Virus record (IMG/VR): IMGVR_UViG_3300025289_000026
Location: 14,503 to 78,502 of that record
DNA length: 64,000 nucleotides
Source of the DNA: a virus
Strand: one strand, 5' to 3'
Shown: one piece after another, positions 1-64,000 of the stretch
Position numbering within the stretch: the first letter of the stretch is position 1
Layout: each line of letters begins with the position of its first letter
The notes under the pieces: model-generated
What the model was told of the DNA's origin: nothing
Databases searched by the model: none
The model's input: only the letters and a program-made list of their open reading frames with translations
Position numbers and translations under genes: made by a program

Positions 1-216
1 GGAGTCGATATCGTGGCCGCGAGTTTCTTGAGTTCGTTTTACCCCAACGGAACTGCCGTCGGGGTCTACGAACTCCATGATTTCGTTCCGCCCGACAAGG
101 CCAAGCTGCTGCCCGCGGGAATATACTTGCGGACGATCTACACGCCGGTGGCGGCACTGCCCAACGATGTCGTGGTCAAGGCGTTGGTCACGGCGTTCAA
201 AGACCCGTTGGTGTAG
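1..216 (+). CDS. Hypothetical protein, 5'-truncated by the window edge
   Basis: Frame open from base 1 to TAG at 214-216, GC3-rich codons. Confidence 0.65.
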   Translation, partial: GVDIVAASFLSSFYPNGTAVGVYELHDFVPPDKAKLLPAGIYLRTIYTPVAALPNDVVVKALVTAFKDPLV

Positions 217-294
217 GGTGGCCGGGGGGGCGTTGTCTGGCTTTGGGTACCTGTGGGGTATTGCCGTCAGAAATATCGGGTATAGGGTTTGCAC

Positions 295-510
295 ATGGGT
301 ATAGAGGAAGACATCGAGAATGTGAAAGAGTCGGATACAGAGTTCAAGCTGTACACGAATGGAACCCAGGAACACACCGTGATGCTGTGGCACAAAAGGA
401 TTGTCGGGCACCTTAAACATATGTTTTTCCGTAAAGGAGCGGGTACAAAAACAGTGGACTTCGTCGTGGAGATCGAGGTAGACGACGACGAGCTAGGAAA
501 CGGGAAATAG
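295..510 (+). CDS. Small acidic hypothetical protein
   Basis: ATG at 295 within ORF 289..510; TAGGGT hexamer ends 6 nt upstream. Confidence 0.6.
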   Translation: MGIEEDIENVKESDTEFKLYTNGTQEHTVMLWHKRIVGHLKHMFFRKGAGTKTVDFVVEIEVDDDELGNGK

Positions 511-526
511 TCTCAAAGGAAATCTT

Positions 527-922
527 GTGGAACTTTTTTCAAACCCCACCGGTGCCCTCCGGCAGGTATCGAAGATCGTGCTGATCGCCACGGGGGTCTT
601 CTGGGGGCTATATGACGTCATCCCGATGCTCAACCAGGGGCGGGGTGATACGTTGTCGGAAAACCTTCGTGACTGGAGCCGCAGGGCCTGGGTGTTGCCG
701 TGGTTCTGGGGGGCGCTGAGTGCTCATCTGTTTCTCAACACCGGGCAACCCCAAGACTACCGGCAACGGTTCCTCATCGCCGCCGGGGTGTTGGCGGCGT
801 TGATCGTGGCGAATGTCGTGACTTGGTACGGCCTGCGTTGGGAAGCCGGGGTCGGCTGGAGGACAGGGTTGTTTTTCCTCGGGATCGCCGCAGGGTTGCT
901 CCTGTGGAGTCAGAACCAGTAG
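527..922 (+). CDS. Membrane protein (about 4 TM segments), possibly lysis-related
   Basis: AAGGA SD before GTG; four hydrophobic stretches. Confidence 0.7.
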   Translation: MELFSNPTGALRQVSKIVLIATGVFWGLYDVIPMLNQGRGDTLSENLRDWSRRAWVLPWFWGALSAHLFLNTGQPQDYRQRFLIAAGVLAALIVANVVTWYGLRWEAGVGWRTGLFFLGIAAGLLLWSQNQ

Positions 923-964
923 ACTAAAGAGGAACCACCAAGGCAATGCACCAAGGGATACCAG

Positions 965-1198
965 ATGGACAAATTGATCGAAGTCCTGATCGCCAACGGC
1001 CCCATGGGGTTGGTCGCCGGGGTCATGTTCTACCTCCTGATGGTGGAGAAGAAGGAGCACAGGGAAACCCGCGTGACTTTGGCAGACATTTATAGCAAAT
1101 ACGAAGTCGTGGCCGACAGGTCTATCGAGGCGATGTCCAGGGTCACGACCCTGATTGGCGAGCGTCTTCCCAACCGTAACCAAACCCAAGGGGGCTGA
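965..1198 (+). CDS. Small membrane protein with one N-terminal TM and a helical tail; holin-like (BhlA-type architecture)
   Basis: GPMGLVAGVMFYLLM TM followed by a charged amphipathic segment. Confidence 0.55.
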   Translation: MDKLIEVLIANGPMGLVAGVMFYLLMVEKKEHRETRVTLADIYSKYEVVADRSIEAMSRVTTLIGERLPNRNQTQGG

Positions 1199-1199
1199 C

Positions 1200-1472
1200 A
1201 TGTCGGCGCATCCACAGGTCTATGCAACCAAGGGTCTGGATATGCAGGAGTTCGTCCGGCGGGCCGCCGATACCCACGCGAGGCTCCTGGAGACAGCGGA
1301 CCACCTGGCCGCCGTGATCGATGACGCCAAAGCCATGATGCCGGCCTCGGGCGTCCTGGGGGTCGTGCTGCAGTGCCGGGGATGTGGTGAGCAGTACCTC
1401 GAGCGCCGTCGCCCCGATGCCACCGAATACGGGTGTTGTTCATCCCGGTGTTACCGCGGTGCGGATTCCTGA
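1200..1472 (+). CDS. Small protein with a C-terminal Cys cluster (CRGC...CCSSRC)
   Basis: ATG 1 nt after the upstream stop; zinc-finger-like Cys pattern. Confidence 0.6.
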   Translation: MSAHPQVYATKGLDMQEFVRRAADTHARLLETADHLAAVIDDAKAMMPASGVLGVVLQCRGCGEQYLERRRPDATEYGCCSSRCYRGADS

Positions 1473-1550
1473 CCTCTGGATCGACGGGATCGCCGAGGCC
1501 ATCAAGGCGTTCAAGCGGTTGCTTCGTTTGATCCGTAGGATCTTGGGTCG

Positions 1551-2228
1551 TTAGTTCGTCCCACCGGACAGACGCGAACGAATCGCATTGCCTGCCCCTT
1601 GGGCAAATCCACCACCTAGAGCACCTTTCTGCGTGAAGGGTTTGGACACCGGCATGCTCCCGGGGGTCGTGGGGGGTTTGACAGGCGGGCGAGTCGATGG
1701 CCCAAAGATTCGATTCATCATCGGGGTGCTGGAGAGCTGGCCCCCGGGTGTTAAGCCCGAGGGCCCAAACGCCATCTTGGCCAACGGGATCTTTGGGGTC
1801 GTGAGCCCAATGGCCTGGGGCTTCACCCCGGGCTTACCTGGGGGCTTGAGCTTGGAGACCGTGCGCCCTGGGGTCAGTTTACCGGACGACGGCTTGAGTT
1901 CTTCACGCTCGACCGTTCGGTTTCGAATCATTTCCAAAAGCCCATTGTTCCGATGGATTGCGTCCGCGGCCCCGAGGCGGCTCTGGAGCGCCGGGATCCC
2001 AGAGTCTAGGTAGGCGGTCTTGCCCTGGAGGGCCAAGGATATCTTGCCCACCGGGGTCCCCCGGAGAGCGGTGGTGTTAAGTTTCCGCTGCCTCATCTTC
2101 TCGACGTACTGCCGAAGGGTCTCGGGTTGTGCGAGGAATTTTTTTGCCTCTTGGCCAATCGTCAGGACGCGGGCTGGCTTGAGGGTTGCGAACCCGGGCC
2201 CAAGGCCCGCGAGCTTGAATTTCACCAT
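1551..2228 (-). CDS. Basic, Pro/Gly-rich hypothetical protein with K-x-A motifs (possible internal virion protein)
   Basis: 225-aa ORF filling the gap between + genes; TGcTAAGCT extended -10 just upstream of the ATG. Confidence 0.6.
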   Translation of the reverse strand: MVKFKLAGLGPGFATLKPARVLTIGQEAKKFLAQPETLRQYVEKMRQRKLNTTALRGTPVGKISLALQGKTAYLDSGIPALQSRLGAADAIHRNNGLLEMIRNRTVEREELKPSSGKLTPGRTVSKLKPPGKPGVKPQAIGLTTPKIPLAKMAFGPSGLTPGGQLSSTPMMNRIFGPSTRPPVKPPTTPGSMPVSKPFTQKGALGGGFAQGAGNAIRSRLSGGTN

Positions 2229-2233
2229 ACCTA

Positions 2234-2283
2234 AGCTTAGCAGGTTTGCACGCTACCGGAAAGCTCTGGTTTCCTGTTATAGT
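2234..2283. promoter_or_regulatory. Candidate divergent extended -10 promoters
   Basis: TGcTAAGCT on - strand (2234-2242) and TGtTATAGT on + strand (2275-2283), between divergent genes. Confidence 0.45.
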
Positions 2284-2325
2284 GTTGAGGTCGTAACAAA
2301 ACCCCCTTTTTATCTGGAGGTGTCG

Positions 2326-2715
2326 ATGGATCCCGTGACTGCCGTGACGTTGAATGACACATCCGCTCTCTTGGGCCTCGTCCAAGGGTTCGCGAGTGCG
2401 GCTGAGAAAGGAAATTACTGGTGGGTCTCGGCCACCGTGGTGTACCTGCTGGTCGAGGTCCTGCGGGGCAAGATCCCGGGGACCAACAAGCCTTTGCCCT
2501 TTATCCCCGTGGTGTTGGCGCCTCATCTGTCGGGCAACGCGATCAAGATGGTGGTCCTGGTGGCCAACATCCTGATGGCGGGGATATACCTGTTGGCTGG
2601 AGTCCCGGTGGACAACGCGGTCGCCAGCGCGGCGACCGGATGGTTAGCTTCCATGGGGATCCACGATGCCGTTGGGCTCAAGAGCCTGGTGTTCAAACCT
2701 TCGAGCAAGGTCTAG
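2326..2715 (+). CDS. Holin-like membrane protein (about 3 TM segments, basic C-terminus)
   Basis: Strong SD GGAGGTG at 2316-2322, ATG at 2326; hydrophobic helices; ends KSLVFKPSSKV. Confidence 0.65.
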   Translation: MDPVTAVTLNDTSALLGLVQGFASAAEKGNYWWVSATVVYLLVEVLRGKIPGTNKPLPFIPVVLAPHLSGNAIKMVVLVANILMAGIYLLAGVPVDNAVASAATGWLASMGIHDAVGLKSLVFKPSSKV

Positions 2716-2725
2716 CTGACGGTTC

Positions 2726-3703
2726 ATGGCGCTCCCGATTGCCAAGATCACGTTGGAGAATGGAGCTACCCCGAGGGGCTTGTTCCTTACTCGCCAGGAC
2801 CTCCGGGCCGTCTCGTCCCATGGGGATGGTGACGTTGCCCAACTCCACGACTTCCGCCGTGTCTATAGCTTTGACCCTGGGTCCATGGCGGTTGACGACG
2901 GGCTCGATCCCAATGTTGTGAAGCCGGACGACATCCTGGTGTCTAACCCTGGCCGTTGGTTAAGTGGTGACATATCCATCGACCTGACGCTCGAGGGCAC
3001 GACCTCGGCGCCGAGCGATCAAGGTTCTTCTATCACGTCGTACGCTTGGTTCCTGGTGTTCGAGCCGAGCGAAGGCAGCCCCCCGGCAGCCGCCCTGGTG
3101 GCCGGGGGTGCCACCGCTGTCCTCACGATTCCCCTGGGGGCCGGGTGGAACCCCGGGGGTATCCTGGTGTTCCTCCGGGTCACGGATAACGCGGGCCAGA
3201 CGAGCATCGGGAACCCCTATGCCCCGGCGCTCAACCCGGATGCCCTGTTCCAATACATCCTGGGGACCGAGGAACTGGGGTTCGAGATCCCGGCCGCTGG
3301 GTCTCGTAACTGGCACCGCCACTACCAGAGGGCCTTCATCCTGCTGGATGCCAAGATCAAGGAGGTGGCCGAGACGATCCCGGGGGCCAACTTCCCGGTC
3401 AAGGAGGACAAGGGCAAGAACCCCACCAACACCACGACGATGGACCAAGAGGCCGTGGCCAATGTATTCATCACCAAGACGCCGGCCGGCGATGGCGTCG
3501 TGGCCGTCTACGTCGGGGGCCTGCGGGTCCAGGTGGGCAACGGGGTCAAGACCGAGGATTGCTACTTCAGCCCCGATGGCGGCACCACGGCCCGGCTATT
3601 CGCCGACATCCAGGCAGGGGATCAGCTAATATGGAACACCGTGATCGCTGGCTACGGAGTGTCGCCCAGCGATGACATTGATTTCGACTACGACGCTGCC
3701 TAA
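2726..3703 (+). CDS. Putative virion structural protein with a PKD/Ig-like segment
   Basis: GSSITSYAWF and LRVTDNAGQTS resemble PKD repeats; acidic, beta-rich. Confidence 0.6.
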   Translation: MALPIAKITLENGATPRGLFLTRQDLRAVSSHGDGDVAQLHDFRRVYSFDPGSMAVDDGLDPNVVKPDDILVSNPGRWLSGDISIDLTLEGTTSAPSDQGSSITSYAWFLVFEPSEGSPPAAALVAGGATAVLTIPLGAGWNPGGILVFLRVTDNAGQTSIGNPYAPALNPDALFQYILGTEELGFEIPAAGSRNWHRHYQRAFILLDAKIKEVAETIPGANFPVKEDKGKNPTNTTTMDQEAVANVFITKTPAGDGVVAVYVGGLRVQVGNGVKTEDCYFSPDGGTTARLFADIQAGDQLIWNTVIAGYGVSPSDDIDFDYDAA

Positions 3704-3707
3704 CCGT

Positions 3708-6068
3708 ATGATCAACGCCAAACAGATTCGAAACCTTACTCCCTTGGCCACCAAGGCGGTCTTTTCATCCGACTTCCTAAGGGATGCCGAAGGATGGACC
3801 GACGTGAGTCCCAATGCAACGTCTGCCTGGGTGTCACCCCAGGTCGTCAGGGTCACGCAGATCAGTGGGTTCGGGCCCACTGACCCGCCGGTCACGGTGG
3901 CCAACGTCTTGCCCGTCCAGATGGGATCTTTTGTGACGTATGGACGCCTTGGGCTTGAGGCCACCGGTACTCTGAATCAGGGATTTGGTGCCGCGGCATC
4001 TGGAGGCGACCAGATGGTCATGGGGTTTCTGGTGGATGGATCCCTAGCGGGTGGAGGGCCCACAGCCTTGATAGTATTGATAGCAATTCATGACGGTGCT
4101 GGAGACGCCGACATGTTCTTCCTTGGTGGATCGATTAGTGGCGGACCTATAGTGTTTGTCCCCCTCGGGGTAAAGCTTTCGGTGGTTACGGGTCGTCAGG
4201 TTGTCCGGATGGATGTCCTCAGAAAATCCGCTGGTGTCGCGGATGTCGTGTTTTCGTGGAACGGCGATACCGTTGGGATTCTTGACAATCTTTTGATTGC
4301 GGAGTTTGGATGGGATGTCGGGATGCTGGCGGCGCTGGCGTCGTTTTCCCAGGTGGCCGCTGTGCCGCTGGATTTTCATCGATTCAACGGTACCCGGGAA
4401 GCCGGGTTCATCGGTGCTCAAGTGCCTGATGTAGTCTTTACCCCAATAGTGGCAGAGTACACCTTTCAAGACGCCGATAGCTACCCCACGATGGCATTTT
4501 CGCCAACCGAGGGGGGTGCAACTGTAGAGGCTCCAAACAAGATCTCCGATGGTGGCGGTAATTTCGTGGCCTCGAGTGTAGAGCCAGGGGACAAGGTTGC
4601 ACTTAATGGTGGGCCGTTTCCCGGAGTTTATGAAATCGCTACCGTCGCCCCAACCCAACTGACCGTAGTGGGAACACCCTTTGGATACGATGCTCCCCCG
4701 GGTCCTCCAGGTCAAGGCGGGCTGTGGGGACTCATCACGACGGCCGAGGTGCAGGTCGGTACCGCTACCGTCAACGATCCCGGGGCAGATTTTTCGATGG
4801 TGCAGCCCGGCGATTTCTTCATCGTCACGGGCCCAACGGGAGACCTTGTTGGAGTCTACACGGTCGACACCGTGGGCAGCGGGACGCTGGATGTCGTTGG
4901 AACGACGTGGCCCGCGACGACACGGGTTGAGTACGTCGTCGTGGATCAAAACGACAATATTTTTGACGGTCAAGGTTGGCAATCCGACGGCGTCGATAAC
5001 ATCCAGGCCGTGTATGACCACGGCATGACGGTATTTTTGAAGCCATCGGGAGCCGGAGCCGGGCCCCGGGTTATATCGGAGATTCTCTCGACACTTCTGT
5101 CGTTCCATCTTGGCCAGGCCTTTGGTTATGCCGTTGAATGCACCCTGACGATCCCCGGGCTGCCGTCGACGGGTTCCAACATAATGGAATTCGCCTTTGG
5201 TGTCTACCCGGGTTTAGTCGAAGCTCTACTGGCCGGTGTTTTGGTCGATTCTTCAGGTGTGTACGCAATAGCGTCGACGTCACCGTCGCCGGATGTCAGG
5301 GGTTCACTGCAGCCCGGTGTTTTTGGTCCGATAGCGTTGGCACCGACGAGCGGCCAGGGTCACGTCAAGATAAGATTTCGAGCGGAGATTTTTCATGTCG
5401 GTCAATCCAAAAAAGAGATGTTCCTCCGCGTGTACTTCGACGACACCCTGGTGGCGGCGTCGTCAGTGTCTAAGGAATCTCTTTGCGATGGGTCTTTTGG
5501 TGACGGCGAGCTTCGAGAGTTCTTGATGGCGATTGTCCTCAGCAGTACGTCGTCGAATATAGCGGCGTGGCGGTTTGAGAATATTAGGACGAGCAAACTC
5601 ACCAGCCAGGAAGCCCTGGTACCGCGGATCATTCGAGGAGATCCTCGCAACGCCTATGGTTCTTCGGTGGCCGTGACTGGTCTCACGGGTGTCTATCCTC
5701 AGGAGATGACGGGATTTCCAGGTGAGGAGCTAATCGACGTGACGGACGTCAGTCCTGGGACTAAATACCGGTGGTACGGAAATCCGTCGAAGTACCTCGA
5801 CAACCCCGGGCACATCAAAGTCGTAGACAACGACGGCCAGACGACAATCGGCACCGGTACTTTTGACGGCGTCGGTACGCCGTTCTCCCGTACGGAGATC
5901 GGCGACATACTGTGGATTTTCGAAGGGCCCGACATGGGTGAGTACGTCGTGACGGCAGTAGACCCGGGGTTCGCCCAGATCACCGTGGCCGCTGTCTTTG
6001 TAGCCACGACCTTAAGTCTGGACTACGCCGTGTACAAAACCCGTCCCGGCGAATGGGTGGTGGTATGA
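3708..6068 (+). CDS. Putative tail/virion accessory protein with three copies of the VxPGD module
   Basis: ATG 3708 (MINAKQIRN) 4 nt after the upstream stop; acidic Gly/Val/Thr-rich. Confidence 0.7.
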   Translation: MINAKQIRNLTPLATKAVFSSDFLRDAEGWTDVSPNATSAWVSPQVVRVTQISGFGPTDPPVTVANVLPVQMGSFVTYGRLGLEATGTLNQGFGAAASGGDQMVMGFLVDGSLAGGGPTALIVLIAIHDGAGDADMFFLGGSISGGPIVFVPLGVKLSVVTGRQVVRMDVLRKSAGVADVVFSWNGDTVGILDNLLIAEFGWDVGMLAALASFSQVAAVPLDFHRFNGTREAGFIGAQVPDVVFTPIVAEYTFQDADSYPTMAFSPTEGGATVEAPNKISDGGGNFVASSVEPGDKVALNGGPFPGVYEIATVAPTQLTVVGTPFGYDAPPGPPGQGGLWGLITTAEVQVGTATVNDPGADFSMVQPGDFFIVTGPTGDLVGVYTVDTVGSGTLDVVGTTWPATTRVEYVVVDQNDNIFDGQGWQSDGVDNIQAVYDHGMTVFLKPSGAGAGPRVISEILSTLLSFHLGQAFGYAVECTLTIPGLPSTGSNIMEFAFGVYPGLVEALLAGVLVDSSGVYAIASTSPSPDVRGSLQPGVFGPIALAPTSGQGHVKIRFRAEIFHVGQSKKEMFLRVYFDDTLVAASSVSKESLCDGSFGDGELREFLMAIVLSSTSSNIAAWRFENIRTSKLTSQEALVPRIIRGDPRNAYGSSVAVTGLTGVYPQEMTGFPGEELIDVTDVSPGTKYRWYGNPSKYLDNPGHIKVVDNDGQTTIGTGTFDGVGTPFSRTEIGDILWIFEGPDMGEYVVTAVDPGFAQITVAAVFVATTLSLDYAVYKTRPGEWVVV

Positions 6069-6340
6069 AAAAACGCTACATCGTGACGGGTCAGGTCGCT
6101 ACCCCGACGGATGTCACGAGCCTACGGGACTGGCTCGTGGCACAGGCAGGCCCTGAGTTTGAATCCATTGAGGTCATCAGGATCCCCACGGCCAGTTGGC
6201 GCCGCATTACCCTTGGGCTAACTCGAGCGGTAAAACCAGAGGGTTCTATCCTTGTCAACTGTGGCCCCACTGCCCAGGCCATAGAGGCTAGACCCGAGTT
6301 TATCAAAAAGCCAACGATCACGATTGTCCTGAGGGCATAA
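6065..6340 (+). CDS. Hypothetical protein
   Basis: ATGA overlap with the upstream gene; abuts the next gene. Confidence 0.7.
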   Translation: MKKRYIVTGQVATPTDVTSLRDWLVAQAGPEFESIEVIRIPTASWRRITLGLTRAVKPEGSILVNCGPTAQAIEARPEFIKKPTITIVLRA

Positions 6341-7519
6341 ATGTCGACCATCGGGCAGCCCGTTGAACTCTCGTTCGAGATTCTCCACGACGCCACCGGG
6401 GCCCAGATCCTGGCGCCCACGGGGTTGAGGCTTTACCTGGTGAAACCCGGGACTCAGGTGCTCGAATATATCCCGGGCCAAGTGTTTGAACCCGTGGGTG
6501 GTGGGGTCATCAAGACTACGATCCCGGGGGGTGAGATCAACGTCATGGGGCTCTACGGGGCCGTCGTGACGGCGGATAACGGTAGTTCTCGGGATATTGA
6601 ATTGTTCGTTGCCCAGGGGGTACGGGCCAATGCCGAGATCTTGTTGCCTTTCGCAGCTCGGCGCGAAGATGGATCCGCCAAGACCAATCTCACGAGTTCC
6701 GCAGTATCGCTGTCTTTCCATCTCACCACCCAGGTGACCCGGACGGTCGATCCATTGGATTTTGTCCATCTGTTCGACAGCTTCGCGGCCCCGACGGCAT
6801 TCTACATGGTCCGGATCCTGGCGACCGAGTTGACCGGAGCGGGAACCCTGGCCTACGGGGTCGACGGGACTGACATGGAAGTATGGCGGCACGATCTTGT
6901 GATCCAAGATCAGCCATATGTGGATTTCACCATCAAGACGAACCCGTGGCTCGACAACGTGTCGGTTGAACTTTACCTGGACGACATCCTTGTGTTCCAG
7001 GGGATTACGGATCTGTTGGGCAACCTGGCGGCCCGGGCGCCGATCGGTACCCTGGAGGCCAGGATATCGAAGCTGGGGCTAGTCTTCAGCACCAACAATT
7101 TTGTTGTCGAGCTGACCGAGGACACGGTATCGGTCGAGATCTCGACTGCCCATCGGGTTGAACAGACGGAACCCCCGGGATTCTGCAGGATTGATTTTCA
7201 GTTGCTCCAGGCCAATGGAACCCCACTGGCTGGCAAGAAGATTTTCTTTACCCCGATCCTGGGTCTCACGGGCACGGGCGCCGGGGTGGTGAAACAACCG
7301 TTTGAAATCACCCTCGATCCCCAGGGCCGGGGGGTCATGTTCTTGATCCCGGGGATCCGGTCGGTGGTGACGCTCGAGGGCACGAGGTTGTACGAAGAGT
7401 TTGAAGTTCCGGCGCAACCTCAGGCCGATTTGTTCGATTTGATTTCATTTGAAGACAAAGGATTCCAATCCTACGCGGCCAAGCTGCAGGATGGGATTCG
7501 GAGGAGCCTGTTGCCCTGA
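6341..7519 (+). CDS. Virion protein with carboxypeptidase-regulatory/prealbumin-like beta-sandwich domains
   Basis: GTPLAG and TLDPQGRG motifs; paralogous to the next gene. Confidence 0.6.
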   Translation: MSTIGQPVELSFEILHDATGAQILAPTGLRLYLVKPGTQVLEYIPGQVFEPVGGGVIKTTIPGGEINVMGLYGAVVTADNGSSRDIELFVAQGVRANAEILLPFAARREDGSAKTNLTSSAVSLSFHLTTQVTRTVDPLDFVHLFDSFAAPTAFYMVRILATELTGAGTLAYGVDGTDMEVWRHDLVIQDQPYVDFTIKTNPWLDNVSVELYLDDILVFQGITDLLGNLAARAPIGTLEARISKLGLVFSTNNFVVELTEDTVSVEISTAHRVEQTEPPGFCRIDFQLLQANGTPLAGKKIFFTPILGLTGTGAGVVKQPFEITLDPQGRGVMFLIPGIRSVVTLEGTRLYEEFEVPAQPQADLFDLISFEDKGFQSYAAKLQDGIRRSLLP

Positions 7520-8715
7520 TGGCCGCGTATGTAACCAAGGTATTTGTACAAGACCCCGGGGATGCCCCGGTCGTGGGGGCGTTGGTCGCGATCGTCTCGA
7601 TGGCCGACGGTACCGTGGTCATGGGGGTATCGGACGGTACTGGGAAGGTCGAGGTTCCGCTCGAGGAGGGATTCTACGTGGTATCGGCGTCAAAGAATCT
7701 GTACGTGTCACCCGCCTCCATGCAGATCGAGGTCGCGGCGCCCCCGAGTCCAACGGCCGCATTTTTCCGACCCCCCAACCAGGCCACCACGCAACAATAC
7801 AGTGGATTTCGTAAGAACGTGAAACTCGGGATCGATGGCGCGGCCCCCGTGTTGATCGACGTGACCGGCGGGGACAACCTGGTGGCAAGTTTTGTTGAAT
7901 TGGTATCCAATCTCAACACTGGGCTAGGCGCGGGGATCGCGTCGGTTATTTTGGATGAGATCAGGCTACTCTCCACGACCGTGGGGGCGTTGTCTGAAAT
8001 CTTGATTGTGAACGACGGCACCGTGCCGGACCCAGCGATGGATTTGGTCTGGGGGTTGGTTCTTGGGGATGGGGACATCTTGATCAATGGGCAGGATACC
8101 CCTGGGGACTTCAACGACTATGATGTTGAACTAACGCCATCCAGCGGGTTCACGAGTCTCGACCCAGAGCGGTGCGTCCTGTGGGGTGAGTTTTTTACCA
8201 ACCAGCCAAACGTGCCGTTGGCCGGGGCCACGCTTCAGTTCGAGGTCTTGGCCAGGCCTTCGGCCAACGACCAAGGTCTCGATGTAGCGGATTCCTTTTA
8301 TCGTCAGACCGATGTCAACGGAGTGGCGTCGTGCGAGTTGATGCGCGGGGTGCTGGTCAACATCTACCTGCCCTGGCTCGATGTGGTCAAGACCGTGGTG
8401 GTGCCGAATGCTCCGTCGGCCGACCTGGCCGCGTTGTTGACACCTTACGCCGTGTCTGCCGACATAACCCGTGGGGTCGCGTTCTCCATGGAGGTGGGGC
8501 AAGTGTTGAACCCGGGGGTCAAGGCCGTGTTTTCCGATAGCTCGGTCAAGACAATCCCAACGGTCACCTACACGTCGTTGAATAGCGCGGTCGTCACGGT
8601 GACGAACGGGAACCTCGTGGCCGTGGCGTCCGGAACCGCATTGGTGACTGGTTCGTTCCGCAATGCTCGTGGCCAACTCATCATTACCCCCCAGGCCACC
8701 GTCACGGTCCCATGA
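7519..8715 (+). CDS. Virion protein with prealbumin-like domains and a C-terminal Big_2-like Ig domain
   Basis: APVVGALV..SDGTGKV; C-terminal VTYTSLNSAVVTVTNGNLVAVASGTALVT. Confidence 0.7.
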   Translation: MAAYVTKVFVQDPGDAPVVGALVAIVSMADGTVVMGVSDGTGKVEVPLEEGFYVVSASKNLYVSPASMQIEVAAPPSPTAAFFRPPNQATTQQYSGFRKNVKLGIDGAAPVLIDVTGGDNLVASFVELVSNLNTGLGAGIASVILDEIRLLSTTVGALSEILIVNDGTVPDPAMDLVWGLVLGDGDILINGQDTPGDFNDYDVELTPSSGFTSLDPERCVLWGEFFTNQPNVPLAGATLQFEVLARPSANDQGLDVADSFYRQTDVNGVASCELMRGVLVNIYLPWLDVVKTVVVPNAPSADLAALLTPYAVSADITRGVAFSMEVGQVLNPGVKAVFSDSSVKTIPTVTYTSLNSAVVTVTNGNLVAVASGTALVTGSFRNARGQLIITPQATVTVP

Positions 8716-9104
8716 CAGCACTCCAGATAGCAATTGATTCAGGTGACTATGCCAACGAGTTTCACCTGCTTCCTGAACTCAGGAGTTTGATTCCCAAGCG
8801 CCTCGATGGATCTGAATCGTGTCGAAGATTCCTCTTGCGAGTGGTCACCAGGTCGATCATCGATGTATGCGTCTACCCTGAGGGAAACCCTAGCCATGAT
8901 TCAGCCCGCGATTGGCTTATGGGAAAAGACGACTCTGCTATGCCCTTTCGCGATCTTGTGCTGCTCTTGGATCTCGAGTGGATTGAGTGCCAGGTGATCG
9001 CGATCCTGAAGGGCAACACGGCGCATAAGAACAAGGTCATGGAAATGAAACGCTTGATCTATAGACTCGGGGAAGACGCCGTGGGGAGCGATGCCAGCGA
9101 ATGA
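8712..9104 (+). CDS. Hypothetical helical protein
   Basis: ATGA overlap with the upstream gene; 130 aa. Confidence 0.65.
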   Translation: MTALQIAIDSGDYANEFHLLPELRSLIPKRLDGSESCRRFLLRVVTRSIIDVCVYPEGNPSHDSARDWLMGKDDSAMPFRDLVLLLDLEWIECQVIAILKGNTAHKNKVMEMKRLIYRLGEDAVGSDASE

Positions 9105-11688
9105 TTTCCTCCTCGATGCCGCGAACCGGCTACTCCCCGGGGTATTGTCCCGTAGTGTCTCGGGGGTCACCGAGGAGCTAGAGCTTCGTTTCTTCGAAAC
9201 TTCCGAGATTCTTGTCCATTCCCTTGCCCTTGACCCGGACGCACCCTACTACCTTGCGCTCCTGGTGATCTCGGGGATTCTGGATGACCTCCGGGGTATC
9301 GAGAACCAGGTGGCCACGATCCTCGAGACCCTCGCGGCATCGAGAAAAGAAGCCCCACTCCCGCGGGTTGATCGACATTTCGACCTGGCGGCCAATGCCC
9401 TGGCTAACATAAGCACCAAGGTAGCGAGGGGAGGGTTCCCAACGGCTCATGACCTGGAGCTTTACTCTACGGAATCGAGGTTATTTGCCGCGGGCCAATT
9501 GGTCCCCCAGGAGACCGTCCTGAGTGATGAACTCTATAGAATCAAGTTGCTCGGTGCGATCAAGGCGATGAACGAGACCCTTGGGTCTATTCACGAGCGT
9601 GCCGCACGAGTGACCCCAGGGTCATTCTTTGTCGACACTCTGGATGCTTCGATCCCAAAGTCAAGGCAGTTGGACATTTTTCTATCCAGGGTCCAGGGCA
9701 TGGTGGAGTCTCAACGCCTTACCTTGTCGGATCCTTCGTCCGAGGTCAGGGCATCGGCATCTTCCAAGATGCTGGCCGAGACCGCCACCATGATCACGCT
9801 GATCAACACGCTGGTAACCCTTAGGTTCCTGGCGGGCCGCGCCAGGGTCACGGGCCAAGCCATCCCCGTGACGACACTCAACGGTACGTTGGTATCCCCA
9901 GGGGTTCCAGCACATCTCGACGGTACTGTGGAGACTGGAGATCTTGACAATCTTGGAACCCCGCGGGTTCATATAGATCCTGATGACGACACCCTGGTGC
10001 TGGACATCGATCAAGATGGTCTTGGTAACCCGGGGATCGCGGGTCAAGTGATTGTGCTCCCAAGCTCCACGGGCCCGTTGCTCCAGATATTGGACAAACC
10101 AGGGACCGGGTGGGTGACGGAACACGATTTCACCGTGGTGTTCCTGTTACAAATCCATAAGGATGGGGTCTTGACACCGTTGCATCACCGTTTCGTGGTG
10201 ATCCCGTCGTACGATGTGCCTGGTTCTTTGCCGGTCACGGCGGTTGACGGTGACTATGCCTACGTCGTGACCCCGGTGCAGTATTACAAGCGGGTCACGG
10301 GGGTGTGGACAGCCATCGGGACCACGGCCCCCACGATCACGAGGCTCGAGTACAAAGGATTCTTCGATGATTCTCGCCGGACCCTCACGACGACCAACCA
10401 TGCACCCACGGGGCTAGTGCTGTCGGACGTCGTCGACACTACCGACGCAATGTCACCCGACCGTCTTGAGTTCACGATGAAGTCAGTCGTGACCTGGCGG
10501 GAGCGCGGGTCCGACATCACGATCCAGCTCCAGACCATTGGGACCGACCAGACCAGTTACGCTGGCTCTCCCTCGGTAGCCCAGGGGCTTGGCCCTTTGA
10601 TCGATTCTGAGATCGACGGAGCTTTCGTAGGATCCCCAGGCAACCAGTTCACCACTGGATCGGGAGACTTTACTTTGGTTCGCCCGGGCCATGTGCTCCG
10701 GGTCCTCACGGGCACGAATCCAGGGGACTACCGTGTTACCGCGGTGCCGAGTGCATCGCTTCTGGAATTCGATGGATCGATTGCCGCGGAGACGGGTCTG
10801 ACTTACGAGATCGTCACGGTCTCGGGATCGAACCTCCTGGTGGCCGTGGGCACCAGCCCCACGCTGCCCGATATCGTCGATGCAATCAACCTTGGGTACG
10901 GAACTGTCGTGTTGGCGGAACAACGACCGGGCCGAAGGATCCGGATCTCGTCCCTGATCTCTGGGGTGTCGATTTCTGGCAGCACGGCCATGGGGTCGAG
11001 ACTCAGGGTCTTGAGTCAACCGGCCGGCAGCGTGGTCCCCACGTTGTTGGGGCTATCGGTCGATCCGGTGTATGGACGCTGTACCGCGTTGCTGGATCGT
11101 CAGCATGACCTTGTGGCCGCCGGGATCTTGATCGGCATGATGGTGGAGTTAGGCGCCACGATTCTTGAGACCGGGGGGGACGAAACCTTGGTCTCAAGGG
11201 TCTTGGGATCCAATAGCTTTGCTCCTCTTCGGAAAATCCTTTCGATTCCCTCGGCAGTGGAGTACAGGCTTTTGGCCCTTGGGGCCAAGGGATACCAGGA
11301 CACCATTGAGCCGGTGGCCGGCGCCTTGAAGGCCGCGATCGAGGTGTTGCCACTTGATACTGAAGCTCTATCGGTCCTGTTGGGCAAGTCGGTCAATAGC
11401 CCTGGGGATGTGCGCCGGTCACGTGATTATCTCGTGGACAAGTTCGGAAATCCTGCGGATCCATTGGACCCAGGGCCTGTGTCGGTATTGATACGAGAGT
11501 TTTCTAAGTACCAGGCCCCTGTATCCAGATCATTGGAATCCGCGATCGCGGGGATGCGGGAACGAGGGTTCGATCAGTCGGTTGACAAGTTATTGACTGG
11601 AGATGTCGAGGGAGCACTCGATGAGGCCAATGCAGCCTATGGATTATCGTTGAAACGGTCATTTCAGTCCCTTGGGGTTACACTGTAG
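9091..11688 (+). CDS. Large putative tail/baseplate protein
   Basis: 865 aa; helical termini, beta-rich centre with the VxPG module; in the tail operon. Confidence 0.65.
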   Translation: MPANDFLLDAANRLLPGVLSRSVSGVTEELELRFFETSEILVHSLALDPDAPYYLALLVISGILDDLRGIENQVATILETLAASRKEAPLPRVDRHFDLAANALANISTKVARGGFPTAHDLELYSTESRLFAAGQLVPQETVLSDELYRIKLLGAIKAMNETLGSIHERAARVTPGSFFVDTLDASIPKSRQLDIFLSRVQGMVESQRLTLSDPSSEVRASASSKMLAETATMITLINTLVTLRFLAGRARVTGQAIPVTTLNGTLVSPGVPAHLDGTVETGDLDNLGTPRVHIDPDDDTLVLDIDQDGLGNPGIAGQVIVLPSSTGPLLQILDKPGTGWVTEHDFTVVFLLQIHKDGVLTPLHHRFVVIPSYDVPGSLPVTAVDGDYAYVVTPVQYYKRVTGVWTAIGTTAPTITRLEYKGFFDDSRRTLTTTNHAPTGLVLSDVVDTTDAMSPDRLEFTMKSVVTWRERGSDITIQLQTIGTDQTSYAGSPSVAQGLGPLIDSEIDGAFVGSPGNQFTTGSGDFTLVRPGHVLRVLTGTNPGDYRVTAVPSASLLEFDGSIAAETGLTYEIVTVSGSNLLVAVGTSPTLPDIVDAINLGYGTVVLAEQRPGRRIRISSLISGVSISGSTAMGSRLRVLSQPAGSVVPTLLGLSVDPVYGRCTALLDRQHDLVAAGILIGMMVELGATILETGGDETLVSRVLGSNSFAPLRKILSIPSAVEYRLLALGAKGYQDTIEPVAGALKAAIEVLPLDTEALSVLLGKSVNSPGDVRRSRDYLVDKFGNPADPLDPGPVSVLIREFSKYQAPVSRSLESAIAGMRERGFDQSVDKLLTGDVEGALDEANAAYGLSLKRSFQSLGVTL

Positions 11689-11690
11689 CG

Positions 11691-11969
11691 ATGCCGGTAC
11701 TTTCTCGAAATGATGTCTATTACCTGGGCCTCGCGTCCGCGGCCATCAGGCGATCAACCCGTACGATGGAGTTTGCCACCACGCTCTCGGCCCTGAAGCA
11801 AGAGGCCATCGATGCGATAGGCGGGGATGGCAAAACCCTGGAGGCCGATGTCCCGCTCTCAAGGTTGGATTTCCTCACCATGTTGGAGAAGCGGGTAGAC
11901 GATATTGTCGCGACCGCGGTGGTCCGGAGCCCCGAGATCTTGACCGATGAACTTTTATTGGCCAGATGA
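11691..11969 (+). CDS. Hypothetical protein
   Basis: Tightly packed between neighbours. Confidence 0.65.
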   Translation: MPVLSRNDVYYLGLASAAIRRSTRTMEFATTLSALKQEAIDAIGGDGKTLEADVPLSRLDFLTMLEKRVDDIVATAVVRSPEILTDELLLAR

Positions 11970-12850
11970 TGAAAGACTTGTCAATATTCCATCTGGCTAA
12001 CCGTGCTACTCTCGAGGATGTGGTATCCCTTGGGTCCAGGGTCGAGACCAAGGTCTACCGGACGGTCGAGACCCCTGGGCCATTGTTCAACCTGGCGGTC
12101 AACGTGGAGATCAAGTCCCTGGTGGTCCGGGTGGACGGGGTACAGTTGCTCCCAACGACCGATATCCCTGGGGTCGGGCAGTTTCGTCTGGTGTATGGAG
12201 AGGGCCCGGGGGGCGAGGATCAGGTAGAGGTGAGTGTTGACCAGGATTTCGTGGAGCTGACGGCCGTGTACAGTAAGCTCACGGATCTGGATGCTGTGTA
12301 CTTCGAGCTCAGGGGCAAGGGCCTGAGGTTTGTCACCGATGTCTTCGTGGGGGCCGATAGGGTTGAGGAAATCATTCCGATCAATGACACCAAGCTTTGG
12401 ATCCGGGTGCCAACAGGCGACGCCCCGGGGGTATTTCTTGAGAACTTGAGGGCATTGGTACCTCTGGACCACAGCCCTGCGGCGTCCGACATCATCGTGG
12501 ACCTATCGACTCGATCCCGCGCGGCCACGGGGTCCAAAATCCTGATCCAGCGGTTCCTTTCGATCTTGATGTCGCCCGAGGGTGCTAATTTGTCTGACCT
12601 TATACCTAAGGGTCGTACCAATACCCCCCAGTTTCGTGCTACTCTACTGAGCAGGACATCCATGGCCGTCACGATCACGAAGAACAAGATGATCCGCACG
12701 ACTCCCAAGAACGCAACCCCTGGGGAAGTTATTGTTGCGGCCTTTGTCACCGGGGTGACGTTTTTGCCCGATGGTTCTGCCGAGGTGTCGGTGAAACTTA
12801 AGAATCGCGCTGGTTCCACGGTATCGGTACCCTTGAGCCTGGGGACATAG
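11966..12850 (+). CDS. Baseplate wedge protein, gp25/gpW-like C-terminus with an IPT/TIG-like domain
   Basis: ATGSKILIQRFLSILMS; lies immediately upstream of the baseplate J-like gene. Confidence 0.55.
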   Translation: MMKDLSIFHLANRATLEDVVSLGSRVETKVYRTVETPGPLFNLAVNVEIKSLVVRVDGVQLLPTTDIPGVGQFRLVYGEGPGGEDQVEVSVDQDFVELTAVYSKLTDLDAVYFELRGKGLRFVTDVFVGADRVEEIIPINDTKLWIRVPTGDAPGVFLENLRALVPLDHSPAASDIIVDLSTRSRAATGSKILIQRFLSILMSPEGANLSDLIPKGRTNTPQFRATLLSRTSMAVTITKNKMIRTTPKNATPGEVIVAAFVTGVTFLPDGSAEVSVKLKNRAGSTVSVPLSLGT

Positions 12851-12851
12851 T

Positions 12852-15800
12852 ATGGAAGAAATTATCGAGAAGATACGTGAACTCATGGGTCAGGTTGACC
12901 CCGCGTTCGATGTGTCGGCCGGTTCGGCATTCGATACCGTGGTGTTGCAGTACGTCCGGGATCAGTTCGGTGTCGAGGACCTGACCCTTGATATCGAGGA
13001 CATGATCATCAGGAGGATCGAGCAACTCGACCCCGAGATCCTGACGGCCGAGGGGAGTCCGATTCGTGAGTTCCTGATCAAGCCCTTGACCGCGATCCTC
13101 CAGGTCCCGAGGCTCGAGATCCAGCGGATAAAGAACAACCAAGATCTAAATAATTTCAACGACATGACCGACCTCGAGCTCGAGCGCCGGTTGTCGAACT
13201 TTTTCGTCTCACGGCGCCAGGGTGACGTAGCCGTAGGGGTCGTGAGGGCTTTCTTCGCATCCCCGGTGCCCGTCCGGACCAACTTGACCAACAGGGCCAC
13301 GACGTCGACTGGCCTGGGGTACTTGCCGGATGGAGCCTTCACCGCGTCCCAACAGCTGGTCGCGAGCCAGAAGTCCGATGGACTCTTCTTCGTCGATATC
13401 CCGTACGTCGCGGAGAACCGGGGGCAGCAGTACAACGTGGACCCCGGGGCCATCTCGGCGATCGACAATCTCCCGGGTCTTGTCCGGGCGACCAATGTGG
13501 AGGCGTTCGTTGGAGGGATCCCACGAGAAGACAACACCGCCATGTTGAACCGTGCGCTAAAGAGCTTGGCAGAACGATCCCTCAGTTCACGCAACAGTAT
13601 CGTGACGATCCTGTTCGAGCGGTTCTCCAACAAGCTCTTGTCCATCATCCCGATCGGCTTTGGGGATATTGAGATGCAGCGGGACGTCTTTACGGTCGAG
13701 CCCTCGGTCTTGAAGGCCGGGGTCAGGATCATGTTGATACCTGGGGGCGGTAACGCTACCTTTGACCTCGACAGCCCCGAGGTGGACGATAGCTCAACGC
13801 TATTCCGGGTGTTCGACGGTACTACCGAGTTGACCAAGGTGGCGTCATTCACGGGTCCGGATCAATTTATGTTTCTCGACAACGCGGGTCCCGGGGGTGT
13901 TGATCAGATTGTCCTGGACACCGCGACTGCCGAGGTCGTGACGGTGTTGCTACACGACCGCTCCGCCGTGGTGGATTTGATCCGCACGATCCCGGGGTCG
14001 ATCGAGTTGCCCCCGTTGTTTCCTGCGCCTGACCAGAGCCAAGACATCCACGTGGGCGGTAAGGCCGACATCTTTGTCAAGCCCTCGACCCACGAGGTGG
14101 ATTCTGTCAAGGTGCTGGTCCTGGGGAACTTCACGGTATTCAAGGCAGACGACGGGGCTATCTACCAGGAGCCCGATGGGTCGTGGTACTTCGAGACAGC
14201 CCGACGGCTCGACCTCCAGGAGATGGGGGTGTTGCCAGGAGATTTTGTCGAATTGGTGTCGGAAGATTACCTTGAAGGCCAATACGTCCGGGCCGGCGAG
14301 AGCTTCGTGGCCGAGCAGCTGGATCTGGCGAACAAGAGGATCAAGTTGGCGGGTGTGCCGGCGGGATTCATCGCGGTGGTGGACCGGGACGTTCGGATCC
14401 GGATTCCAGAGGCCAGGGCATTCCCGTTGGAACGGTTGGTCGCGGTGGACAACCAGAATGCCGCCGTGTTCCTTGACACCAGTGGGGTCAACACGGGTGA
14501 ATTCAGCACCGCGGCCCGGCCCTTGGCCCCGGGGTTCGGGAGTTTCAATCGCGATATCTCGGATCCCGCGTTTGCCCGGACGTTCCAAACCCCCGTCCCC
14601 ATGGTCGCGACCCGGGGGTCTACTATTTTTGATCACGAGGGAAGCCCCGTGCTCTACGGCATCGGGATCGAGACGGGTGCAGGAGAAGTGTTGTACTTTA
14701 CCGCCGAGGAGAACATCGCGAGCGGGAGTTTGAATCGCCCATGGACTCGAATCCTCGATGTCAAGATATTGGACTCCTTGTCCTTGGAACCTATTGCCGA
14801 CGAGACCCTCGCGTCCATCTACCCCGCGGATATCCGGTCAGTCGATCTGGCCGGCGGGGTCGACGAGGTCAACGAGGCCGCGGGTAACGTCAGGATTTAT
14901 TTTGAGAAGCCGGTCACGATCCTGTTGTACGGATCGGACTATGGGGCCGAGCAGACGAGGTTTGTCCACCGGGTGACCCGGGAGGTCGAGCCTGGGGTTT
15001 TCGTAGAGTTCAATCTCAAGTACCGGCTTATCACCCATGGGCCCGCCGGCTCCCCCGCGGTGCTGTTGTTGCCTCCTGATTTCCGAGAAGAGAACGGCCT
15101 CTGGTTCATCGAGTTGGCTGTCCAGGGGGATCATGTAGAATCCGAACGCAGCGATGCTGCCGACGTGACGGAATCGGATCTCGTGTTGGGCGATGGAGCC
15201 GTCATGGTGATCGGGGATGTGGATCTTGAGGATGATCTTGTCCACCAGGTCGGTGAACTGGAGTTCGAGTCAGCCGGCGACCCAAGCCCCAGGCTCGCGG
15301 GCAACGCGACCGGTGGGCTCGAAACCCCTGTAGACTCGTTGCACCCGTATCTCTTGTACACAGGTACCGGCTGGACAGGAGGCATCTTTACGGCCAATTC
15401 ATCGTTTGTTTCGTTCCGAACCAACCAGATTCGAATCGGTGATTTTCTCCGCACGTTGGTCCAGGCTCCGGCATCTTACGCTACGATTACGACTGGGTCT
15501 GTACAAGTACCACCTAACGACTACAAGTACAAGGATCCATCGTTGAACTTTGGGCCCACGGGTGTGAATGTCAAAGTAGGGGATATTGTCACTGGCTTGA
15601 CCCCAAGTCCGGTATACGTCGTCGCCATCTCGACCGATACCAACCCGAACGATACCCTTGAACTGTCAAGTGTTGTTACCCCTTTGGGCCTCGTCACTAT
15701 CTCTCTATGGCGTTGGGTTGCATATTCCACGTATCCAATTGTGGATGTACCATCTGAGGGCACTGTTCAGGTAGAAGAACCTGGAAATGAAGTTGCACCA

Positions 15801-17474
15801 ATCCGATTCGTCATCCTGAACCAAGAGGGTACTTTCCGGCTGAAGAACCCCCACATCCGCCTGAGCGCAGAACTTCTGGAGGATGGGACCACTGGGAATT
15901 TGCCCAATCGCAGTTACCGAGCTGAAGGTTTCCGTGTGGAACCTCGTAACCCTTACGACCGTCGGTTACTGGATCGTCAGTACACCTTTGGGGTCGAGGA
16001 GTTGAGCTACTTCCGCTATACCGAGGGGTCGAACTCCGAATACTTGCCGAACCTCGACCCATCGGGTAGTGAGCTTCGCCTGTTGGCCGAGCGGGCCGTG
16101 GTAGACGGGAGAGCTCGCGGGAACTTCACCTTCATGTGCGGGCGCCGCGTCGCGGTCAAGGGGCCGGGCTATGAATTTGTAACAGGCCCATCGGTCGTGA
16201 TGTACGACACCTTCCCCTCGGCCACGGGGCTCGCGGGAGTATCGTCCGTGGCGGCGAATCAACCATCACTCCCACCGACTTTTAAGAAAAATCTTGTTGA
16301 CGGTACCTTGACCAATGATTCGATTGATTCTCAACACCTCAGGGCGCTGATCGGCTCCTTGGAGCTTCGGCAGATTCCCTATGTACCGACGGATCTGCCG
16401 ATGACCCTTGGGTTCGACTATATGTTTGGTAAACAGGCGGGCGATTCAGCAGCCGATGCATTGTTTTTCTCGGCCGACACGATCGCGCAACTTGGTATCG
16501 AGGTAGTGGCCTTGTCTGCCCCCGCCAGCGTGACTTTCAGCGCAGGGAATAATTTTGAAGATGCTGGGTTCGATTTTGTGGCCGCGGGGGTGGTGCCGGG
16601 AGATTTCCTATGGATTCGTAAGCAGGGGTCTCCTCCTAACACTGGGCTAGACATTGGGTTCTTCAAGATCGCGGTTGTGGGTTCTCCCCCGTTACCCAAT
16701 GTTAATCAAGTGGAAGTCGTCGGCACGCCTTTCGTGACTGTTGGGGCGGACACTACGATCGAGTACGGGGTCATCAGGCCCAATGGCAAGCGGATCGATA
16801 TTCAACACTTGATACGGCTTGACGGAATCATCTTGGCGACCGGCGCGGCCCCGGTCTCGTTGACCGACGGGATCTTGACCGTCACGCTGCCCGTAACCCC
16901 TCGGCCGGCCAAGTTGGTGGCCAGCACGATCAATGGGTCAGCTATTCTGCTCTACAGCGTCCTGGGGGATCAGGATCTCGAGGCCGATGTGCCGGACGGT
17001 TCCTACACCCGTGGTACTGCCCCGGTGAATGAGCTTGGGGAGAACTATACGTCCGTTGGGCTCCAGGGGCGGGACATTGAGATCGAGTACGAATGGTCAA
17101 GGTCGGCCCGTGAGACCCACGAGTACGTGGTGGCGCCGTCGACCCGTTCGATTAACCAAGACCTTCTAGTGCGCCACGGGATCCCCGTGTACGTGAATAT
17201 CCGCATGACGGTCAACTCGCCATTTGCCTCGTCTCAAGACCTTGAGGATGCGCTCAGAAGCTATATCCTGGTGCTCGACCAGACTGACCTCAAGACTTCG
17301 AATCTCGTGCGGTTGCCCGCGATTGCCAAGCACGTCCCGATCCCCGTGTCGATCATCGGGGTCACGGTGCTGGAGGATAGGACGTTGTCAACTTATCGGT
17401 CGGACGACGGGATCGATTACCGCCGCATCGAAGTCGTGCTCCCAAACGACATCGAAGTCACCGTGACGTCGTGA
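12852..17474 (+). CDS. Baseplate J/gp6-like wedge protein with a very large central insertion
   Basis: EGSPIREFL, RRQGDVAVG, YVAENRGQQYNVDPGAI..VRATNVEAFVGG..EDN..LNR, typical of baseplate J. Confidence 0.8.
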   Translation: MEEIIEKIRELMGQVDPAFDVSAGSAFDTVVLQYVRDQFGVEDLTLDIEDMIIRRIEQLDPEILTAEGSPIREFLIKPLTAILQVPRLEIQRIKNNQDLNNFNDMTDLELERRLSNFFVSRRQGDVAVGVVRAFFASPVPVRTNLTNRATTSTGLGYLPDGAFTASQQLVASQKSDGLFFVDIPYVAENRGQQYNVDPGAISAIDNLPGLVRATNVEAFVGGIPREDNTAMLNRALKSLAERSLSSRNSIVTILFERFSNKLLSIIPIGFGDIEMQRDVFTVEPSVLKAGVRIMLIPGGGNATFDLDSPEVDDSSTLFRVFDGTTELTKVASFTGPDQFMFLDNAGPGGVDQIVLDTATAEVVTVLLHDRSAVVDLIRTIPGSIELPPLFPAPDQSQDIHVGGKADIFVKPSTHEVDSVKVLVLGNFTVFKADDGAIYQEPDGSWYFETARRLDLQEMGVLPGDFVELVSEDYLEGQYVRAGESFVAEQLDLANKRIKLAGVPAGFIAVVDRDVRIRIPEARAFPLERLVAVDNQNAAVFLDTSGVNTGEFSTAARPLAPGFGSFNRDISDPAFARTFQTPVPMVATRGSTIFDHEGSPVLYGIGIETGAGEVLYFTAEENIASGSLNRPWTRILDVKILDSLSLEPIADETLASIYPADIRSVDLAGGVDEVNEAAGNVRIYFEKPVTILLYGSDYGAEQTRFVHRVTREVEPGVFVEFNLKYRLITHGPAGSPAVLLLPPDFREENGLWFIELAVQGDHVESERSDAADVTESDLVLGDGAVMVIGDVDLEDDLVHQVGELEFESAGDPSPRLAGNATGGLETPVDSLHPYLLYTGTGWTGGIFTANSSFVSFRTNQIRIGDFLRTLVQAPASYATITTGSVQVPPNDYKYKDPSLNFGPTGVNVKVGDIVTGLTPSPVYVVAISTDTNPNDTLELSSVVTPLGLVTISLWRWVAYSTYPIVDVPSEGTVQVEEPGNEVAPIRFVILNQEGTFRLKNPHIRLSAELLEDGTTGNLPNRSYRAEGFRVEPRNPYDRRLLDRQYTFGVEELSYFRYTEGSNSEYLPNLDPSGSELRLLAERAVVDGRARGNFTFMCGRRVAVKGPGYEFVTGPSVVMYDTFPSATGLAGVSSVAANQPSLPPTFKKNLVDGTLTNDSIDSQHLRALIGSLELRQIPYVPTDLPMTLGFDYMFGKQAGDSAADALFFSADTIAQLGIEVVALSAPASVTFSAGNNFEDAGFDFVAAGVVPGDFLWIRKQGSPPNTGLDIGFFKIAVVGSPPLPNVNQVEVVGTPFVTVGADTTIEYGVIRPNGKRIDIQHLIRLDGIILATGAAPVSLTDGILTVTLPVTPRPAKLVASTINGSAILLYSVLGDQDLEADVPDGSYTRGTAPVNELGENYTSVGLQGRDIEIEYEWSRSARETHEYVVAPSTRSINQDLLVRHGIPVYVNIRMTVNSPFASSQDLEDALRSYILVLDQTDLKTSNLVRLPAIAKHVPIPVSIIGVTVLEDRTLSTYRSDDGIDYRRIEVVLPNDIEVTVTS

Positions 17475-17559
17475 TATGGCCGCACCCTGTACACAACTGT
17501 ACCGTGGCGGCCTGGCTCTTGTTGTTCAACAGGGTACCGCCGCACCGGCACGTCGCCAT
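17458..17559 (-). CDS. Candidate 33-aa zinc-ribbon micro-protein
   Basis: MATCRCGGTLLNNKSQAATVQLCTGCGHITTSR; occupies the 167-nt gap between two baseplate genes; AGGT upstream. Confidence 0.45.
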   Translation of the reverse strand: MATCRCGGTLLNNKSQAATVQLCTGCGHITTSR

Positions 17560-17641
17560 GGTGGTGACCTGGCCGGCCGCCAGGCTCTTGACCCATTGAT
17601 CTTCGAAACAGTGGGGAGCCACGGCATCCAGGAGATCCAAG

Positions 17642-20600
17642 ATGCCTAAGATCTTTGGGTCCTCGGTTGAGTCTTCGTTCTTCAAGTTTTTGTCCAAGAT
17701 TTGGGATAAGCTCCCGCAGGACGATCGAGATTTCCTTGCGGAGTATTGGCGTGGGTTGATCCGCGGGGCATCGGACGAATACCTCAACATTCTACAGGTC
17801 GAGGCCGCGACCGGCATCCTGTCGATCAATCCGTTTGAGGTCAAGAAGTGGCGCCCCATCGAGGTGCGGAAAGTCCTGGGGTTCAAAGACCAGGATGCAG
17901 ACGGCCTCGTCTCGGTATATCCATCGGGCCGCACGACCCCACACCATCTTGACCACGGGATCGCGAGGATCGAGGGACTGTATCGAAATCTCGAGGCTCT
18001 GCATTTTGAACTCGACCCTCCTGTACCTCATGCCCAGGTGTTCGATTTCTCGTTTGACATGCGGTTGACCCGCCTGGGTCCCCAGGGCGATGCCGTGGCC
18101 GTGGGGTACTACGACGGGGAGGGCGTGCGTGCTCGAGCCTCGTCGGTTGCCCTGGTGTTTGGCAAGATCGCGGGTACCGAGTTCGTCCCCGTGGTCACGT
18201 TGGTGGGGTCCGACACGACCGTCAAGGTGGGGTTCGCGCTCCCCGAGGTGATCTCACCGACCGGGATCTTGGCCGCGGGGTTCGCGTTCTCCAACCAGGA
18301 GAACCTCGCGGTCGTGGCACCCAGGTTGTTGCCCAGCACCACACTGGAGGGCGGGCAAGCGGCAGTCCAGGTACCCGAAGGTAGCTACGGATCGGTGTCA
18401 TTGCTCCTCAGTACACCCCCGGGCCCAGGGGATCGGTTGTTCCACGTGTACCGTTCCCCCACGAATTTCCAAGACAGTTATGAACTCCTCACGACCCAGG
18501 GGCCTGTGGAACTGACCAACGTGGCGTTAGGCGAATACAGTCTCCAGTTCAGTACCTCGGGGGTGCCGTTCAATCAAGGCGATTGGATTAAGATCCGGCC
18601 CCTGTCGCTCGATGCACAATTCACCTTCCAGTCGGGCGCACCTCCATTCATGCCTTTACGAGTCCAGCAGACGACTTCGAAACTATCGCTCACCTGGGCT
18701 GCTGCTTCGGGGTCCGAAGCCCCGGGCCTGTGGCTCGTGACATCCGACACCCTCGGGCTGTACGAATCGCTCCAGGCGGTCAAGATCCTGGAGGGCACGA
18801 TCAATCCCTTGGATGACCTGACGACGTTTCACTTCGAGGACTTCCACACCTACAGGGTCGATGTCGGCAACGGGTTGATCAAGGTGTTGATCGACGGGGC
18901 CGAAGTCTTGTCCCAGGGGTTCGACCATAGGTCAGATCGTGAGTTCGGCGCCTTCGGGATCTACTCGTTGGAGGGTGCCGTAGGGTCACTCGCGTTCTTC
19001 CGCAATACCAAGTTTTTCCGGTTCAACCTTGACCAAAGGATCGCGGAACTCCCGGCCCTGTATGACAAGTACGAGCAGGCCACCAAGGTCCTGGAGATCG
19101 GGTCCAACTACACCCTTGAGCCCGGGATCCTGAGGTTCAACAGCTTGGCGGACGTGGGGATCGACGACATCATGGTGGCGGAGTACGTGGGGTACTCGAC
19201 CCGCCGGATCGAGACGACCTATGGATTGCTCGCTGGGGTCACGGGACCCGACAGCCTCGAGATGAAGAACAGGACCATCGCGATCTGGAACGCCCTGTGG
19301 AGCGGGGCCCAGCTCGAGAGTATCCGGAAGGGCGTCCAGGCATTCCTTGGACTCCCCATCAGTTTGGTAGAGGGTTTTGTTACGAGCGACACCTCGGTGG
19401 ACAATTTCATCGATATCGATGGGGTCCGCTACACATTCAAAGAGCCTGTGGGCCCAGGGGTTAACCCCAGGACGGGGAAGATATTTCAACGCGGTGACTA
19501 CGTGGCCTCCATGACCGCGTTGTCCAGTGGCGTTACGGTCCGGGACCTGGTGGTCCAGCGGGGCTGGTGGTATCAGCACCAACAGGATGGCAATCTCCAC
19601 GAATTACAGAAATACCACTACTTCGAAGTCGAGATCGATGACCGGCTCGTCGACCCCGCCATCATCATCGAGGTCGAGGCATTCCTGGATCGTATCAGAC
19701 CCATCGGCGACCGTTTCTTCGTGGTGGCCCGGGGGGATAACCTCGATACCCTGGTGGTCGAGGGGAACGAGAGCCGTGTGGCTCTGCTGGATCCAACCAC
19801 GGGGGACCCACGGCGAGTGTTCATTGGGGATTCGAGTGATCCGGCGGTTGTCTGCACCCCCTACATCCTCACGACCCCGGAGCCCGCGACCCTGGGGTAC
19901 CAGATGTTCGGTGCCTTGACGATCCAGGAGGTAGAAGGATTGTTCGACCTCCAGGAAGGCCAGAGCCTCACGGGCATCGAGGTCGGGGGGTTTGGAGATC
20001 CTGACCCTGCGTTCCTGGAGTTCAACTTGATCCAGAGTGGAACCGGTGGAGCCACCACGGCCCCATTGCTGTTTTCCGACCCCACGCTCGCGGGTCCCAC
20101 GACCTTCACGGCCACGGGCGTCAGGCCGGGCGATGTCCTGACGATTCTGCTGGGTCCACTGTTTGGTAACTACCAGGTATCCGAGGTCACGAGTCCCACG
20201 ACCCTGGAGATCAACCCGACGTTCCGGCCCTTCGTGACCAACGGGGGGCCACTGCTCTACGAGGTCACGAGACCAGCGGTATACAACGGGGCCATGAGTT
20301 CCTTCTTCCCTGTGGGCGGGTACCTGGTACGACCCGGCGCTACCTTGGTCATCAAGGCCGATTATTTTCCTGAAGTTTCGGTAATTGTTGGTATCGAGCC
20401 TGCTGTGGACCCATTCTTAGCGCCGTTTGTTCAGCCAGAGGATCTTGTGGATGCGCTTTTCTTTCTAAACGGGGAATCCAAGATCCCGGGGGCGATCCCG
20501 AAGCTCCAGTTCCTGAGGGTCGACACACGAGATTTTCCACCATTCGCTACACCGCCGCGGCGCCTTTGTATCGAGACCGCGGCGAGCAAGGGGATGAATT

Positions 20601-22063
20601 CCACTATCCTGCTGACTGAGACCAATGGGTCACAAGACCTCCAGATGGCCGAGGGGACGTACCGAGGGCTCTTCACGTACCCTGGGCCGGATATCGAGCC
20701 GCTCGTGGGGACCGAGGGGGGGCCCTTCCTGGAGTCCGAGCGGTTGATCGTCCTGCCGGTCGATGCCTCGGGCCCCGGGGAACCGGGGCTGGAGTTCGAT
20801 GCCGAGATCGAGCTGGACGATGGCCTGACGGTCCGGCGGGATCTCCAGGCCGTCACGGATCCCCCGGATCCCGATGTCCTGCTTCCTGAACCCTACCGTG
20901 TCGTCGGGTTGCTGGAAGTCCCGGGGTCCCAGTACAATGATCTCCGGACGGGCCAGCCCTACCAGGTGGCCATCGCCAATGGGTCTCAATTCGGTACCTT
21001 CTACCTCGATTACCAGTTCCCCAGGGTCGAGTTCCCCGTGGCCCAGGGGGCCGATGGCGAGGTATTGATCGGCAGCCCCAATTTCGTGATCCCGAGCCTA
21101 TTGGCCGGGACCCCCGCGGTCTTCATCACGGGGTTGGGGGCCGACACCCTGGCGCCCAACGTGGTGGAGGACTTGTTGGCCGATTTTTCGTCCGTGCGGC
21201 CTGGTGATACCATCGAGGTCGGGACCCCCCTGGTCCCCCGGGCTATCGCCCAGGTGCTCTCCAGTACCAAGTTACTGTTGGCCGACGCCCCTGCCCTTGA
21301 GCTATCGCAGCTTGGGGTGCCGTATACGATCCGGGGGACCGTGGTCCCGGGGGACTGGTTGTTCATCGAGGAGTTCGCCGGTCCAGTGGATCGCGATATC
21401 CTGGGGATCCGGGAGGGTGACGTCCTGGTCGTCACGTCGGTCGGGAGCCAGTTTGTCACGGTCTCGAGGATTCTGGTGAACGGGAGTCTCGAGGCCCTGG
21501 TGTTCGGCGCCACGGTCACGGGGATTCAGTACCGGCTCCTGAGGGCACCGCTGCCCTACAGTGCCAACCCACAGGTCCCCGCGGTCTCGAGGGTCTCGAG
21601 GGTGAACCTTGGGTACAACTTGAAAGCCGACGATATCCGGTCGGTCGAAGATGCGGTCGATATCGAGATCCTGCTTCCCTGTGGCCCCGGGGAGGTGGCG
21701 GTCATGGAGAACACCAGCTATACCCTGGCGCTTGGTGATGTCGTCAGGGTATCGTTCGAGTATGATGGTCAGGTCGTCATCCCGGGCCAGGCGGCCGAGG
21801 GGGTTGGGATCGGCCAGGGGGACGTGATCTCGGCCTCGAGGTTCAAGTCACCGGTCGATTGGTACAACATGGGGGTCAGGTCGGTCGCGGACGTGGGGGC
21901 AACCCAGGGGGACTACATGGATCTCGTGGGCCTGCCGGCCAACACCGGGGTATTCCAAATCCTGGCCATCGAGACGACGGATCAATTGAACGATACCCTC
22001 GTGCTGGCCATTGGGACACTGGTTATTGAGACGGGTGTATCCTATACTGTCGTGTGCCTCTAG
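17642..22063 (+). CDS. Baseplate wedge protein (gpI/gp7-like) with a repeat-rich C-terminal extension
   Basis: Follows baseplate J; WNALWSGAQLESIRKGVQAFLGLP and FLDRIRP motifs; GGAG SD. Confidence 0.65.
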   Translation: MPKIFGSSVESSFFKFLSKIWDKLPQDDRDFLAEYWRGLIRGASDEYLNILQVEAATGILSINPFEVKKWRPIEVRKVLGFKDQDADGLVSVYPSGRTTPHHLDHGIARIEGLYRNLEALHFELDPPVPHAQVFDFSFDMRLTRLGPQGDAVAVGYYDGEGVRARASSVALVFGKIAGTEFVPVVTLVGSDTTVKVGFALPEVISPTGILAAGFAFSNQENLAVVAPRLLPSTTLEGGQAAVQVPEGSYGSVSLLLSTPPGPGDRLFHVYRSPTNFQDSYELLTTQGPVELTNVALGEYSLQFSTSGVPFNQGDWIKIRPLSLDAQFTFQSGAPPFMPLRVQQTTSKLSLTWAAASGSEAPGLWLVTSDTLGLYESLQAVKILEGTINPLDDLTTFHFEDFHTYRVDVGNGLIKVLIDGAEVLSQGFDHRSDREFGAFGIYSLEGAVGSLAFFRNTKFFRFNLDQRIAELPALYDKYEQATKVLEIGSNYTLEPGILRFNSLADVGIDDIMVAEYVGYSTRRIETTYGLLAGVTGPDSLEMKNRTIAIWNALWSGAQLESIRKGVQAFLGLPISLVEGFVTSDTSVDNFIDIDGVRYTFKEPVGPGVNPRTGKIFQRGDYVASMTALSSGVTVRDLVVQRGWWYQHQQDGNLHELQKYHYFEVEIDDRLVDPAIIIEVEAFLDRIRPIGDRFFVVARGDNLDTLVVEGNESRVALLDPTTGDPRRVFIGDSSDPAVVCTPYILTTPEPATLGYQMFGALTIQEVEGLFDLQEGQSLTGIEVGGFGDPDPAFLEFNLIQSGTGGATTAPLLFSDPTLAGPTTFTATGVRPGDVLTILLGPLFGNYQVSEVTSPTTLEINPTFRPFVTNGGPLLYEVTRPAVYNGAMSSFFPVGGYLVRPGATLVIKADYFPEVSVIVGIEPAVDPFLAPFVQPEDLVDALFFLNGESKIPGAIPKLQFLRVDTRDFPPFATPPRRLCIETAASKGMNSTILLTETNGSQDLQMAEGTYRGLFTYPGPDIEPLVGTEGGPFLESERLIVLPVDASGPGEPGLEFDAEIELDDGLTVRRDLQAVTDPPDPDVLLPEPYRVVGLLEVPGSQYNDLRTGQPYQVAIANGSQFGTFYLDYQFPRVEFPVAQGADGEVLIGSPNFVIPSLLAGTPAVFITGLGADTLAPNVVEDLLADFSSVRPGDTIEVGTPLVPRAIAQVLSSTKLLLADAPALELSQLGVPYTIRGTVVPGDWLFIEEFAGPVDRDILGIREGDVLVVTSVGSQFVTVSRILVNGSLEALVFGATVTGIQYRLLRAPLPYSANPQVPAVSRVSRVNLGYNLKADDIRSVEDAVDIEILLPCGPGEVAVMENTSYTLALGDVVRVSFEYDGQVVIPGQAAEGVGIGQGDVISASRFKSPVDWYNMGVRSVADVGATQGDYMDLVGLPANTGVFQILAIETTDQLNDTLVLAIGTLVIETGVSYTVVCL

Positions 22064-22065
22064 CG

Positions 22066-22074
22066 TGCTAGAAT
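22066..22074 (+). promoter_or_regulatory. Candidate extended -10 promoter (TGcTAGAAT)
   Basis: Lies in the 27-nt gap upstream of the tail-collar/fibre genes. Confidence 0.45.
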
Positions 22075-22090
22075 AACCCGATCCACTTGC

Positions 22091-22816
22091 ATGAAGGCCA
22101 CGATTCCACCGTTCACTGGTTTTGTCGAGATCGAGCAGCTTGATCTCCAGGGGAACCTCGTGGCTCTCGAGTCCCAAGGTTTCAACCTGGTGCTCAATAA
22201 TTTTCGGCAATATCTGCCCCGCCTCCTGGCCCCCCGGATCGTGACGGGCCGGACGGACAACTCCTCGGGCAACAACAGTTGGCTGGACCGCCGGATCGCG
22301 CTGTTGGGAATTGGAATCGGCGACGGGGCTGTCCCGACCCCGACGGTCAAGCCAGAGGATCCGGAGGATGGCCGCACCCGGCTGCTCGGCGGTCTATTTA
22401 CCGACGACGAGGATGCAAAGCAAGGACTCCAGGGCCCGATCCGCCGGATCCCCCTGACACCCAGCGGCCCGAGCGAGAAGCATACGCTCGTGAGCCCGAT
22501 CAACAGCTTTTATCTGTTCAAAGAAGTGGACATCGATGGGATCGCGTTTCAGGATATTGGTGGCGGGGGCTCGGAGATCAAGTTCAGGTTCACCGTTGAC
22601 TCGGACGAGTACATTGGCAACATCATGGAGTATGGGCTCTACCTCGGGGGTGGGGACGCGACTGACGATACATCATTTTTGATCTCAGGACCTGATTTTG
22701 ATCGTGTCCGGTTGTCCCGCGAGACCGCCATCATTGTGGCGCGGAAGACACGGAACAAACCGTTGGAGAAAACCAGAGGATTCAAATTCCGCCTGACCTG
22801 GCGGCTCCGTACCTAG
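22091..22816 (+). CDS. Tail-collar/fibre attachment-like protein
   Basis: NLVLN, IGIGDG, EYGLY, IVARKT..LEKT..FRLTWRL pattern; directly precedes the tail fibre. Confidence 0.55.
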   Translation: MKATIPPFTGFVEIEQLDLQGNLVALESQGFNLVLNNFRQYLPRLLAPRIVTGRTDNSSGNNSWLDRRIALLGIGIGDGAVPTPTVKPEDPEDGRTRLLGGLFTDDEDAKQGLQGPIRRIPLTPSGPSEKHTLVSPINSFYLFKEVDIDGIAFQDIGGGGSEIKFRFTVDSDEYIGNIMEYGLYLGGGDATDDTSFLISGPDFDRVRLSRETAIIVARKTRNKPLEKTRGFKFRLTWRLRT

Positions 22817-22823
22817 GGGATTC

Positions 22824-25800
22824 ATGATTGTCAGGCGCCCAAAAGAACTACTGCTCGGTAACCTCCCGGTCGCCACCACGGGACCCCAGGGGAGTCCGCC
22901 GGATACCCGGCTGCTCGGTCGTGCCGAGCCCATGGCGGCCGAGACGATCAACCGGGGGGCCTACGCGGTCGCGGAACAATTGGATGCTCTGTACAACCAG
23001 GTGTTCGCCATCTTCCGCAAGGCCGTGACCAAGGCGGCTCGCAAGGAAGTGGGGGTCACGGCTCCGTACAACCAGTTCAATATTCTACAGCCACCCGGCG
23101 ATGGGCTCACCATGTACTCGGGTGTGTCGGTCGACGATACCCCCGCGACCTTGGCCGATGTGTTCCAACCGGGCGAGAACTCAACCTACCAGCAGGCTGT
23201 CGAGGGGGCCTACACGGTCTACCGTGACGCCGGTTCGATCACGGATGCAAATCCGTTCGTTCTTCAAATCCGAACACTCGACACCTACACGGACGCCTGT
23301 CAGATCATTTTCGTACTTGACAATGCTTTCTTGCCCCTGCCCGACCCGGTGACGATAGCGTTCACCAATGGGTCGCCCGACATCCTGGAGGTCAGGTACA
23401 AGACAGCCGCTACGTACTACGATGTAGCGTATGCGATCAATAATGACATCGGCGCCACGGTAGCGGATAAATTCAAGGCCGTGGCCCCGGTGCCCAACAC
23501 GGTGGCGGTGACTTCATTGAACAACTTGGCCGCTGGCCCAACATCCGCTGGCCAGTTGGTCGACATCCTGGGGAAAGCTCAGGTCGATGCTTCGATCGAA
23601 GGGATCGTGATCGACGACCCCATCTCGGGGATTGATCTTCCAGCGCTATTCAGCAATCCCCCGGCGGTCGTCAAGCTCACGACGCCCGCGCATAACGAGC
23701 TTAGCCTTGCGACCGCATGGCCCGGGGGCCTGGGTGACCCGTTGGCCGTGGGGGACAAGTTGGTCATCGGGCTCAACGCATCCACGGCTGCGGGGTTCCC
23801 GGGGGACGGCATCTCGGTGGGTCGCTACCAGGTGGTCGAGATCGCGGCGTTGCCTGGGCCTGATGGGTACTCTCAAGGATCTTTGATCCAGTTCACCGAG
23901 GAGTTCAACCTACCGACCGATACGAATGAAAACTTTCACTACCTGGTGAACCGATACAAAGCACGCCACTGGGCCATCGGGCACAACCATCGGTTCGATA
24001 TTCCGAAATCCGGCAACCCGTTGAAACTTGAGTTCGGGGAACTGGAGAATATCCATTGGTTCCAAGGGACCGCCGGGATCCCGTTCGCCGATTTCGAAGA
24101 CATCAGGATCGCAACATACCGAGGTAGATACGACCTGCCAGCTAACGATATGGATGGGCAAGCGAGTTTCGTACAACCGCTGAATGATGAAATAATTTTG
24201 ACCGGTGGCGGGTTGATAAACCCTAGCGATGGAACAGAGCGTCTTCAAGTGGTGATCAGGCCTTTGTTTAACGCGGTGCCGTCGAGTGTAAATATTGAAG
24301 ATCTTCGGTTCGTGATGGACGCGGTTCCTTCGTCTCTAGTCAATGCCGTAAAAGTATACTACTCAGATAGTGGGGATCCTGGACCATCCAGTTGGATACC
24401 GTATGGAGGTCCTAAAGATCTGCAGGTGGTTGAATCCTTAGGCCCAAAAGTATTGCTTCGTGTTGAACCAGACGGCTTTTCGAGCGGTATCCACTCGTAC
24501 TACAAGGTAGTATTCCAGAGTGTCATAACCACCTCTGCGAATATAGAGCGCATCTTCTTCAGCGGGGCCCACGCGGCCGGTGCCATGATCCATCACACCG
24601 GTGGTGGCGATTACGTCGTGACCGACCTGGAGGTCTGGATAGTCCAGCCGAGCGACACCCCGGTGCCCAACCACACGGTCGATATCTACACCTCGAATTC
24701 TCCCTCGGGGGCCGCGGGGTCGTTCGTCAAGATTGCGGAGAACATTGAACTCCGGCAGTCCCATTTGATTGCGTCGAACAGCCCCTCGGGTACCAACAAG
24801 ATCTTCGCCTACAGGGCCTCGATTTTCCCCGAGAGCTACACCCTGGTGGAGGGCCTGGTGGGTGGCCAGTTCCTCGCCTTCATCGTCAAGGAAGCGGGGG
24901 TCGCGACATCCCAGCGGATCATCAAGGCCTGGTTGGCCGAGAGCCAATGCCAGGAGAACGCTTCACACATCGGATCGTTCATTGGGGATTCTCTTGGGGG
25001 CGCCGGATCGTCGTATATCAACCCCCTGCACCCCAGCGGGTTCGAAGGTGCTACCAACAAGTTCCGCTTGATTACCAACGTGGATATCGTTGGGCTCCCG
25101 GGGCCCGTGGCTAATCCACAGATCGATTTTGGATTCGGGAGCTATGCGAAATTCGGGGAGTTATCACCCGACAGCCTCCGGGCCGCGAGCGGCAGCTTCG
25201 GTGACGCCGGGTTCCTGGGGGCCAAGCTGGCCGAGGTGATGGGCGAGCCCGTGAGCTCGACGGTCCCGCCAGAACGATCGCTCATCGGGTTGGAAAACCG
25301 GTTACGAGAAATTTCTATCATTACCGTGGGGTTAGGGGTAACGAACTCATTCGGTCAGTTCAATGTCTCGGATTACCCGACGGTCAACGCAACCATCGAG
25401 GCCGCGGTCGCGGCCCTGCTGCCGGTGGACGGGGGCGTCATCTCGTTCAAGCCGGGGGTTTACGGAGATCTCAGCAGCCTGGTGACCAACTTCGTCGACA
25501 ACCACATCCGGATCAATCGGGACAACGTGGTCCTGAGGGCCGAGGCCCTGGGGTCCGTGACGATCAAGCTGCGACACTCACCCTCGGTTGCCCGGGGGTT
25601 CTGCCTGAAGCTCAATGGTTCGAACCTTGGGGTTCAGGATATTCGTTTCGATTCCGACGCCCCCGCGGCGGCCGATGCGTCCCCCTTCCTAGACCTCGAG
25701 AATGCCGTGTGGATCTCGGCGCCCCAGCAGTTGGCTGGGCCAGCCACGAGGCCACTTGATGGGACTGATGACTATACCGATGTGTCGATCCACAATTGCG

Positions 25801-28800
25801 AATTTGCTGGATTCACAAGGGTGCGGATCGGGACACCCGACATCTCCAGTGCCTTCATCACGTCGGCCAAGCTGTCGGGCGTCAGGATTACCAACTGTGA
25901 CTTCGATGCCACCTCCGATAGTGACCCCGTGGCGGTCAACGTGTCGTATTCGAGCCTGATGGTCAACCCCACGGTCACGCGGATTTCAGACCTTGTGGTG
26001 TCGGACTGCAGGTTATCGGGCGAGTTCGTCTCCCCCGTGACCAAGGCCATCAGGATTGCGGCAGCCACTAGGGTTGCGATCCAACGGATCCGCGGGGTCG
26101 TGAAGCTTTACTGGAGCAACACCCTGACGCTTTCGGACAGCAGTGTGTTCAATCTTTATGCCCGTGGAGTCCAACGGTTCACTTCAACGGATTCGGAGTT
26201 CTATACCCTTGCGTCGGGTAATGTCCCGGCCATCACGCTGGATGGTTACGCTGGGCGCAAGTGCTCCGGGGTCGTGTTCCACGCCTGCACCATCGCGACG
26301 GTCCAGGGATTCGCCTCCGGGTTAACCCAGGGGACGCTTGACGTAATGTATACCGACGGGTTGATCGTGTCGGAGTGTAACATCGAGTCCGTAGGCAACG
26401 CATCCCCGAGTCAGAAGGATCATTACGGCGTGACCCTCCGGACCGCGGTCACGAGCGCGGTGTTCCAGTCCTGCGGATTCGTGGGCAACCGAGTGATGCT
26501 AAATACTGATACTGGTGTAAATAGCAAGATTGCTATCCGTGGGTGCCAGGTGGTTCATTTCTCTTCGGAACCGGTGACGTCCCCTGGAACTCACGGGGTA
26601 TTTAGCTTTGTCAATGTGAACAATCTGTACATCGGGCACATCAGCGCGGCCCCTGGGGAGATGTCGTCAGCAAATCCGGACCGATTGATTCGGTTGGAGA
26701 GTTGCAACCATTTCACCATCGAGGCTGCGGAAGCCAGGGACAAGGGGTCGATACATTTACTAAACTGTACCTTCGGGATCGTGGCAAATTGCCGGCTGAC
26801 CAACTCGTTGTCGAACCCCGGGTGCGCCGTGACGAAAACTACGTCATCGCGTATATTCCAAGTCGGAAACATCACGTCGGACGGCGGGGGCATTGTGTTG
26901 CCCGACGGCGCCCGTTACCGATCAGAGGAACCCTCCGGTACGTCGTTACCACTGGCCGATGGCAAAGAGATTCTAAAGTACGGCGATGGTGTTACCTACG
27001 GCAGCTTTAGGGTGTGGAAGGCTGGTCACAAGATCCTTATCACCCAGAACGTAAAATCGTTTACAGAAGCCGGGGGCTTGCTAATTGGCGCCAACGTCAT
27101 CACGAAGGAGATCAACGCCCAGGCCTCCACCACATTGGTCCTTGGTGTCGGGAGCGAGGTGCTGGAGGTATATGGATCCCGTGGGGGCGATGCCACGGCA
27201 CAATCGCTCGTGTCCTCGATCACCACGGGGGGCGCCGGACTCTTGAGCCTGCTGCCAAGTTGGGCACTGTCTCTGCTGTCTGGTATGAACAGCCCGTTGC
27301 TGGCGTTCCTCAAGACCGTGGTGGCGTCGGTCGGGGGCGCGAGTGGCAAGCCCGGGATCGTGCTGGAACAGTTTACCGACGCGGTTGTCTTGTCGGTCAA
27401 CCTGCAGTCCGACACAGGGCAGACAGATCGGTCGAATAGTTGGAACAACAGCTACTGGTCGAAGAAGGATACATCGAAGGCTGCCTTCGCCTTCATCCTG
27501 ACCTTGGCATCCAACGCTGGGGATTCGCCTCCATCGACGACAGCGAGATTTGCCGTTGTGGCATCGGGTGAGCGTACCACCACTGGTTCTTTGAGCACGT
27601 CTGTACGGTTTACTTTCGATACCACGGGCAACGGGGTTGGCCGGTTTCTGGCCTCAAACGGTGGGATCATTCGCGCGGCCCTCGAGACCGTTGGGACGAT
27701 TCTTCAGCGTGGCATTGGGTCTGATGTGGCTGCCCGTCATTTTGATTCCGATTCGTCACCTTTGCTGTCGTTCAAAGAATGGTCTACGGTCAAGTTTCCA
27801 AACGCATCGACAGGTGCGACAACTGAATTTTATCGTTGGGCCCTGACCAACAATGTGAATTACGATAGTGCGAATCTGCGCTGGGGTATAAACACCAATA
27901 TCCACACCACCTTTACCGAAGCCTTGGCCTTGGCCGTTGGGGGAGAGGGTCATTTGTTTGCACTCTATCGGCTGACCGCAGGCGAGACCACGACCCTGAG
28001 GGCAGCGCCCGGTTACATCGCGGCCACCGGGACCCCCGGGACCCAGACGTGGCGCATGGTCTTTGCCATCACGACCAGTGGGACGATTGTCCAGGGATCC
28101 CCCGGTTCATCCGCGGTCATCGGGGCGATTCCATTGTTCAAGTTCATGTCGTTCTTCCGCCAGTGGCAAGATGTGAGTCTCCCGAGACCGAATGCCCCTG
28201 GTTCGTCCGACTCCTTCTCCCTGGTCTTTACTCACAACGTCGACTACAACGACACGGGACCCGTGTGGGTAGGGAAAAGTACCTTGGACACTCGATTTGG
28301 GAGCAACGCCTACGCGATGGCTCTCCTGAGCCCGAATTTTTTGTTTGCCATCTATGCCCTCAAGAGTGCGTCCGACAGTATTGCGGGTCGATCTGTCCCC
28401 GTGACCGGTACCCCAGGGGGTGCAACGGGTACCTGGAGGCCTATCTTCTGGATGGATTACGGGGGTTCGATCCAGTTCACGAAAAATGACTTACCCGGTA
28501 TACCGGAGACCGTGGCGGCAGTAAGTGACGTCTCCGTGCCGGCGACATTCGTAATAGCGGCTCCCGATTCCGTCAATATCGGTCGGGCGGACTACGTCGC
28601 CACGAGTTCTGCCCAGAATGCAATCAATACCGCCCTCCGTGATTTAGAAGCGGAATCACCCGGCGGTCCAACGAATCCAAAGGGAGGGTCTATTGTACTT
28701 CTAGAGGGGACGTACAACATCACTGACGTCATCAAGATCGGCGTCTCTGGGCAGATACCGTGCCGCCACATAAAATTCATCGGGCAGGGCCGCGGGTCTA

Positions 28801-30884
28801 CCAAAATTGTTGTTAACTCCACCCATTCCATACCCAACAACGGGTCGATATTCGTGAACGAAAACACGTCGAGTGGACCCCTCGTTGTGGAGTTCGAGGA
28901 CCTGACGATAGAAGGGGCAAGTGTGGTTGAAAGTGCCAATACGGTTTACGCCACTGGTTCAGGGTCGTGGTCGGTGGCGAACACGTTCATGTCACCGCAA
29001 ATCAGCAACGGTTCCCTTTATGCTGGTAAGAGATTGGTTGTCTCCTCGGGGTCGGGATCCGTGAGGGCACTGAATGGAGAGTTTACTATTCTAGGCGGAG
29101 GTGTGGGGTACGTTGTAGTCACTTCCCCGGGTGTAGCCGACGCCACCAAGCTTTACCCCGGGGGTCCACTTTCATTTCCCACGGTGGGAACGCTTCCGTT
29201 CTCCATTGTCGACGCGGGTCTGCTGCAGGCGACGGCTACGCATTCAGCTTTTGACCTTTCGGCATCGAACTACGGCGGTGCTCCTCATAAAATCGCCGTC
29301 CGCAGATGTGCTGTTGAGAAGGTCAAGTATGGATTCAATACCAAACTTAGTGATGCTGAATTTAGCGACACCGCGTTTAGATGGTGTACAGAGGCCGCGC
29401 TGTACTCTGGAGCAGCTTCGGACGGTCTTATTTCCGGTACCCTGACGCCGCCCACACGTATCCGGGGTTGTCAGTTCCGAAGCTGCAGTTGGGCGGAGTC
29501 CGCCACTTCAAATAAATACGTGATAATTGCAACTAACCTGCAGTTGCAATCGTGTACCTTTGGTAGCAACGGGTTGGAGTCACTCTATAGTCCAGGCATG
29601 ATTGTTGACCGGTGGGCTCCAGGGCTTGTCGCAGGTTCCTTTGTGTCGGCATGGGGTTGCCAGGCCGATGCCGGTTACTACGGATTCGTTGGGGTAGTGT
29701 TAAAAATCAGCAACTGCCAATTCCGATACGACGTGTACCCCGGAAGCTTGGTGGCGCTCCCCCAAGGTTTTGGTGAGGCCGTCATTAAATGTATTGGCTC
29801 CGGCTTTCCGGCTTACGCTTCCGTACGGGATTGCGAGTTTACCGGTGTGGTCAAATCGAAGGCTATAGAGTTGGTTTCTGTCGAGTCAGCAGTAGTCAGT
29901 GGGTGTACGTTCCGTCCCGATACGACTTTAGATAGCTCTGATTATTGGGGATCTTTTTCTGGGGATACGCTTATCCGTGCGGAGCTCTCGACGGTGTCCA
30001 TCAAGGACAGCACATTTACTTCCCCGAGGCTGCAGCATGTTTTACTTGTTGAATGCTCTGATTGCGACATCCGTGGCAACGTGTTTGACGGTCCCAACGA
30101 CAACACAGGACTATACACTGGGTTTAGTTCTTGTGTTGAACTCACGGGAACTGCTTCCTTTGTGTCCCGACGTAACAGGATCATCGAAAACAGTTTTATT
30201 GGACTTGACTCGACGTTCAAGGCTATACGCCTTGCGAATTACAACGATATGATTCAGGTGAGGAACAATGTTGGCGACGGATCTTTTGACCGCGGTGTTC
30301 AGGTGGAAGATACCGACAGTCAGCCCGCCGCTGTCGTCGTTGGAAACCGGTTCGGTATTCCACTAAATAAACAGGTAACGAATGCCAGCGGGGCTAACTT
30401 TCATACCTCGGTACTGACCGGGGACGAATTCCGTAAAGTCCACGAGGTCACACTAGCTTCTGCTATAGCTTCCAGCGCTGTCGCCACATTTATATTTTCG
30501 GATTTAGTCGGGACTTTCAAGATACCGGACAACACTTTACCCAGTACCGGAATGTATCTTTTGCTGCTGTACCTCGATACGAGCACACCCAACATAATTA
30601 ATAACCCCGGTGTCTTCGAAGTGCAGGTACTCGATGATAGCGAGCGTATCGTCGGTGAGACAGAATGGGGTGTAGGGACGAGCGGTCCTGTAAGTGAACC
30701 GTTTGACGGTGTAGTCATCCCGGTGACGTTCTACGTCAGTTCAACGACGGTAGAGTACTTAGTTCGGATATCCAACATGAGCATCTTCGATTCTCCGTAC
30801 CCGGGGTTCGCGATAGGCACGAAGCTCAAGGTGTACCGCATGGAGTCCATGGTGGGTGTGATGGATTCCGGCAGTTTGAACTAA
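22824..30884 (+). CDS. Giant tail fibre/tailspike (2686 aa) with two pectin-lyase-like right-handed beta-helix regions
   Basis: Two cap motifs (TIEAAVAAL..GGVISFKPGVY; AINTAL..GGSIVLLEGTY), each followed by IxNCxF/IxGCxF repeats. Confidence 0.8.
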   Translation: MIVRRPKELLLGNLPVATTGPQGSPPDTRLLGRAEPMAAETINRGAYAVAEQLDALYNQVFAIFRKAVTKAARKEVGVTAPYNQFNILQPPGDGLTMYSGVSVDDTPATLADVFQPGENSTYQQAVEGAYTVYRDAGSITDANPFVLQIRTLDTYTDACQIIFVLDNAFLPLPDPVTIAFTNGSPDILEVRYKTAATYYDVAYAINNDIGATVADKFKAVAPVPNTVAVTSLNNLAAGPTSAGQLVDILGKAQVDASIEGIVIDDPISGIDLPALFSNPPAVVKLTTPAHNELSLATAWPGGLGDPLAVGDKLVIGLNASTAAGFPGDGISVGRYQVVEIAALPGPDGYSQGSLIQFTEEFNLPTDTNENFHYLVNRYKARHWAIGHNHRFDIPKSGNPLKLEFGELENIHWFQGTAGIPFADFEDIRIATYRGRYDLPANDMDGQASFVQPLNDEIILTGGGLINPSDGTERLQVVIRPLFNAVPSSVNIEDLRFVMDAVPSSLVNAVKVYYSDSGDPGPSSWIPYGGPKDLQVVESLGPKVLLRVEPDGFSSGIHSYYKVVFQSVITTSANIERIFFSGAHAAGAMIHHTGGGDYVVTDLEVWIVQPSDTPVPNHTVDIYTSNSPSGAAGSFVKIAENIELRQSHLIASNSPSGTNKIFAYRASIFPESYTLVEGLVGGQFLAFIVKEAGVATSQRIIKAWLAESQCQENASHIGSFIGDSLGGAGSSYINPLHPSGFEGATNKFRLITNVDIVGLPGPVANPQIDFGFGSYAKFGELSPDSLRAASGSFGDAGFLGAKLAEVMGEPVSSTVPPERSLIGLENRLREISIITVGLGVTNSFGQFNVSDYPTVNATIEAAVAALLPVDGGVISFKPGVYGDLSSLVTNFVDNHIRINRDNVVLRAEALGSVTIKLRHSPSVARGFCLKLNGSNLGVQDIRFDSDAPAAADASPFLDLENAVWISAPQQLAGPATRPLDGTDDYTDVSIHNCEFAGFTRVRIGTPDISSAFITSAKLSGVRITNCDFDATSDSDPVAVNVSYSSLMVNPTVTRISDLVVSDCRLSGEFVSPVTKAIRIAAATRVAIQRIRGVVKLYWSNTLTLSDSSVFNLYARGVQRFTSTDSEFYTLASGNVPAITLDGYAGRKCSGVVFHACTIATVQGFASGLTQGTLDVMYTDGLIVSECNIESVGNASPSQKDHYGVTLRTAVTSAVFQSCGFVGNRVMLNTDTGVNSKIAIRGCQVVHFSSEPVTSPGTHGVFSFVNVNNLYIGHISAAPGEMSSANPDRLIRLESCNHFTIEAAEARDKGSIHLLNCTFGIVANCRLTNSLSNPGCAVTKTTSSRIFQVGNITSDGGGIVLPDGARYRSEEPSGTSLPLADGKEILKYGDGVTYGSFRVWKAGHKILITQNVKSFTEAGGLLIGANVITKEINAQASTTLVLGVGSEVLEVYGSRGGDATAQSLVSSITTGGAGLLSLLPSWALSLLSGMNSPLLAFLKTVVASVGGASGKPGIVLEQFTDAVVLSVNLQSDTGQTDRSNSWNNSYWSKKDTSKAAFAFILTLASNAGDSPPSTTARFAVVASGERTTTGSLSTSVRFTFDTTGNGVGRFLASNGGIIRAALETVGTILQRGIGSDVAARHFDSDSSPLLSFKEWSTVKFPNASTGATTEFYRWALTNNVNYDSANLRWGINTNIHTTFTEALALAVGGEGHLFALYRLTAGETTTLRAAPGYIAATGTPGTQTWRMVFAITTSGTIVQGSPGSSAVIGAIPLFKFMSFFRQWQDVSLPRPNAPGSSDSFSLVFTHNVDYNDTGPVWVGKSTLDTRFGSNAYAMALLSPNFLFAIYALKSASDSIAGRSVPVTGTPGGATGTWRPIFWMDYGGSIQFTKNDLPGIPETVAAVSDVSVPATFVIAAPDSVNIGRADYVATSSAQNAINTALRDLEAESPGGPTNPKGGSIVLLEGTYNITDVIKIGVSGQIPCRHIKFIGQGRGSTKIVVNSTHSIPNNGSIFVNENTSSGPLVVEFEDLTIEGASVVESANTVYATGSGSWSVANTFMSPQISNGSLYAGKRLVVSSGSGSVRALNGEFTILGGGVGYVVVTSPGVADATKLYPGGPLSFPTVGTLPFSIVDAGLLQATATHSAFDLSASNYGGAPHKIAVRRCAVEKVKYGFNTKLSDAEFSDTAFRWCTEAALYSGAASDGLISGTLTPPTRIRGCQFRSCSWAESATSNKYVIIATNLQLQSCTFGSNGLESLYSPGMIVDRWAPGLVAGSFVSAWGCQADAGYYGFVGVVLKISNCQFRYDVYPGSLVALPQGFGEAVIKCIGSGFPAYASVRDCEFTGVVKSKAIELVSVESAVVSGCTFRPDTTLDSSDYWGSFSGDTLIRAELSTVSIKDSTFTSPRLQHVLLVECSDCDIRGNVFDGPNDNTGLYTGFSSCVELTGTASFVSRRNRIIENSFIGLDSTFKAIRLANYNDMIQVRNNVGDGSFDRGVQVEDTDSQPAAVVVGNRFGIPLNKQVTNASGANFHTSVLTGDEFRKVHEVTLASAIASSAVATFIFSDLVGTFKIPDNTLPSTGMYLLLLYLDTSTPNIINNPGVFEVQVLDDSERIVGETEWGVGTSGPVSEPFDGVVIPVTFYVSSTTVEYLVRISNMSIFDSPYPGFAIGTKLKVYRMESMVGVMDSGSLN

Positions 30885-30911
30885 AAAAGGCGGCACAGAA
30901 GCGCCGCCTTT
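30883..30911 (-). terminator. Rho-independent terminator between convergent modules, possibly bidirectional
   Basis: AAAGGCGGC/GCCGCCTTT 9-bp inverted repeat, 8-nt loop; A6 run gives a U-tract on the - strand. Confidence 0.75.
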
Positions 30912-30932
30912 GATCCCTGGGTCACGTGGTCA

Positions 30933-31925
30933 TCAGGCTGACCGCAGCAACTCCACCAGCTTGGGCATCCGGGGGGCGGCGAACTCCCGGTAGAGCTGCG
31001 CCTTCACGTCGTCTGGTAACGTGATGATGCCCAAGACATAGACCGTTAGGTCCCACTCGATCCGCCGGATCTCATGGATGACGCTCTGCTCGGCTTCCTG
31101 AATCTTGAGCGCGAGGAACTGGACTGCCTCGGGTCCCATGGCCGGGAGCTGGGGCGACGCCGTGGGGTCCTGGGTCTTCTCGAGAGTCCGGTGACCCATG
31201 AGCGACTCGATCGCCGAGGCCGCGGCCGCGACATCCGGGGTTGTGACCGGCCCGGGGGTCTCGATGGTGTTGTGCTGGGGCACAGGGGTCTGGGCAACCT
31301 GAGGAACCGGTGCCGCGGGAACCGATGGAGGGGTTACCCCAGGGGCCACGACTGTGTCGGGTAGCAACGGGAGACCCGACAGATCATACCCGGGGGGCGT
31401 TTTGTCCACATGGAGGCGCCCATGTGCCCCGAGGCCCTTGAGATCCCGGGGGGTCTTGGTGATGTAGAGGTTTGGTTTCCCGTCCTTGACACACTGCTGA
31501 CACAGGAGTCGGCCGTCCTGAAGCGCCAGGTGGTTGTTCGCAGTACGGAACACCGGGTACGGAAACGGAGGCAACGGGATCGTGCTGGTTGGGACCCCGG
31601 GGCCTTGGGGTTGGGGAACCGTCCCGGGGACCTGGGCAACGGGCGGAGGTGCCGTCGTGACCGGCGTGGCGACCGCGGACCCCTGGGTAGCCCCGGCTTC
31701 AGGCCCGTTGGCCAACATCCCGAGGGCCTGGAGGTCGTTCACGAGGTCCGGTTGGGTGACCCGCTGGTACTTGTCCATCAGGTACCGCATGATGTCGGAA
31801 TTTTCCGCAACCTGGACGGGTAACCCGTCTTTGCCGCGGAACACCACGTTGGTCCGTTGGGCCGTGGTCACGGCCCAGCCGACCAGTTCGGCGAATGTTT
31901 GGTTATGAGCTTCTTGAGGGGTCAT
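30933..31925 (-). CDS. Pro-rich hypothetical protein with a C2H2-like zinc finger
   Basis: AAGGAG SD; CQQC...HGRLH. Confidence 0.75.
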   Translation of the reverse strand: MTPQEAHNQTFAELVGWAVTTAQRTNVVFRGKDGLPVQVAENSDIMRYLMDKYQRVTQPDLVNDLQALGMLANGPEAGATQGSAVATPVTTAPPPVAQVPGTVPQPQGPGVPTSTIPLPPFPYPVFRTANNHLALQDGRLLCQQCVKDGKPNLYITKTPRDLKGLGAHGRLHVDKTPPGYDLSGLPLLPDTVVAPGVTPPSVPAAPVPQVAQTPVPQHNTIETPGPVTTPDVAAAASAIESLMGHRTLEKTQDPTASPQLPAMGPEAVQFLALKIQEAEQSVIHEIRRIEWDLTVYVLGIITLPDDVKAQLYREFAAPRMPKLVELLRSA

Positions 31926-31945
31926 GCAATCTCCTTTTTAAGGGG

Positions 31946-32332
31946 TTATGGGTTACGAGGGAAGCGTGGGTGACGAAGAACCTTGTTCTGCACTTGGCAC
32001 TCCATCACGTGGACATCTTGATGAGCAAAGCAGTTGGCATCGCACGACATGCTGGTTCGGTAGATGTGGAAGCGGTTCAGCAGGATCCCGGCCTGGTGGA
32101 ACCTGATCTCATCCACTGGGCTCCCAGGGGGCTCGCCTCCACCTTCAAGGAACTGGATAAGGAGTGCCCTTTGGGTCCAGGGGGATAGGAACCTCTTGAG
32201 CCTGGCTTCACAGGCCACCCGGAGTTCCGTGTTATTGATCCCGTGGTATTGCTCGGCTTCAGAGCTTTCGGCCCCTCTGGGGTCCGAGGGTTCCGTTGGC
32301 ATCTCTGAACCTTGCGTCTGGGTCTCGTCCAT
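31946..32332 (-). CDS. Hypothetical protein with a C-terminal Cys/His cluster
   Basis: GAGGAG SD; CDANCFAH..C. Confidence 0.65.
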   Translation of the reverse strand: MDETQTQGSEMPTEPSDPRGAESSEAEQYHGINNTELRVACEARLKRFLSPWTQRALLIQFLEGGGEPPGSPVDEIRFHQAGILLNRFHIYRTSMSCDANCFAHQDVHVMECQVQNKVLRHPRFPRNP

Positions 32333-32843
32333 AGAAATCATCTCCTCGTCTCGTGATCTCCCGGGAGATGAACTGGATCCTCCTGGAAATCATGGATCGT
32401 GCGTTTTCGAGTTTGTCGGCCGTGATCCGGGCCGTCAGGTACTCGGTGTCGGTCTGGATGTACCGGGGGTCACCGCGGTACTCTTCATCGGCGTCGTCTT
32501 TGGACTTGCCGGATGCTCGGATGTCCTTCTTGACCTCCACTTTGATCAGGTCACTCAGGGCCTTGGACACCACTTTGTCATGGTCCGCGTTGGTCGCCAG
32601 GGCCGCGATGTAGTTGTGCCATGCTTCGGTCGCCTGGTAGAGGCGCCCAAGCTCCTGGCTCGTGATGACGGTCAGGTCCTCGGGCATCATGGGGAACCCG
32701 ATGTCGTCGTACTCAACCCCCGGGACAGGGCTTTCCACCGGGTTCCGGGGGATCGGGACCTCGACCCTGACGTCCAGGGCATCGCGGTACATCTGGATCT
32801 TGGCCTGGAGCTTGGGATCATCCAATGGTTGGGCAAGCTTCAT
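32259..32843 (-). CDS. Coiled-coil protein, possible UvsY-like recombination mediator
   Basis: ATGA overlap at 32840-32843 with SD; helical, DPRY..SREITRR; in the RecA cluster. Confidence 0.45.
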   Translation of the reverse strand: MKLAQPLDDPKLQAKIQMYRDALDVRVEVPIPRNPVESPVPGVEYDDIGFPMMPEDLTVITSQELGRLYQATEAWHNYIAALATNADHDKVVSKALSDLIKVEVKKDIRASGKSKDDADEEYRGDPRYIQTDTEYLTARITADKLENARSMISRRIQFISREITRRGDDFYGRDPDARFRDANGTLGPQRGRKL

Positions 32844-33538
32844 AATTTCCTGGTGGTTGGGTTCATGACCTCGGGGCAGATGCCACGGAACCTGCAGCTC
32901 GAGGTACAGGGGGATGTCCCGAACCAATGTTTCTTGGTTTCGGGTGGTACCCCGCGGGTGATTGCATCCTCTACCTTCAGGAGCATGGTCCACATTTTCT
33001 TGGCACGATCCGGGCTGTAGGGTACCCGGTACTGCCGGGTCGAGAAATCGTTCCGGCAGATGTACAACAAGTACCCAAGGGTCGCGTTGGTCCTGCTCAT
33101 GTAAAGTTGCAGTTGGTCTTCGTGCTTCTCCAACGGGGTTTTGCCAAGGCTGTCGAACACCGACTTGGAGCAGGTCTTGTATTCATGAACCTCGTGGTGC
33201 TCTTGAGGTCCATGGACATCAGCATCACACCGGCCGGAGCAATGGCTGGAGAACTGGATCCTGAGCTCTGGGCTATAGGTCCACCCCACCATGTCATAAT
33301 GCTTGGCCATTCCATGCTGTACTTGCTCGTGGATATACTTCCCCACGTCCATCATCCCGTTGGATTCGAAGGTTCGGTCTTCCTTGAGCCCCGGGGTCTT
33401 GAGAGCATCGTGGTAACAGGCAAACAGACAACCGTTCACCAGGTTGCTTGGATAGAATCTTCCCGTCGGTTCCCTTGGGGTCTGGTGGAGCGATGGCCAG
33501 GATAGCCGGACAATATCCTCGGGGGTCATGGGGGCCAT
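32840..33538 (-). CDS. Cas4-like PD-(D/E)XK exonuclease with Fe-S cysteines
   Basis: PS..C, GxxIH, GRCD, EYKT, QLQLY and C-terminal CxxxCxxxxxC. Confidence 0.8.
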   Translation of the reverse strand: MAPMTPEDIVRLSWPSLHQTPREPTGRFYPSNLVNGCLFACYHDALKTPGLKEDRTFESNGMMDVGKYIHEQVQHGMAKHYDMVGWTYSPELRIQFSSHCSGRCDADVHGPQEHHEVHEYKTCSKSVFDSLGKTPLEKHEDQLQLYMSRTNATLGYLLYICRNDFSTRQYRVPYSPDRAKKMWTMLLKVEDAITRGVPPETKKHWFGTSPCTSSCRFRGICPEVMNPTTRKL

Positions 33539-33556
33539 TGTACAGATCCTTAAAAA

Positions 33557-33964
33557 TTACGCAAGTTTTAGAAGATCACGCCCGATAGAACCGGACACCA
33601 CTTTGAATACCTGGCCCCCGGCGGCAAAATGGATCATGTGGCTATAGGGTTCCAAGGTGTTGTCACTCTCGAGGGTCTCGAGCTCCAGGCAGTAGCCCGG
33701 CACCACGATGATCTCGCGATGATGCCGGATAAAGTTGACCAAGAGCATCGGGGTACGGCTCGATACCCTGGCATCCTGCAGCAGCTTCCGGATGACCCTG
33801 TTGGTAACCTTGAAGGTATCCTTGGCCGTGCTCTTGACCTCCTGGACCCATCGTTCTCCATGGCGCCCATCTCCCTTGCTGTGCCACATGGCCCCGGAGT
33901 TGGCATTGACCTTCCCGCCGTACTTCTTGATGACGTCGCGTTCGCGTCGTTTCCAATGGTTCAC
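33557..33964 (-). CDS. PD-(D/E)XK nuclease, Holliday junction resolvase-like
   Basis: RE..V, NSGA..KGD, EVKST motifs; directly after RecA. Confidence 0.7.
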   Translation of the reverse strand: MNHWKRRERDVIKKYGGKVNANSGAMWHSKGDGRHGERWVQEVKSTAKDTFKVTNRVIRKLLQDARVSSRTPMLLVNFIRHHREIIVVPGYCLELETLESDNTLEPYSHMIHFAAGGQVFKVVSGSIGRDLLKLA

Positions 33965-35259
33965 TCGGGTTCCTCACCGGACTCGCGATCTTGCAGACTT
34001 TCGTCCATGATCTTGGCCCTGGGGTCAGGGAGTGAGGTCTTGTGTATCCCCCGGATCTCCAGGGCCTTGTGAGCCTGGAGAATATCATCCTGAACCATCT
34101 TGAGGAGATCCGGATCGGTCTGGAGGATGAGGGCCAAGTCCTCTCGTTTTACCTGCTCACCATTCAGTTCCAAGACCCCGTCCCCATAGAACCATTTGTT
34201 ACCTTGATATTTGAATATGTCGGATGACACCGCCAGGTCCGTGACCTCACTGTAGATGTCGGGTCCAATGGGAAGACCCCGGGGGTTGTCCCCCCGGATC
34301 ACGTAGGTGACCTGGCATGACCTGTGGGGTACGCAGATCTTGGACTTGTCCACCGTGATGGAGATCTGTTTGGCCCAGGTCTTCTTGTTCGTCGTGACGA
34401 AGGATGCCACCCGGGTCTTGAGGGCCAGGTGCTTGTCATGCTTGAGGGCATAGCCCCCGGGGGTATCGGTGGCCTCGCCGGTTGGACTCCAGCCCCCGAT
34501 CTTGGCCCTGATCTGGTTGATGATCACGAGGGCTGTCTTGAGATTCTCACGACTCAATCGGTTGCATAGGCTCAAGAGGAAGTTGCAATGACGGTTCACA
34601 AGCTTGGGATTCAGGGCCACGTGGACATCTTCATGCTCTCCCGCGAGTTCCTTGTCCGTCACCATGGCCCCGATGGAATCCAGGATATAGAGGTTGAGCT
34701 CCCCGGTGAGCAGGAGACGCTTGACCTTGTTTAGCTCGGTCTCGGCATTATCCCCATACAGCAGGATGAACTTGCCCCCGCCCTCCTGGGACGCGACGAT
34801 CCTGTCGACCTCCTGGGCCACGACCCCCAGGTTCTTGAACATCTTGATCTCAAGGTCCGAGTACGGGATCTTGACCCCTTGGTGCCGAACCCAGTTGAGA
34901 TCCAGCCCGGCGCTCTCGGTCGAGACGACCGCGATGGCGCAGTTTTTACCGAAGACCTGTTGGGCGCTCTTGGCTAACCCGAGCGCTATGGTGGACTTGA
35001 AGGTTGCGGGTGGGCCAAAGATCTCGGTGATGGCGTTGTACGGGATCCCGCCCCCCGTGATCACGTTGACCCCAAAGATCTGGGCCGGGAGCCGATCCTC
35101 GAACGCAGGGGTTATGTTGCTCCCAACTTCAATGACCCCGCCGTAGTCCCGCCGTAGCTCCTGGATCACCAGGTCTAACCTGCTCTTGCTACTCTTGAGC
35201 TTCGTCGACTTGGGGGTCTTGGGTACCAGATCCTTGGGCTTTTGTTTTTTCTTCGCCAT
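33961..35259 (-). CDS. recA: RecA/UvsX-family recombinase
   Basis: GGGIP..ITEIFGPPATFKST, LDSIGAM, INQIRAKIG, TPGGYALKH. Confidence 0.9.
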   Translation of the reverse strand: MAKKKQKPKDLVPKTPKSTKLKSSKSRLDLVIQELRRDYGGVIEVGSNITPAFEDRLPAQIFGVNVITGGGIPYNAITEIFGPPATFKSTIALGLAKSAQQVFGKNCAIAVVSTESAGLDLNWVRHQGVKIPYSDLEIKMFKNLGVVAQEVDRIVASQEGGGKFILLYGDNAETELNKVKRLLLTGELNLYILDSIGAMVTDKELAGEHEDVHVALNPKLVNRHCNFLLSLCNRLSRENLKTALVIINQIRAKIGGWSPTGEATDTPGGYALKHDKHLALKTRVASFVTTNKKTWAKQISITVDKSKICVPHRSCQVTYVIRGDNPRGLPIGPDIYSEVTDLAVSSDIFKYQGNKWFYGDGVLELNGEQVKREDLALILQTDPDLLKMVQDDILQAHKALEIRGIHKTSLPDPRAKIMDESLQDRESGEEPE

Positions 35260-36085
35260 ATTTAACCGCCTTGTATGCTCGGTAGAGTGATGCACAGTTG
35301 TCTTCTATCGACTCGCCGTACTGGTGACTCGGGATCATGCCGCTGGGGCGTGGATGATAATGGACGGCCGAGACCCAGGTATCGGGCAGGAATACGATGT
35401 CGTGTCTTGACGACACCGACAACGACACCGCCATTGGGTCGGGTTGAAAATCAAACACCACGGCCACCCGGGTTTTGCCCCGGAGCCGGAATTTCATGGA
35501 AGCGAACGGCCGGTCGTTAAGCTCGCCGTGATACCGGGCCGATGGAAGGAGCGGCGACGCCCCGGTGGCCAGGATCCACTTGCGGATGAACTCGACTCGT
35601 TCCTGCTGCCGCAGGCTTGCGATGGGCTTGTTCGAGAGGGTCAGATCCGCAATCCGGACACAGACGGACAGATCCATACTTCCGGGTGGGAGTGCCGCAT
35701 CGAGGGCATTGACTACTGTCCTGTGTATCGACTCCGTATTTTTCCATTGGGGAACCTCGATTGAATTGGTTTTCAGGTACAACCTCATGGTATCAGGTTT
35801 GTAGAACCCCTGGCCTGTGTTCACGCTGTAAACCCTCCCGGTGAACTTCCGGTGCTCCAGATGACCGAAATGCTGGAGCATCATCTTGCGGTCTGTCAAG
35901 AACGCGGTGTACTTGACGTAGTGGAGGAAGGCGTAGACCGCGTCAGCCGCCTGGTGGTAACTGAGGCCCGTGTGGTCCGCTACCTCCTGGATGATCCTGT
36001 GGGCCGAGATCTTGGGCTTCATGCCCTTGGTCTCGGGGGCCGTGGGATCGGGCTCTTGGATGATTTTGTCGATCGGGTCGGTCAT
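35189..36085 (-). CDS. HU/IHF-like DNA-binding domain in one open frame with an unknown C-terminal domain
   Basis: AAGGA SD, ATG 36085; IIQEVADHTGLS..AADAV..F, LQHFGHLE, NTG arm; no stop until 35189. Confidence 0.7.
   Translation of the reverse strand: MTDPIDKIIQEPDPTAPETKGMKPKISAHRIIQEVADHTGLSYHQAADAVYAFLHYVKYTAFLTDRKMMLQHFGHLEHRKFTGRVYSVNTGQGFYKPDTMRLYLKTNSIEVPQWKNTESIHRTVVNALDAALPPGSMDLSVCVRIADLTLSNKPIASLRQQERVEFIRKWILATGASPLLPSARYHGELNDRPFASMKFRLRGKTRVAVVFDFQPDPMAVSLSVSSRHDIVFLPDTWVSAVHYHPRPSGMIPSHQYGESIEDNCASLYRAYKAVKYGEEKTKAQGSGTQDPQVDEAQE
35517..35747 (-). CDS. Small zinc-ribbon protein nested out of frame in the HU-like ORF
   Basis: GAGGT SD before the ATG; CPRCG...CPDCG. Confidence 0.6.
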   Translation of the reverse strand: MEKYGVDTQDSSQCPRCGTPTRKYGSVRLCPDCGSDPLEQAHRKPAAAGTSRVHPQVDPGHRGVAAPSIGPVSRRA

Positions 36086-36102
36086 GTTGGAGTCCTTGTA
36101 TT

Positions 36103-39100
36103 CTATTTCGCCGCAGACCACGTAGTTGCGTATTTCGCACTTACCTTCAGGGGCACCCGCCAATCGATGTGACTCATCGATGCCTCCATGTGGTTCACAA
36201 TGATGATCTTGGCTTCTTCGGCGTGCTGGTCCGGTACTTCTTCCACGACTTCGTCGTGAACCTGGAGCACGAGATCCGCCCCCATGGTCTTGAGCACTGG
36301 ATCGTTCGTGATCGCGGGCATGTAGTAGCGCATCAGGTCTGCTGCGGAGTTGTGAGTGATGACCCCGTTGACCATAAATCGTCCAGTGTCGCTGTTGACT
36401 ACATCGAACATCTCGATGTATTCTTCAGTTTCTGTTACGCTACGGACAATCTCTACCCTGCCGAAGGCTTTGGACACGTTGTCATTCGCGAGTAGGCTCA
36501 GCGCCTTTGCATTCTTCGCAGGGTTCAGGAATCCGATCTGTTGTACAAATTTATGGAGATCGCGAGTGCGTAATCGTACGAGTGTTCTATCGACGTAGGT
36601 ATGGACTCGACTTTCGATGCCAAACAACAACAGTGCTTGCTGTATCTCTTCGGCGTAAGTTCTGAATCTTCCGCCTTGCCCGAATGTAAGGGCGATAGTT
36701 TTGCCTGTCACGCCACCATCGCCATCAAACATTCCCCGTAAGAATCCACGCAACAATTCAGAATCTTTGAATATCTCCGCTGGAATGCCATTCTTAAGGT
36801 TTAGTTCGGTGGCTTGACGTGCCAGGACAGCGGAGTCCAGATTGAGTATGTGCATGGGTAATTTGTTGGGGCGCTGACGTGTACAGAGTCTATACCGTAG
36901 CCCTGCGGTGCTCAGGCAGTCCAGCATGTAGGGAAGGATACTGATCTCGTGCTCCGCTACCAGCCAGGTCAAGGCTTTATTTCGAACGATAGTTCCGTCT
37001 GAGGCCAATCTACCCAGCATGATCCCTAGAGCTAGAGGATTCTGTATGGCGCTGAGTGATATTCTTTTTGCGTTGCCGACACCATTCGGAGCTTTCCGGT
37101 GTGTCCTTAGTGTGGGTTTCGGAAGTTCTACATGACCATGAAACTTTACTGCATGGGCAAGTTTGATGCGCTCTATTGGTGCAAATTCTAGTGCGGTTCT
37201 AAAGCGTTCCGATCCAACTTCGTTAACCGTAAGGAATTTGTGCTCAGGGCTACAGATGATTCGATTACCAGATGCAAATTCAACGAGTATTTTCTTTTTC
37301 ATACCGGAAGCGATCACCACCGCGCCGACAAAGGCGTTACCATCCCATATCCTTACCGATCTATTGACGAGCGACTTGATAGGAACGTAGCCGTGACCTT
37401 CGACCAATACCCTGGAGTTTCCCTCAACACAGCCCTGGATGATGGCGTTGAAGAGCTGGCGCTCCGCTTTGGAGGAAGCCCGTATGTTGTTGGACCAGAT
37501 CTCCGGCAGCCGTCGGCGCCTGTTCAGCAGCGTGAGGACAAACCCATTGGCCTTGCAGAAACCTGTGTGATACTTCTTGGCCTGGAGTATCCCAGGGAAT
37601 GTTTTGAAGAACAGGTCGATGATCGCTCTGGCTTCCTCAAGCGTAACCCCAAGGTTGGCGGCCAATCGTTTGTCCCCCATGCCGTACAGGATGCCGAAGA
37701 GCAATGTCTTGGCCGACTTGCGGCACGCCAACATCTTCTTTTGTGCGGACGTCAGGACACCACCCGACTCCTTGAGAACCTTGGCCTCGAGGATGTCCTC
37801 GTACTTGAGGTCAAACAGGCTCGCGGCCGTGTAGGCGTGGAGGTCGCGGCCCTCTAGCAACACCTTGATCAAATTCTCATCACCCGATATCTGGGCCGTG
37901 AGCAAGACCTCCAGTTGGCTGAAATCCGCCACCACGAGGGATCTGCCCTCCGGGGCCTTGAAGGCAATCCGGATATCGTACTGCTGGATGCGCTCGTCTT
38001 CCGATGGGTTCTCGACGTTCTGTAGATTTGGTGAGGCAGAACTGGTACGTCCGGTCCGAGTCCCGGTGACGCGAAACTGACAATGGACTCGTCCGTCACT
38101 CTTGATATGGCTGGACAAGCCCTCGACATATGTGCTCAACAGCTTGCTGAGTTTCCGGTGCTCCAACAGGGGGGTAATGTCATCGGGGTAGTCTTCCTCC
38201 AGGATTTCGAGTGCCTCTTTTTTGTACGAGGCCTTCCGTATCCCGCTGGCCCCGCCATCCGTGTACTTGACGATCGGCATCCCGATGGTCTCGTGGAACA
38301 ACCGGTGTAGCTGGTCACTGGAGTTTAGGTTGATGACATGGCCTGCCCGCTGGGTGTAGAAGTTCTCAATCTCCTGAATCCTTGATTTCAAAGGAGCTTC
38401 GTACCGTTTGAGCGCATGGGCCTCGACGCAGGCGCCGTTGTGCTCCATCGTCCAGATGGACTTGACATACGGTTCCTCCATCTCGATGTAGTAGTCCCAA
38501 AGGGATTTGCCGTCTTGCCATACCTGCTCCTCAAGCCGACGCTTGAGTTCGTAAAAAAGCAGCAAGGTGGCGTAGGGATCGGTGGCCGCGTAGTCTAGGA
38601 ATACTTCTCGTTTGGTCTCCATGGCCCACTCGGCCGGCGACAGGTTGATCCCCTTGGGCGGTTTCTTAAACAGGGTGCTGAATGGCTTCATCCCGTGGAT
38701 TAATCCGTAATCTCCGCAACATTCCTTGAGTCCATGACGACCGTACCGGTTCTCATCCACCAGGTGATCCATCACCAGGGTGTCGAACACCCGGGCACGG
38801 AATCCCGGGCGAACCCTCCAGGTGCGCCAACAGATGTGGGCGTCGTAGGGGTAGTTGTGGGCAATGACGTCAACCCCAACGCAGTCGAGCATCGAGACCA
38901 ACGGGACCGCGACCACGGGGTTGGGTTCGAATACCAGGCGGGACCCTTGCGCAAGATCGAACAATTGGTCACCCCATTGGGGTCTCCAGGGTGTCTTGGG
39001 AACGCTCAAGGACACCAGGACGTTGCGGGCGACGTGGGGATCCTCACTCGTGGTTTCGGTATCGAACGCCACGATCCCCAGGTCGCGGATCACCTGGGAC

Positions 39101-39165
39101 AAGACCAAAGCCTCGGCCTCAGTCTTGATTTCGATGTATGGTAGAAGGGAGTGAAATTTTGGCAT
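36103..39165 (-). CDS. polA: Family A DNA polymerase with 3'-5' exonuclease, intein-containing
   Basis: FDTET, HNxxYD, YAATD; TGRTSS..PNLQN; DFSQLE; RxxAKxxxFGILYG; VHDE. Confidence 0.95.
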   Translation of the reverse strand: MPKFHSLLPYIEIKTEAEALVLSQVIRDLGIVAFDTETTSEDPHVARNVLVSLSVPKTPWRPQWGDQLFDLAQGSRLVFEPNPVVAVPLVSMLDCVGVDVIAHNYPYDAHICWRTWRVRPGFRARVFDTLVMDHLVDENRYGRHGLKECCGDYGLIHGMKPFSTLFKKPPKGINLSPAEWAMETKREVFLDYAATDPYATLLLFYELKRRLEEQVWQDGKSLWDYYIEMEEPYVKSIWTMEHNGACVEAHALKRYEAPLKSRIQEIENFYTQRAGHVINLNSSDQLHRLFHETIGMPIVKYTDGGASGIRKASYKKEALEILEEDYPDDITPLLEHRKLSKLLSTYVEGLSSHIKSDGRVHCQFRVTGTRTGRTSSASPNLQNVENPSEDERIQQYDIRIAFKAPEGRSLVVADFSQLEVLLTAQISGDENLIKVLLEGRDLHAYTAASLFDLKYEDILEAKVLKESGGVLTSAQKKMLACRKSAKTLLFGILYGMGDKRLAANLGVTLEEARAIIDLFFKTFPGILQAKKYHTGFCKANGFVLTLLNRRRRLPEIWSNNIRASSKAERQLFNAIIQGCVEGNSRVLVEGHGYVPIKSLVNRSVRIWDGNAFVGAVVIASGMKKKILVEFASGNRIICSPEHKFLTVNEVGSERFRTALEFAPIERIKLAHAVKFHGHVELPKPTLRTHRKAPNGVGNAKRISLSAIQNPLALGIMLGRLASDGTIVRNKALTWLVAEHEISILPYMLDCLSTAGLRYRLCTRQRPNKLPMHILNLDSAVLARQATELNLKNGIPAEIFKDSELLRGFLRGMFDGDGGVTGKTIALTFGQGGRFRTYAEEIQQALLLFGIESRVHTYVDRTLVRLRTRDLHKFVQQIGFLNPAKNAKALSLLANDNVSKAFGRVEIVRSVTETEEYIEMFDVVNSDTGRFMVNGVITHNSAADLMRYYMPAITNDPVLKTMGADLVLQVHDEVVEEVPDQHAEEAKIIIVNHMEASMSHIDWRVPLKVSAKYATTWSAAK
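36349..37431 (-). mobile_element. Canonical intein with LAGLIDADG endonuclease in PolA (361 aa)
   Basis: IIQG|CVEG...SPEH...LGRLASDG...LRGMFDGDG...THN|SAAD; lower GC than flanks. Confidence 0.93.
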
Positions 39166-39784
39166 GTGGCATCACCAGCCCATAGATGTTGATTCCAGCG
39201 CGATAAAAGACCCCCTTGGCCGCGACCGGCAGGCTACGCCACGAATGGGTTGGTTCTCGAAACGAATCCCTGACCCCTGAGTAAAGTTGTACCAGCTTGT
39301 TATCCAGCAGGTTTCGGTAATACCGTATCCCAACATGGACGACCTCGTTGTGACGATTGGTCGTTAGAAACACGATCCCTTCGGAGTTCTCCCCCATCTT
39401 GACAAGCGGGAGGCGTTCCTGAGGCCCGGCGTCGGCCTGGGCTTCCGCCAGCGCCACGATGTCGGACATGAAGAGACTTTTGTTGTAGATCAAGCTTTTG
39501 AACTTTTGGTCCACGTCGTACTTGGCCTTGGGGTCAAGCATTTCGGTGGACGGTAATTCGGCGTTCTGACGTGCGTACATCCCGATGGCCCTGAGTCGCA
39601 TGGGTACCAGTAGTTTGGATGCTTCCCGAATCGCCATGACGGAATATAAGTCCGTCGCGACCACCAGGTCCTGGGAGGCCACGTAGGCCAGAAGCCCCCC
39701 AGGACCCAGGTTCCGGGCGTAATCCTCGATCAGCCCCCGTAGGGCCGAGCGTTCGGATTTGAGGTATTGGAACCTTGTAGCCAT
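39119..39784 (-). CDS. Hypothetical protein
   Basis: 221-aa ORF overlapping both neighbours. Confidence 0.7.
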   Translation of the reverse strand: MATRFQYLKSERSALRGLIEDYARNLGPGGLLAYVASQDLVVATDLYSVMAIREASKLLVPMRLRAIGMYARQNAELPSTEMLDPKAKYDVDQKFKSLIYNKSLFMSDIVALAEAQADAGPQERLPLVKMGENSEGIVFLTTNRHNEVVHVGIRYYRNLLDNKLVQLYSGVRDSFREPTHSWRSLPVAAKGVFYRAGINIYGLVMPHAKISLPSTIHRNQD

Positions 39785-40737
39785 TCTTTCGGTATCGCGA
39801 GTCCGATTTCTTCTGCCTGTTGCCCGATGGTCGGGCCTTTCGTGATGATGAGGTTGAGTCTCTCGAAGAAATGCTCCAAGTCTTCAAAATCAGGTTGTAC
39901 CACCTGGTAGCCCTTGGCCTCGGCATAGTCATAAGCTGACTTTTTTCGCGGCTGACCATCGCGGCCAATCGTGTTGGTCACGGTCTTGGAGACGTAGATC
40001 ACGATGTCGTACAGTGCCTTGGGATGCGGTTGGCCACACTTGGTGCAGCGGCGCACAACCTCGGGGTATCCTTCGATCTTGCACATCTGGCACACCGCAG
40101 GGTTGTACCGCACTTGTTCGAATTGCTCGACGTTCAACTGGGCAATCTGGTGGGTGTTGAACATCGGGGCCTTGCACTGCTGGCACGCCAGAGCTTCGAT
40201 CTGCATGAGGCCCCCGCAGCCTTTGCACTCGTTCTGTACATTGTTGTGAAGTTGCCGGATGTCCCGGTACTGGGCTCCGCTGCAGTACAGCACCTTGAGA
40301 CCCCCGGGCACTACCATCTGGCGTTGCGCCGGGTCGACAATCGGGACATTCGCTGGAATCAAGGTTTTCTTGCCATTGGTTTCGATGTAGCGGCCGTGGT
40401 CAAACACCGGGATCACGATCTCGCTGGGGGCGGAGCGTTGCCCGCGGTCGGCCCGGAGCTGACTCGTGGCTTTGCCGTAGCACGTGAGGCAGCGGCCCGT
40501 GGTGCTCTCGAATCCGTCGGTACATATGACCGGGGGCATGGTCTCCTTCTTGCCCGTCTTCTCGCTCACCCGTTCGATCCAATGGCGCCGGACCTCAGGG
40601 AAGCCGTTAGGGAACAGATCTTCCGGGGGTTGGAGCACCTGGATGGGAAGTTGGGACCCATCCTGCAGGATGACGTTGGGCAGGAACGGCATCCTGCCGC
40701 TTGAGGTCGGTTTGGTCTTGGTGAAGGCGTCGTTCAT
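39730..40737 (-). CDS. Probable ssDNA-binding protein (gp32-like position) with five CxxC pairs
   Basis: AAGGAG SD; between primase and polymerase; RHW, C..CLTC, YDIVIYVSK pattern. Confidence 0.5.
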   Translation of the reverse strand: MNDAFTKTKPTSSGRMPFLPNVILQDGSQLPIQVLQPPEDLFPNGFPEVRRHWIERVSEKTGKKETMPPVICTDGFESTTGRCLTCYGKATSQLRADRGQRSAPSEIVIPVFDHGRYIETNGKKTLIPANVPIVDPAQRQMVVPGGLKVLYCSGAQYRDIRQLHNNVQNECKGCGGLMQIEALACQQCKAPMFNTHQIAQLNVEQFEQVRYNPAVCQMCKIEGYPEVVRRCTKCGQPHPKALYDIVIYVSKTVTNTIGRDGQPRKKSAYDYAEAKGYQVVQPDFEDLEHFFERLNLIITKGPTIGQQAEEIGLAIPKEWLQGSNTSNPNARPYGG

Positions 40738-40776
40738 AGGTTCTCCTTGTAGTGGGTAGCTAAGTAGCCTGATGGT

Positions 40777-41637
40777 CTAGTTAGCTGGGTTAAACAGGTG
40801 TTTTATTTCTTCAGGTGACAGGTTATCCGGTTGGGCCCCTGGGTACTGGAGCACCGTCGCGGGTACCCCTTGGGCCAGGAGCGCTTGTTGAACGATTTTC
40901 CCAGAGGTTCTTCCGGAAACGTCGTTGTCAAACACCACGATAACACGGTCCGCCAGATTCTGCAAATGGGTGATTTGTGACGGCGTCACCTTGGTCCCCA
41001 TGGTGGCGACGACGTTGTCGACCCCGTGCTGCTTGAGCCAAAGGCAGGCCTTGTACCCCTCGACCACATAAAGCAACGGGGTGCCCTTGGGCACCAGGTG
41101 GCCCCCGTAGAGCCATGACTTGTTTCGAGGTGCATAGTTGTGATCTACAGCACCCCGGAGCATCGTCCCGGTATAGACTTTATACCGCGGTTCCACCCCG
41201 TCGGCCGCTCGCCCGCTGATTGCCACGAGACGACCACCGGGTGCCCGGATTGGGAACGTGATGCGCTCGTACATCATGTCGTACCCGACTTCGAATTTCA
41301 GTAATGTGGCTTCGGAGAAACCTGTGTCCGCCAGGGCCACGGGGCAGTAGCGAAACAGCGCCAAGACCGATTCGTTCATCTGGTCGTTCGTTTCCCGGCG
41401 GATCGCGGGCATCAGGTTGACGCCGTCGAAATTATACCCAAGTAATTTCTTGAGGGATTCGAAATTTCCTGTGATCCCGCAGCTAAAGCACCGGTAGTGG
41501 CCACTGGCCAGATGGACTGAAAAACTTGGATGTGCCTCTTGTCCGCCCTTGTGGACAGGGCACGCGGCAATCGCATGGGTATCGCTGGTACGACGCACCA
41601 GGTTGAGCCGGGCGTCGAGCTGGTCTAACAAATCCAT
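40777..41637 (-). CDS. dnaG: DnaG-type primase (CHC2 zinc finger plus TOPRIM)
   Basis: CPVH..CFSC; RITFPI, SGR, PRY; VEG, FDND..G, PD. Confidence 0.9.
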   Translation of the reverse strand: MDLLDQLDARLNLVRRTSDTHAIAACPVHKGGQEAHPSFSVHLASGHYRCFSCGITGNFESLKKLLGYNFDGVNLMPAIRRETNDQMNESVLALFRYCPVALADTGFSEATLLKFEVGYDMMYERITFPIRAPGGRLVAISGRAADGVEPRYKVYTGTMLRGAVDHNYAPRNKSWLYGGHLVPKGTPLLYVVEGYKACLWLKQHGVDNVVATMGTKVTPSQITHLQNLADRVIVVFDNDVSGRTSGKIVQQALLAQGVPATVLQYPGAQPDNLSPEEIKHLFNPAN

Positions 41638-42950
41638 TAGTCGTTGAACCGGTTGGTCTCCTTGGATTCTTCCTCATCCTCCCCAAGGTACTTGGACGGA
41701 AGTTTCCAGTCGGGTTGACCGTTGGGCAACATGATGGGGCCAAGGCCATGACAGCATTTGTTCCCAACGGAGAAGCCGTCCAGCGTGGTCTCGCGGGCCG
41801 CCTGGACTAAAAAAACCGTACGTTCGAGACGTTTGTCATTGTCGAGCCGGAGCATGAGGTCACAGTCCATCGCAAAGGCATCGGAGAACGCCGCGTCTCC
41901 CGTGACCCAGAGGCGTGCTCTCTCGCCCTTCCGATTCGCCTGGGTCGTGATGACACTCGGGAGCTTGAGCGCTTGGCAAAGGTGTTGCAGATCGTAACTG
42001 ATGTTCCGGATGGTCTTGGGGTCGGCGTCCCGTTTCTTGGTCTGCTGATCCACCATCTTGTAGAGCGAGTCCACCAACAGGATGTCGGGCTTATATTCGT
42101 CGATCTTGGCCATGAGGGACGAGACCGTTCGGCCTTCGATGTTATCAGTCAGCGACGTGATGATGATCTCCTGTTCATACGGAATCGTATTCCGAGACGT
42201 TAAGTATTCGCGGAACCTTGCCTCGTCGGTTTCAAACAAGCTGCCGCCGAGCACCTGGCCGTAGTCCACATGACACTGGATCGCGGCCGTACGGTTGAGC
42301 AGTACCTCCTCGGCCATTTCGCACGACACCACCAGGGAGCGCTTGCCAGCCCGTTGGGCCGCACACGCGATTTCCAGGAGCCGGAACGTCTTGGTAGATT
42401 TCATACGCCCATAGATCACGTTGAATGTCCCTGGCTGGATTCCGCCGGTTGCCTCGTTGAGCGGTGCCCAAGGCCAGGGAATTCCCCTCATCCTGCCGCC
42501 ATGCTTGATGTCGAGGTACATTTGATAGAGCTTACCCGAGTGGCTCGACATAGTGATGTCTTTTGACATCATCATGCTGGAGCTGGCGGCCGAGGCCCCG
42601 CGGTGCAGTTCCGCGACGGCGTCGTCATACTGCTGCATCGCGATGTTGCTTTCCGCGTTGGCAATCGAGGCCCTGAGGGTAATTTCGACTCGCTCCTTAT
42701 GAACCCTGTCCACTAGCTCCGAGACATTCATGGTGGTCTCGGGGGTGTACATGAACGCGGGGACAAGCCGTGTGATGTCCTCGAGTGGCGGGACGTTGGT
42801 GTGACGTTGGAAATATGCCCCGATGAATCCCCAGACGGCTTTTTCGTCTGGCGTGTAGAACGATCGTTCCGTAACCCCAAGGCGCTTGGCCTCCAGGAAA
42901 TTGGTCGAGCTTTCGATCGCTTTGGTCAAGAGCTTGACAGTACTGCTCAT
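41637..42950 (-). CDS. dnaB: DnaB-like replicative helicase
   Basis: GIPWPW..LN..TGG; SCEM; LLVDSLY; QANR; SDAFAMDCD; GAGGA SD. Confidence 0.88.
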   Translation of the reverse strand: MSSTVKLLTKAIESSTNFLEAKRLGVTERSFYTPDEKAVWGFIGAYFQRHTNVPPLEDITRLVPAFMYTPETTMNVSELVDRVHKERVEITLRASIANAESNIAMQQYDDAVAELHRGASAASSSMMMSKDITMSSHSGKLYQMYLDIKHGGRMRGIPWPWAPLNEATGGIQPGTFNVIYGRMKSTKTFRLLEIACAAQRAGKRSLVVSCEMAEEVLLNRTAAIQCHVDYGQVLGGSLFETDEARFREYLTSRNTIPYEQEIIITSLTDNIEGRTVSSLMAKIDEYKPDILLVDSLYKMVDQQTKKRDADPKTIRNISYDLQHLCQALKLPSVITTQANRKGERARLWVTGDAAFSDAFAMDCDLMLRLDNDKRLERTVFLVQAARETTLDGFSVGNKCCHGLGPIMLPNGQPDWKLPSKYLGEDEEESKETNRFND

Positions 42951-43534
42951 AGGATTTCCTCGAGTGTCTTGGTGGCGGCCAGCGCGGTCTTGAGGCTGAC
43001 TCCGCGGAGTTGTTGTAGTTGTAATAATGCTTCGAGTACCGGGAGATCCCCAAGATGCAGGATGTTGCCCCACAGGTTTTCGACTCGCTTGGTCAAGGGG
43101 AAGTTGAATGGCGACGCGAGCATCTCGGTGATGAACTCCATGTTGTCCGCCGGTACCCCGTGGGTCAGGGCCACGCGGGCCACGTCCTCGAGGTCTCCCT
43201 TGATGACCGAGGGGGCACCGAACGCTACCCCACGGTACACCACGAGTCCGGCGGAACTGAACTTGCCTGCGCTATAGTCATCCACGGCAAACCATGCCGT
43301 CATGGTCCCGGGGATCGACATCCCGACCTCAAGACCCCATTTTCTATGGGTTGAGCGCACCAGGGTGGCCATGTGGTAACTCGCGGCCTCCATGGCCATG
43401 ATGGAGGTTATGGCCGGCCGTCGCAGTTCTTCCAGGCGCTCACCCGAGGGATTCTCCAGGTAATCCCCGTGGTCGAGAAACCGGTACTCCGGTTTTTCAG
43501 GAAGGACGGTTCCCCAGAATGCTCGCCAGAACAT
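42947..43534 (-). CDS. Hypothetical protein
   Basis: GAGGA SD before ATG 43534; ATGA overlap with dnaB. Confidence 0.65.
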   Translation of the reverse strand: MFWRAFWGTVLPEKPEYRFLDHGDYLENPSGERLEELRRPAITSIMAMEAASYHMATLVRSTHRKWGLEVGMSIPGTMTAWFAVDDYSAGKFSSAGLVVYRGVAFGAPSVIKGDLEDVARVALTHGVPADNMEFITEMLASPFNFPLTKRVENLWGNILHLGDLPVLEALLQLQQLRGVSLKTALAATKTLEEIL

Positions 43535-43832
43535 CTCGTTCCTCGTGGTTGTGCTCCAGGGCGTTGGCAATATCGTCCCGTAGGCAGTTAAAAAAATAGG
43601 CAAAGGCCTTGAGGGTCTCGCGGTCCATCACCATGTTGTTGTTTGCAGCCGTGGGGCTGTTGGATATCGTGCCCTTGGCCACCAGCTCCCCACGGCTCGA
43701 CAGCATGGCGAACTCACAGCCGAGCAACAACTTGGATTCCTCATCCGCTGGCCCAGGGGTTATCCCGGGTTCCGGGGGGGAGATACGGAACTCCCCCCCG
43801 AGGATACGGATTTCTTTGATCTCGATCTTCAT
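43497..43832 (-). CDS. Hypothetical protein
   Basis: GAGGAGG SD; ATGA overlap. Confidence 0.75.
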   Translation of the reverse strand: MKIEIKEIRILGGEFRISPPEPGITPGPADEESKLLLGCEFAMLSSRGELVAKGTISNSPTAANNNMVMDRETLKAFAYFFNCLRDDIANALEHNHEERDVLASILGNRPS

Positions 43833-44269
43833 TTGTCCTCCTCTGGTTTTGTGATCTTGGCGGTGAAGCTCTTGGTCTTGATGGCCGTGAGGGCTTCGGA
43901 CGGAAGGGCCTTGGCCTTCACCAAGGTCTCGAGCGTAGCGGTCAAGACGACAGGCTCCTTGGGTTCCACGAGGCCAGGGTATTGTTCGAGCGGGTTTGAC
44001 AACAGGGTCTTGAGGACTGCGGTATCCACGAAGCGGTTCGGCGTGAGCGAGAGACTGAAGCTCTTGCCCGTTACATCACGGAAGTCCTTGTTTGATTCGG
44101 CCTCTTGCTTGGACAATTCGACGAGTCGTTTCTCGATCGCGTCTTTGTTATCTACAAGCTTGGTGTACAACCTGATTTTGTCGCCGTGCTCTGTCATCAG
44201 GATCTCGATCGTGCTGTTGGATTGATCGAGGGCATCGCGTTGAATTTTGATTTTTTCAGGTAAGCGCAT
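43829..44269 (-). CDS. Hypothetical protein with an N-terminal coiled coil
   Basis: AAGGAG SD; 146 aa. Confidence 0.8.
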   Translation of the reverse strand: MRLPEKIKIQRDALDQSNSTIEILMTEHGDKIRLYTKLVDNKDAIEKRLVELSKQEAESNKDFRDVTGKSFSLSLTPNRFVDTAVLKTLLSNPLEQYPGLVEPKEPVVLTATLETLVKAKALPSEALTAIKTKSFTAKITKPEEDK

Positions 44270-44321
44270 GGTACTCCTTTGGGGTATGGGTTAAGTAGAT
44301 CGTCCTCTTATGAGCACCAGA

Positions 44322-44678
44322 TCATGTATTTTCACTGGCCCAGCGGGTCAAACGATCGTAGGCGTATTGCTCATGTTCCTCGGCCGTGGCCTTGAGGATA
44401 CCGATGAGCCGGTCGAGTTGCTTTTTCTCATCGCCCGGGTGACACGGGGTCTTGGCAAACACCCGGATCCCCACCTTGCTGAACTCAAGGTTACGGGCAT
44501 TGTCCAGTTCGGCCGACACCCAGCCGATTTGGCTTGGATCGATACCCCGGAGATCCGGGGCCTCAACCTTCACCTCCACGGGGGTCATGACCGTGGCCCC
44601 GAGGTATCCTTGTTTTGTCGTGGTGGCGCCCCCGGTCCTCGCGCCCAACAGTGCGGAAAGTGCATCATTTCGATTCAT
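44322..44678 (-). CDS. Hypothetical protein
   Basis: AAGGAG SD before ATG 44678. Confidence 0.7.
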   Translation of the reverse strand: MNRNDALSALLGARTGGATTTKQGYLGATVMTPVEVKVEAPDLRGIDPSQIGWVSAELDNARNLEFSKVGIRVFAKTPCHPGDEKKQLDRLIGILKATAEEHEQYAYDRLTRWASENT

Positions 44679-45342
44679 GGGTAAGCTCCTTGCTAAATTC
44701 TTTGGCCGACATCGCGGCACTCCAGGCCACCGATACGGCTTCCTTGAGTTGTGTCAACTGTGTCCCCGGGTTCTCCACCATGGACCCACGGGCGACTTTC
44801 CCGGGGTCCCACGACACCACCGCGGGGTATCGAAGTGTCTTGGCAATGCTTTTGCCAGGAACCTCGAGGTAATGGACGGTGTCGGACGCCTTGGTGATGG
44901 TGTTGCGGGTCACAAGGGTCGCGGCTCTCTCGCCTAGCAGCAGGATGATCTTGGGGTCCACGATGTAGATTTCCTGCATGAGCCTTGGGTTACAGGCGAG
45001 TAGTTCGTCTCGTGTAGGTGATCTCGGCTTACGCTTGATCCCTTCGTCGGTGTCCTCATCGTATGATGGCCGGCACAGCACCATCGAGGTGATGTAGACA
45101 TCGTATTGGCGTGATATCCCCAGGGGGGTGAATATCTCGTCCAACAGACTCCCGGCCTCACCCCTGAGGGGGAACCCGACCTTATCCTCGTAGGCGCCAG
45201 GTGGTTCCCCGATGATCATGAGGTTGGCATTTATCCCACCTTCACCGAACACCACCTTGGTTCGCCGCGTACACAGGTCAGGACACCGGAGGCACCCCTT
45301 GTACTCTTCGAATAGTTGTTTGATATCACTTCGTTTGTCCAT
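44665..45342 (-). CDS. Family-4 uracil-DNA glycosylase-like Fe-S protein with a divergent active site
   Basis: CxxCxxL, VVFGEG, IGEPPG..ED..G.P..G.AG..L, CRP, C, PKIILLLG. Confidence 0.85.
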   Translation of the reverse strand: MDKRSDIKQLFEEYKGCLRCPDLCTRRTKVVFGEGGINANLMIIGEPPGAYEDKVGFPLRGEAGSLLDEIFTPLGISRQYDVYITSMVLCRPSYDEDTDEGIKRKPRSPTRDELLACNPRLMQEIYIVDPKIILLLGERAATLVTRNTITKASDTVHYLEVPGKSIAKTLRYPAVVSWDPGKVARGSMVENPGTQLTQLKEAVSVAWSAAMSAKEFSKELTHESK

Positions 45343-45343
45343 T

Positions 45344-46648
45344 TTACACATCCTTCTGGACCCTGTAGCCCGAGACCGTCAGGGATTCCATTGTCTTGTT
45401 CAGTGTCCTGATGAAGGCTGGGTGCCGCGCCGCGTAAAACCATGCCTGCGGTTCTTGCCCGCCTTCACGTTCGAGCCGCCCAACCGTCTGGACCACGGCG
45501 TTGCGGTCTTTCATCGGGGTCACGACCCTGAGGGTATCGAGTGATGGTTCACTCAATCCTTCTTTTCCGAATAGCTCGATTGCCAAGGTAATGGGCTTGG
45601 TCCGGAGGTTCGCGAGCCGGACATCTGCCGGAGTTTCCATGATGTTGATCCCGGGGGCAAGGTCATGCAACCTGTCCCTGAGGTTCAACAATACTTGCCG
45701 ACGGCTCGAGATGATGAGTTGCTTTCGAAGTTGACGGTATCCTTCTCGAATGTCTGTCTCCAGGACCCCGAGGTATTGTTCCGATTCGGCCAACTGGGTG
45801 ACCGCCACGGCGTAGTTGTCGTCCAGCAGCAGGTCATCCATCCGGACGAGCCGGAAGAATACCGAGGCCTTGGCCCTGGTGGAGTCTCGATAGAACACGT
45901 TCTTACTCAAGGCATGGTAGTAGACGAACGACAGGTAGTCCTCTCGCGCCAGGGTGGCGGACAACCCTATGCGGCGCCCTGGGAAAGCATTGGCCACCCC
46001 GGAGAACACGGGGGCAGCGAGATGATGCATCTCGTCCATAATAATGCATCCATATATTTCGCCTAGCATACGCTTGTTAGTTTCATCGAGCGCAAGGACC
46101 GACTGGACCAGCGCGACGGTGAAGGGCTGGAGATCAAGATCTCCGGATATCACCCGGCCTACCCGTTTGATCGACGTCTCCTTCAGGATCACCTCGGTCC
46201 ATTGTTCCAGGATGTCTTTCGTGTGGGCCACCACCAGGGTCCAGCGACCGTACTCCACCGCGGCCTTGAGGGCGATGTACATCTTGCCCTCTCCGCACCG
46301 AAGACTCACGATAGCGTCGGACTGCCCTGGGGGCAGGGTCCCGGCGTCCCGGAGGAACTGGATGGCATCGACCTGCAACTGGTCCCTCGGGACAATAGCG
46401 CAGTGCTCCGCCACCGTGGGGAAATCCTTGGGGCCACGGTAGTGCGTAGGGGTAGAGGCGAGGTCAAGGTAGTGCCTTGGGGCCACGATGTGGTCGGGGG
46501 TCTCGTGGTACAGTTTCACCACCTTGGCCACGGTTGCCCTTCCGGTGGGTAGTACAATATACTGTAGGTCGTACATGGCTTTATCGGCCTCGGGGGTACC
46601 CCGGGGTAACCAAAGCATTTGATCCAGGAGGATACCCGTGTTCGACAT
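45344..46648 (-). CDS. Superfamily 2 DExH helicase (XPB/UvsW/ResIII-like); start uncertain (46648 or 46618)
   Basis: PRD.Q, CGEGK, DEMHH, LSAT..RED, EGL, QTVGR..R. Confidence 0.85.
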   Translation of the reverse strand: MSNTGILLDQMLWLPRGTPEADKAMYDLQYIVLPTGRATVAKVVKLYHETPDHIVAPRHYLDLASTPTHYRGPKDFPTVAEHCAIVPRDQLQVDAIQFLRDAGTLPPGQSDAIVSLRCGEGKMYIALKAAVEYGRWTLVVAHTKDILEQWTEVILKETSIKRVGRVISGDLDLQPFTVALVQSVLALDETNKRMLGEIYGCIIMDEMHHLAAPVFSGVANAFPGRRIGLSATLAREDYLSFVYYHALSKNVFYRDSTRAKASVFFRLVRMDDLLLDDNYAVAVTQLAESEQYLGVLETDIREGYRQLRKQLIISSRRQVLLNLRDRLHDLAPGINIMETPADVRLANLRTKPITLAIELFGKEGLSEPSLDTLRVVTPMKDRNAVVQTVGRLEREGGQEPQAWFYAARHPAFIRTLNKTMESLTVSGYRVQKDV

Positions 46649-47651
46649 ATATGATGATGCTGGAGCGTTACTGAAGCGGCTCTACCCAGATGTCTCTCAA
46701 CTTCCCAAGTTTGTCCTCATGGGCCAACCCAGGCAATTCGATCTTCCAAAGTATGCGTCCGATGACTTTGCCGTCGCGGTGCCGCTGCACGATGGGATCA
46801 AGTATGCTTACCCCTTGATGACCCCTGGGGCCACGGCGGTGAGTTGTCTCTACTTCGAACATACGCATCAAAATCTTCCTGCTGATCTTCGCAAGGAAGC
46901 GGCCACTCGATTGCTCGAAGCATGTGACCACCATTCCCTGGAGGTGACGGAAAAAGTTGCGGAATTAGCGACAGAGTATCAGGAAGAAGAAAAAACCGCA
47001 AGTTTTAAGACCCGGTTCCCGGACCAAGGGATCGAGGGCACCCCGTGGTTCCCTCTCTCGACGGCCGAACAAGTAAAGCTCGCGACAGACCTATACCCCC
47101 AGATCATCCGAAAACTGGCACCATCGGAACGACGGGAGTTTACCTTGAACCTGCAGAAACAGGCGTCGGCCCATGGGCTCGGGATGCCCGATACCGCTGC
47201 CCAGTGGGGCGGGAACGTCTTGGCCAAGGGGCTGGTGCTCGATGGCGTGGAGAAGCGGGCCTCCATGATGAATCCCCAGCAGGCCGAGTTGCTCCGGGGG
47301 GCGATTGACCAGATCCTTGTGATGTCACCCGAAAAGGTGGCATCGGTGTTTGAACAGCTGGATCAAGAGCTTGGGTTTGATGTCCTGTGGGACACCAAGC
47401 TGCGGGATCCCCAGGCTATCCATGGGTTTTCTGAACCTGAGGTCGAGTTGGTGAAGTTCGCGGAGTTCGAAATGTCACGTGAACATTGGGACGCAGCGTG
47501 CGATGCGGGCCTGTTGGATGTCTTCGAAGACGACACCAAACGGGCACTTCGCCAGCACCCCGAGGTGTTGGACGAATACACCGGGACCCCGGTGCTCCAG
47601 CACATCCTCGACGGGCTCGAATCCCTTGGGATCGTCCAGGGGGACAACTGA
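46638..47651 (+). CDS. Hypothetical putative head protein rich in K-x-A motifs
   Basis: AGGAGG SD, GTG start; 337 aa. Confidence 0.8.
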   Translation: MFDIYDDAGALLKRLYPDVSQLPKFVLMGQPRQFDLPKYASDDFAVAVPLHDGIKYAYPLMTPGATAVSCLYFEHTHQNLPADLRKEAATRLLEACDHHSLEVTEKVAELATEYQEEEKTASFKTRFPDQGIEGTPWFPLSTAEQVKLATDLYPQIIRKLAPSERREFTLNLQKQASAHGLGMPDTAAQWGGNVLAKGLVLDGVEKRASMMNPQQAELLRGAIDQILVMSPEKVASVFEQLDQELGFDVLWDTKLRDPQAIHGFSEPEVELVKFAEFEMSREHWDAACDAGLLDVFEDDTKRALRQHPEVLDEYTGTPVLQHILDGLESLGIVQGDN

Positions 47652-47720
47652 CGGATAATCATGTATCGTGATGGCGATTCTGTAGCGATGAGGTGACTCT
47701 CGCGTGGACCAGAAACCCAG

Positions 47721-48398
47721 ATGTCAAAAATTTCATCCCTATTCAATCGCCCAGAAATTCATCCCCTTGTACTCGACGTCGGGCTCGTTGAAATCTTTGG
47801 GCCCGAGTGGATCACGTGGGATGGGGACTCCGTCGCGATGGCGGCGGCGAGACAATCGGGCGGATCGGTAAGTCGAGCTACACAGTCGAAAATTAACGGG
47901 TTGCTTGTGCTTCACGGTACCCATGGGTATTGGGAAGACTGGCGGGCATTTGAGGATGTCTCCTGGGGACTGTCGGGCCATCAGGTTGACCTCGCGCAAT
48001 TGACCCCCTTGACCGCCGTGGTGCTGCTCTATGGGTACCGCACGGCCAAGTGGATTGATTCCAAGAGTGAATTCTCTGATGACGTCATTGCCTACATCTT
48101 GGTCGTGATGTTGAGCGAGCAGTTCAGTCTATTGCCTACTGACCTTGGGTTCCTGCAGTCACGATTTCTTGAGGCTAATCCATTGGCCAGCAATAGGGCC
48201 GAGTTGGTGAAGGCGGGGTTGATCGCTGGGATCAAGACTCCAGCGAGCAATACCGAAGAGAATGCGATCTCGGTCGAGTTACTTCGACATTCGAATTTGG
48301 AAACAGTGTTGGCATCCTCGTGTTCCATCGAGATCATTACCCAGCAGGCTGATGCATTTGGGCTAGGCCGTACCGTGCGGGCAGTATTGGAGGTTTAG
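47721..48398 (+). CDS. Hypothetical protein
   Basis: 225 aa; ends 1 nt before the next gene. Confidence 0.75.
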   Translation: MSKISSLFNRPEIHPLVLDVGLVEIFGPEWITWDGDSVAMAAARQSGGSVSRATQSKINGLLVLHGTHGYWEDWRAFEDVSWGLSGHQVDLAQLTPLTAVVLLYGYRTAKWIDSKSEFSDDVIAYILVVMLSEQFSLLPTDLGFLQSRFLEANPLASNRAELVKAGLIAGIKTPASNTEENAISVELLRHSNLETVLASSCSIEIITQQADAFGLGRTVRAVLEV

Positions 48399-48399
48399 C

Positions 48400-50259
48400 A
48401 TGAGTGTTACGTTTGGTAATCCAGATCGGCCCTCTACGGTTACGGACTTTGTCGCGCGGGGCGGTACCATTCGGTACCCAAACCCCTTCTTCGACGTGGC
48501 CCAGACCTACATGCCGACCACGGTCAAGCACCTGTTTAGTTTCTGCAAGACCTACTATCTTGGCAACGGGCTGGTCAACAACGTGATCAACCGGATGGCC
48601 TACTACCCAGTGACTAAGCTCCGGTACGGCCAGAAGACCAAGAACAAATCCACCGACGATTATGTCGAATTGTTTGAAGAGCAACTGAACCTTGAATCCT
48701 TCCTCATTGAGGTTGGGGTCAATGTCCTGGTGTTCGGCAACGCCTACATGTCGGTTCACTATCCGATCCGCAAGATGCTCACCTGCACGGCGTGCAAGCA
48801 TGAGATGGCGGCCGACACGGTAAATTACAAATTCGAGCGATTTGAATTCAAGCTTAGTCCTTGTCCTCGATGCGGTTCCGTAGCGATCGCTACAGTACGG
48901 GACATGGCGATAGCATCGTCCAGGAAGATCAACTTGATCCGATGGGACGTGATGGACGTGGAGGTGTTTTTCAACCAAGCCAACGGGATGTCGTATTACA
49001 TCTTGTCGGTCCCCATGACCACTGCCAAGGCCATTACCGAGGGCAACACCCTGTTGATCAACGATACGCCCCAGGTGTTTATCGATGCGGTCAAGCGAAA
49101 GGAGAAGATTCTTCTCAACAGCCAGAATGTATTCCACATGAGGCGCCCGAGCCTCGCGGGCCAGGACATGGGCCTGGGGATCCCGTTGGTTCTCCCGGCG
49201 ATGAAAGACCTCTACCTCATGCAGGTGTTGAAGAAGTCCCAAGAGGTCATTGCCCACGAACATATCGTGCCCTTGCGGATCCTCCACCCCGCTACCTCAA
49301 CAAACGTGGATCCAATCCAAACGATGGATTTGACTTCATGGCAATCGACTGCCCGGTCAGAGTTGGCCCGTTGGCGGCAAGATCAAAACTATATCCCGAT
49401 GCTCCCGATGCCCATTGGGTTCCAGTATCTTGGGGGCCAGGGAAAATCACTCCTGTTGACCAACGAACTCAAGCAGTTGTCCGAGAGCATCGTGATGTCG
49501 TTGAACGCTCCAATTGAGTTTGCGTTCGGCGGTTCGACTTACAGTGGCAGTAGCGTGACCCTCCGGATGCTGGAGAACCAGTTCCTACGCCACCAGAGCC
49601 AGCTACTTAAGTTGGTCAAGTTCATCACTTCGTCGATCTGTAATGTCCTTCGGATCGAGCCCCCTACGGTTGAGTTTACTTCACTCCGGACGGCTGACGA
49701 TATTCAGCGCAAGAGCATCCTGATGCAGCTGAACCAGATGAATCGAGTTTCCGCCAGGACATTGCTCGAGGAGTTCAACCTTGATCCTGCTGATGAAGAG
49801 AAGATGATCGAAACGGAGCTTGGGGCTCGTAACCGGATGGAACAAAAGCAATTCCTCCAAAGCGCTGAGAACCAAGGCAAAGCCCAGGTGATTGGCGCCA
49901 GGTACCAAAGCAACGCCCAGATGGAGGCCATGAAATCGACAAGCAGGCTCCAGGGAATGCCCTCGACCCAGGCGCAAGCCCAGGCGGAACAAGGGGGTGT
50001 CCAAGGAAGTCAGCCCGGGGGCCAGCCCGAAGGTCAGGAAGGCCCCATGGTGTTGTCGGAAAAGCAGATCAAGTCTGCAGTCAAGGAATTGACAGGGTTG
50101 CAGGAAGGGGAACGGGCCCAGGCGCTCCAGCAATTGGGTCAGAAGATTGACCCCCAGAGCCTCCAGATGATCATTGGGATCCTGGGCCAGAAACCCAATG
50201 ACAATATGAAACCACTGCCGGATCAGCGGCCGCCTCGGCGCCACAAGGCCCTGGTGTAG
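48400..50259 (+). CDS. Probable portal protein with an inserted zinc ribbon
   Basis: GGAGG SD; VLVFGNAY, VFHMRR, GIPLV, PIEFAFGG, VSARTLLEE, Q/G-rich C-terminal tail; resembles portal organisation. Confidence 0.6.
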   Translation: MSVTFGNPDRPSTVTDFVARGGTIRYPNPFFDVAQTYMPTTVKHLFSFCKTYYLGNGLVNNVINRMAYYPVTKLRYGQKTKNKSTDDYVELFEEQLNLESFLIEVGVNVLVFGNAYMSVHYPIRKMLTCTACKHEMAADTVNYKFERFEFKLSPCPRCGSVAIATVRDMAIASSRKINLIRWDVMDVEVFFNQANGMSYYILSVPMTTAKAITEGNTLLINDTPQVFIDAVKRKEKILLNSQNVFHMRRPSLAGQDMGLGIPLVLPAMKDLYLMQVLKKSQEVIAHEHIVPLRILHPATSTNVDPIQTMDLTSWQSTARSELARWRQDQNYIPMLPMPIGFQYLGGQGKSLLLTNELKQLSESIVMSLNAPIEFAFGGSTYSGSSVTLRMLENQFLRHQSQLLKLVKFITSSICNVLRIEPPTVEFTSLRTADDIQRKSILMQLNQMNRVSARTLLEEFNLDPADEEKMIETELGARNRMEQKQFLQSAENQGKAQVIGARYQSNAQMEAMKSTSRLQGMPSTQAQAQAEQGGVQGSQPGGQPEGQEGPMVLSEKQIKSAVKELTGLQEGERAQALQQLGQKIDPQSLQMIIGILGQKPNDNMKPLPDQRPPRRHKALV

Positions 50260-50262
50260 CCG

Positions 50263-53200
50263 GTGGCATACTTTACAACTGAGGAATCCGACGGTCACGC
50301 TAAAGACGCGGTAGAACGGGCGATCAAAGAAGTCTTCACCGACATAACCGTGGGGGACAAGACCTTGCGGCTTGACGGTGTGCAGGTAGACCAGCGGCTT
50401 GACCCCCAGGATTACGAATCTCAGCGCCAAACCAAGTTGAAATCAGGGGTCTGGGGGATGTCGGTCTCGGGGCTGTTCTCGCTGTTGGATCAAAATGGAA
50501 AGGTCAAGGACACGGGTCGGGTCAAGCTCATGACCTTGCCGCAGAAGACTGCTCGCCATACCTTCATCTTTGGAGGCCAGGAGTATCAATTCGATACTCA
50601 GTTTCGACTCAAGCCAGGGATATACACCCGGGTGACGGACGCGGGAGAGTTTGCCTCCAGGATTTCGGCCGAGGGGAAATATTACCGCAATACCGAAATA
50701 TTCTTTGATCCCCAGACCAAGGTCTACACCCTTGGGGTAGGGACTTCCCACGTACCCCTCGCGACCCTGTTGGATCTCATGGGGGTGTCGGTCCAAGAGC
50801 TTGAACTTGCGGTCGGCAAGGAGGTCGCAACCGCGAACCTGGGGAAGGCGAAGCCCGGGGACTACAGCAAGCTCTACAAGGCGTTGTTCGACCTGGACCC
50901 TGGACCTAAACCGGATTACCAGGTGATCGTCCAGGCGCTCCATGACAGCAAGCTTGATCCTGATGCCACCGAGTACACCACGGGCATGAGGTTATCTTCG
51001 GTCGACAAGACCGCGATCCTCACGACCATGAAGAAACTGTTCAAGCTGGTCAGAGGGGAGACAGAGGAGGATGACCCCAACAGCCTGGTGACCAAGTCGG
51101 TCCATTACTACGAGGACTATCTTCGTGAGTGGATCCTGAAACATGGAAGCGAAGTACGGCGAAAGATTTCCAACAAATTGCCTCACGCCAATAAGGTGGA
51201 GGATACGATCTCGACCTCCATCCTGATGCCGGCGATCGGGAAGCTCTTTACCGCGACCCCGTTGGCTCAACGGCGCGAACAGCACAATGTCGTAGACATT
51301 CTGTCGGGTACCGGCAAGACAACGCTCCGGGGTCCCGGGGGGATATCAGACCCCAACATGATTCGGGACGACATGAGGACGATCCATTCGTCCCACATGG
51401 GGTTCTTGGACCCGATCAAGACACCGGAAGGTTCGACCATCGGGACAACCTTGTTCTTGTCTTCGTTGGCCAGGAAGCGGGGCAACGAACTGGTCGCGAC
51501 CTTCATGGACGTGAAGACTGGCAAGGAGGTGGACCTCACGCCCAAACAAGTGTTCGACACCGTGGTGGCGTTCCCTGACGAGTATGACTTTGAGGTCAAG
51601 CCACCGAAGGCAAAATCCAGCAAGGTGATGGCTTCCCACCGGGGTGACGTGCGAGACTACCCGCCATCCGAGGTTCAATACGTCCCAGCTTCCCAGGCGG
51701 GACTGTTCCACCACACGACCAACCTGATCCCTTTTCTTCGATCGAACAACGGCGTCAGGGCCATGACGGCGTCTCGTCAGATCGAGCAGGCCATCTCCTT
51801 GACCCATCGGGAAGCCCCCCTGGTACAACTGAAGTACGGTCGCTCCGATTCGACCGCTGAGCAGGGGTTCGGTCGCTACCTTGGGGCCAGCCTCAGTCTA
51901 GTGGATGGTGAAGTTTCGTCTGTCCGGCAAGGCAAAATCATCGTGAAGGACAAGGCCGGGGCTTCCTCGGTAGTCAACACGTATCGAGATTTTCCACTCA
52001 ACAACTCCAAGGGGTACATCAACTCCGAGGCCTTGGTATCCGTGGGGGATAAGGTGAAGAAGGGTCAGGTGTTGGCCGATACCAATTACACGAAGAACGG
52101 GACCCTTGCCCTTGGGACGAACCTTCGGGTCGCGTACGTCCCGTGGAAGGGCCTGTTGTTTGAGGATGCCTTGGCCATCAGCGAGTCCGCAGCCACCAAG
52201 CTGACTAGCGATCATCTCCACCAGTTCGTCGTGGAGTTGGGGGAGAAGTCGATCTCGGGTCGAGACAAATTCCGTAACTATTTTCCCAACAACATCTCCC
52301 ATGCCCAGTCCCAGAAATTAGACTCCGACGGCGTCATCACGGTGGGGCAGGAAGTCAGCCGAGGGGATTACCTCTACGCGGGAATGTTTGAGAAAGAAGT
52401 TGATCCGGACAGCGAAGCGATCCTTCGGGTCGGGACCCGGGCGTTCCAATCGTTCGGTGACTCCTCGATCCAGTGGGAGAAAGATTACCCCGGGGTCGTG
52501 ACCGCGGTGGAGAAGTTCGCCAAAAAGTACATCGTCCACGTGAAGACCAAGGAACCGGCCGTCGAAGGAGACAAGCTGGTTGGGCGCCACGGGAACAAAG
52601 GGATCATCAGCAAGATTGTCCCGGATGCCGAGATGCCCCATGACCTCGAGGGCAAGCCATTCGAAATCCTGATGAACCCCGCGTGTTACGACGACAAGAC
52701 AGAAGTTTTGACAGAAAATGGGTGGTTGCCTTTCTCACAGGTTAGTCAAGGCGACGTCGTAGCGTCTATGCATCCAAACGGAGAGTTAGTATATGAAAGT
52801 GTGCTGGCAGTTCATCGAAGTTTTTATGTTGGGCCAATGTACAGGATCAAGAATAAAAAACTTGACCTTATGGTAACGCCAAACCATAGGATGTACACGC
52901 GAAAAGGAGACAGCAATGAGAAATCGCCGTATGAAATCAATGAAGCGAAGAAAATTTTTGGCCAGCGGCGCTACTACTTAAAGAATTCTGAAAAATGGGT
53001 GGGTAGTTCTGCAGAGGTTGTGCGCTTCGGAGAACCTGAAGATCGTGATGGTACTGGGCCAAAAGCCGACCCAAGAAAACTGGAAATAGCCCCCAGTGAA
53101 TTTGCCGAGTTCCTAGGAGTGTTCATCGCCGAAGGCTGGGCGTGTAGGCGAGAGGGTGGCATCTATGATGTGGGTTTAAGTCAGTCACAGAGATTGAATC

Positions 53201-56200
53201 CAGATAAATGCGTGGAGATCGAACGCTTTTTGGCTCTATTACCGTGGTCGTTTTCCAGGCGTGAAAGAGACAACGGTCAAGTTGAGTGGACTGCACGAAA
53301 TAGGGAATTATGCCTTTGGCTCATGGAACATGTGGGCACAGGGGCCAAGAACAAACGTATACCACGCCAGGCACTGGCGTGGCCGAGCGCTACCTTAGAA
53401 TTACTGCTTAACGGGCTCATGCTGGGCGATGGATCGACACGAAATTCACCTCAAACGTCCCACTACGACAACCGGAGGTATTTTACGGCCTCGAAAGGTC
53501 TGGCGGACGACGTGCAGGAACTTGCGCTTAAGCTTGGTGTTTCTGCACAGATAACGACACAAATTAGTTGTTTCAGAGAAACCGTTACGGATATCTTTGT
53601 GGTCAGTTTTTTGAAACGGTCAACACCTTCTGTTAATTGGCCAGGGAAAAAACATGCACAAGTGGAAAAGTGGGTACATTACGAAGGCGATGTATTCTGC
53701 TTGACTGTTCCCAGCGGGCTACTGTATGTTCGTAGGAATGGTGTGCCAGTATGGTCTGGTAATTCTGTCGTCGGGCGTGTGAACCTGGGGCAAGTGTACG
53801 AGACCCTCGTGGGCAAGGTGGCGGCCAAGACGGGGAACCCCGTGGTGGTGGACAACTTCGCCTCCGAGCAAGACAACCATAAGTACGTGGCCGACATGTT
53901 GAAGAAGCATGGGCTTCAAGATCGCGAAATCGTGGTGGATCCGGTCGACGGACCCACGGAAAACCCGGTGCTCACGGGCAACCAATACATCTTTAAGTTG
54001 ACCCATCAGGTTGATAAGAAGCTATCGGCTCGAGGGGCAGTGTCCAAGACCACGGGGGAAAGGCTCCAGTACACGGGTGACAAGATTCCATCGAAGGGCG
54101 GTTCCGAAGGTGGCCAATCGATCGGTATCCTCGACACCTACGCCCTGTTGGCCAACGGGGCAACGGCGAACCTCAAGGAGATGTTCTCGTACAAGGGGGA
54201 CGCTCAGAATGCTTTGTTTTGGTCAACATTGAAGAACGGAGGTGTCTTGCCGGCCGCCGAGGTGCCGTTCACCGCAACCAAGTTTCTCGCGCTCCTGGAA
54301 GCCATGGGGGTACATGTCAAGAAGGATGGCAATTCGCTCCAACTGCTCCCCATGACGGATCGAGACATCGAGACCATGTCGGCCGGCGAATTGAAGAACC
54401 CCGGCCAGGCGCTCGACGCGAAGCTCCGGCCGTACCAAGGGGGTATCTTCGATTCCCAACGGACCGGTGGGCTCCATGGCAAGAAGTACACCCACATGAA
54501 CCTCCCGTTCCCCGTGGTCAACCCGGTGACGCGGGACGGTGCCGTCAGGCTGTTGGCCTACCACCATCCCGATCACGGCGGAACCCTTGTGGACAAGATT
54601 CTCGAGGGGCACCTGGGGTTGAATAAGAAAGGCGATATCGTCCCGGTCGTTGAAGCCACGGTCGTGGGGGGTGCGGCGGTGCAGAACCTGTTGGCCCGGA
54701 TCGACGTGGACAAGAGCCTCAAGACCGTGGAACAGGATCTCGAGACCGCGGCACCGTCGAATGTCAACACGATCAACAAGACCCGCAAGTACCTCAAGGC
54801 CTTGAAGGAGTTGGGCTACACGGCCGACCAGGCCTACTGCCTTACCAAATTTCCCGTGCTGCCACCGTTGTTCCGCCCCATCGTGGTGAATAAGAACGGG
54901 ACCATCAGCAACGAGGATATCAATGAACTGTATCGTAAGCTCGGGGAGACGATCGAGGCGGTGAACCAAGGGGATAAGAAGTTACCTCCCGAAATGATGG
55001 CCCAGCGGTCTGCCGCGATCCAGGACATGGTCGACGCTGTCGCGATCTCGGGGTACAGCGCCCACAACCGAACGATGAAGGGGGTGATGCAGTTGATCTC
55101 GGGCACGAGCCCGAAGTACGGATTCTACCAGAAGAAGGTATTGAAGCGTCGGCAAGACCTCAGCGCCCGCAGCACCATCGTGCCGAACCCCGAGCTCGAC
55201 GTCGACACCATCGAGGTGCCGGACAAGGCCCTATGGGAACTGTTCGGCCCGTTCGTCACCCGGTCGCTCGTGCAGTCGGGATATCCGGTCGCCAAGGCGG
55301 CGGAGCATGTGAAGGACAAGACCGAGGTAGCCAAGACCGCGCTGCTCAACGAGCTAAAGGATCGTCCCGTCCTGATGAAACGAGATCCTGTGCTCCACAA
55401 GTTTGGTATCCAGGCGTTCCATGCGAAATCTTCGTCCGGCAACACGATTCGGATTCCCCCGAGCGTGACGACGGGATATGGGGCAGATTTCGATGGGGAC
55501 CAAATTTTGGACACTGTTGTTGTATTTGCAACGGATTCGGTTTTGTGCCAGCATATACTGGAACAAGGAGCCGAAGACATGACTGCACGTTTGAAAACTG
55601 TGTTACCGACGATGGACATCCACGGGATGGTGTTCCTGTTAGACTTGCAGGATTTTCCTCACGGTGAATTGATTGGAGCTAAGCAAGGAGAAAAGGGTCC
55701 CATCGAGTTCTACGCGGTGCCCAATGGAGTTTACGTTCTAGCCTTAGATGAGACTGTCGGCGCACTGGTGTGGTCACCCGTGACCGTATGGTCGAAGCAT
55801 CTGGATCGTGAAATAGAGATCATCACACTGGCATCTGGACGACAGATCGTATCGGACGACGATCCCCGTGCGGTCTACGGAATGGCCGCTGGTACGTTAC
55901 TTTACGGACGCTTTCAACCTGCTACCGCAGTCGAGTCTCGGGTGCTGGTTCCTCGAGGCCAGCGCTTAAGCATCCCTGAAATACTACACAATGCATTCAC
56001 AGGGGCGGAGAACTCTAATAGGCCTCGATCACACCAAGTATTTCCGGAAGTTGTACTGACAGAGAAACTCGGTTATTTCCTTGGGGCTGCCGCTGGCGAT
56101 GGATGGGTTTCTTCTATAGATCAGATCTGCCTAGCATCGATAGATGATGATGTGGTACTCCGGTTTGCCGAAGGCCTCGCGGAGATGATGCAGACAGGGC

Positions 56201-59097
56201 TTGTGCCTTTTAGTCTCGCGCACGTCACCACATCCTACGGTGAAAGCCGAAGAGCCTCGTTTTCTGCGAGTAGTGCTGGCAAAGTTCTCGCGGGATGGAT
56301 TGGAAAAGGTGCGGAGAACAAACACTTGCCTCCGTTCTTTTTGACATCTCCATTGGAATTTAGAAGGGGCTTGTTCGCGGGGTTGATGGATACCGACGGA
56401 TCGATTTCGGTTTCTACAGCTAAAAGCAAGCCTCAGTTGATGTCCAATTTTACGAGCATCAGTTTGCGCCTGGTTCGTGAGGTACTGTTATTAGCGGCGT
56501 CACTAGGAGTACGTGGACGTATCACGGCTTTTAAGTCGTCCTCTACAGGTAAGCCCTCATGGATAGTTAGCTTCTCAAACTACGATGTCAAGAGGTGGGG
56601 CGGCGCAGGTATGGCGTGCTCACATAAACTGGAGCTATTACGTTCAATCGAGATAGGGATTACCCCATCTCTCGTGCGCCACGATCTTGTTCCTATCTCT
56701 GTTTCCTTGGCCCAGCACATCTACAAAAGTATTCCTATGGAACGCAGCGCCCCGCAGGCTCGCAAGAATGCGTATTTCAACTTTAACAAGGCAGCGAAAG
56801 AAGGCTATGTAACACGAGATGCTGCTGAACGAGTCACATCTTACGTGTCAATAAATCAGATTGTGGCCCACCCCGATGGCGCTCTGTGGTGGAACATCGT
56901 CCAGCAGACGGATGTTACGTGGGACATGGTGGAATCCGTGGAGGTCACGGGTATTCGGGAGACGGGTTACGACCTCACGGTCCCGGGGCACGAGACCTTT
57001 ATGAACGTCGAGGGTGTCGTGCTGTCCAACACCGTATCGGTCTACGTCCCGGCCACCGAGGCGGCGAAGGAAGAGGCCAAGGGTCTCGTCCCGAGCCGGA
57101 ACCTCTTCGGCGTGAAGTCCGGATCCCTGATGCACAAGCCCCAGCATGAGCAGCAGTTGGGGCTTTACCTGTTGACCGAGGAGGGGAGGAACACAAACCA
57201 GGTGTTCCAAAGTTTCGACAAATTGATGGAAGCGTATGGCCGTCGACAGGTTCGCCTCCAGGACGTCGTGACCTTTGGGGGGCGCAAGACGACCTTAGGA
57301 CGCCTCCTGGTGGCCAACGCGATCCCCATGGGTCGTCTACATGACGACTGGTACCAGAAGATCGCGTACGACCGAAAATTCCGTCTGGACAAACATCAGG
57401 TCAACAGCCTGATGGTCCAGGTGGGCAAGACCCAGCCGGCCGATTTCCCCCAGTTCCTCACGACCATGCGGCAACTGGGGGACAAGGCTGCCTTTACCCT
57501 CGGGGCGTCGGTCAGCATGGCGGATCTCAAGCCGATGAAAGATTTGGCCAAGCATCTTCCCAACGCCACGGACTCGGTCCGCCGGATCGAACAGTACAGC
57601 ACGGCCCGTGATAAGGTCGAGCACGAGGCCAAGCGCCGGCTCTCGGCCCAGGACAACGGGTTGTACAAGACCGTTGTCTCGGGTGCCCGGGGGACATTCG
57701 ACCAGTTGAAGCAGATTGTCTTATCGCCTGGCATGATTTCAACGGAGGCGGGCCGCGTGGCCCCCAAGCCGATCAACCGGTCGTATGCCGAAGGCTTGAA
57801 ACTCGGGGACTACTGGACCACACTCCACGGGGCTCGGCTTGGCATGATCTCGAAGTCCCGCGGGACCGCGCTCCCGGGGTACCTGTCCCGCCAGATCATC
57901 AGCACGGTGGCAGATGCCCGGGTTACCACGGAAGATTGCCAGACGAGCCAGGGGATATACGAGGATGTGAAGAGTCGTGACATCATCGGGCGTTACCTGG
58001 CCAAGGCCCAGAAGATCGGGAACAAGTCAGTAGCTAAGGACACTCTTGTGGATGGCACGGTCGTGATGTCGGCCCGCAACGCAGGGGTATCGAAACTGTT
58101 GGTCAGGACTCCGTTGAAATGTGAAGCTCATGATGGCATCTGTGCCAAGTGTTTTGGCCGGTGGCACGACGGTAACGATCCGTCCGTCGGTACCAACATC
58201 GGGGTGATCAGTGGCCAGTCCCTTGGGGAACCCACGACCCAGTTGTCCATGAAGCTGTTTCATGAAGGCGGCGTGGCATCCAAGGCTTCGAAACTCGTGG
58301 ATCAGTTCGCCGTGGCCGAGACCCTGCTGAAAGCGCCGCTTCGTCTTAAGGACGAGGCCGTCCTGAGCCAGGTGACCGGTACCGTGACATCGATCAACAA
58401 GACCGCGACCGGATGGAAGGTCTTCGTTGGGACCAAGGAACAATTTGTCCCGGCGTCCAGGACCCTGGAGGTTAAGGTTGGGACCAAGGTTCAACAAGGG
58501 GACAAGATTTCGTCTGGTCAGGTGAATGTCCACCAGCTCGCCAGCCTCGCGGGCATTGGGGCCGCGCAGAACCACATGGTAGGGTCTCTCCACGAACTCT
58601 ACGGACCCCTTGGGGTTGACAAGCGCCACATCGAAACGGTGGTGCGCCACATGACTGACCTCGGGGTGGTGGATCAGGCCGACGGTGCCTCGGGGTTCGG
58701 GCGTGGTGATGTCGTCTCGATGGCCAAGATCGAGGCGTTCAACCGCCGCTACATGGCGCCCGACTGGGCCATTGGAAAAAAACTGGCGGAGAAGTACCTC
58801 AAGTATGGCCGTGGCACCGAGGTGACGGACCTGGTGGCCAAGGACCTCAAGGATCACAATATCAATAGGGTCAAGATTGAAGATGGCGGGGCTGTCAAGG
58901 CCAACCCAATGATCCGGGGGGTCAACACCATGCCCTTGATCCGGACGGATGATTGGGCAGCCAAGATGTCGTTCGAGCGACTCCGCGGCACCATGGAGAC
59001 CGGGGTCCTGACGGCCGCGAAGGCCGACATAGCGGGTCGGTGGCCCCTGCCGTCCATCGGGTTCGGCAAGATTCAAGATCCCAAAACAGCAGGGTAA
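50263..59097 (+). CDS. rpoBC: Single-chain fused beta-beta' DNA-directed RNA polymerase with two inteins
   Basis: Beta motifs GPGG, TPEG, FED, GDKLVGRHGNKG, KLTH; beta' motifs PVLPP..RP, RDPVLH, GADFDGD, SGARG, GYLSR, GEPTTQL..FH; one continuous frame. Confidence 0.96.
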   Translation: MAYFTTEESDGHAKDAVERAIKEVFTDITVGDKTLRLDGVQVDQRLDPQDYESQRQTKLKSGVWGMSVSGLFSLLDQNGKVKDTGRVKLMTLPQKTARHTFIFGGQEYQFDTQFRLKPGIYTRVTDAGEFASRISAEGKYYRNTEIFFDPQTKVYTLGVGTSHVPLATLLDLMGVSVQELELAVGKEVATANLGKAKPGDYSKLYKALFDLDPGPKPDYQVIVQALHDSKLDPDATEYTTGMRLSSVDKTAILTTMKKLFKLVRGETEEDDPNSLVTKSVHYYEDYLREWILKHGSEVRRKISNKLPHANKVEDTISTSILMPAIGKLFTATPLAQRREQHNVVDILSGTGKTTLRGPGGISDPNMIRDDMRTIHSSHMGFLDPIKTPEGSTIGTTLFLSSLARKRGNELVATFMDVKTGKEVDLTPKQVFDTVVAFPDEYDFEVKPPKAKSSKVMASHRGDVRDYPPSEVQYVPASQAGLFHHTTNLIPFLRSNNGVRAMTASRQIEQAISLTHREAPLVQLKYGRSDSTAEQGFGRYLGASLSLVDGEVSSVRQGKIIVKDKAGASSVVNTYRDFPLNNSKGYINSEALVSVGDKVKKGQVLADTNYTKNGTLALGTNLRVAYVPWKGLLFEDALAISESAATKLTSDHLHQFVVELGEKSISGRDKFRNYFPNNISHAQSQKLDSDGVITVGQEVSRGDYLYAGMFEKEVDPDSEAILRVGTRAFQSFGDSSIQWEKDYPGVVTAVEKFAKKYIVHVKTKEPAVEGDKLVGRHGNKGIISKIVPDAEMPHDLEGKPFEILMNPACYDDKTEVLTENGWLPFSQVSQGDVVASMHPNGELVYESVLAVHRSFYVGPMYRIKNKKLDLMVTPNHRMYTRKGDSNEKSPYEINEAKKIFGQRRYYLKNSEKWVGSSAEVVRFGEPEDRDGTGPKADPRKLEIAPSEFAEFLGVFIAEGWACRREGGIYDVGLSQSQRLNPDKCVEIERFLALLPWSFSRRERDNGQVEWTARNRELCLWLMEHVGTGAKNKRIPRQALAWPSATLELLLNGLMLGDGSTRNSPQTSHYDNRRYFTASKGLADDVQELALKLGVSAQITTQISCFRETVTDIFVVSFLKRSTPSVNWPGKKHAQVEKWVHYEGDVFCLTVPSGLLYVRRNGVPVWSGNSVVGRVNLGQVYETLVGKVAAKTGNPVVVDNFASEQDNHKYVADMLKKHGLQDREIVVDPVDGPTENPVLTGNQYIFKLTHQVDKKLSARGAVSKTTGERLQYTGDKIPSKGGSEGGQSIGILDTYALLANGATANLKEMFSYKGDAQNALFWSTLKNGGVLPAAEVPFTATKFLALLEAMGVHVKKDGNSLQLLPMTDRDIETMSAGELKNPGQALDAKLRPYQGGIFDSQRTGGLHGKKYTHMNLPFPVVNPVTRDGAVRLLAYHHPDHGGTLVDKILEGHLGLNKKGDIVPVVEATVVGGAAVQNLLARIDVDKSLKTVEQDLETAAPSNVNTINKTRKYLKALKELGYTADQAYCLTKFPVLPPLFRPIVVNKNGTISNEDINELYRKLGETIEAVNQGDKKLPPEMMAQRSAAIQDMVDAVAISGYSAHNRTMKGVMQLISGTSPKYGFYQKKVLKRRQDLSARSTIVPNPELDVDTIEVPDKALWELFGPFVTRSLVQSGYPVAKAAEHVKDKTEVAKTALLNELKDRPVLMKRDPVLHKFGIQAFHAKSSSGNTIRIPPSVTTGYGADFDGDQILDTVVVFATDSVLCQHILEQGAEDMTARLKTVLPTMDIHGMVFLLDLQDFPHGELIGAKQGEKGPIEFYAVPNGVYVLALDETVGALVWSPVTVWSKHLDREIEIITLASGRQIVSDDDPRAVYGMAAGTLLYGRFQPATAVESRVLVPRGQRLSIPEILHNAFTGAENSNRPRSHQVFPEVVLTEKLGYFLGAAAGDGWVSSIDQICLASIDDDVVLRFAEGLAEMMQTGLVPFSLAHVTTSYGESRRASFSASSAGKVLAGWIGKGAENKHLPPFFLTSPLEFRRGLFAGLMDTDGSISVSTAKSKPQLMSNFTSISLRLVREVLLLAASLGVRGRITAFKSSSTGKPSWIVSFSNYDVKRWGGAGMACSHKLELLRSIEIGITPSLVRHDLVPISVSLAQHIYKSIPMERSAPQARKNAYFNFNKAAKEGYVTRDAAERVTSYVSINQIVAHPDGALWWNIVQQTDVTWDMVESVEVTGIRETGYDLTVPGHETFMNVEGVVLSNTVSVYVPATEAAKEEAKGLVPSRNLFGVKSGSLMHKPQHEQQLGLYLLTEEGRNTNQVFQSFDKLMEAYGRRQVRLQDVVTFGGRKTTLGRLLVANAIPMGRLHDDWYQKIAYDRKFRLDKHQVNSLMVQVGKTQPADFPQFLTTMRQLGDKAAFTLGASVSMADLKPMKDLAKHLPNATDSVRRIEQYSTARDKVEHEAKRRLSAQDNGLYKTVVSGARGTFDQLKQIVLSPGMISTEAGRVAPKPINRSYAEGLKLGDYWTTLHGARLGMISKSRGTALPGYLSRQIISTVADARVTTEDCQTSQGIYEDVKSRDIIGRYLAKAQKIGNKSVAKDTLVDGTVVMSARNAGVSKLLVRTPLKCEAHDGICAKCFGRWHDGNDPSVGTNIGVISGQSLGEPTTQLSMKLFHEGGVASKASKLVDQFAVAETLLKAPLRLKDEAVLSQVTGTVTSINKTATGWKVFVGTKEQFVPASRTLEVKVGTKVQQGDKISSGQVNVHQLASLAGIGAAQNHMVGSLHELYGPLGVDKRHIETVVRHMTDLGVVDQADGASGFGRGDVVSMAKIEAFNRRYMAPDWAIGKKLAEKYLKYGRGTEVTDLVAKDLKDHNINRVKIEDGGAVKANPMIRGVNTMPLIRTDDWAAKMSFERLRGTMETGVLTAAKADIAGRWPLPSIGFGKIQDPKTAG
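52684..53763 (+). mobile_element. Intein 1 (360 aa, LAGLIDADG) in the beta part of RNAP
   Basis: LMNPA|CYDD...TPNH...LGVFIAEG...LNGLMLGDG...WSGN|SVVGR; lower GC than flanks. Confidence 0.92.
55501..57030 (+). mobile_element. Atypical intein 2 (510 aa, LAGLIDADG) immediately after the catalytic DFDGD
   Basis: GADFDGD|QILD...LGAAAGDG...FAGLMDTDG...YDLTV..VLSN|TVSVYVP. Confidence 0.88.
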
Positions 59098-60218
59098 TGG
59101 TGCTGAACCGCGATGATCAGCTCACGAGCCTGAAGTTACCAGACCCTGGGGGCGGGTGGGTACCGCCGGATCGGCCTGTCCTGATTGAAACGGCGGAAGT
59201 CGTGCGGGTGGATCCAGATCTGTGGACGTGTGATCTGGAATGCAAGTTCTCGGGCCGTAGACCGTCGAACATTGAGATCGGGGGCCTGGGGGTCAGTCGC
59301 AACGGCACCATGATGGGGTACATGCCCCAGGTGGGGGACAAGTGCATCGTGGCCCACCTGTCGGACGTCCGGAGCCCCGTGATCCTGATGTTCCTCCCGG
59401 TGGTGGCCCAGAGGGGCTACGCCCGGGGTCGCCGCAAGGCCATGCGGCCGGGTGACACCATGATGTCGTCGGAATCAGGGAACTACGTCCACGTGCATGC
59501 CGGTGGAATCGTCGACATCGCGGCCGACCCCGTGACCCGCCGGATCTTCATCCCCCTGCTCCACCAGATCAAGGACATCTGTGAAAACTATACCCTCGAG
59601 ACCGCCGGGGGCGAGTTCCGTTGGAAGAACCGTCGGGATGAGAAGGGGATCGACGGGACCCCGGTGGAGCTGGTCTACGAGGTCAAGGAATTCAGCAAGG
59701 GTGAGGTGGTCTTGGTGTTGAAGCAAGGGAACGTGACCGACGTGACCGACATGCCAGACCGTCCCGTGGACCACAGGGCTGTGCAAAAGGATGGCGAAGA
59801 AGTGTTTCGCTGCACTGTCGACCGGGCCGGTAACCTCAAGGTCACGGCCGCGAGCACGACGCTCGAATTCACTGATGATTTCGACATGACGGTCGAGGGT
59901 GAATTCAACATGTCGGCTACCGGGAAGGCGAAACTAAATGGAGACTCAGGCGTAGAATTGGCAAATGCCACGGAACCAGCGGTCTTGGGCACGACCCTCA
60001 AGACCCAGTTGGAGGCGTTCCTCACGGGTATGTCCGTCTTGATGGACAGCCTGGCGGCCACGGGGGCCGCCTTGGCTGTTGCGGCGCAAGGTCCTTTGGC
60101 AGCCCTACAACCTGGGTTCCAGCAGATTGCCCCTGCGGTCACGACTACCAAGGGGTCGATCGAGACGTTCAAGACTTCCCTGGCCCAGGCGTTGGCTCGT
60201 GACACCAAACTATCGTAG
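59097..60218 (+). CDS. Baseplate central spike-like protein (gpV/gp5 OB-fold plus beta-helix)
   Basis: TAATG overlap with the RNAP stop; YMPQVGD OB-fold motif, strand repeats, EPAVLG. Confidence 0.65.
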   Translation: MVLNRDDQLTSLKLPDPGGGWVPPDRPVLIETAEVVRVDPDLWTCDLECKFSGRRPSNIEIGGLGVSRNGTMMGYMPQVGDKCIVAHLSDVRSPVILMFLPVVAQRGYARGRRKAMRPGDTMMSSESGNYVHVHAGGIVDIAADPVTRRIFIPLLHQIKDICENYTLETAGGEFRWKNRRDEKGIDGTPVELVYEVKEFSKGEVVLVLKQGNVTDVTDMPDRPVDHRAVQKDGEEVFRCTVDRAGNLKVTAASTTLEFTDDFDMTVEGEFNMSATGKAKLNGDSGVELANATEPAVLGTTLKTQLEAFLTGMSVLMDSLAATGAALAVAAQGPLAALQPGFQQIAPAVTTTKGSIETFKTSLAQALARDTKLS

Positions 60219-60227
60219 ACTAGAGTC

Positions 60228-62252
60228 ATGGCGAACCTGTTCAAACCCAAGCCCCAGTTGACCGACACGTTCGAGAAGGCCGCGAGCCTCAGTATCCAGT
60301 TGGCCAACCCGCCGGAGGACTGGGAATCCGAGATCACGGACTACGCCTACCGGTTGCACCCCTGGCTCGTGGACTTTACCATCGCGATCGAGTTTCTCAA
60401 GAAGTTGCCGGATCGTCAGTATGGGATCGGGAGCATCTTGGTGTCGGCCAAGCAGCCAATTTCGCCCGAGCGTCAGCTCGGAAGCGCCTTCCAGCAAGGA
60501 CCACAAAGTCAAGGAGCTGAGCAGGAGGTAATGGCCAGTATCCCGTTGATCATTGCCGAGGGGACCCTCGCGCCGCTCGATATCTTCATCTCGGGATCAA
60601 CGGTCTGTGCCCTGGACGAAGACAATTTCAAACGCAAGGCTGGGGAACTCACCCAGATGGGCAAGTATACGGGCCGGATTTCGTCCGACCCCACGCTCAT
60701 TGGGTACCTATGGCCACCGTCCCGTACGTTCTTTTTTGGGTCCGGGGGCATGGACATGGGGTCCGCCATGATGGGGGGTGTCAAGCTGGCGGAAGACAGT
60801 CGTCTCGACGATGCCAAGTTTTTCTACAAGGCCCAGCGTCTTGGGGTTGAGGAACTTGAGATGTTGTCCGATTTCACAGGTGTGCCGTTTTCAGACCGGT
60901 TTTCCAAGGGGGCTGCTTATGTGAACCCCCAGAAGGTCAAGATCCTGCAGGAGAAGGTCGCCCAGGAGCCTGGGCTGGCCGATATCCTGGGGCCTTTGAT
61001 CGAGGCGTTGGCCGGGACGTCCTCAGGAGTCCCGCCGGTCCGGGGGCCAGTGGTCCAGGTGCTCCAAGGGGTTGATGGAGCCACCGTCCGGGCCACCGAC
61101 CCCACGGGGTTTAGCTTTACCCGCGGGGCTTCGATCGACATCCCCGGGGGCACGGACATTGGCAACGGGATGTTCTGCAGCCTCAAGCCCACGGCCACGA
61201 TTAAATCGTCGAACGCCACCACCGTGAAGTTCGAATACCCGGCGGTCTGCGCCGCGACCCTGCAGGACGGCCAGGATCAGAAAGTTGGGTTCTTGGTCTC
61301 CACGGTGGTGGACCTTGACGGTAACCCCACGGGCAAGAGTCTGTTTGTCGATGCCAAGCGTCAATCCTGGGCCATGGAGTCGACACTCTATTGCTCCGTG
61401 GGCCGGGAACTCCAGGACATGAAAGGTGGGGTGCCCCAGGGCACTGGTTTCTTCCTTGCGGAAGGTGAAAAAGGACTTGTCGCCATGGTCCCCATGACCG
61501 TCCGGTCTATTGCCAAGGCCAAGGAAGGGACATGCTACTTCTGCACAGTCCACGAGTCTGGAGTGGCGTCCCGCGGGTTCCCGATGGACACGAGCCTCAA
61601 GGTCTACGTGGCCCAGGGGCTCCGGAGTCCCATCTATAGCCCCGAGACCCAGGTCCTCACGGTTCCGGCATTTTTCAAGTGGGTTCCACTTGGGGATACA
61701 AGGTTTCGGCCGTTCGCCCCCCTGCGGGTGGACCCGACGGTCAAGGTCATGAAGCTGGCGAGTAACCTGTTTGCTCTCGAGGGCCAGGCGGTTTCCTCGA
61801 TCGTGACCGAACCATTGGATTCAGATGATACCGCGCTGGTCTTGCTGGCCACCGGGGTGCCGGCCAATCAGGTCGAGACCGTGTTGGACAAGGTGGCGGA
61901 CGAGGGGCTCGTGGAACTCACGGGGTGCCGTACCCTTGTCCCGAGGGGCAAGGTCTCGGTGGAGATCCCCTGGGTAGACATCGAATTCCTCAAGGCCGCG
62001 GCCATGCTGGACGATCCCAACAGTGTCGACGCTGTCCTGGGGCTTGGGCTCCTGGATACCGAGATCGAGAATGACTACAACTCGATGGCCCAGGACCTGG
62101 AGCGAGCGCAACAGAAGGTTGCACGGTTGCTACTCCTGAGCCGCCTGGGGATGCACGAGATCCCCGAGGGCCCGGCCAAGGTGGTGATGACCCGGATGCA
62201 ACCCATTATCGACTCCCTGCGGGCAATCTCGCTCCAGGGGCTTTATCGATGA
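60228..62252 (+). CDS. Hypothetical putative virion protein with K-x-A motifs
   Basis: 674-aa ORF with GC3-rich codons. Confidence 0.8.
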   Translation: MANLFKPKPQLTDTFEKAASLSIQLANPPEDWESEITDYAYRLHPWLVDFTIAIEFLKKLPDRQYGIGSILVSAKQPISPERQLGSAFQQGPQSQGAEQEVMASIPLIIAEGTLAPLDIFISGSTVCALDEDNFKRKAGELTQMGKYTGRISSDPTLIGYLWPPSRTFFFGSGGMDMGSAMMGGVKLAEDSRLDDAKFFYKAQRLGVEELEMLSDFTGVPFSDRFSKGAAYVNPQKVKILQEKVAQEPGLADILGPLIEALAGTSSGVPPVRGPVVQVLQGVDGATVRATDPTGFSFTRGASIDIPGGTDIGNGMFCSLKPTATIKSSNATTVKFEYPAVCAATLQDGQDQKVGFLVSTVVDLDGNPTGKSLFVDAKRQSWAMESTLYCSVGRELQDMKGGVPQGTGFFLAEGEKGLVAMVPMTVRSIAKAKEGTCYFCTVHESGVASRGFPMDTSLKVYVAQGLRSPIYSPETQVLTVPAFFKWVPLGDTRFRPFAPLRVDPTVKVMKLASNLFALEGQAVSSIVTEPLDSDDTALVLLATGVPANQVETVLDKVADEGLVELTGCRTLVPRGKVSVEIPWVDIEFLKAAAMLDDPNSVDAVLGLGLLDTEIENDYNSMAQDLERAQQKVARLLLLSRLGMHEIPEGPAKVVMTRMQPIIDSLRAISLQGLYR

Positions 62253-62258
62253 GCCGCC

Positions 62259-63026
62259 GTGGAGATCCCGGCGCGGGAATTCTACCGGTACCTCTTGCTC
62301 TGCGGGCATGATGCCAGTGGGATCACCAGGTCACTGGATGATCACCTCGTATTCCTGCCACCCAACACCGATCAATATTTCGACGAGCAGCGCGAGTGGG
62401 CCCTGGGGCTCCTGGGTCAAGGGCATCATCAAGTTACCCAGGCGATCCGTAAGGCCGGGTACTATGACATGTGGGCAGCACATCGGCGCCGGCGGGCAGG
62501 GGAATCGTGCCAGGTGGCCTACTCGCTGGTCAACAACCAGATGTTCCGTAACCCGATCGAAGCCTTGTTGCTCAACGGGTACACCGACGACGAGGTCGCG
62601 GGTGCGATCAACCGGTCCATCACCCATCCCCACGCGGTCAAGCTCCAGGACATCACGGCGTACCGTAGGTATTTTTTTAACCCCCGGATTCTCAAAGCCC
62701 GGGACATCTACTACCTCACGCTGAAGTGTGGGTGGCTCCGGTATTCCCTCCTGGGGCTCGAGCCCACGTTTTTGGAATTCGCCTTGAGGCTTCGGTATAG
62801 TACCGGCAGAACCATTCAGGAGACTGCCTACATCCGCGGGTTGCAAACTTGGCTCGTTACGCTAGAATCATTACCCATCCGGACGGATCGCGAGGGGATC
62901 AAATCTCTCTCGGGATTCCTCTCATCCGTCAAGACGTTTGACCATAGCGATCATTTCAAAAAACCTGAAGACACCTTGATCGTAAAGTTGATGACTGAAA
63001 ACGCAAGTCCCCTGGAGGTTCTGTGA
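62259..63026 (+). CDS. Hypothetical protein, possible DNA-binding or small terminase role
   Basis: 255 aa, HTH-like YTDDEVA..I segment; near the terminase. Confidence 0.6.
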   Translation: MEIPAREFYRYLLLCGHDASGITRSLDDHLVFLPPNTDQYFDEQREWALGLLGQGHHQVTQAIRKAGYYDMWAAHRRRRAGESCQVAYSLVNNQMFRNPIEALLLNGYTDDEVAGAINRSITHPHAVKLQDITAYRRYFFNPRILKARDIYYLTLKCGWLRYSLLGLEPTFLEFALRLRYSTGRTIQETAYIRGLQTWLVTLESLPIRTDREGIKSLSGFLSSVKTFDHSDHFKKPEDTLIVKLMTENASPLEVL

Positions 63027-63568
63027 CGCAACACCTGCAAGTTCAACGAAGCCTTGAGGTCGGGGGGATCCCCGTGTCCTCGATTGCCAACCAGGCGGCC
63101 AGCCTGGTGGGGTCATATTTCCATAAAGCTGGTCCCCACGTGGTCGTGGACTACAAGTACGATGCCCCGACGAACAAGTTTCAATTCCATATTTTTCCCA
63201 GGGTTCCGGACTACGAGACCTTCCTGCCCGACAACCAGACGTTTGCCAAGGCCATGGAGGGGGCGGTCATCGAGGTGTTGGGCAAGTCGGTCCAGGTGGA
63301 CGCTGAATTTCATGAGGAAGAGGGCGTGAGCCCCTCGGGCCACCGGCTTGACACAAGGGTCATGGCCTATTGGCGAGATCCCTCGGGCGCCATCCAGTAC
63401 TTCCGTGGATCCAACGGCAGGATGACGGATCGGAAACACAAAAACCCGGTTCCAATGGTGTGGTTCAGCGTGGGGACCGGGGCAATTTTGCTCGACCCCA
63501 ACCTGGTGCTCGAGCGCATCGCGGGAGCAATTGTTGCGCGAGCCGAGAAGTTGGCAGGAAAGCCCTAA
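63023..63568 (+). CDS. Hypothetical protein
   Basis: GGAGG SD; GTGA overlap. Confidence 0.7.
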   Translation: MTQHLQVQRSLEVGGIPVSSIANQAASLVGSYFHKAGPHVVVDYKYDAPTNKFQFHIFPRVPDYETFLPDNQTFAKAMEGAVIEVLGKSVQVDAEFHEEEGVSPSGHRLDTRVMAYWRDPSGAIQYFRGSNGRMTDRKHKNPVPMVWFSVGTGAILLDPNLVLERIAGAIVARAEKLAGKP

Positions 63569-64000
63569 ACCGCTGCATCGATGGAAGCCTCCACCTGATC
63601 CCAACGCCACCACCGACGTCCAGGTGGTGGAGCAACTTCCATCTAGCCTTGCGGTCAAGATCATCCGGCTGCGGGATGGCGGCGGGATGCCCTTCACCTT
63701 TACCCGCAGGCCGTACCTGTATCCACTGTACGACCGATGGCACAAGCGCATGGTTGTCATTGGGGGCCGTCAGATAGAAAAAAGCTCGTTTTTATCAAAC
63801 ATGATGCTACTCCCTGCGGTAGCGCAACTCGACGGGCTCCGGGGATTCCGAACCCTGTACGTCGCGCCAACAGACAAGCACACCCGGACATTCGCCTATG
63901 ACAAGCTCGACGGCACCCTACGGGCCAGTCCCCTGTTGCGCGAACTGTTGGGCAAGGAGGTGGTGGATAACCTGTACCACAAGGAGTTCTCCAACGGCTC
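63534..64000 (+). CDS. terL: Terminase large subunit (GpA-like), 3'-truncated; start uncertain; absent from the supplied ORF track
   Basis: Own translation: FTFTRRPYLYPLYD..MVVIGGRQIEKSS..TLYVAPT..KEFSNGS, open to the window end. Confidence 0.8.
   Translation, partial: MREPRSWQESPKPLHRWKPPPDPNATTDVQVVEQLPSSLAVKIIRLRDGGGMPFTFTRRPYLYPLYDRWHKRMVVIGGRQIEKSSFLSNMMLLPAVAQLDGLRGFRTLYVAPTDKHTRTFAYDKLDGTLRASPLLRELLGKEVVDNLYHKEFSNG

What the first reader, a model, noticed from the sequence alone, without database searches (positions are those of the whole stretch)
55501..57030. Intein in the RNAP catalytic loop that fits no described splicing class (Gln1, no block-B His, Ser-Asn end, Thr+1)
Seen: removing 55501-57030 restores GADFDGD-TVSVYVP, in exact register with bacterial NADFDGD-QMAVHVP, so the insert must begin with Gln (CAA). 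The block-B position reads IVSDDDPRAV rather than TxxH. Block F is YDLTV (Asp, not Cys). The insert ends VLSN|T, and both LAGLIDADG motifs look intact. Known: class 1 inteins need Cys/Ser/Thr at position 1; class 2 (KlbA) use Ala1, the block-B His and Cys+1; class 3 use a block-F Cys (WCT triad). Inference: the insert abuts an Mg-binding Asp of a probably essential enzyme and keeps its frame, so it likely splices by an undescribed chemistry (for example direct Thr+1 attack aided by the DDD patch or the Asp at -1). Alternatively it undergoes only C-terminal cleavage and yields a split active site.
Basis: partly seen in the sequence, partly recalled or inferred. Interest (0 to 1): 0.92.

Follow-up and report, generated by a model that had tools for sequence, protein, structure and literature searches.

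The report
Nucleophile-less intein in phage RNA polymerase
A self-excising protein insert (intein) sits directly after the magnesium-binding DFDGD loop of a phage RNA polymerase and belongs to a large, strongly conserved clade that lacks the first-residue nucleophile and all three helper histidines of textbook inteins, so it probably splices by a route not yet shown for any intein.

Summary
Window 55501-57030 encodes a 510-aa HINT + LAGLIDADG insert in a 2944-aa single-chain beta-beta' RNA polymerase of a soil phage. It reads GADFDGD|Q...SDDDPRAV...GYDLTVPGHETF...VLSN|T.

It is not a decayed copy or an assembly error. About 200 distinct homologues carry the same insert at the same site. Residue 1 is free (Q about 42%; Cys/Ser only 6%; at least 50 changes on a 115-tip tree). 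These residues are invariant or nearly so: block-B Asp (replacing His), block-F Asp and Glu (Glu replacing His), penultimate Ser, terminal Asn, Thr+1 and an "NX" His. Synonymous codons show selection at the amino-acid level.

Intein-less relatives read DFDGD-[T/Q/A/K/S]-M, which fixes the register. Other inteins at the same site all start with Ser/Cys/Thr.

New here:
- The clade carries the class 2 (KlbA) hallmarks: a non-nucleophilic residue 1, Ser at G:6 and Asp at F:4.
- Naturally split members exist.
- A conserved internal ribosome-binding site and start codon (window ATG 55579) lies at that split point.

The most likely mechanism, which is inferred and not shown, is direct attack of Thr+1 on the N-terminal amide.

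The scan noted this clade before on other DNA. I found no description in the searched literature.

The parts
50263..59097 (+). Host gene: single-chain beta-beta' RNA polymerase, 2944 aa as a precursor and 2074 aa after removal of both inteins.
   Evidence: ORF list and translation. Pfam Rpb2_3/6 and Rpb1_1/2/4/5. Intein-less homologues are 2050-2100 aa long.
55486..55500 (+). N-extein end: the DFDGD Mg-binding motif. Asp1746 is residue -1.
   Evidence: D.DGD precedes the insert in every full-length homologue.
55501..57030 (+). The intein: 510 aa, a HINT splicing domain with an inserted LAGLIDADG homing endonuclease.
   Evidence: Pfam. AF2 pLDDT 83.6. Foldseek matches to HE-inteins. Same insert in 115 homologues plus about 95 further 50%-identity cluster representatives.
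55501..55530 (+). Block A equivalent, QILDTVVVFA. Gln1 (CAA 55501-55503) occupies the position of Ser1/Cys1 in sister inteins.
   Evidence: Alignment with sisters P0164, P0170, P0134 and P0169. Residue 1 in 115 copies: Q52 E16 A13 D9 C5 L5 and others. At least 50 changes on the tree.
55565..55581 (+). Internal ribosome-binding site AAGGAG (55565-55570) and in-frame ATG (55579-55581; intein codon 27, MTARLK). This is the position where the IntC gene starts in split relatives.
   Evidence: Across 39 distinct loci this codon is ATG 33, GTG 5, TTG 1. An SD-like 4-mer lies upstream in 32/39, against 13% at other in-frame ATGs. In proteins the residue is M73/V12/L5. Split forms.
55645..55662 (+). 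LQDFPH motif (L49 114/115, P53 115/115), shared with the canonical sister inteins.
55789..55800 (+). WSKH: the NX motif (S98 114/115, K/R99 61/115, H100 115/115).
   Evidence: Motif definition from PMC10189870.
55837..55881 (+). Block B, GRQIVSDDDPRAVYG. B:7 is Ser118 (T98/S14 in the clade). B:10 is Asp121 (115/115) where other inteins have His. Arg123 is 115/115.
   Evidence: B:10 codons GAC 30 / GAT 18. Sister inteins read xxDH here.
56068..56106 (+). LAGLIDADG motif 1, LGYFLGAAAGDGW (the acidic residue D200 is present; in the clade D81/N33).
56368..56403 (+). LAGLIDADG motif 2, GLFAGLMDTDGS (D297 115/115, D299 109/115).
   Evidence: Pfam LAGLIDADG_3 covers residues 286-354..
56965..57000 (+). 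Block F, GYDLTVPGHETF. F:4 is Asp491 (115/115). The usual F:13 His position is Glu498 (113/115).
   Evidence: phmmer alignment to block F of the Ssp DnaB mini-intein 1mi8.
57013..57030 (+). Block G, GVVLSN. G:6 is Ser509 (115/115) and G:7 is Asn510 (115/115).
   Evidence: Ser codons TCN 43 + AGY 5; Asn codons AAC 26 / AAT 22.
57031..57051 (+). C-extein start, TVSVYVP. Thr+1 (57031-57033) is the presumed ligation nucleophile.
   Evidence: T+1 in 114/115 copies. Codons ACC 18, ACG 17, ACA 11, ACT 2. Intein-less alleles have T/Q/A/K/S here.

Best explanation
This is a functional, horizontally mobile intein. It belongs to a large clade that lives only at the DFDGD|T site of phage single-chain beta-beta' RNA polymerases.

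The clade descends from Ser1/Thr+1 'oxyester' class 1 inteins that still occupy the same site in other phages. It has given up the position-1 nucleophile and replaced all three assisting histidines: B:10 His to Asp, F:13 His to Glu, and G:6 His to Ser. It keeps the NX-motif His, Thr/Ser at B:7, Asp at F:4, the terminal Asn and Thr+1.

The most likely splicing route is the class 2 type, in four steps:
1. The Thr+1 hydroxyl attacks the Asp(-1)-Gln1 amide directly. It is activated by His100 and/or the carboxylates Asp121, Asp491 and Glu498, and positioned by the Ser-Asn end as in KlbA inteins.
2. This forms the block-G branched ester.
3. Asn510 cyclises and releases the intein.
4. An O-to-N shift gives ...GADFDGD-TVSVYVP....

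Shown here: the anatomy, the fold, family-wide conservation and codon-level selection, the extein register, mobility signals, the existence of split forms, and the internal start signal.

Inferred: that splicing happens at all (about 0.75), and that the first step is direct Thr+1 attack (about 0.4).
For: 1. The insert is real. No differences in contigs of 4 runs; the ORF is uninterrupted; the HINT + LAGLIDADG fold is modelled with pLDDT 83.6 and matches TliVMA, PI-PkoII and PI-PfuI inteins.

2. The clade is large. 886 50%-identity clusters match at E<=1e-3 and 249 at E<=1e-30. All 115 + 83 copies with a readable N-junction follow D.DGD.

3. Residue 1 is unconstrained. Cys/Ser occurs in 12/198 copies, and residue 1 changes at least 50 times on a 115-tip tree. 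In contrast, D121, R123, H100, D491, T499, S509 and N510 are 115/115, and T+1 is 114/115.

4. Selection acts on the amino acid. T+1 uses all four ACN codons, Ser G:6 uses TCN and AGY, and Asn and Asp each use both of their codons.

5. T+1 is needed only when the intein is present: 114/115 with the intein against 30/54 without. C-terminal cleavage alone would not require it.

6. Covariation. 37/37 non-clade inteins at the same site start with Ser/Cys/Thr, and most keep the block-B His.

7. Class 2 hallmarks. All KlbA inteins have a non-nucleophilic residue 1 and Ser G:6, and they need Asp F:4 (PMC4031507). This clade has all three.

8. The NX His, typical of oxyester inteins, can make the block-B His dispensable (PMC10189870).

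9. Mobility, and so function on arrival. Intein GC is 0.48-0.54 against 0.57-0.62 in the exteins. Intein identity exceeds C-extein identity in 66/66 pairs. The nearest RNAPs lack the intein.

10. Split relatives, one without an endonuclease, keep every catalytic residue.
Against: No protein-level evidence exists: no spliced product and no intermediate has been seen.

Alcohol attack on an unactivated amide without a neighbouring-group effect has not been shown for any intein. Class 2 inteins use Cys+1 and require His B:10, which is Asp here.

I could not obtain coordinates of the model, so I measured no distances between Thr+1, His100, Asp121 and the scissile bond. The residues around both junctions are of low confidence (pLDDT <50 for model residues 1-17 and 527-540).

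The one endonuclease-free split lineage has Cys1, so it does not prove that split members with a non-nucleophilic residue 1 trans-splice.

The conserved internal start shows that part of the biology is not explained by simple cis-splicing.

The Fisher tests treat related sequences as independent.
Confidence: 0.45

Rival explanations
1. Class 3-like route with an internal oxygen nucleophile. A conserved Ser/Thr of the intein attacks the N-terminal amide first and forms an extra branched ester, which is then passed to Thr+1. Candidates are the clade-specific penultimate Ser509, or Ser98 beside His100, Thr493 or Thr499.
For: Ser509 is 115/115 and is encoded by both Ser codon families. It is specific to this clade; sisters have Y/F/Q/W/H there. 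Ser98-x-His100 is near-invariant. Class 3 inteins show that an internal branch point can replace residue 1 (PMC2807308).
Against: None of the three class 3 signature positions is met: B:12 is Arg, F:4 is Asp and G:5 is Leu. Ser98, Thr493 and Thr499 are also present in the sisters that carry a nucleophile, so they are not linked to loss of residue 1. Ser at G:6 is explained equally well by the class 2 analogy.
Confidence: 0.15
2. Asp(-1) anhydride route. The side chain of the last DFDGD aspartate attacks its own carbonyl, releases the intein N-terminus and leaves a cyclic anhydride. Thr+1, or the freed C-extein amine, then opens the anhydride. A metal bound by the extein and block-B aspartates may assist.
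For: Every clade member found sits after D.DGD, so residue -1 is always Asp. The active site is unusually rich in carboxylates: D119, D120, D121, D491 and E498. From my own knowledge, not checked here: Ca-dependent Asp-Pro self-processing modules of RTX proteins cleave and re-link through such an anhydride.
Against: Asp(-1) is fixed by the polymerase itself, so its conservation is uninformative. Canonical sister inteins at the same site also have Asp(-1) yet keep Ser1/Cys1. Anhydride opening could give an isoaspartyl link in the catalytic loop. There is no precedent in inteins.
Confidence: 0.08
3. No ligation. The element only cleaves (Asn cyclisation, with or without N-terminal hydrolysis). 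The polymerase then works as two non-covalent pieces, or the full-length precursor is not the functional form and the internally initiated IntC-beta'C product matters instead.
For: There is no position-1 nucleophile. A conserved internal RBS and start lies at intein codon 27. Relatives encode the two halves as separate genes. In one split lineage the gene carrying IntC ends only 86 residues after the intein, which suggests that these RNAPs tolerate breaks elsewhere.
Against: Thr+1 is invariant only when the intein is present, and cleavage alone does not need it. A split gene would have no reason to keep an endonuclease-free intein with all splicing residues intact. After C-cleavage alone, a 510-aa domain would remain attached directly to the Mg-binding Asp. 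Amide hydrolysis at an intein N-junction is not known as an on-pathway reaction (PMC2807308).
Confidence: 0.1
4. A decayed, non-splicing intein remnant or a sequence artefact. The polymerase gene is dead or dispensable.
For: Four canonical features are missing at once: residue 1, His B:10, His F:13 and His G:6.
Against: The same substitutions are invariant in about 200 diverged copies and are maintained through synonymous codon changes. The sequence is identical in independent assemblies. The host ORF and both other inteins of this phage are intact.
Confidence: 0.02

Closest known systems
Class 2 inteins (Methanococcus jannaschii KlbA intein and its orthologues)
   Same: A non-nucleophilic residue 1; Ser at G:6 instead of His; terminal Asn; Thr/Ser at B:7; Asp at F:4. 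The +1 residue is the only junction nucleophile available (features of class 2 from PMC4031507; features here).
   Different: The +1 residue is Thr, not Cys. B:10 is Asp, not the His that class 2 requires. Residue 1 is variable (mostly Gln), not Ala. The host is a phage RNAP, not KlbA. The clade arose independently from Ser1 inteins at this site. No sequence match to KlbA was found.
Class 1 Ser1/Ser+1(Thr+1) 'oxyester' inteins with the NX-motif His (PolB16 OarG, PI-PkoII/TkoII), and the Ser1/Cys1 sister inteins at the same DFDGD site (e.g. P0170, P0164, P0296-P0332)
   Same: Same insertion site; same HINT + LAGLIDADG architecture; the LxDFP, S-x-H (NX) and YDLT blocks; an oxygen nucleophile at +1. 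In PolB16 the block-B His is dispensable and the NX His critical (PMC10189870; alignment; Foldseek hit to PI-PkoII 2cw7).
   Different: The sisters always have Ser/Cys/Thr at position 1 (37/37), mostly keep His B:10, and end in Asp or His-Asn. This clade has a nucleophile at position 1 in 6% of copies, Asp at B:10, Glu at F:13 and a Ser-Asn end.
Class 3 inteins (mycobacteriophage Bethlehem DnaB intein)
   Same: Phage origin; a non-nucleophilic residue 1 that covaries with other active-site positions; Thr+1 (PMC2807308).
   Different: The defining Trp(B:12)-Cys(F:4)-Thr(G:5) triplet is Arg-Asp-Leu here. The block-B His that class 3 needs is absent.
Atypically split inteins with a very short N-fragment (PolB16 OarG, 15-aa IntN; PMC10189870)
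   Same: Relatives of this intein are encoded as an N gene ending in DFDGD plus 13-57 intein residues, and a separate gene starting with the rest of the intein. The window's cis copy has an RBS and ATG at that same point.
   Different: The window copy is contiguous. Several split relatives start with Gln, Leu or Phe rather than Ser or Cys. A conserved internal start inside a contiguous intein is, to my knowledge, not described.

Membership tests
Intein (HINT splicing domain with inserted LAGLIDADG endonuclease) | HINT fold with blocks A, B, F and G flanking an endonuclease domain, inserted in frame at a conserved site of a host protein. | tested here: met
   Pfam LAGLIDADG_3 and Intein_splicing. 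AF2 pLDDT 83.6. Foldseek matches to TliVMA, PI-PkoII and PI-PfuI inteins, E 1e-18 to 1e-17. Removal restores the host sequence exactly.
Intein (any class) | C-terminal Asn (or Asp/Gln) followed by Cys/Ser/Thr at +1. | tested here: met
   VLSN|T in the window. Asn is 115/115 and Thr+1 114/115 in the clade.
Intein (any class) | Protein splicing demonstrated (ligated exteins plus free intein). | not testable with these tools
   No protein data. Only indirect comparative evidence.
Class 1 inteins | Cys, Ser or Thr at residue 1 that forms the linear (thio)ester. | tested here: not met
   Gln1 (CAA 55501-55503), confirmed in independent contigs. Only 12/198 clade members have Cys or Ser.
Class 1 inteins | Block B Thr-x-x-His. 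| tested here: not met
   SDDD in the window. B:10 is Asp in 115/115.
Class 2 (KlbA) inteins | Non-nucleophilic residue 1 (Ala) together with Ser at G:6. | tested here: met
   Gln1, and Ser509 in 115/115. The criterion is from PMC4031507. Residue 1 is not Ala (Ala occurs in 13/115).
Class 2 (KlbA) inteins | Cys+1 as the attacking nucleophile. | tested here: not met
   Thr+1 in 114/115 copies and Ser in 1; never Cys.
Class 2 (KlbA) inteins | His B:10 and Asp F:4 required; orthology to KlbA inteins. | tested here: not met
   Asp F:4 is present (115/115), but B:10 is Asp. The host is RNAP, and the nearest relatives are Ser1 inteins at the same site.
Class 2 (KlbA) inteins | Direct attack of the +1 residue on the N-terminal amide (the mechanistic definition). 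| not testable with these tools
   Needs mutagenesis and trapping of the intermediate.
Class 3 inteins | Trp B:12 - Cys F:4 - Thr G:5 triplet. | tested here: not met
   Arg123, Asp491 and Leu508, all invariant or nearly so. The criterion is from PMC2807308.
Oxyester inteins with NX motif | Conserved His, preceded by Lys/Arg, in the strand before block B. | tested here: met
   WSKH at 55789-55800. His100 is 115/115 and K/R99 61/115. The motif is from PMC10189870. Equivalence rests on sequence position, not on measured geometry.
LAGLIDADG homing endonuclease (active) | Two LAGLIDADG helices, each with the catalytic acidic residue. | tested here: met
   Asp200 and Asp299 are present in the window copy. 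Activity was not tested.

The most novel reading that the evidence does not exclude
The clade represents a fourth mechanistic type of protein splicing. It uses no thiol and is independent of residue 1, and its active site has exchanged all three assisting histidines for Asp, Glu and Ser. The N-terminal amide is broken either by Thr+1 activated in a serine-protease-like His-carboxylate arrangement, or through an Asp(-1) anhydride or metal-assisted step that is possible only at the DFDGD site. In addition, the conserved internal RBS and start would make a contiguous intein also express its large C-fragment fused to the C-extein. That would be a built-in half-way state between cis and split inteins.
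Probability: 0.3. Interest if true: 0.9.

Novelty: new variant of a known kind. Interest (0 to 1): 0.8.

Why it matters
Three splicing mechanisms are recognised, and the two that do without a position-1 nucleophile (class 2 and class 3) are each thought to have arisen once (PMC4031507). This clade would be a further, independent loss of that nucleophile. It would be the first without any cysteine and without the block-B histidine.

About 200 natural variants already show which positions matter, so it is directly testable. If it splices, it gives:
- a natural experiment on how an alcohol can be made to attack an amide in the HINT fold;
- new cysteine-free cis inteins and atypically split inteins (IntN 13-24 aa) for protein engineering under oxidising conditions;
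- an example of an essential phage enzyme whose catalytic loop must be rebuilt after translation.

The internal start codon raises a new question: how do intein endonucleases or intein fragments get expressed independently of the host protein?

Tried and rejected
- **Shifted junctions.** An intein starting at residue 2 would leave DFDGD-Q and make the loop one residue longer than in every intein-less homologue. Residue 2 is not a nucleophile either (Q77, C9, T4 of 115). Rejected.
- **Gln1/Gln2 glutarimide cleavage.** Residue 1 is Ala, Leu, Phe, Lys or Gly in many members. Rejected as a general mechanism.
- **Single decayed copy or sequencing error.** Rejected.
- **tblastn of the intein against 50,697 GenBank phage records.** No match. 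This says nothing about cultured relatives beyond that set.
- **Literature.** Five full-text searches found no description of an intein at the DFDGD site of a phage RNAP, and none of a fourth class. The library is incomplete, so this is absence of evidence only.
- **Sequence search of solved structures.** It gave only a weak block-F match to DnaB mini-inteins.
- **RNA evidence.** No RNA holder was listed among the sequencing runs.
- **Complex prediction.** I tried it for the split halves (L055 N-piece + L046 IntC) but it was not available.
- **The look-up of encoding contigs.** It was closed. Extra DNA came from the metagenome scan instead.
- **align_proteins.** It failed with 115 and with 77 whole proteins, so the model rests on a 26-row alignment.
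- **Model coordinates.** They are not exposed, so no active-site distances could be measured.
Full report
**What is there.** The window is part of a 78.5-kb IMG/VR virus record, estimated 43% complete. It carries phage genes: baseplate J, family A DNA polymerase, DnaB-like helicase and a RecA-like protein.

ORF 50263..59097 (+) encodes 2944 aa with Pfam domains of both RpoB (Rpb2_3, Rpb2_6) and RpoC (Rpb1_1, 2, 4, 5), so it is a single-chain beta-beta' polymerase. It holds two HINT + LAGLIDADG inserts.
- The first, at 52684-53763, is canonical: Cys1, block B TPNH, end GN|S.
- The second is the finding, nt 55501-57030 (510 aa).

WSKH ... GRQIVSDDDPRAVYG ... two LAGLIDADG motifs ... GYDLTVPGHETFMNVEGVVLSN | TVSVYVP.

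**Is it real, and is the register right?** Contigs from four public soil and sediment runs, two of them not flagged as a possible source, match 55201-57300 without a single difference.

Intein-less homologues of the polymerase, 2050-2100 aa long, include the two closest ones (P0122 and P0123, 58-59% identical over the C-extein). They read DFDGD followed by one residue (T, Q, A, K or S) and then M/I-x-x-[FYH]-V-P. So the insert starts directly after the third Asp and ends at Asn before Thr. The precursor minus both inteins is 2074 aa, the length of P0122.

An AlphaFold2 model of the insert with 15 flanking residues each side has mean pLDDT 83.6. It matches endonuclease-containing inteins best: TliVMA 7qss (E 1e-18), PI-PkoII 2cw7 and PI-PfuI 1dq3. 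Block F aligns to that of the Ssp DnaB mini-intein, which places Asp491 at F:4 and Glu498 at the usual F:13 His.

**It is a family, not a decayed copy.** A word-indexed search with the junction region returned 163 fused polymerases, and the 120 listed all carry the insert. An exhaustive phmmer search of 1.84 billion 50%-identity cluster representatives gave 886 hits at E<=1e-3 and 249 at E<=1e-30.

In 115 extracted inserts, 496-649 aa long:
- Residue 1 is Q52, E16, A13, D9, C5, L5, K3, N3, M2, S2, H2, G2, F1.
- The end is LSN in 114, and the +1 residue is Thr in 114.
- Invariant (115/115): Pro53, His100, Asp121 (B:10), Arg123, Asp491 (F:4), Thr499, Phe500, Ser509 (G:6) and Asn510.
- Nearly invariant: Ser98 (114), Asp119 (114), Glu498 (113) and Thr493 (113). 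Position 118 (B:7) is Thr 98 / Ser 14.

A further 83 cluster representatives (one per 50%-identity cluster) with a readable N-junction show the same pattern. On a tree built without the first four residues, residue 1 changes at least 50 times. The other catalytic positions change not at all or, for Thr+1, in a single copy.

In 48 DNA loci from IMG/VR, synonymous codon use shows selection on the amino acid:
- Thr+1: ACC 18, ACG 17, ACA 11, ACT 2.
- Ser G:6: TCN 43 and AGY 5.
- Asn: AAC 26, AAT 22.
- Asp B:10: GAC 30, GAT 18.

Thr at the +1 position is found in 114/115 intein-bearing alleles but only 30/54 intein-less alleles (relatedness is ignored in that test). C-terminal cleavage alone would not need it.

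**Where the clade comes from.** The same site is occupied in other phage polymerases by different inteins. 37 of 37 of these start with Ser (28), Cys (7) or Thr (2). Most keep xxDH in block B, and they end in Asp or His-Asn. They share LxDFP, S-x-H and YDLT with the clade studied here. The clade is therefore a derivative of Ser1/Thr+1 inteins in which four changes go together:
- loss of the position-1 nucleophile (12/198 against 37/37);
- His to Asp at B:10;
- His to Glu at F:13;
- a Ser-Asn end.

**Mobility.** Both polymerase inteins have lower G+C (0.42-0.54) than the exteins (0.57-0.62). The intein is more similar to its relatives than the C-extein is in 66 of 66 pairs (median 39% against 30%). 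The nearest polymerases have no intein. Both catalytic Asp of the endonuclease are present. This fits arrival by homing, which an insert unable to leave the catalytic loop would not survive. That last step is inference.

**Comparison with the known classes.**
- Class 1 needs a nucleophile at position 1 and normally the block-B His. Neither is met.
- Class 3 is defined by Trp B:12, Cys F:4 and Thr G:5 (PMC2807308). Here these are Arg, Asp and Leu.
- Class 2 is the closest. According to the review PMC4031507, all class 2 inteins are KlbA orthologues with Ala1 and Ser at G:6. Their Cys+1 attacks the N-terminal amide directly. They need Thr B:7, His B:10 and Asp F:4. A rearrangement of the Ser-Asn-Cys backbone is thought to bring the +1 residue to the scissile bond.

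The clade here shares four of these features: the non-nucleophilic residue 1, Ser G:6, Thr/Ser B:7 and Asp F:4. It differs in three ways: Thr+1, Asp at B:10, and no relation to KlbA.

The invariant His100 sits where the NX motif of oxyester inteins lies. In the PolB16 OarG intein that His is critical while the block-B His is dispensable (PMC10189870).

My best reading is therefore a class 2-type route with oxygen chemistry. Thr+1 would be activated by His100 and the carboxylates, attack the Asp(-1)-Gln1 amide, and be followed by Asn cyclisation and an O-to-N shift. None of this chemistry is shown. I could not measure distances because model coordinates are not exposed, and the junction residues are modelled with low confidence.

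**Split relatives and an internal start (new here).** In several loci the polymerase is encoded in two genes broken inside the intein.
- The N gene ends DFDGD + FQVSRVIV... (24 aa, L033), + QQIGSV... (57 aa, L037/L038), or + LQINSVFV... (21 aa, L044/L045).
- The next gene, in another frame, starts with Met about 20 residues before LxD[FIV]P and runs through TDDDPR, GYDLTVPG and LSN|T.
- In a complete 173-kb genome the C-piece is an endonuclease-free mini version (L046). The N gene lies several kb away and ends DFDGD + CQWGHVFVCLRDS (L055).

The contiguous copies carry a conserved motif [M/V/L]-[TSA]-A-R-F-K-E at the same position, 20-24 residues before LxDFP. It is present in 91 of 190 distinct proteins, with M73, V12 and L5.
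- At the DNA level its first codon is ATG 33, GTG 5, TTG 1 in 39 distinct loci. GTG is 28% of Val codons and TTG 17% of Leu codons in these genes, so the chance product is 3e-4.
- An SD-like 4-mer lies 4-18 nt upstream in 32/39, against 13% at other in-frame ATGs.
- In the window this is AAGGAG 55565-55570 and ATG 55579.

A first-stage note on this window (e1-6102953) had pointed to this ATG, and the comparative data support it as a selected start. Its role is open. It could express the endonuclease independently, or it could be a built-in route to split forms. It explains why independent split events all break at this point.

**Verdict.** The insert is a member of a large, apparently undescribed intein clade that fails the signatures of all three classes. 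It is closest to class 2 in logic and to Ser1/Thr+1 oxyester inteins in descent.

My estimates: splicing about 0.75; direct Thr+1 attack about 0.4; an internal Ser/Thr branch 0.15; an Asp(-1) anhydride or metal-assisted step 0.08; cleavage only 0.1.

The scan has noted the same clade on other DNA (e1-5347419 with a follow-up; e1-5941748, e1-5948882, e1-6084373, e1-6084384). I found no paper describing it in five searches of the held library.

Noticed in passing
window 55565-55581: Conserved internal Shine-Dalgarno (AAGGAG) and in-frame ATG at intein codon 27. Across relatives this codon is only ATG, GTG or TTG, with an SD-like sequence upstream in 82%. It coincides with the start of the IntC gene in split relatives. 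Its function is unknown: independent expression of the endonuclease or C-fragment is one possibility.
   Followed up: yes
L033:1-3549, L037/L038, L044/L045, L046-L053 with L055-L057: Naturally split versions of this intein with very short N-fragments (13-57 aa). Their first residues are Phe, Gln, Leu or Cys. One lineage lacks the endonuclease and has its two genes several kb apart in a complete 173-kb phage genome. They are candidate new atypically split inteins.
   Followed up: partly
window 52684-53763: A second intein in the same polymerase, in the beta part after LMNPA. It is 360 aa with Cys1, block B TPNH and end GN|S, so it is canonical class 1 with a penultimate Gly. Its G+C falls to 0.42-0.53.
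   Followed up: partly
window 36349-37431 (minus strand): The family A DNA polymerase (36103-39165, minus strand) carries a 361-aa canonical intein: Cys1, SPEH, HN|S, with a LAGLIDADG domain. This phage fragment therefore holds three inteins.
   Followed up: partly
window 50263-59097: Single-chain beta-beta' RNA polymerase of about 2074 aa after splicing. It is common in uncultured phages with contigs up to about 215 kb, and I did not find it among GenBank phage records with the intein query. Whether it is packaged in the virion was not examined.
   Followed up: no
P0134, P0164, P0169, P0170, P0296-P0332 (other phage RNAPs): The DFDGD|[TS] site is an intein hot spot. At least two other intein lineages sit there, most ending in a C-terminal Asp instead of Asn and all starting with Ser, Cys or Thr. 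A few have Asn or Asp instead of the block-B His while keeping Ser1.
   Followed up: partly
P0329, P0334, P0335: A divergent group at the same site starts with Gln (QNLSLIV), has ETETF in block F and ends RSN|T. It may be a deep branch of the nucleophile-less clade.
   Followed up: no
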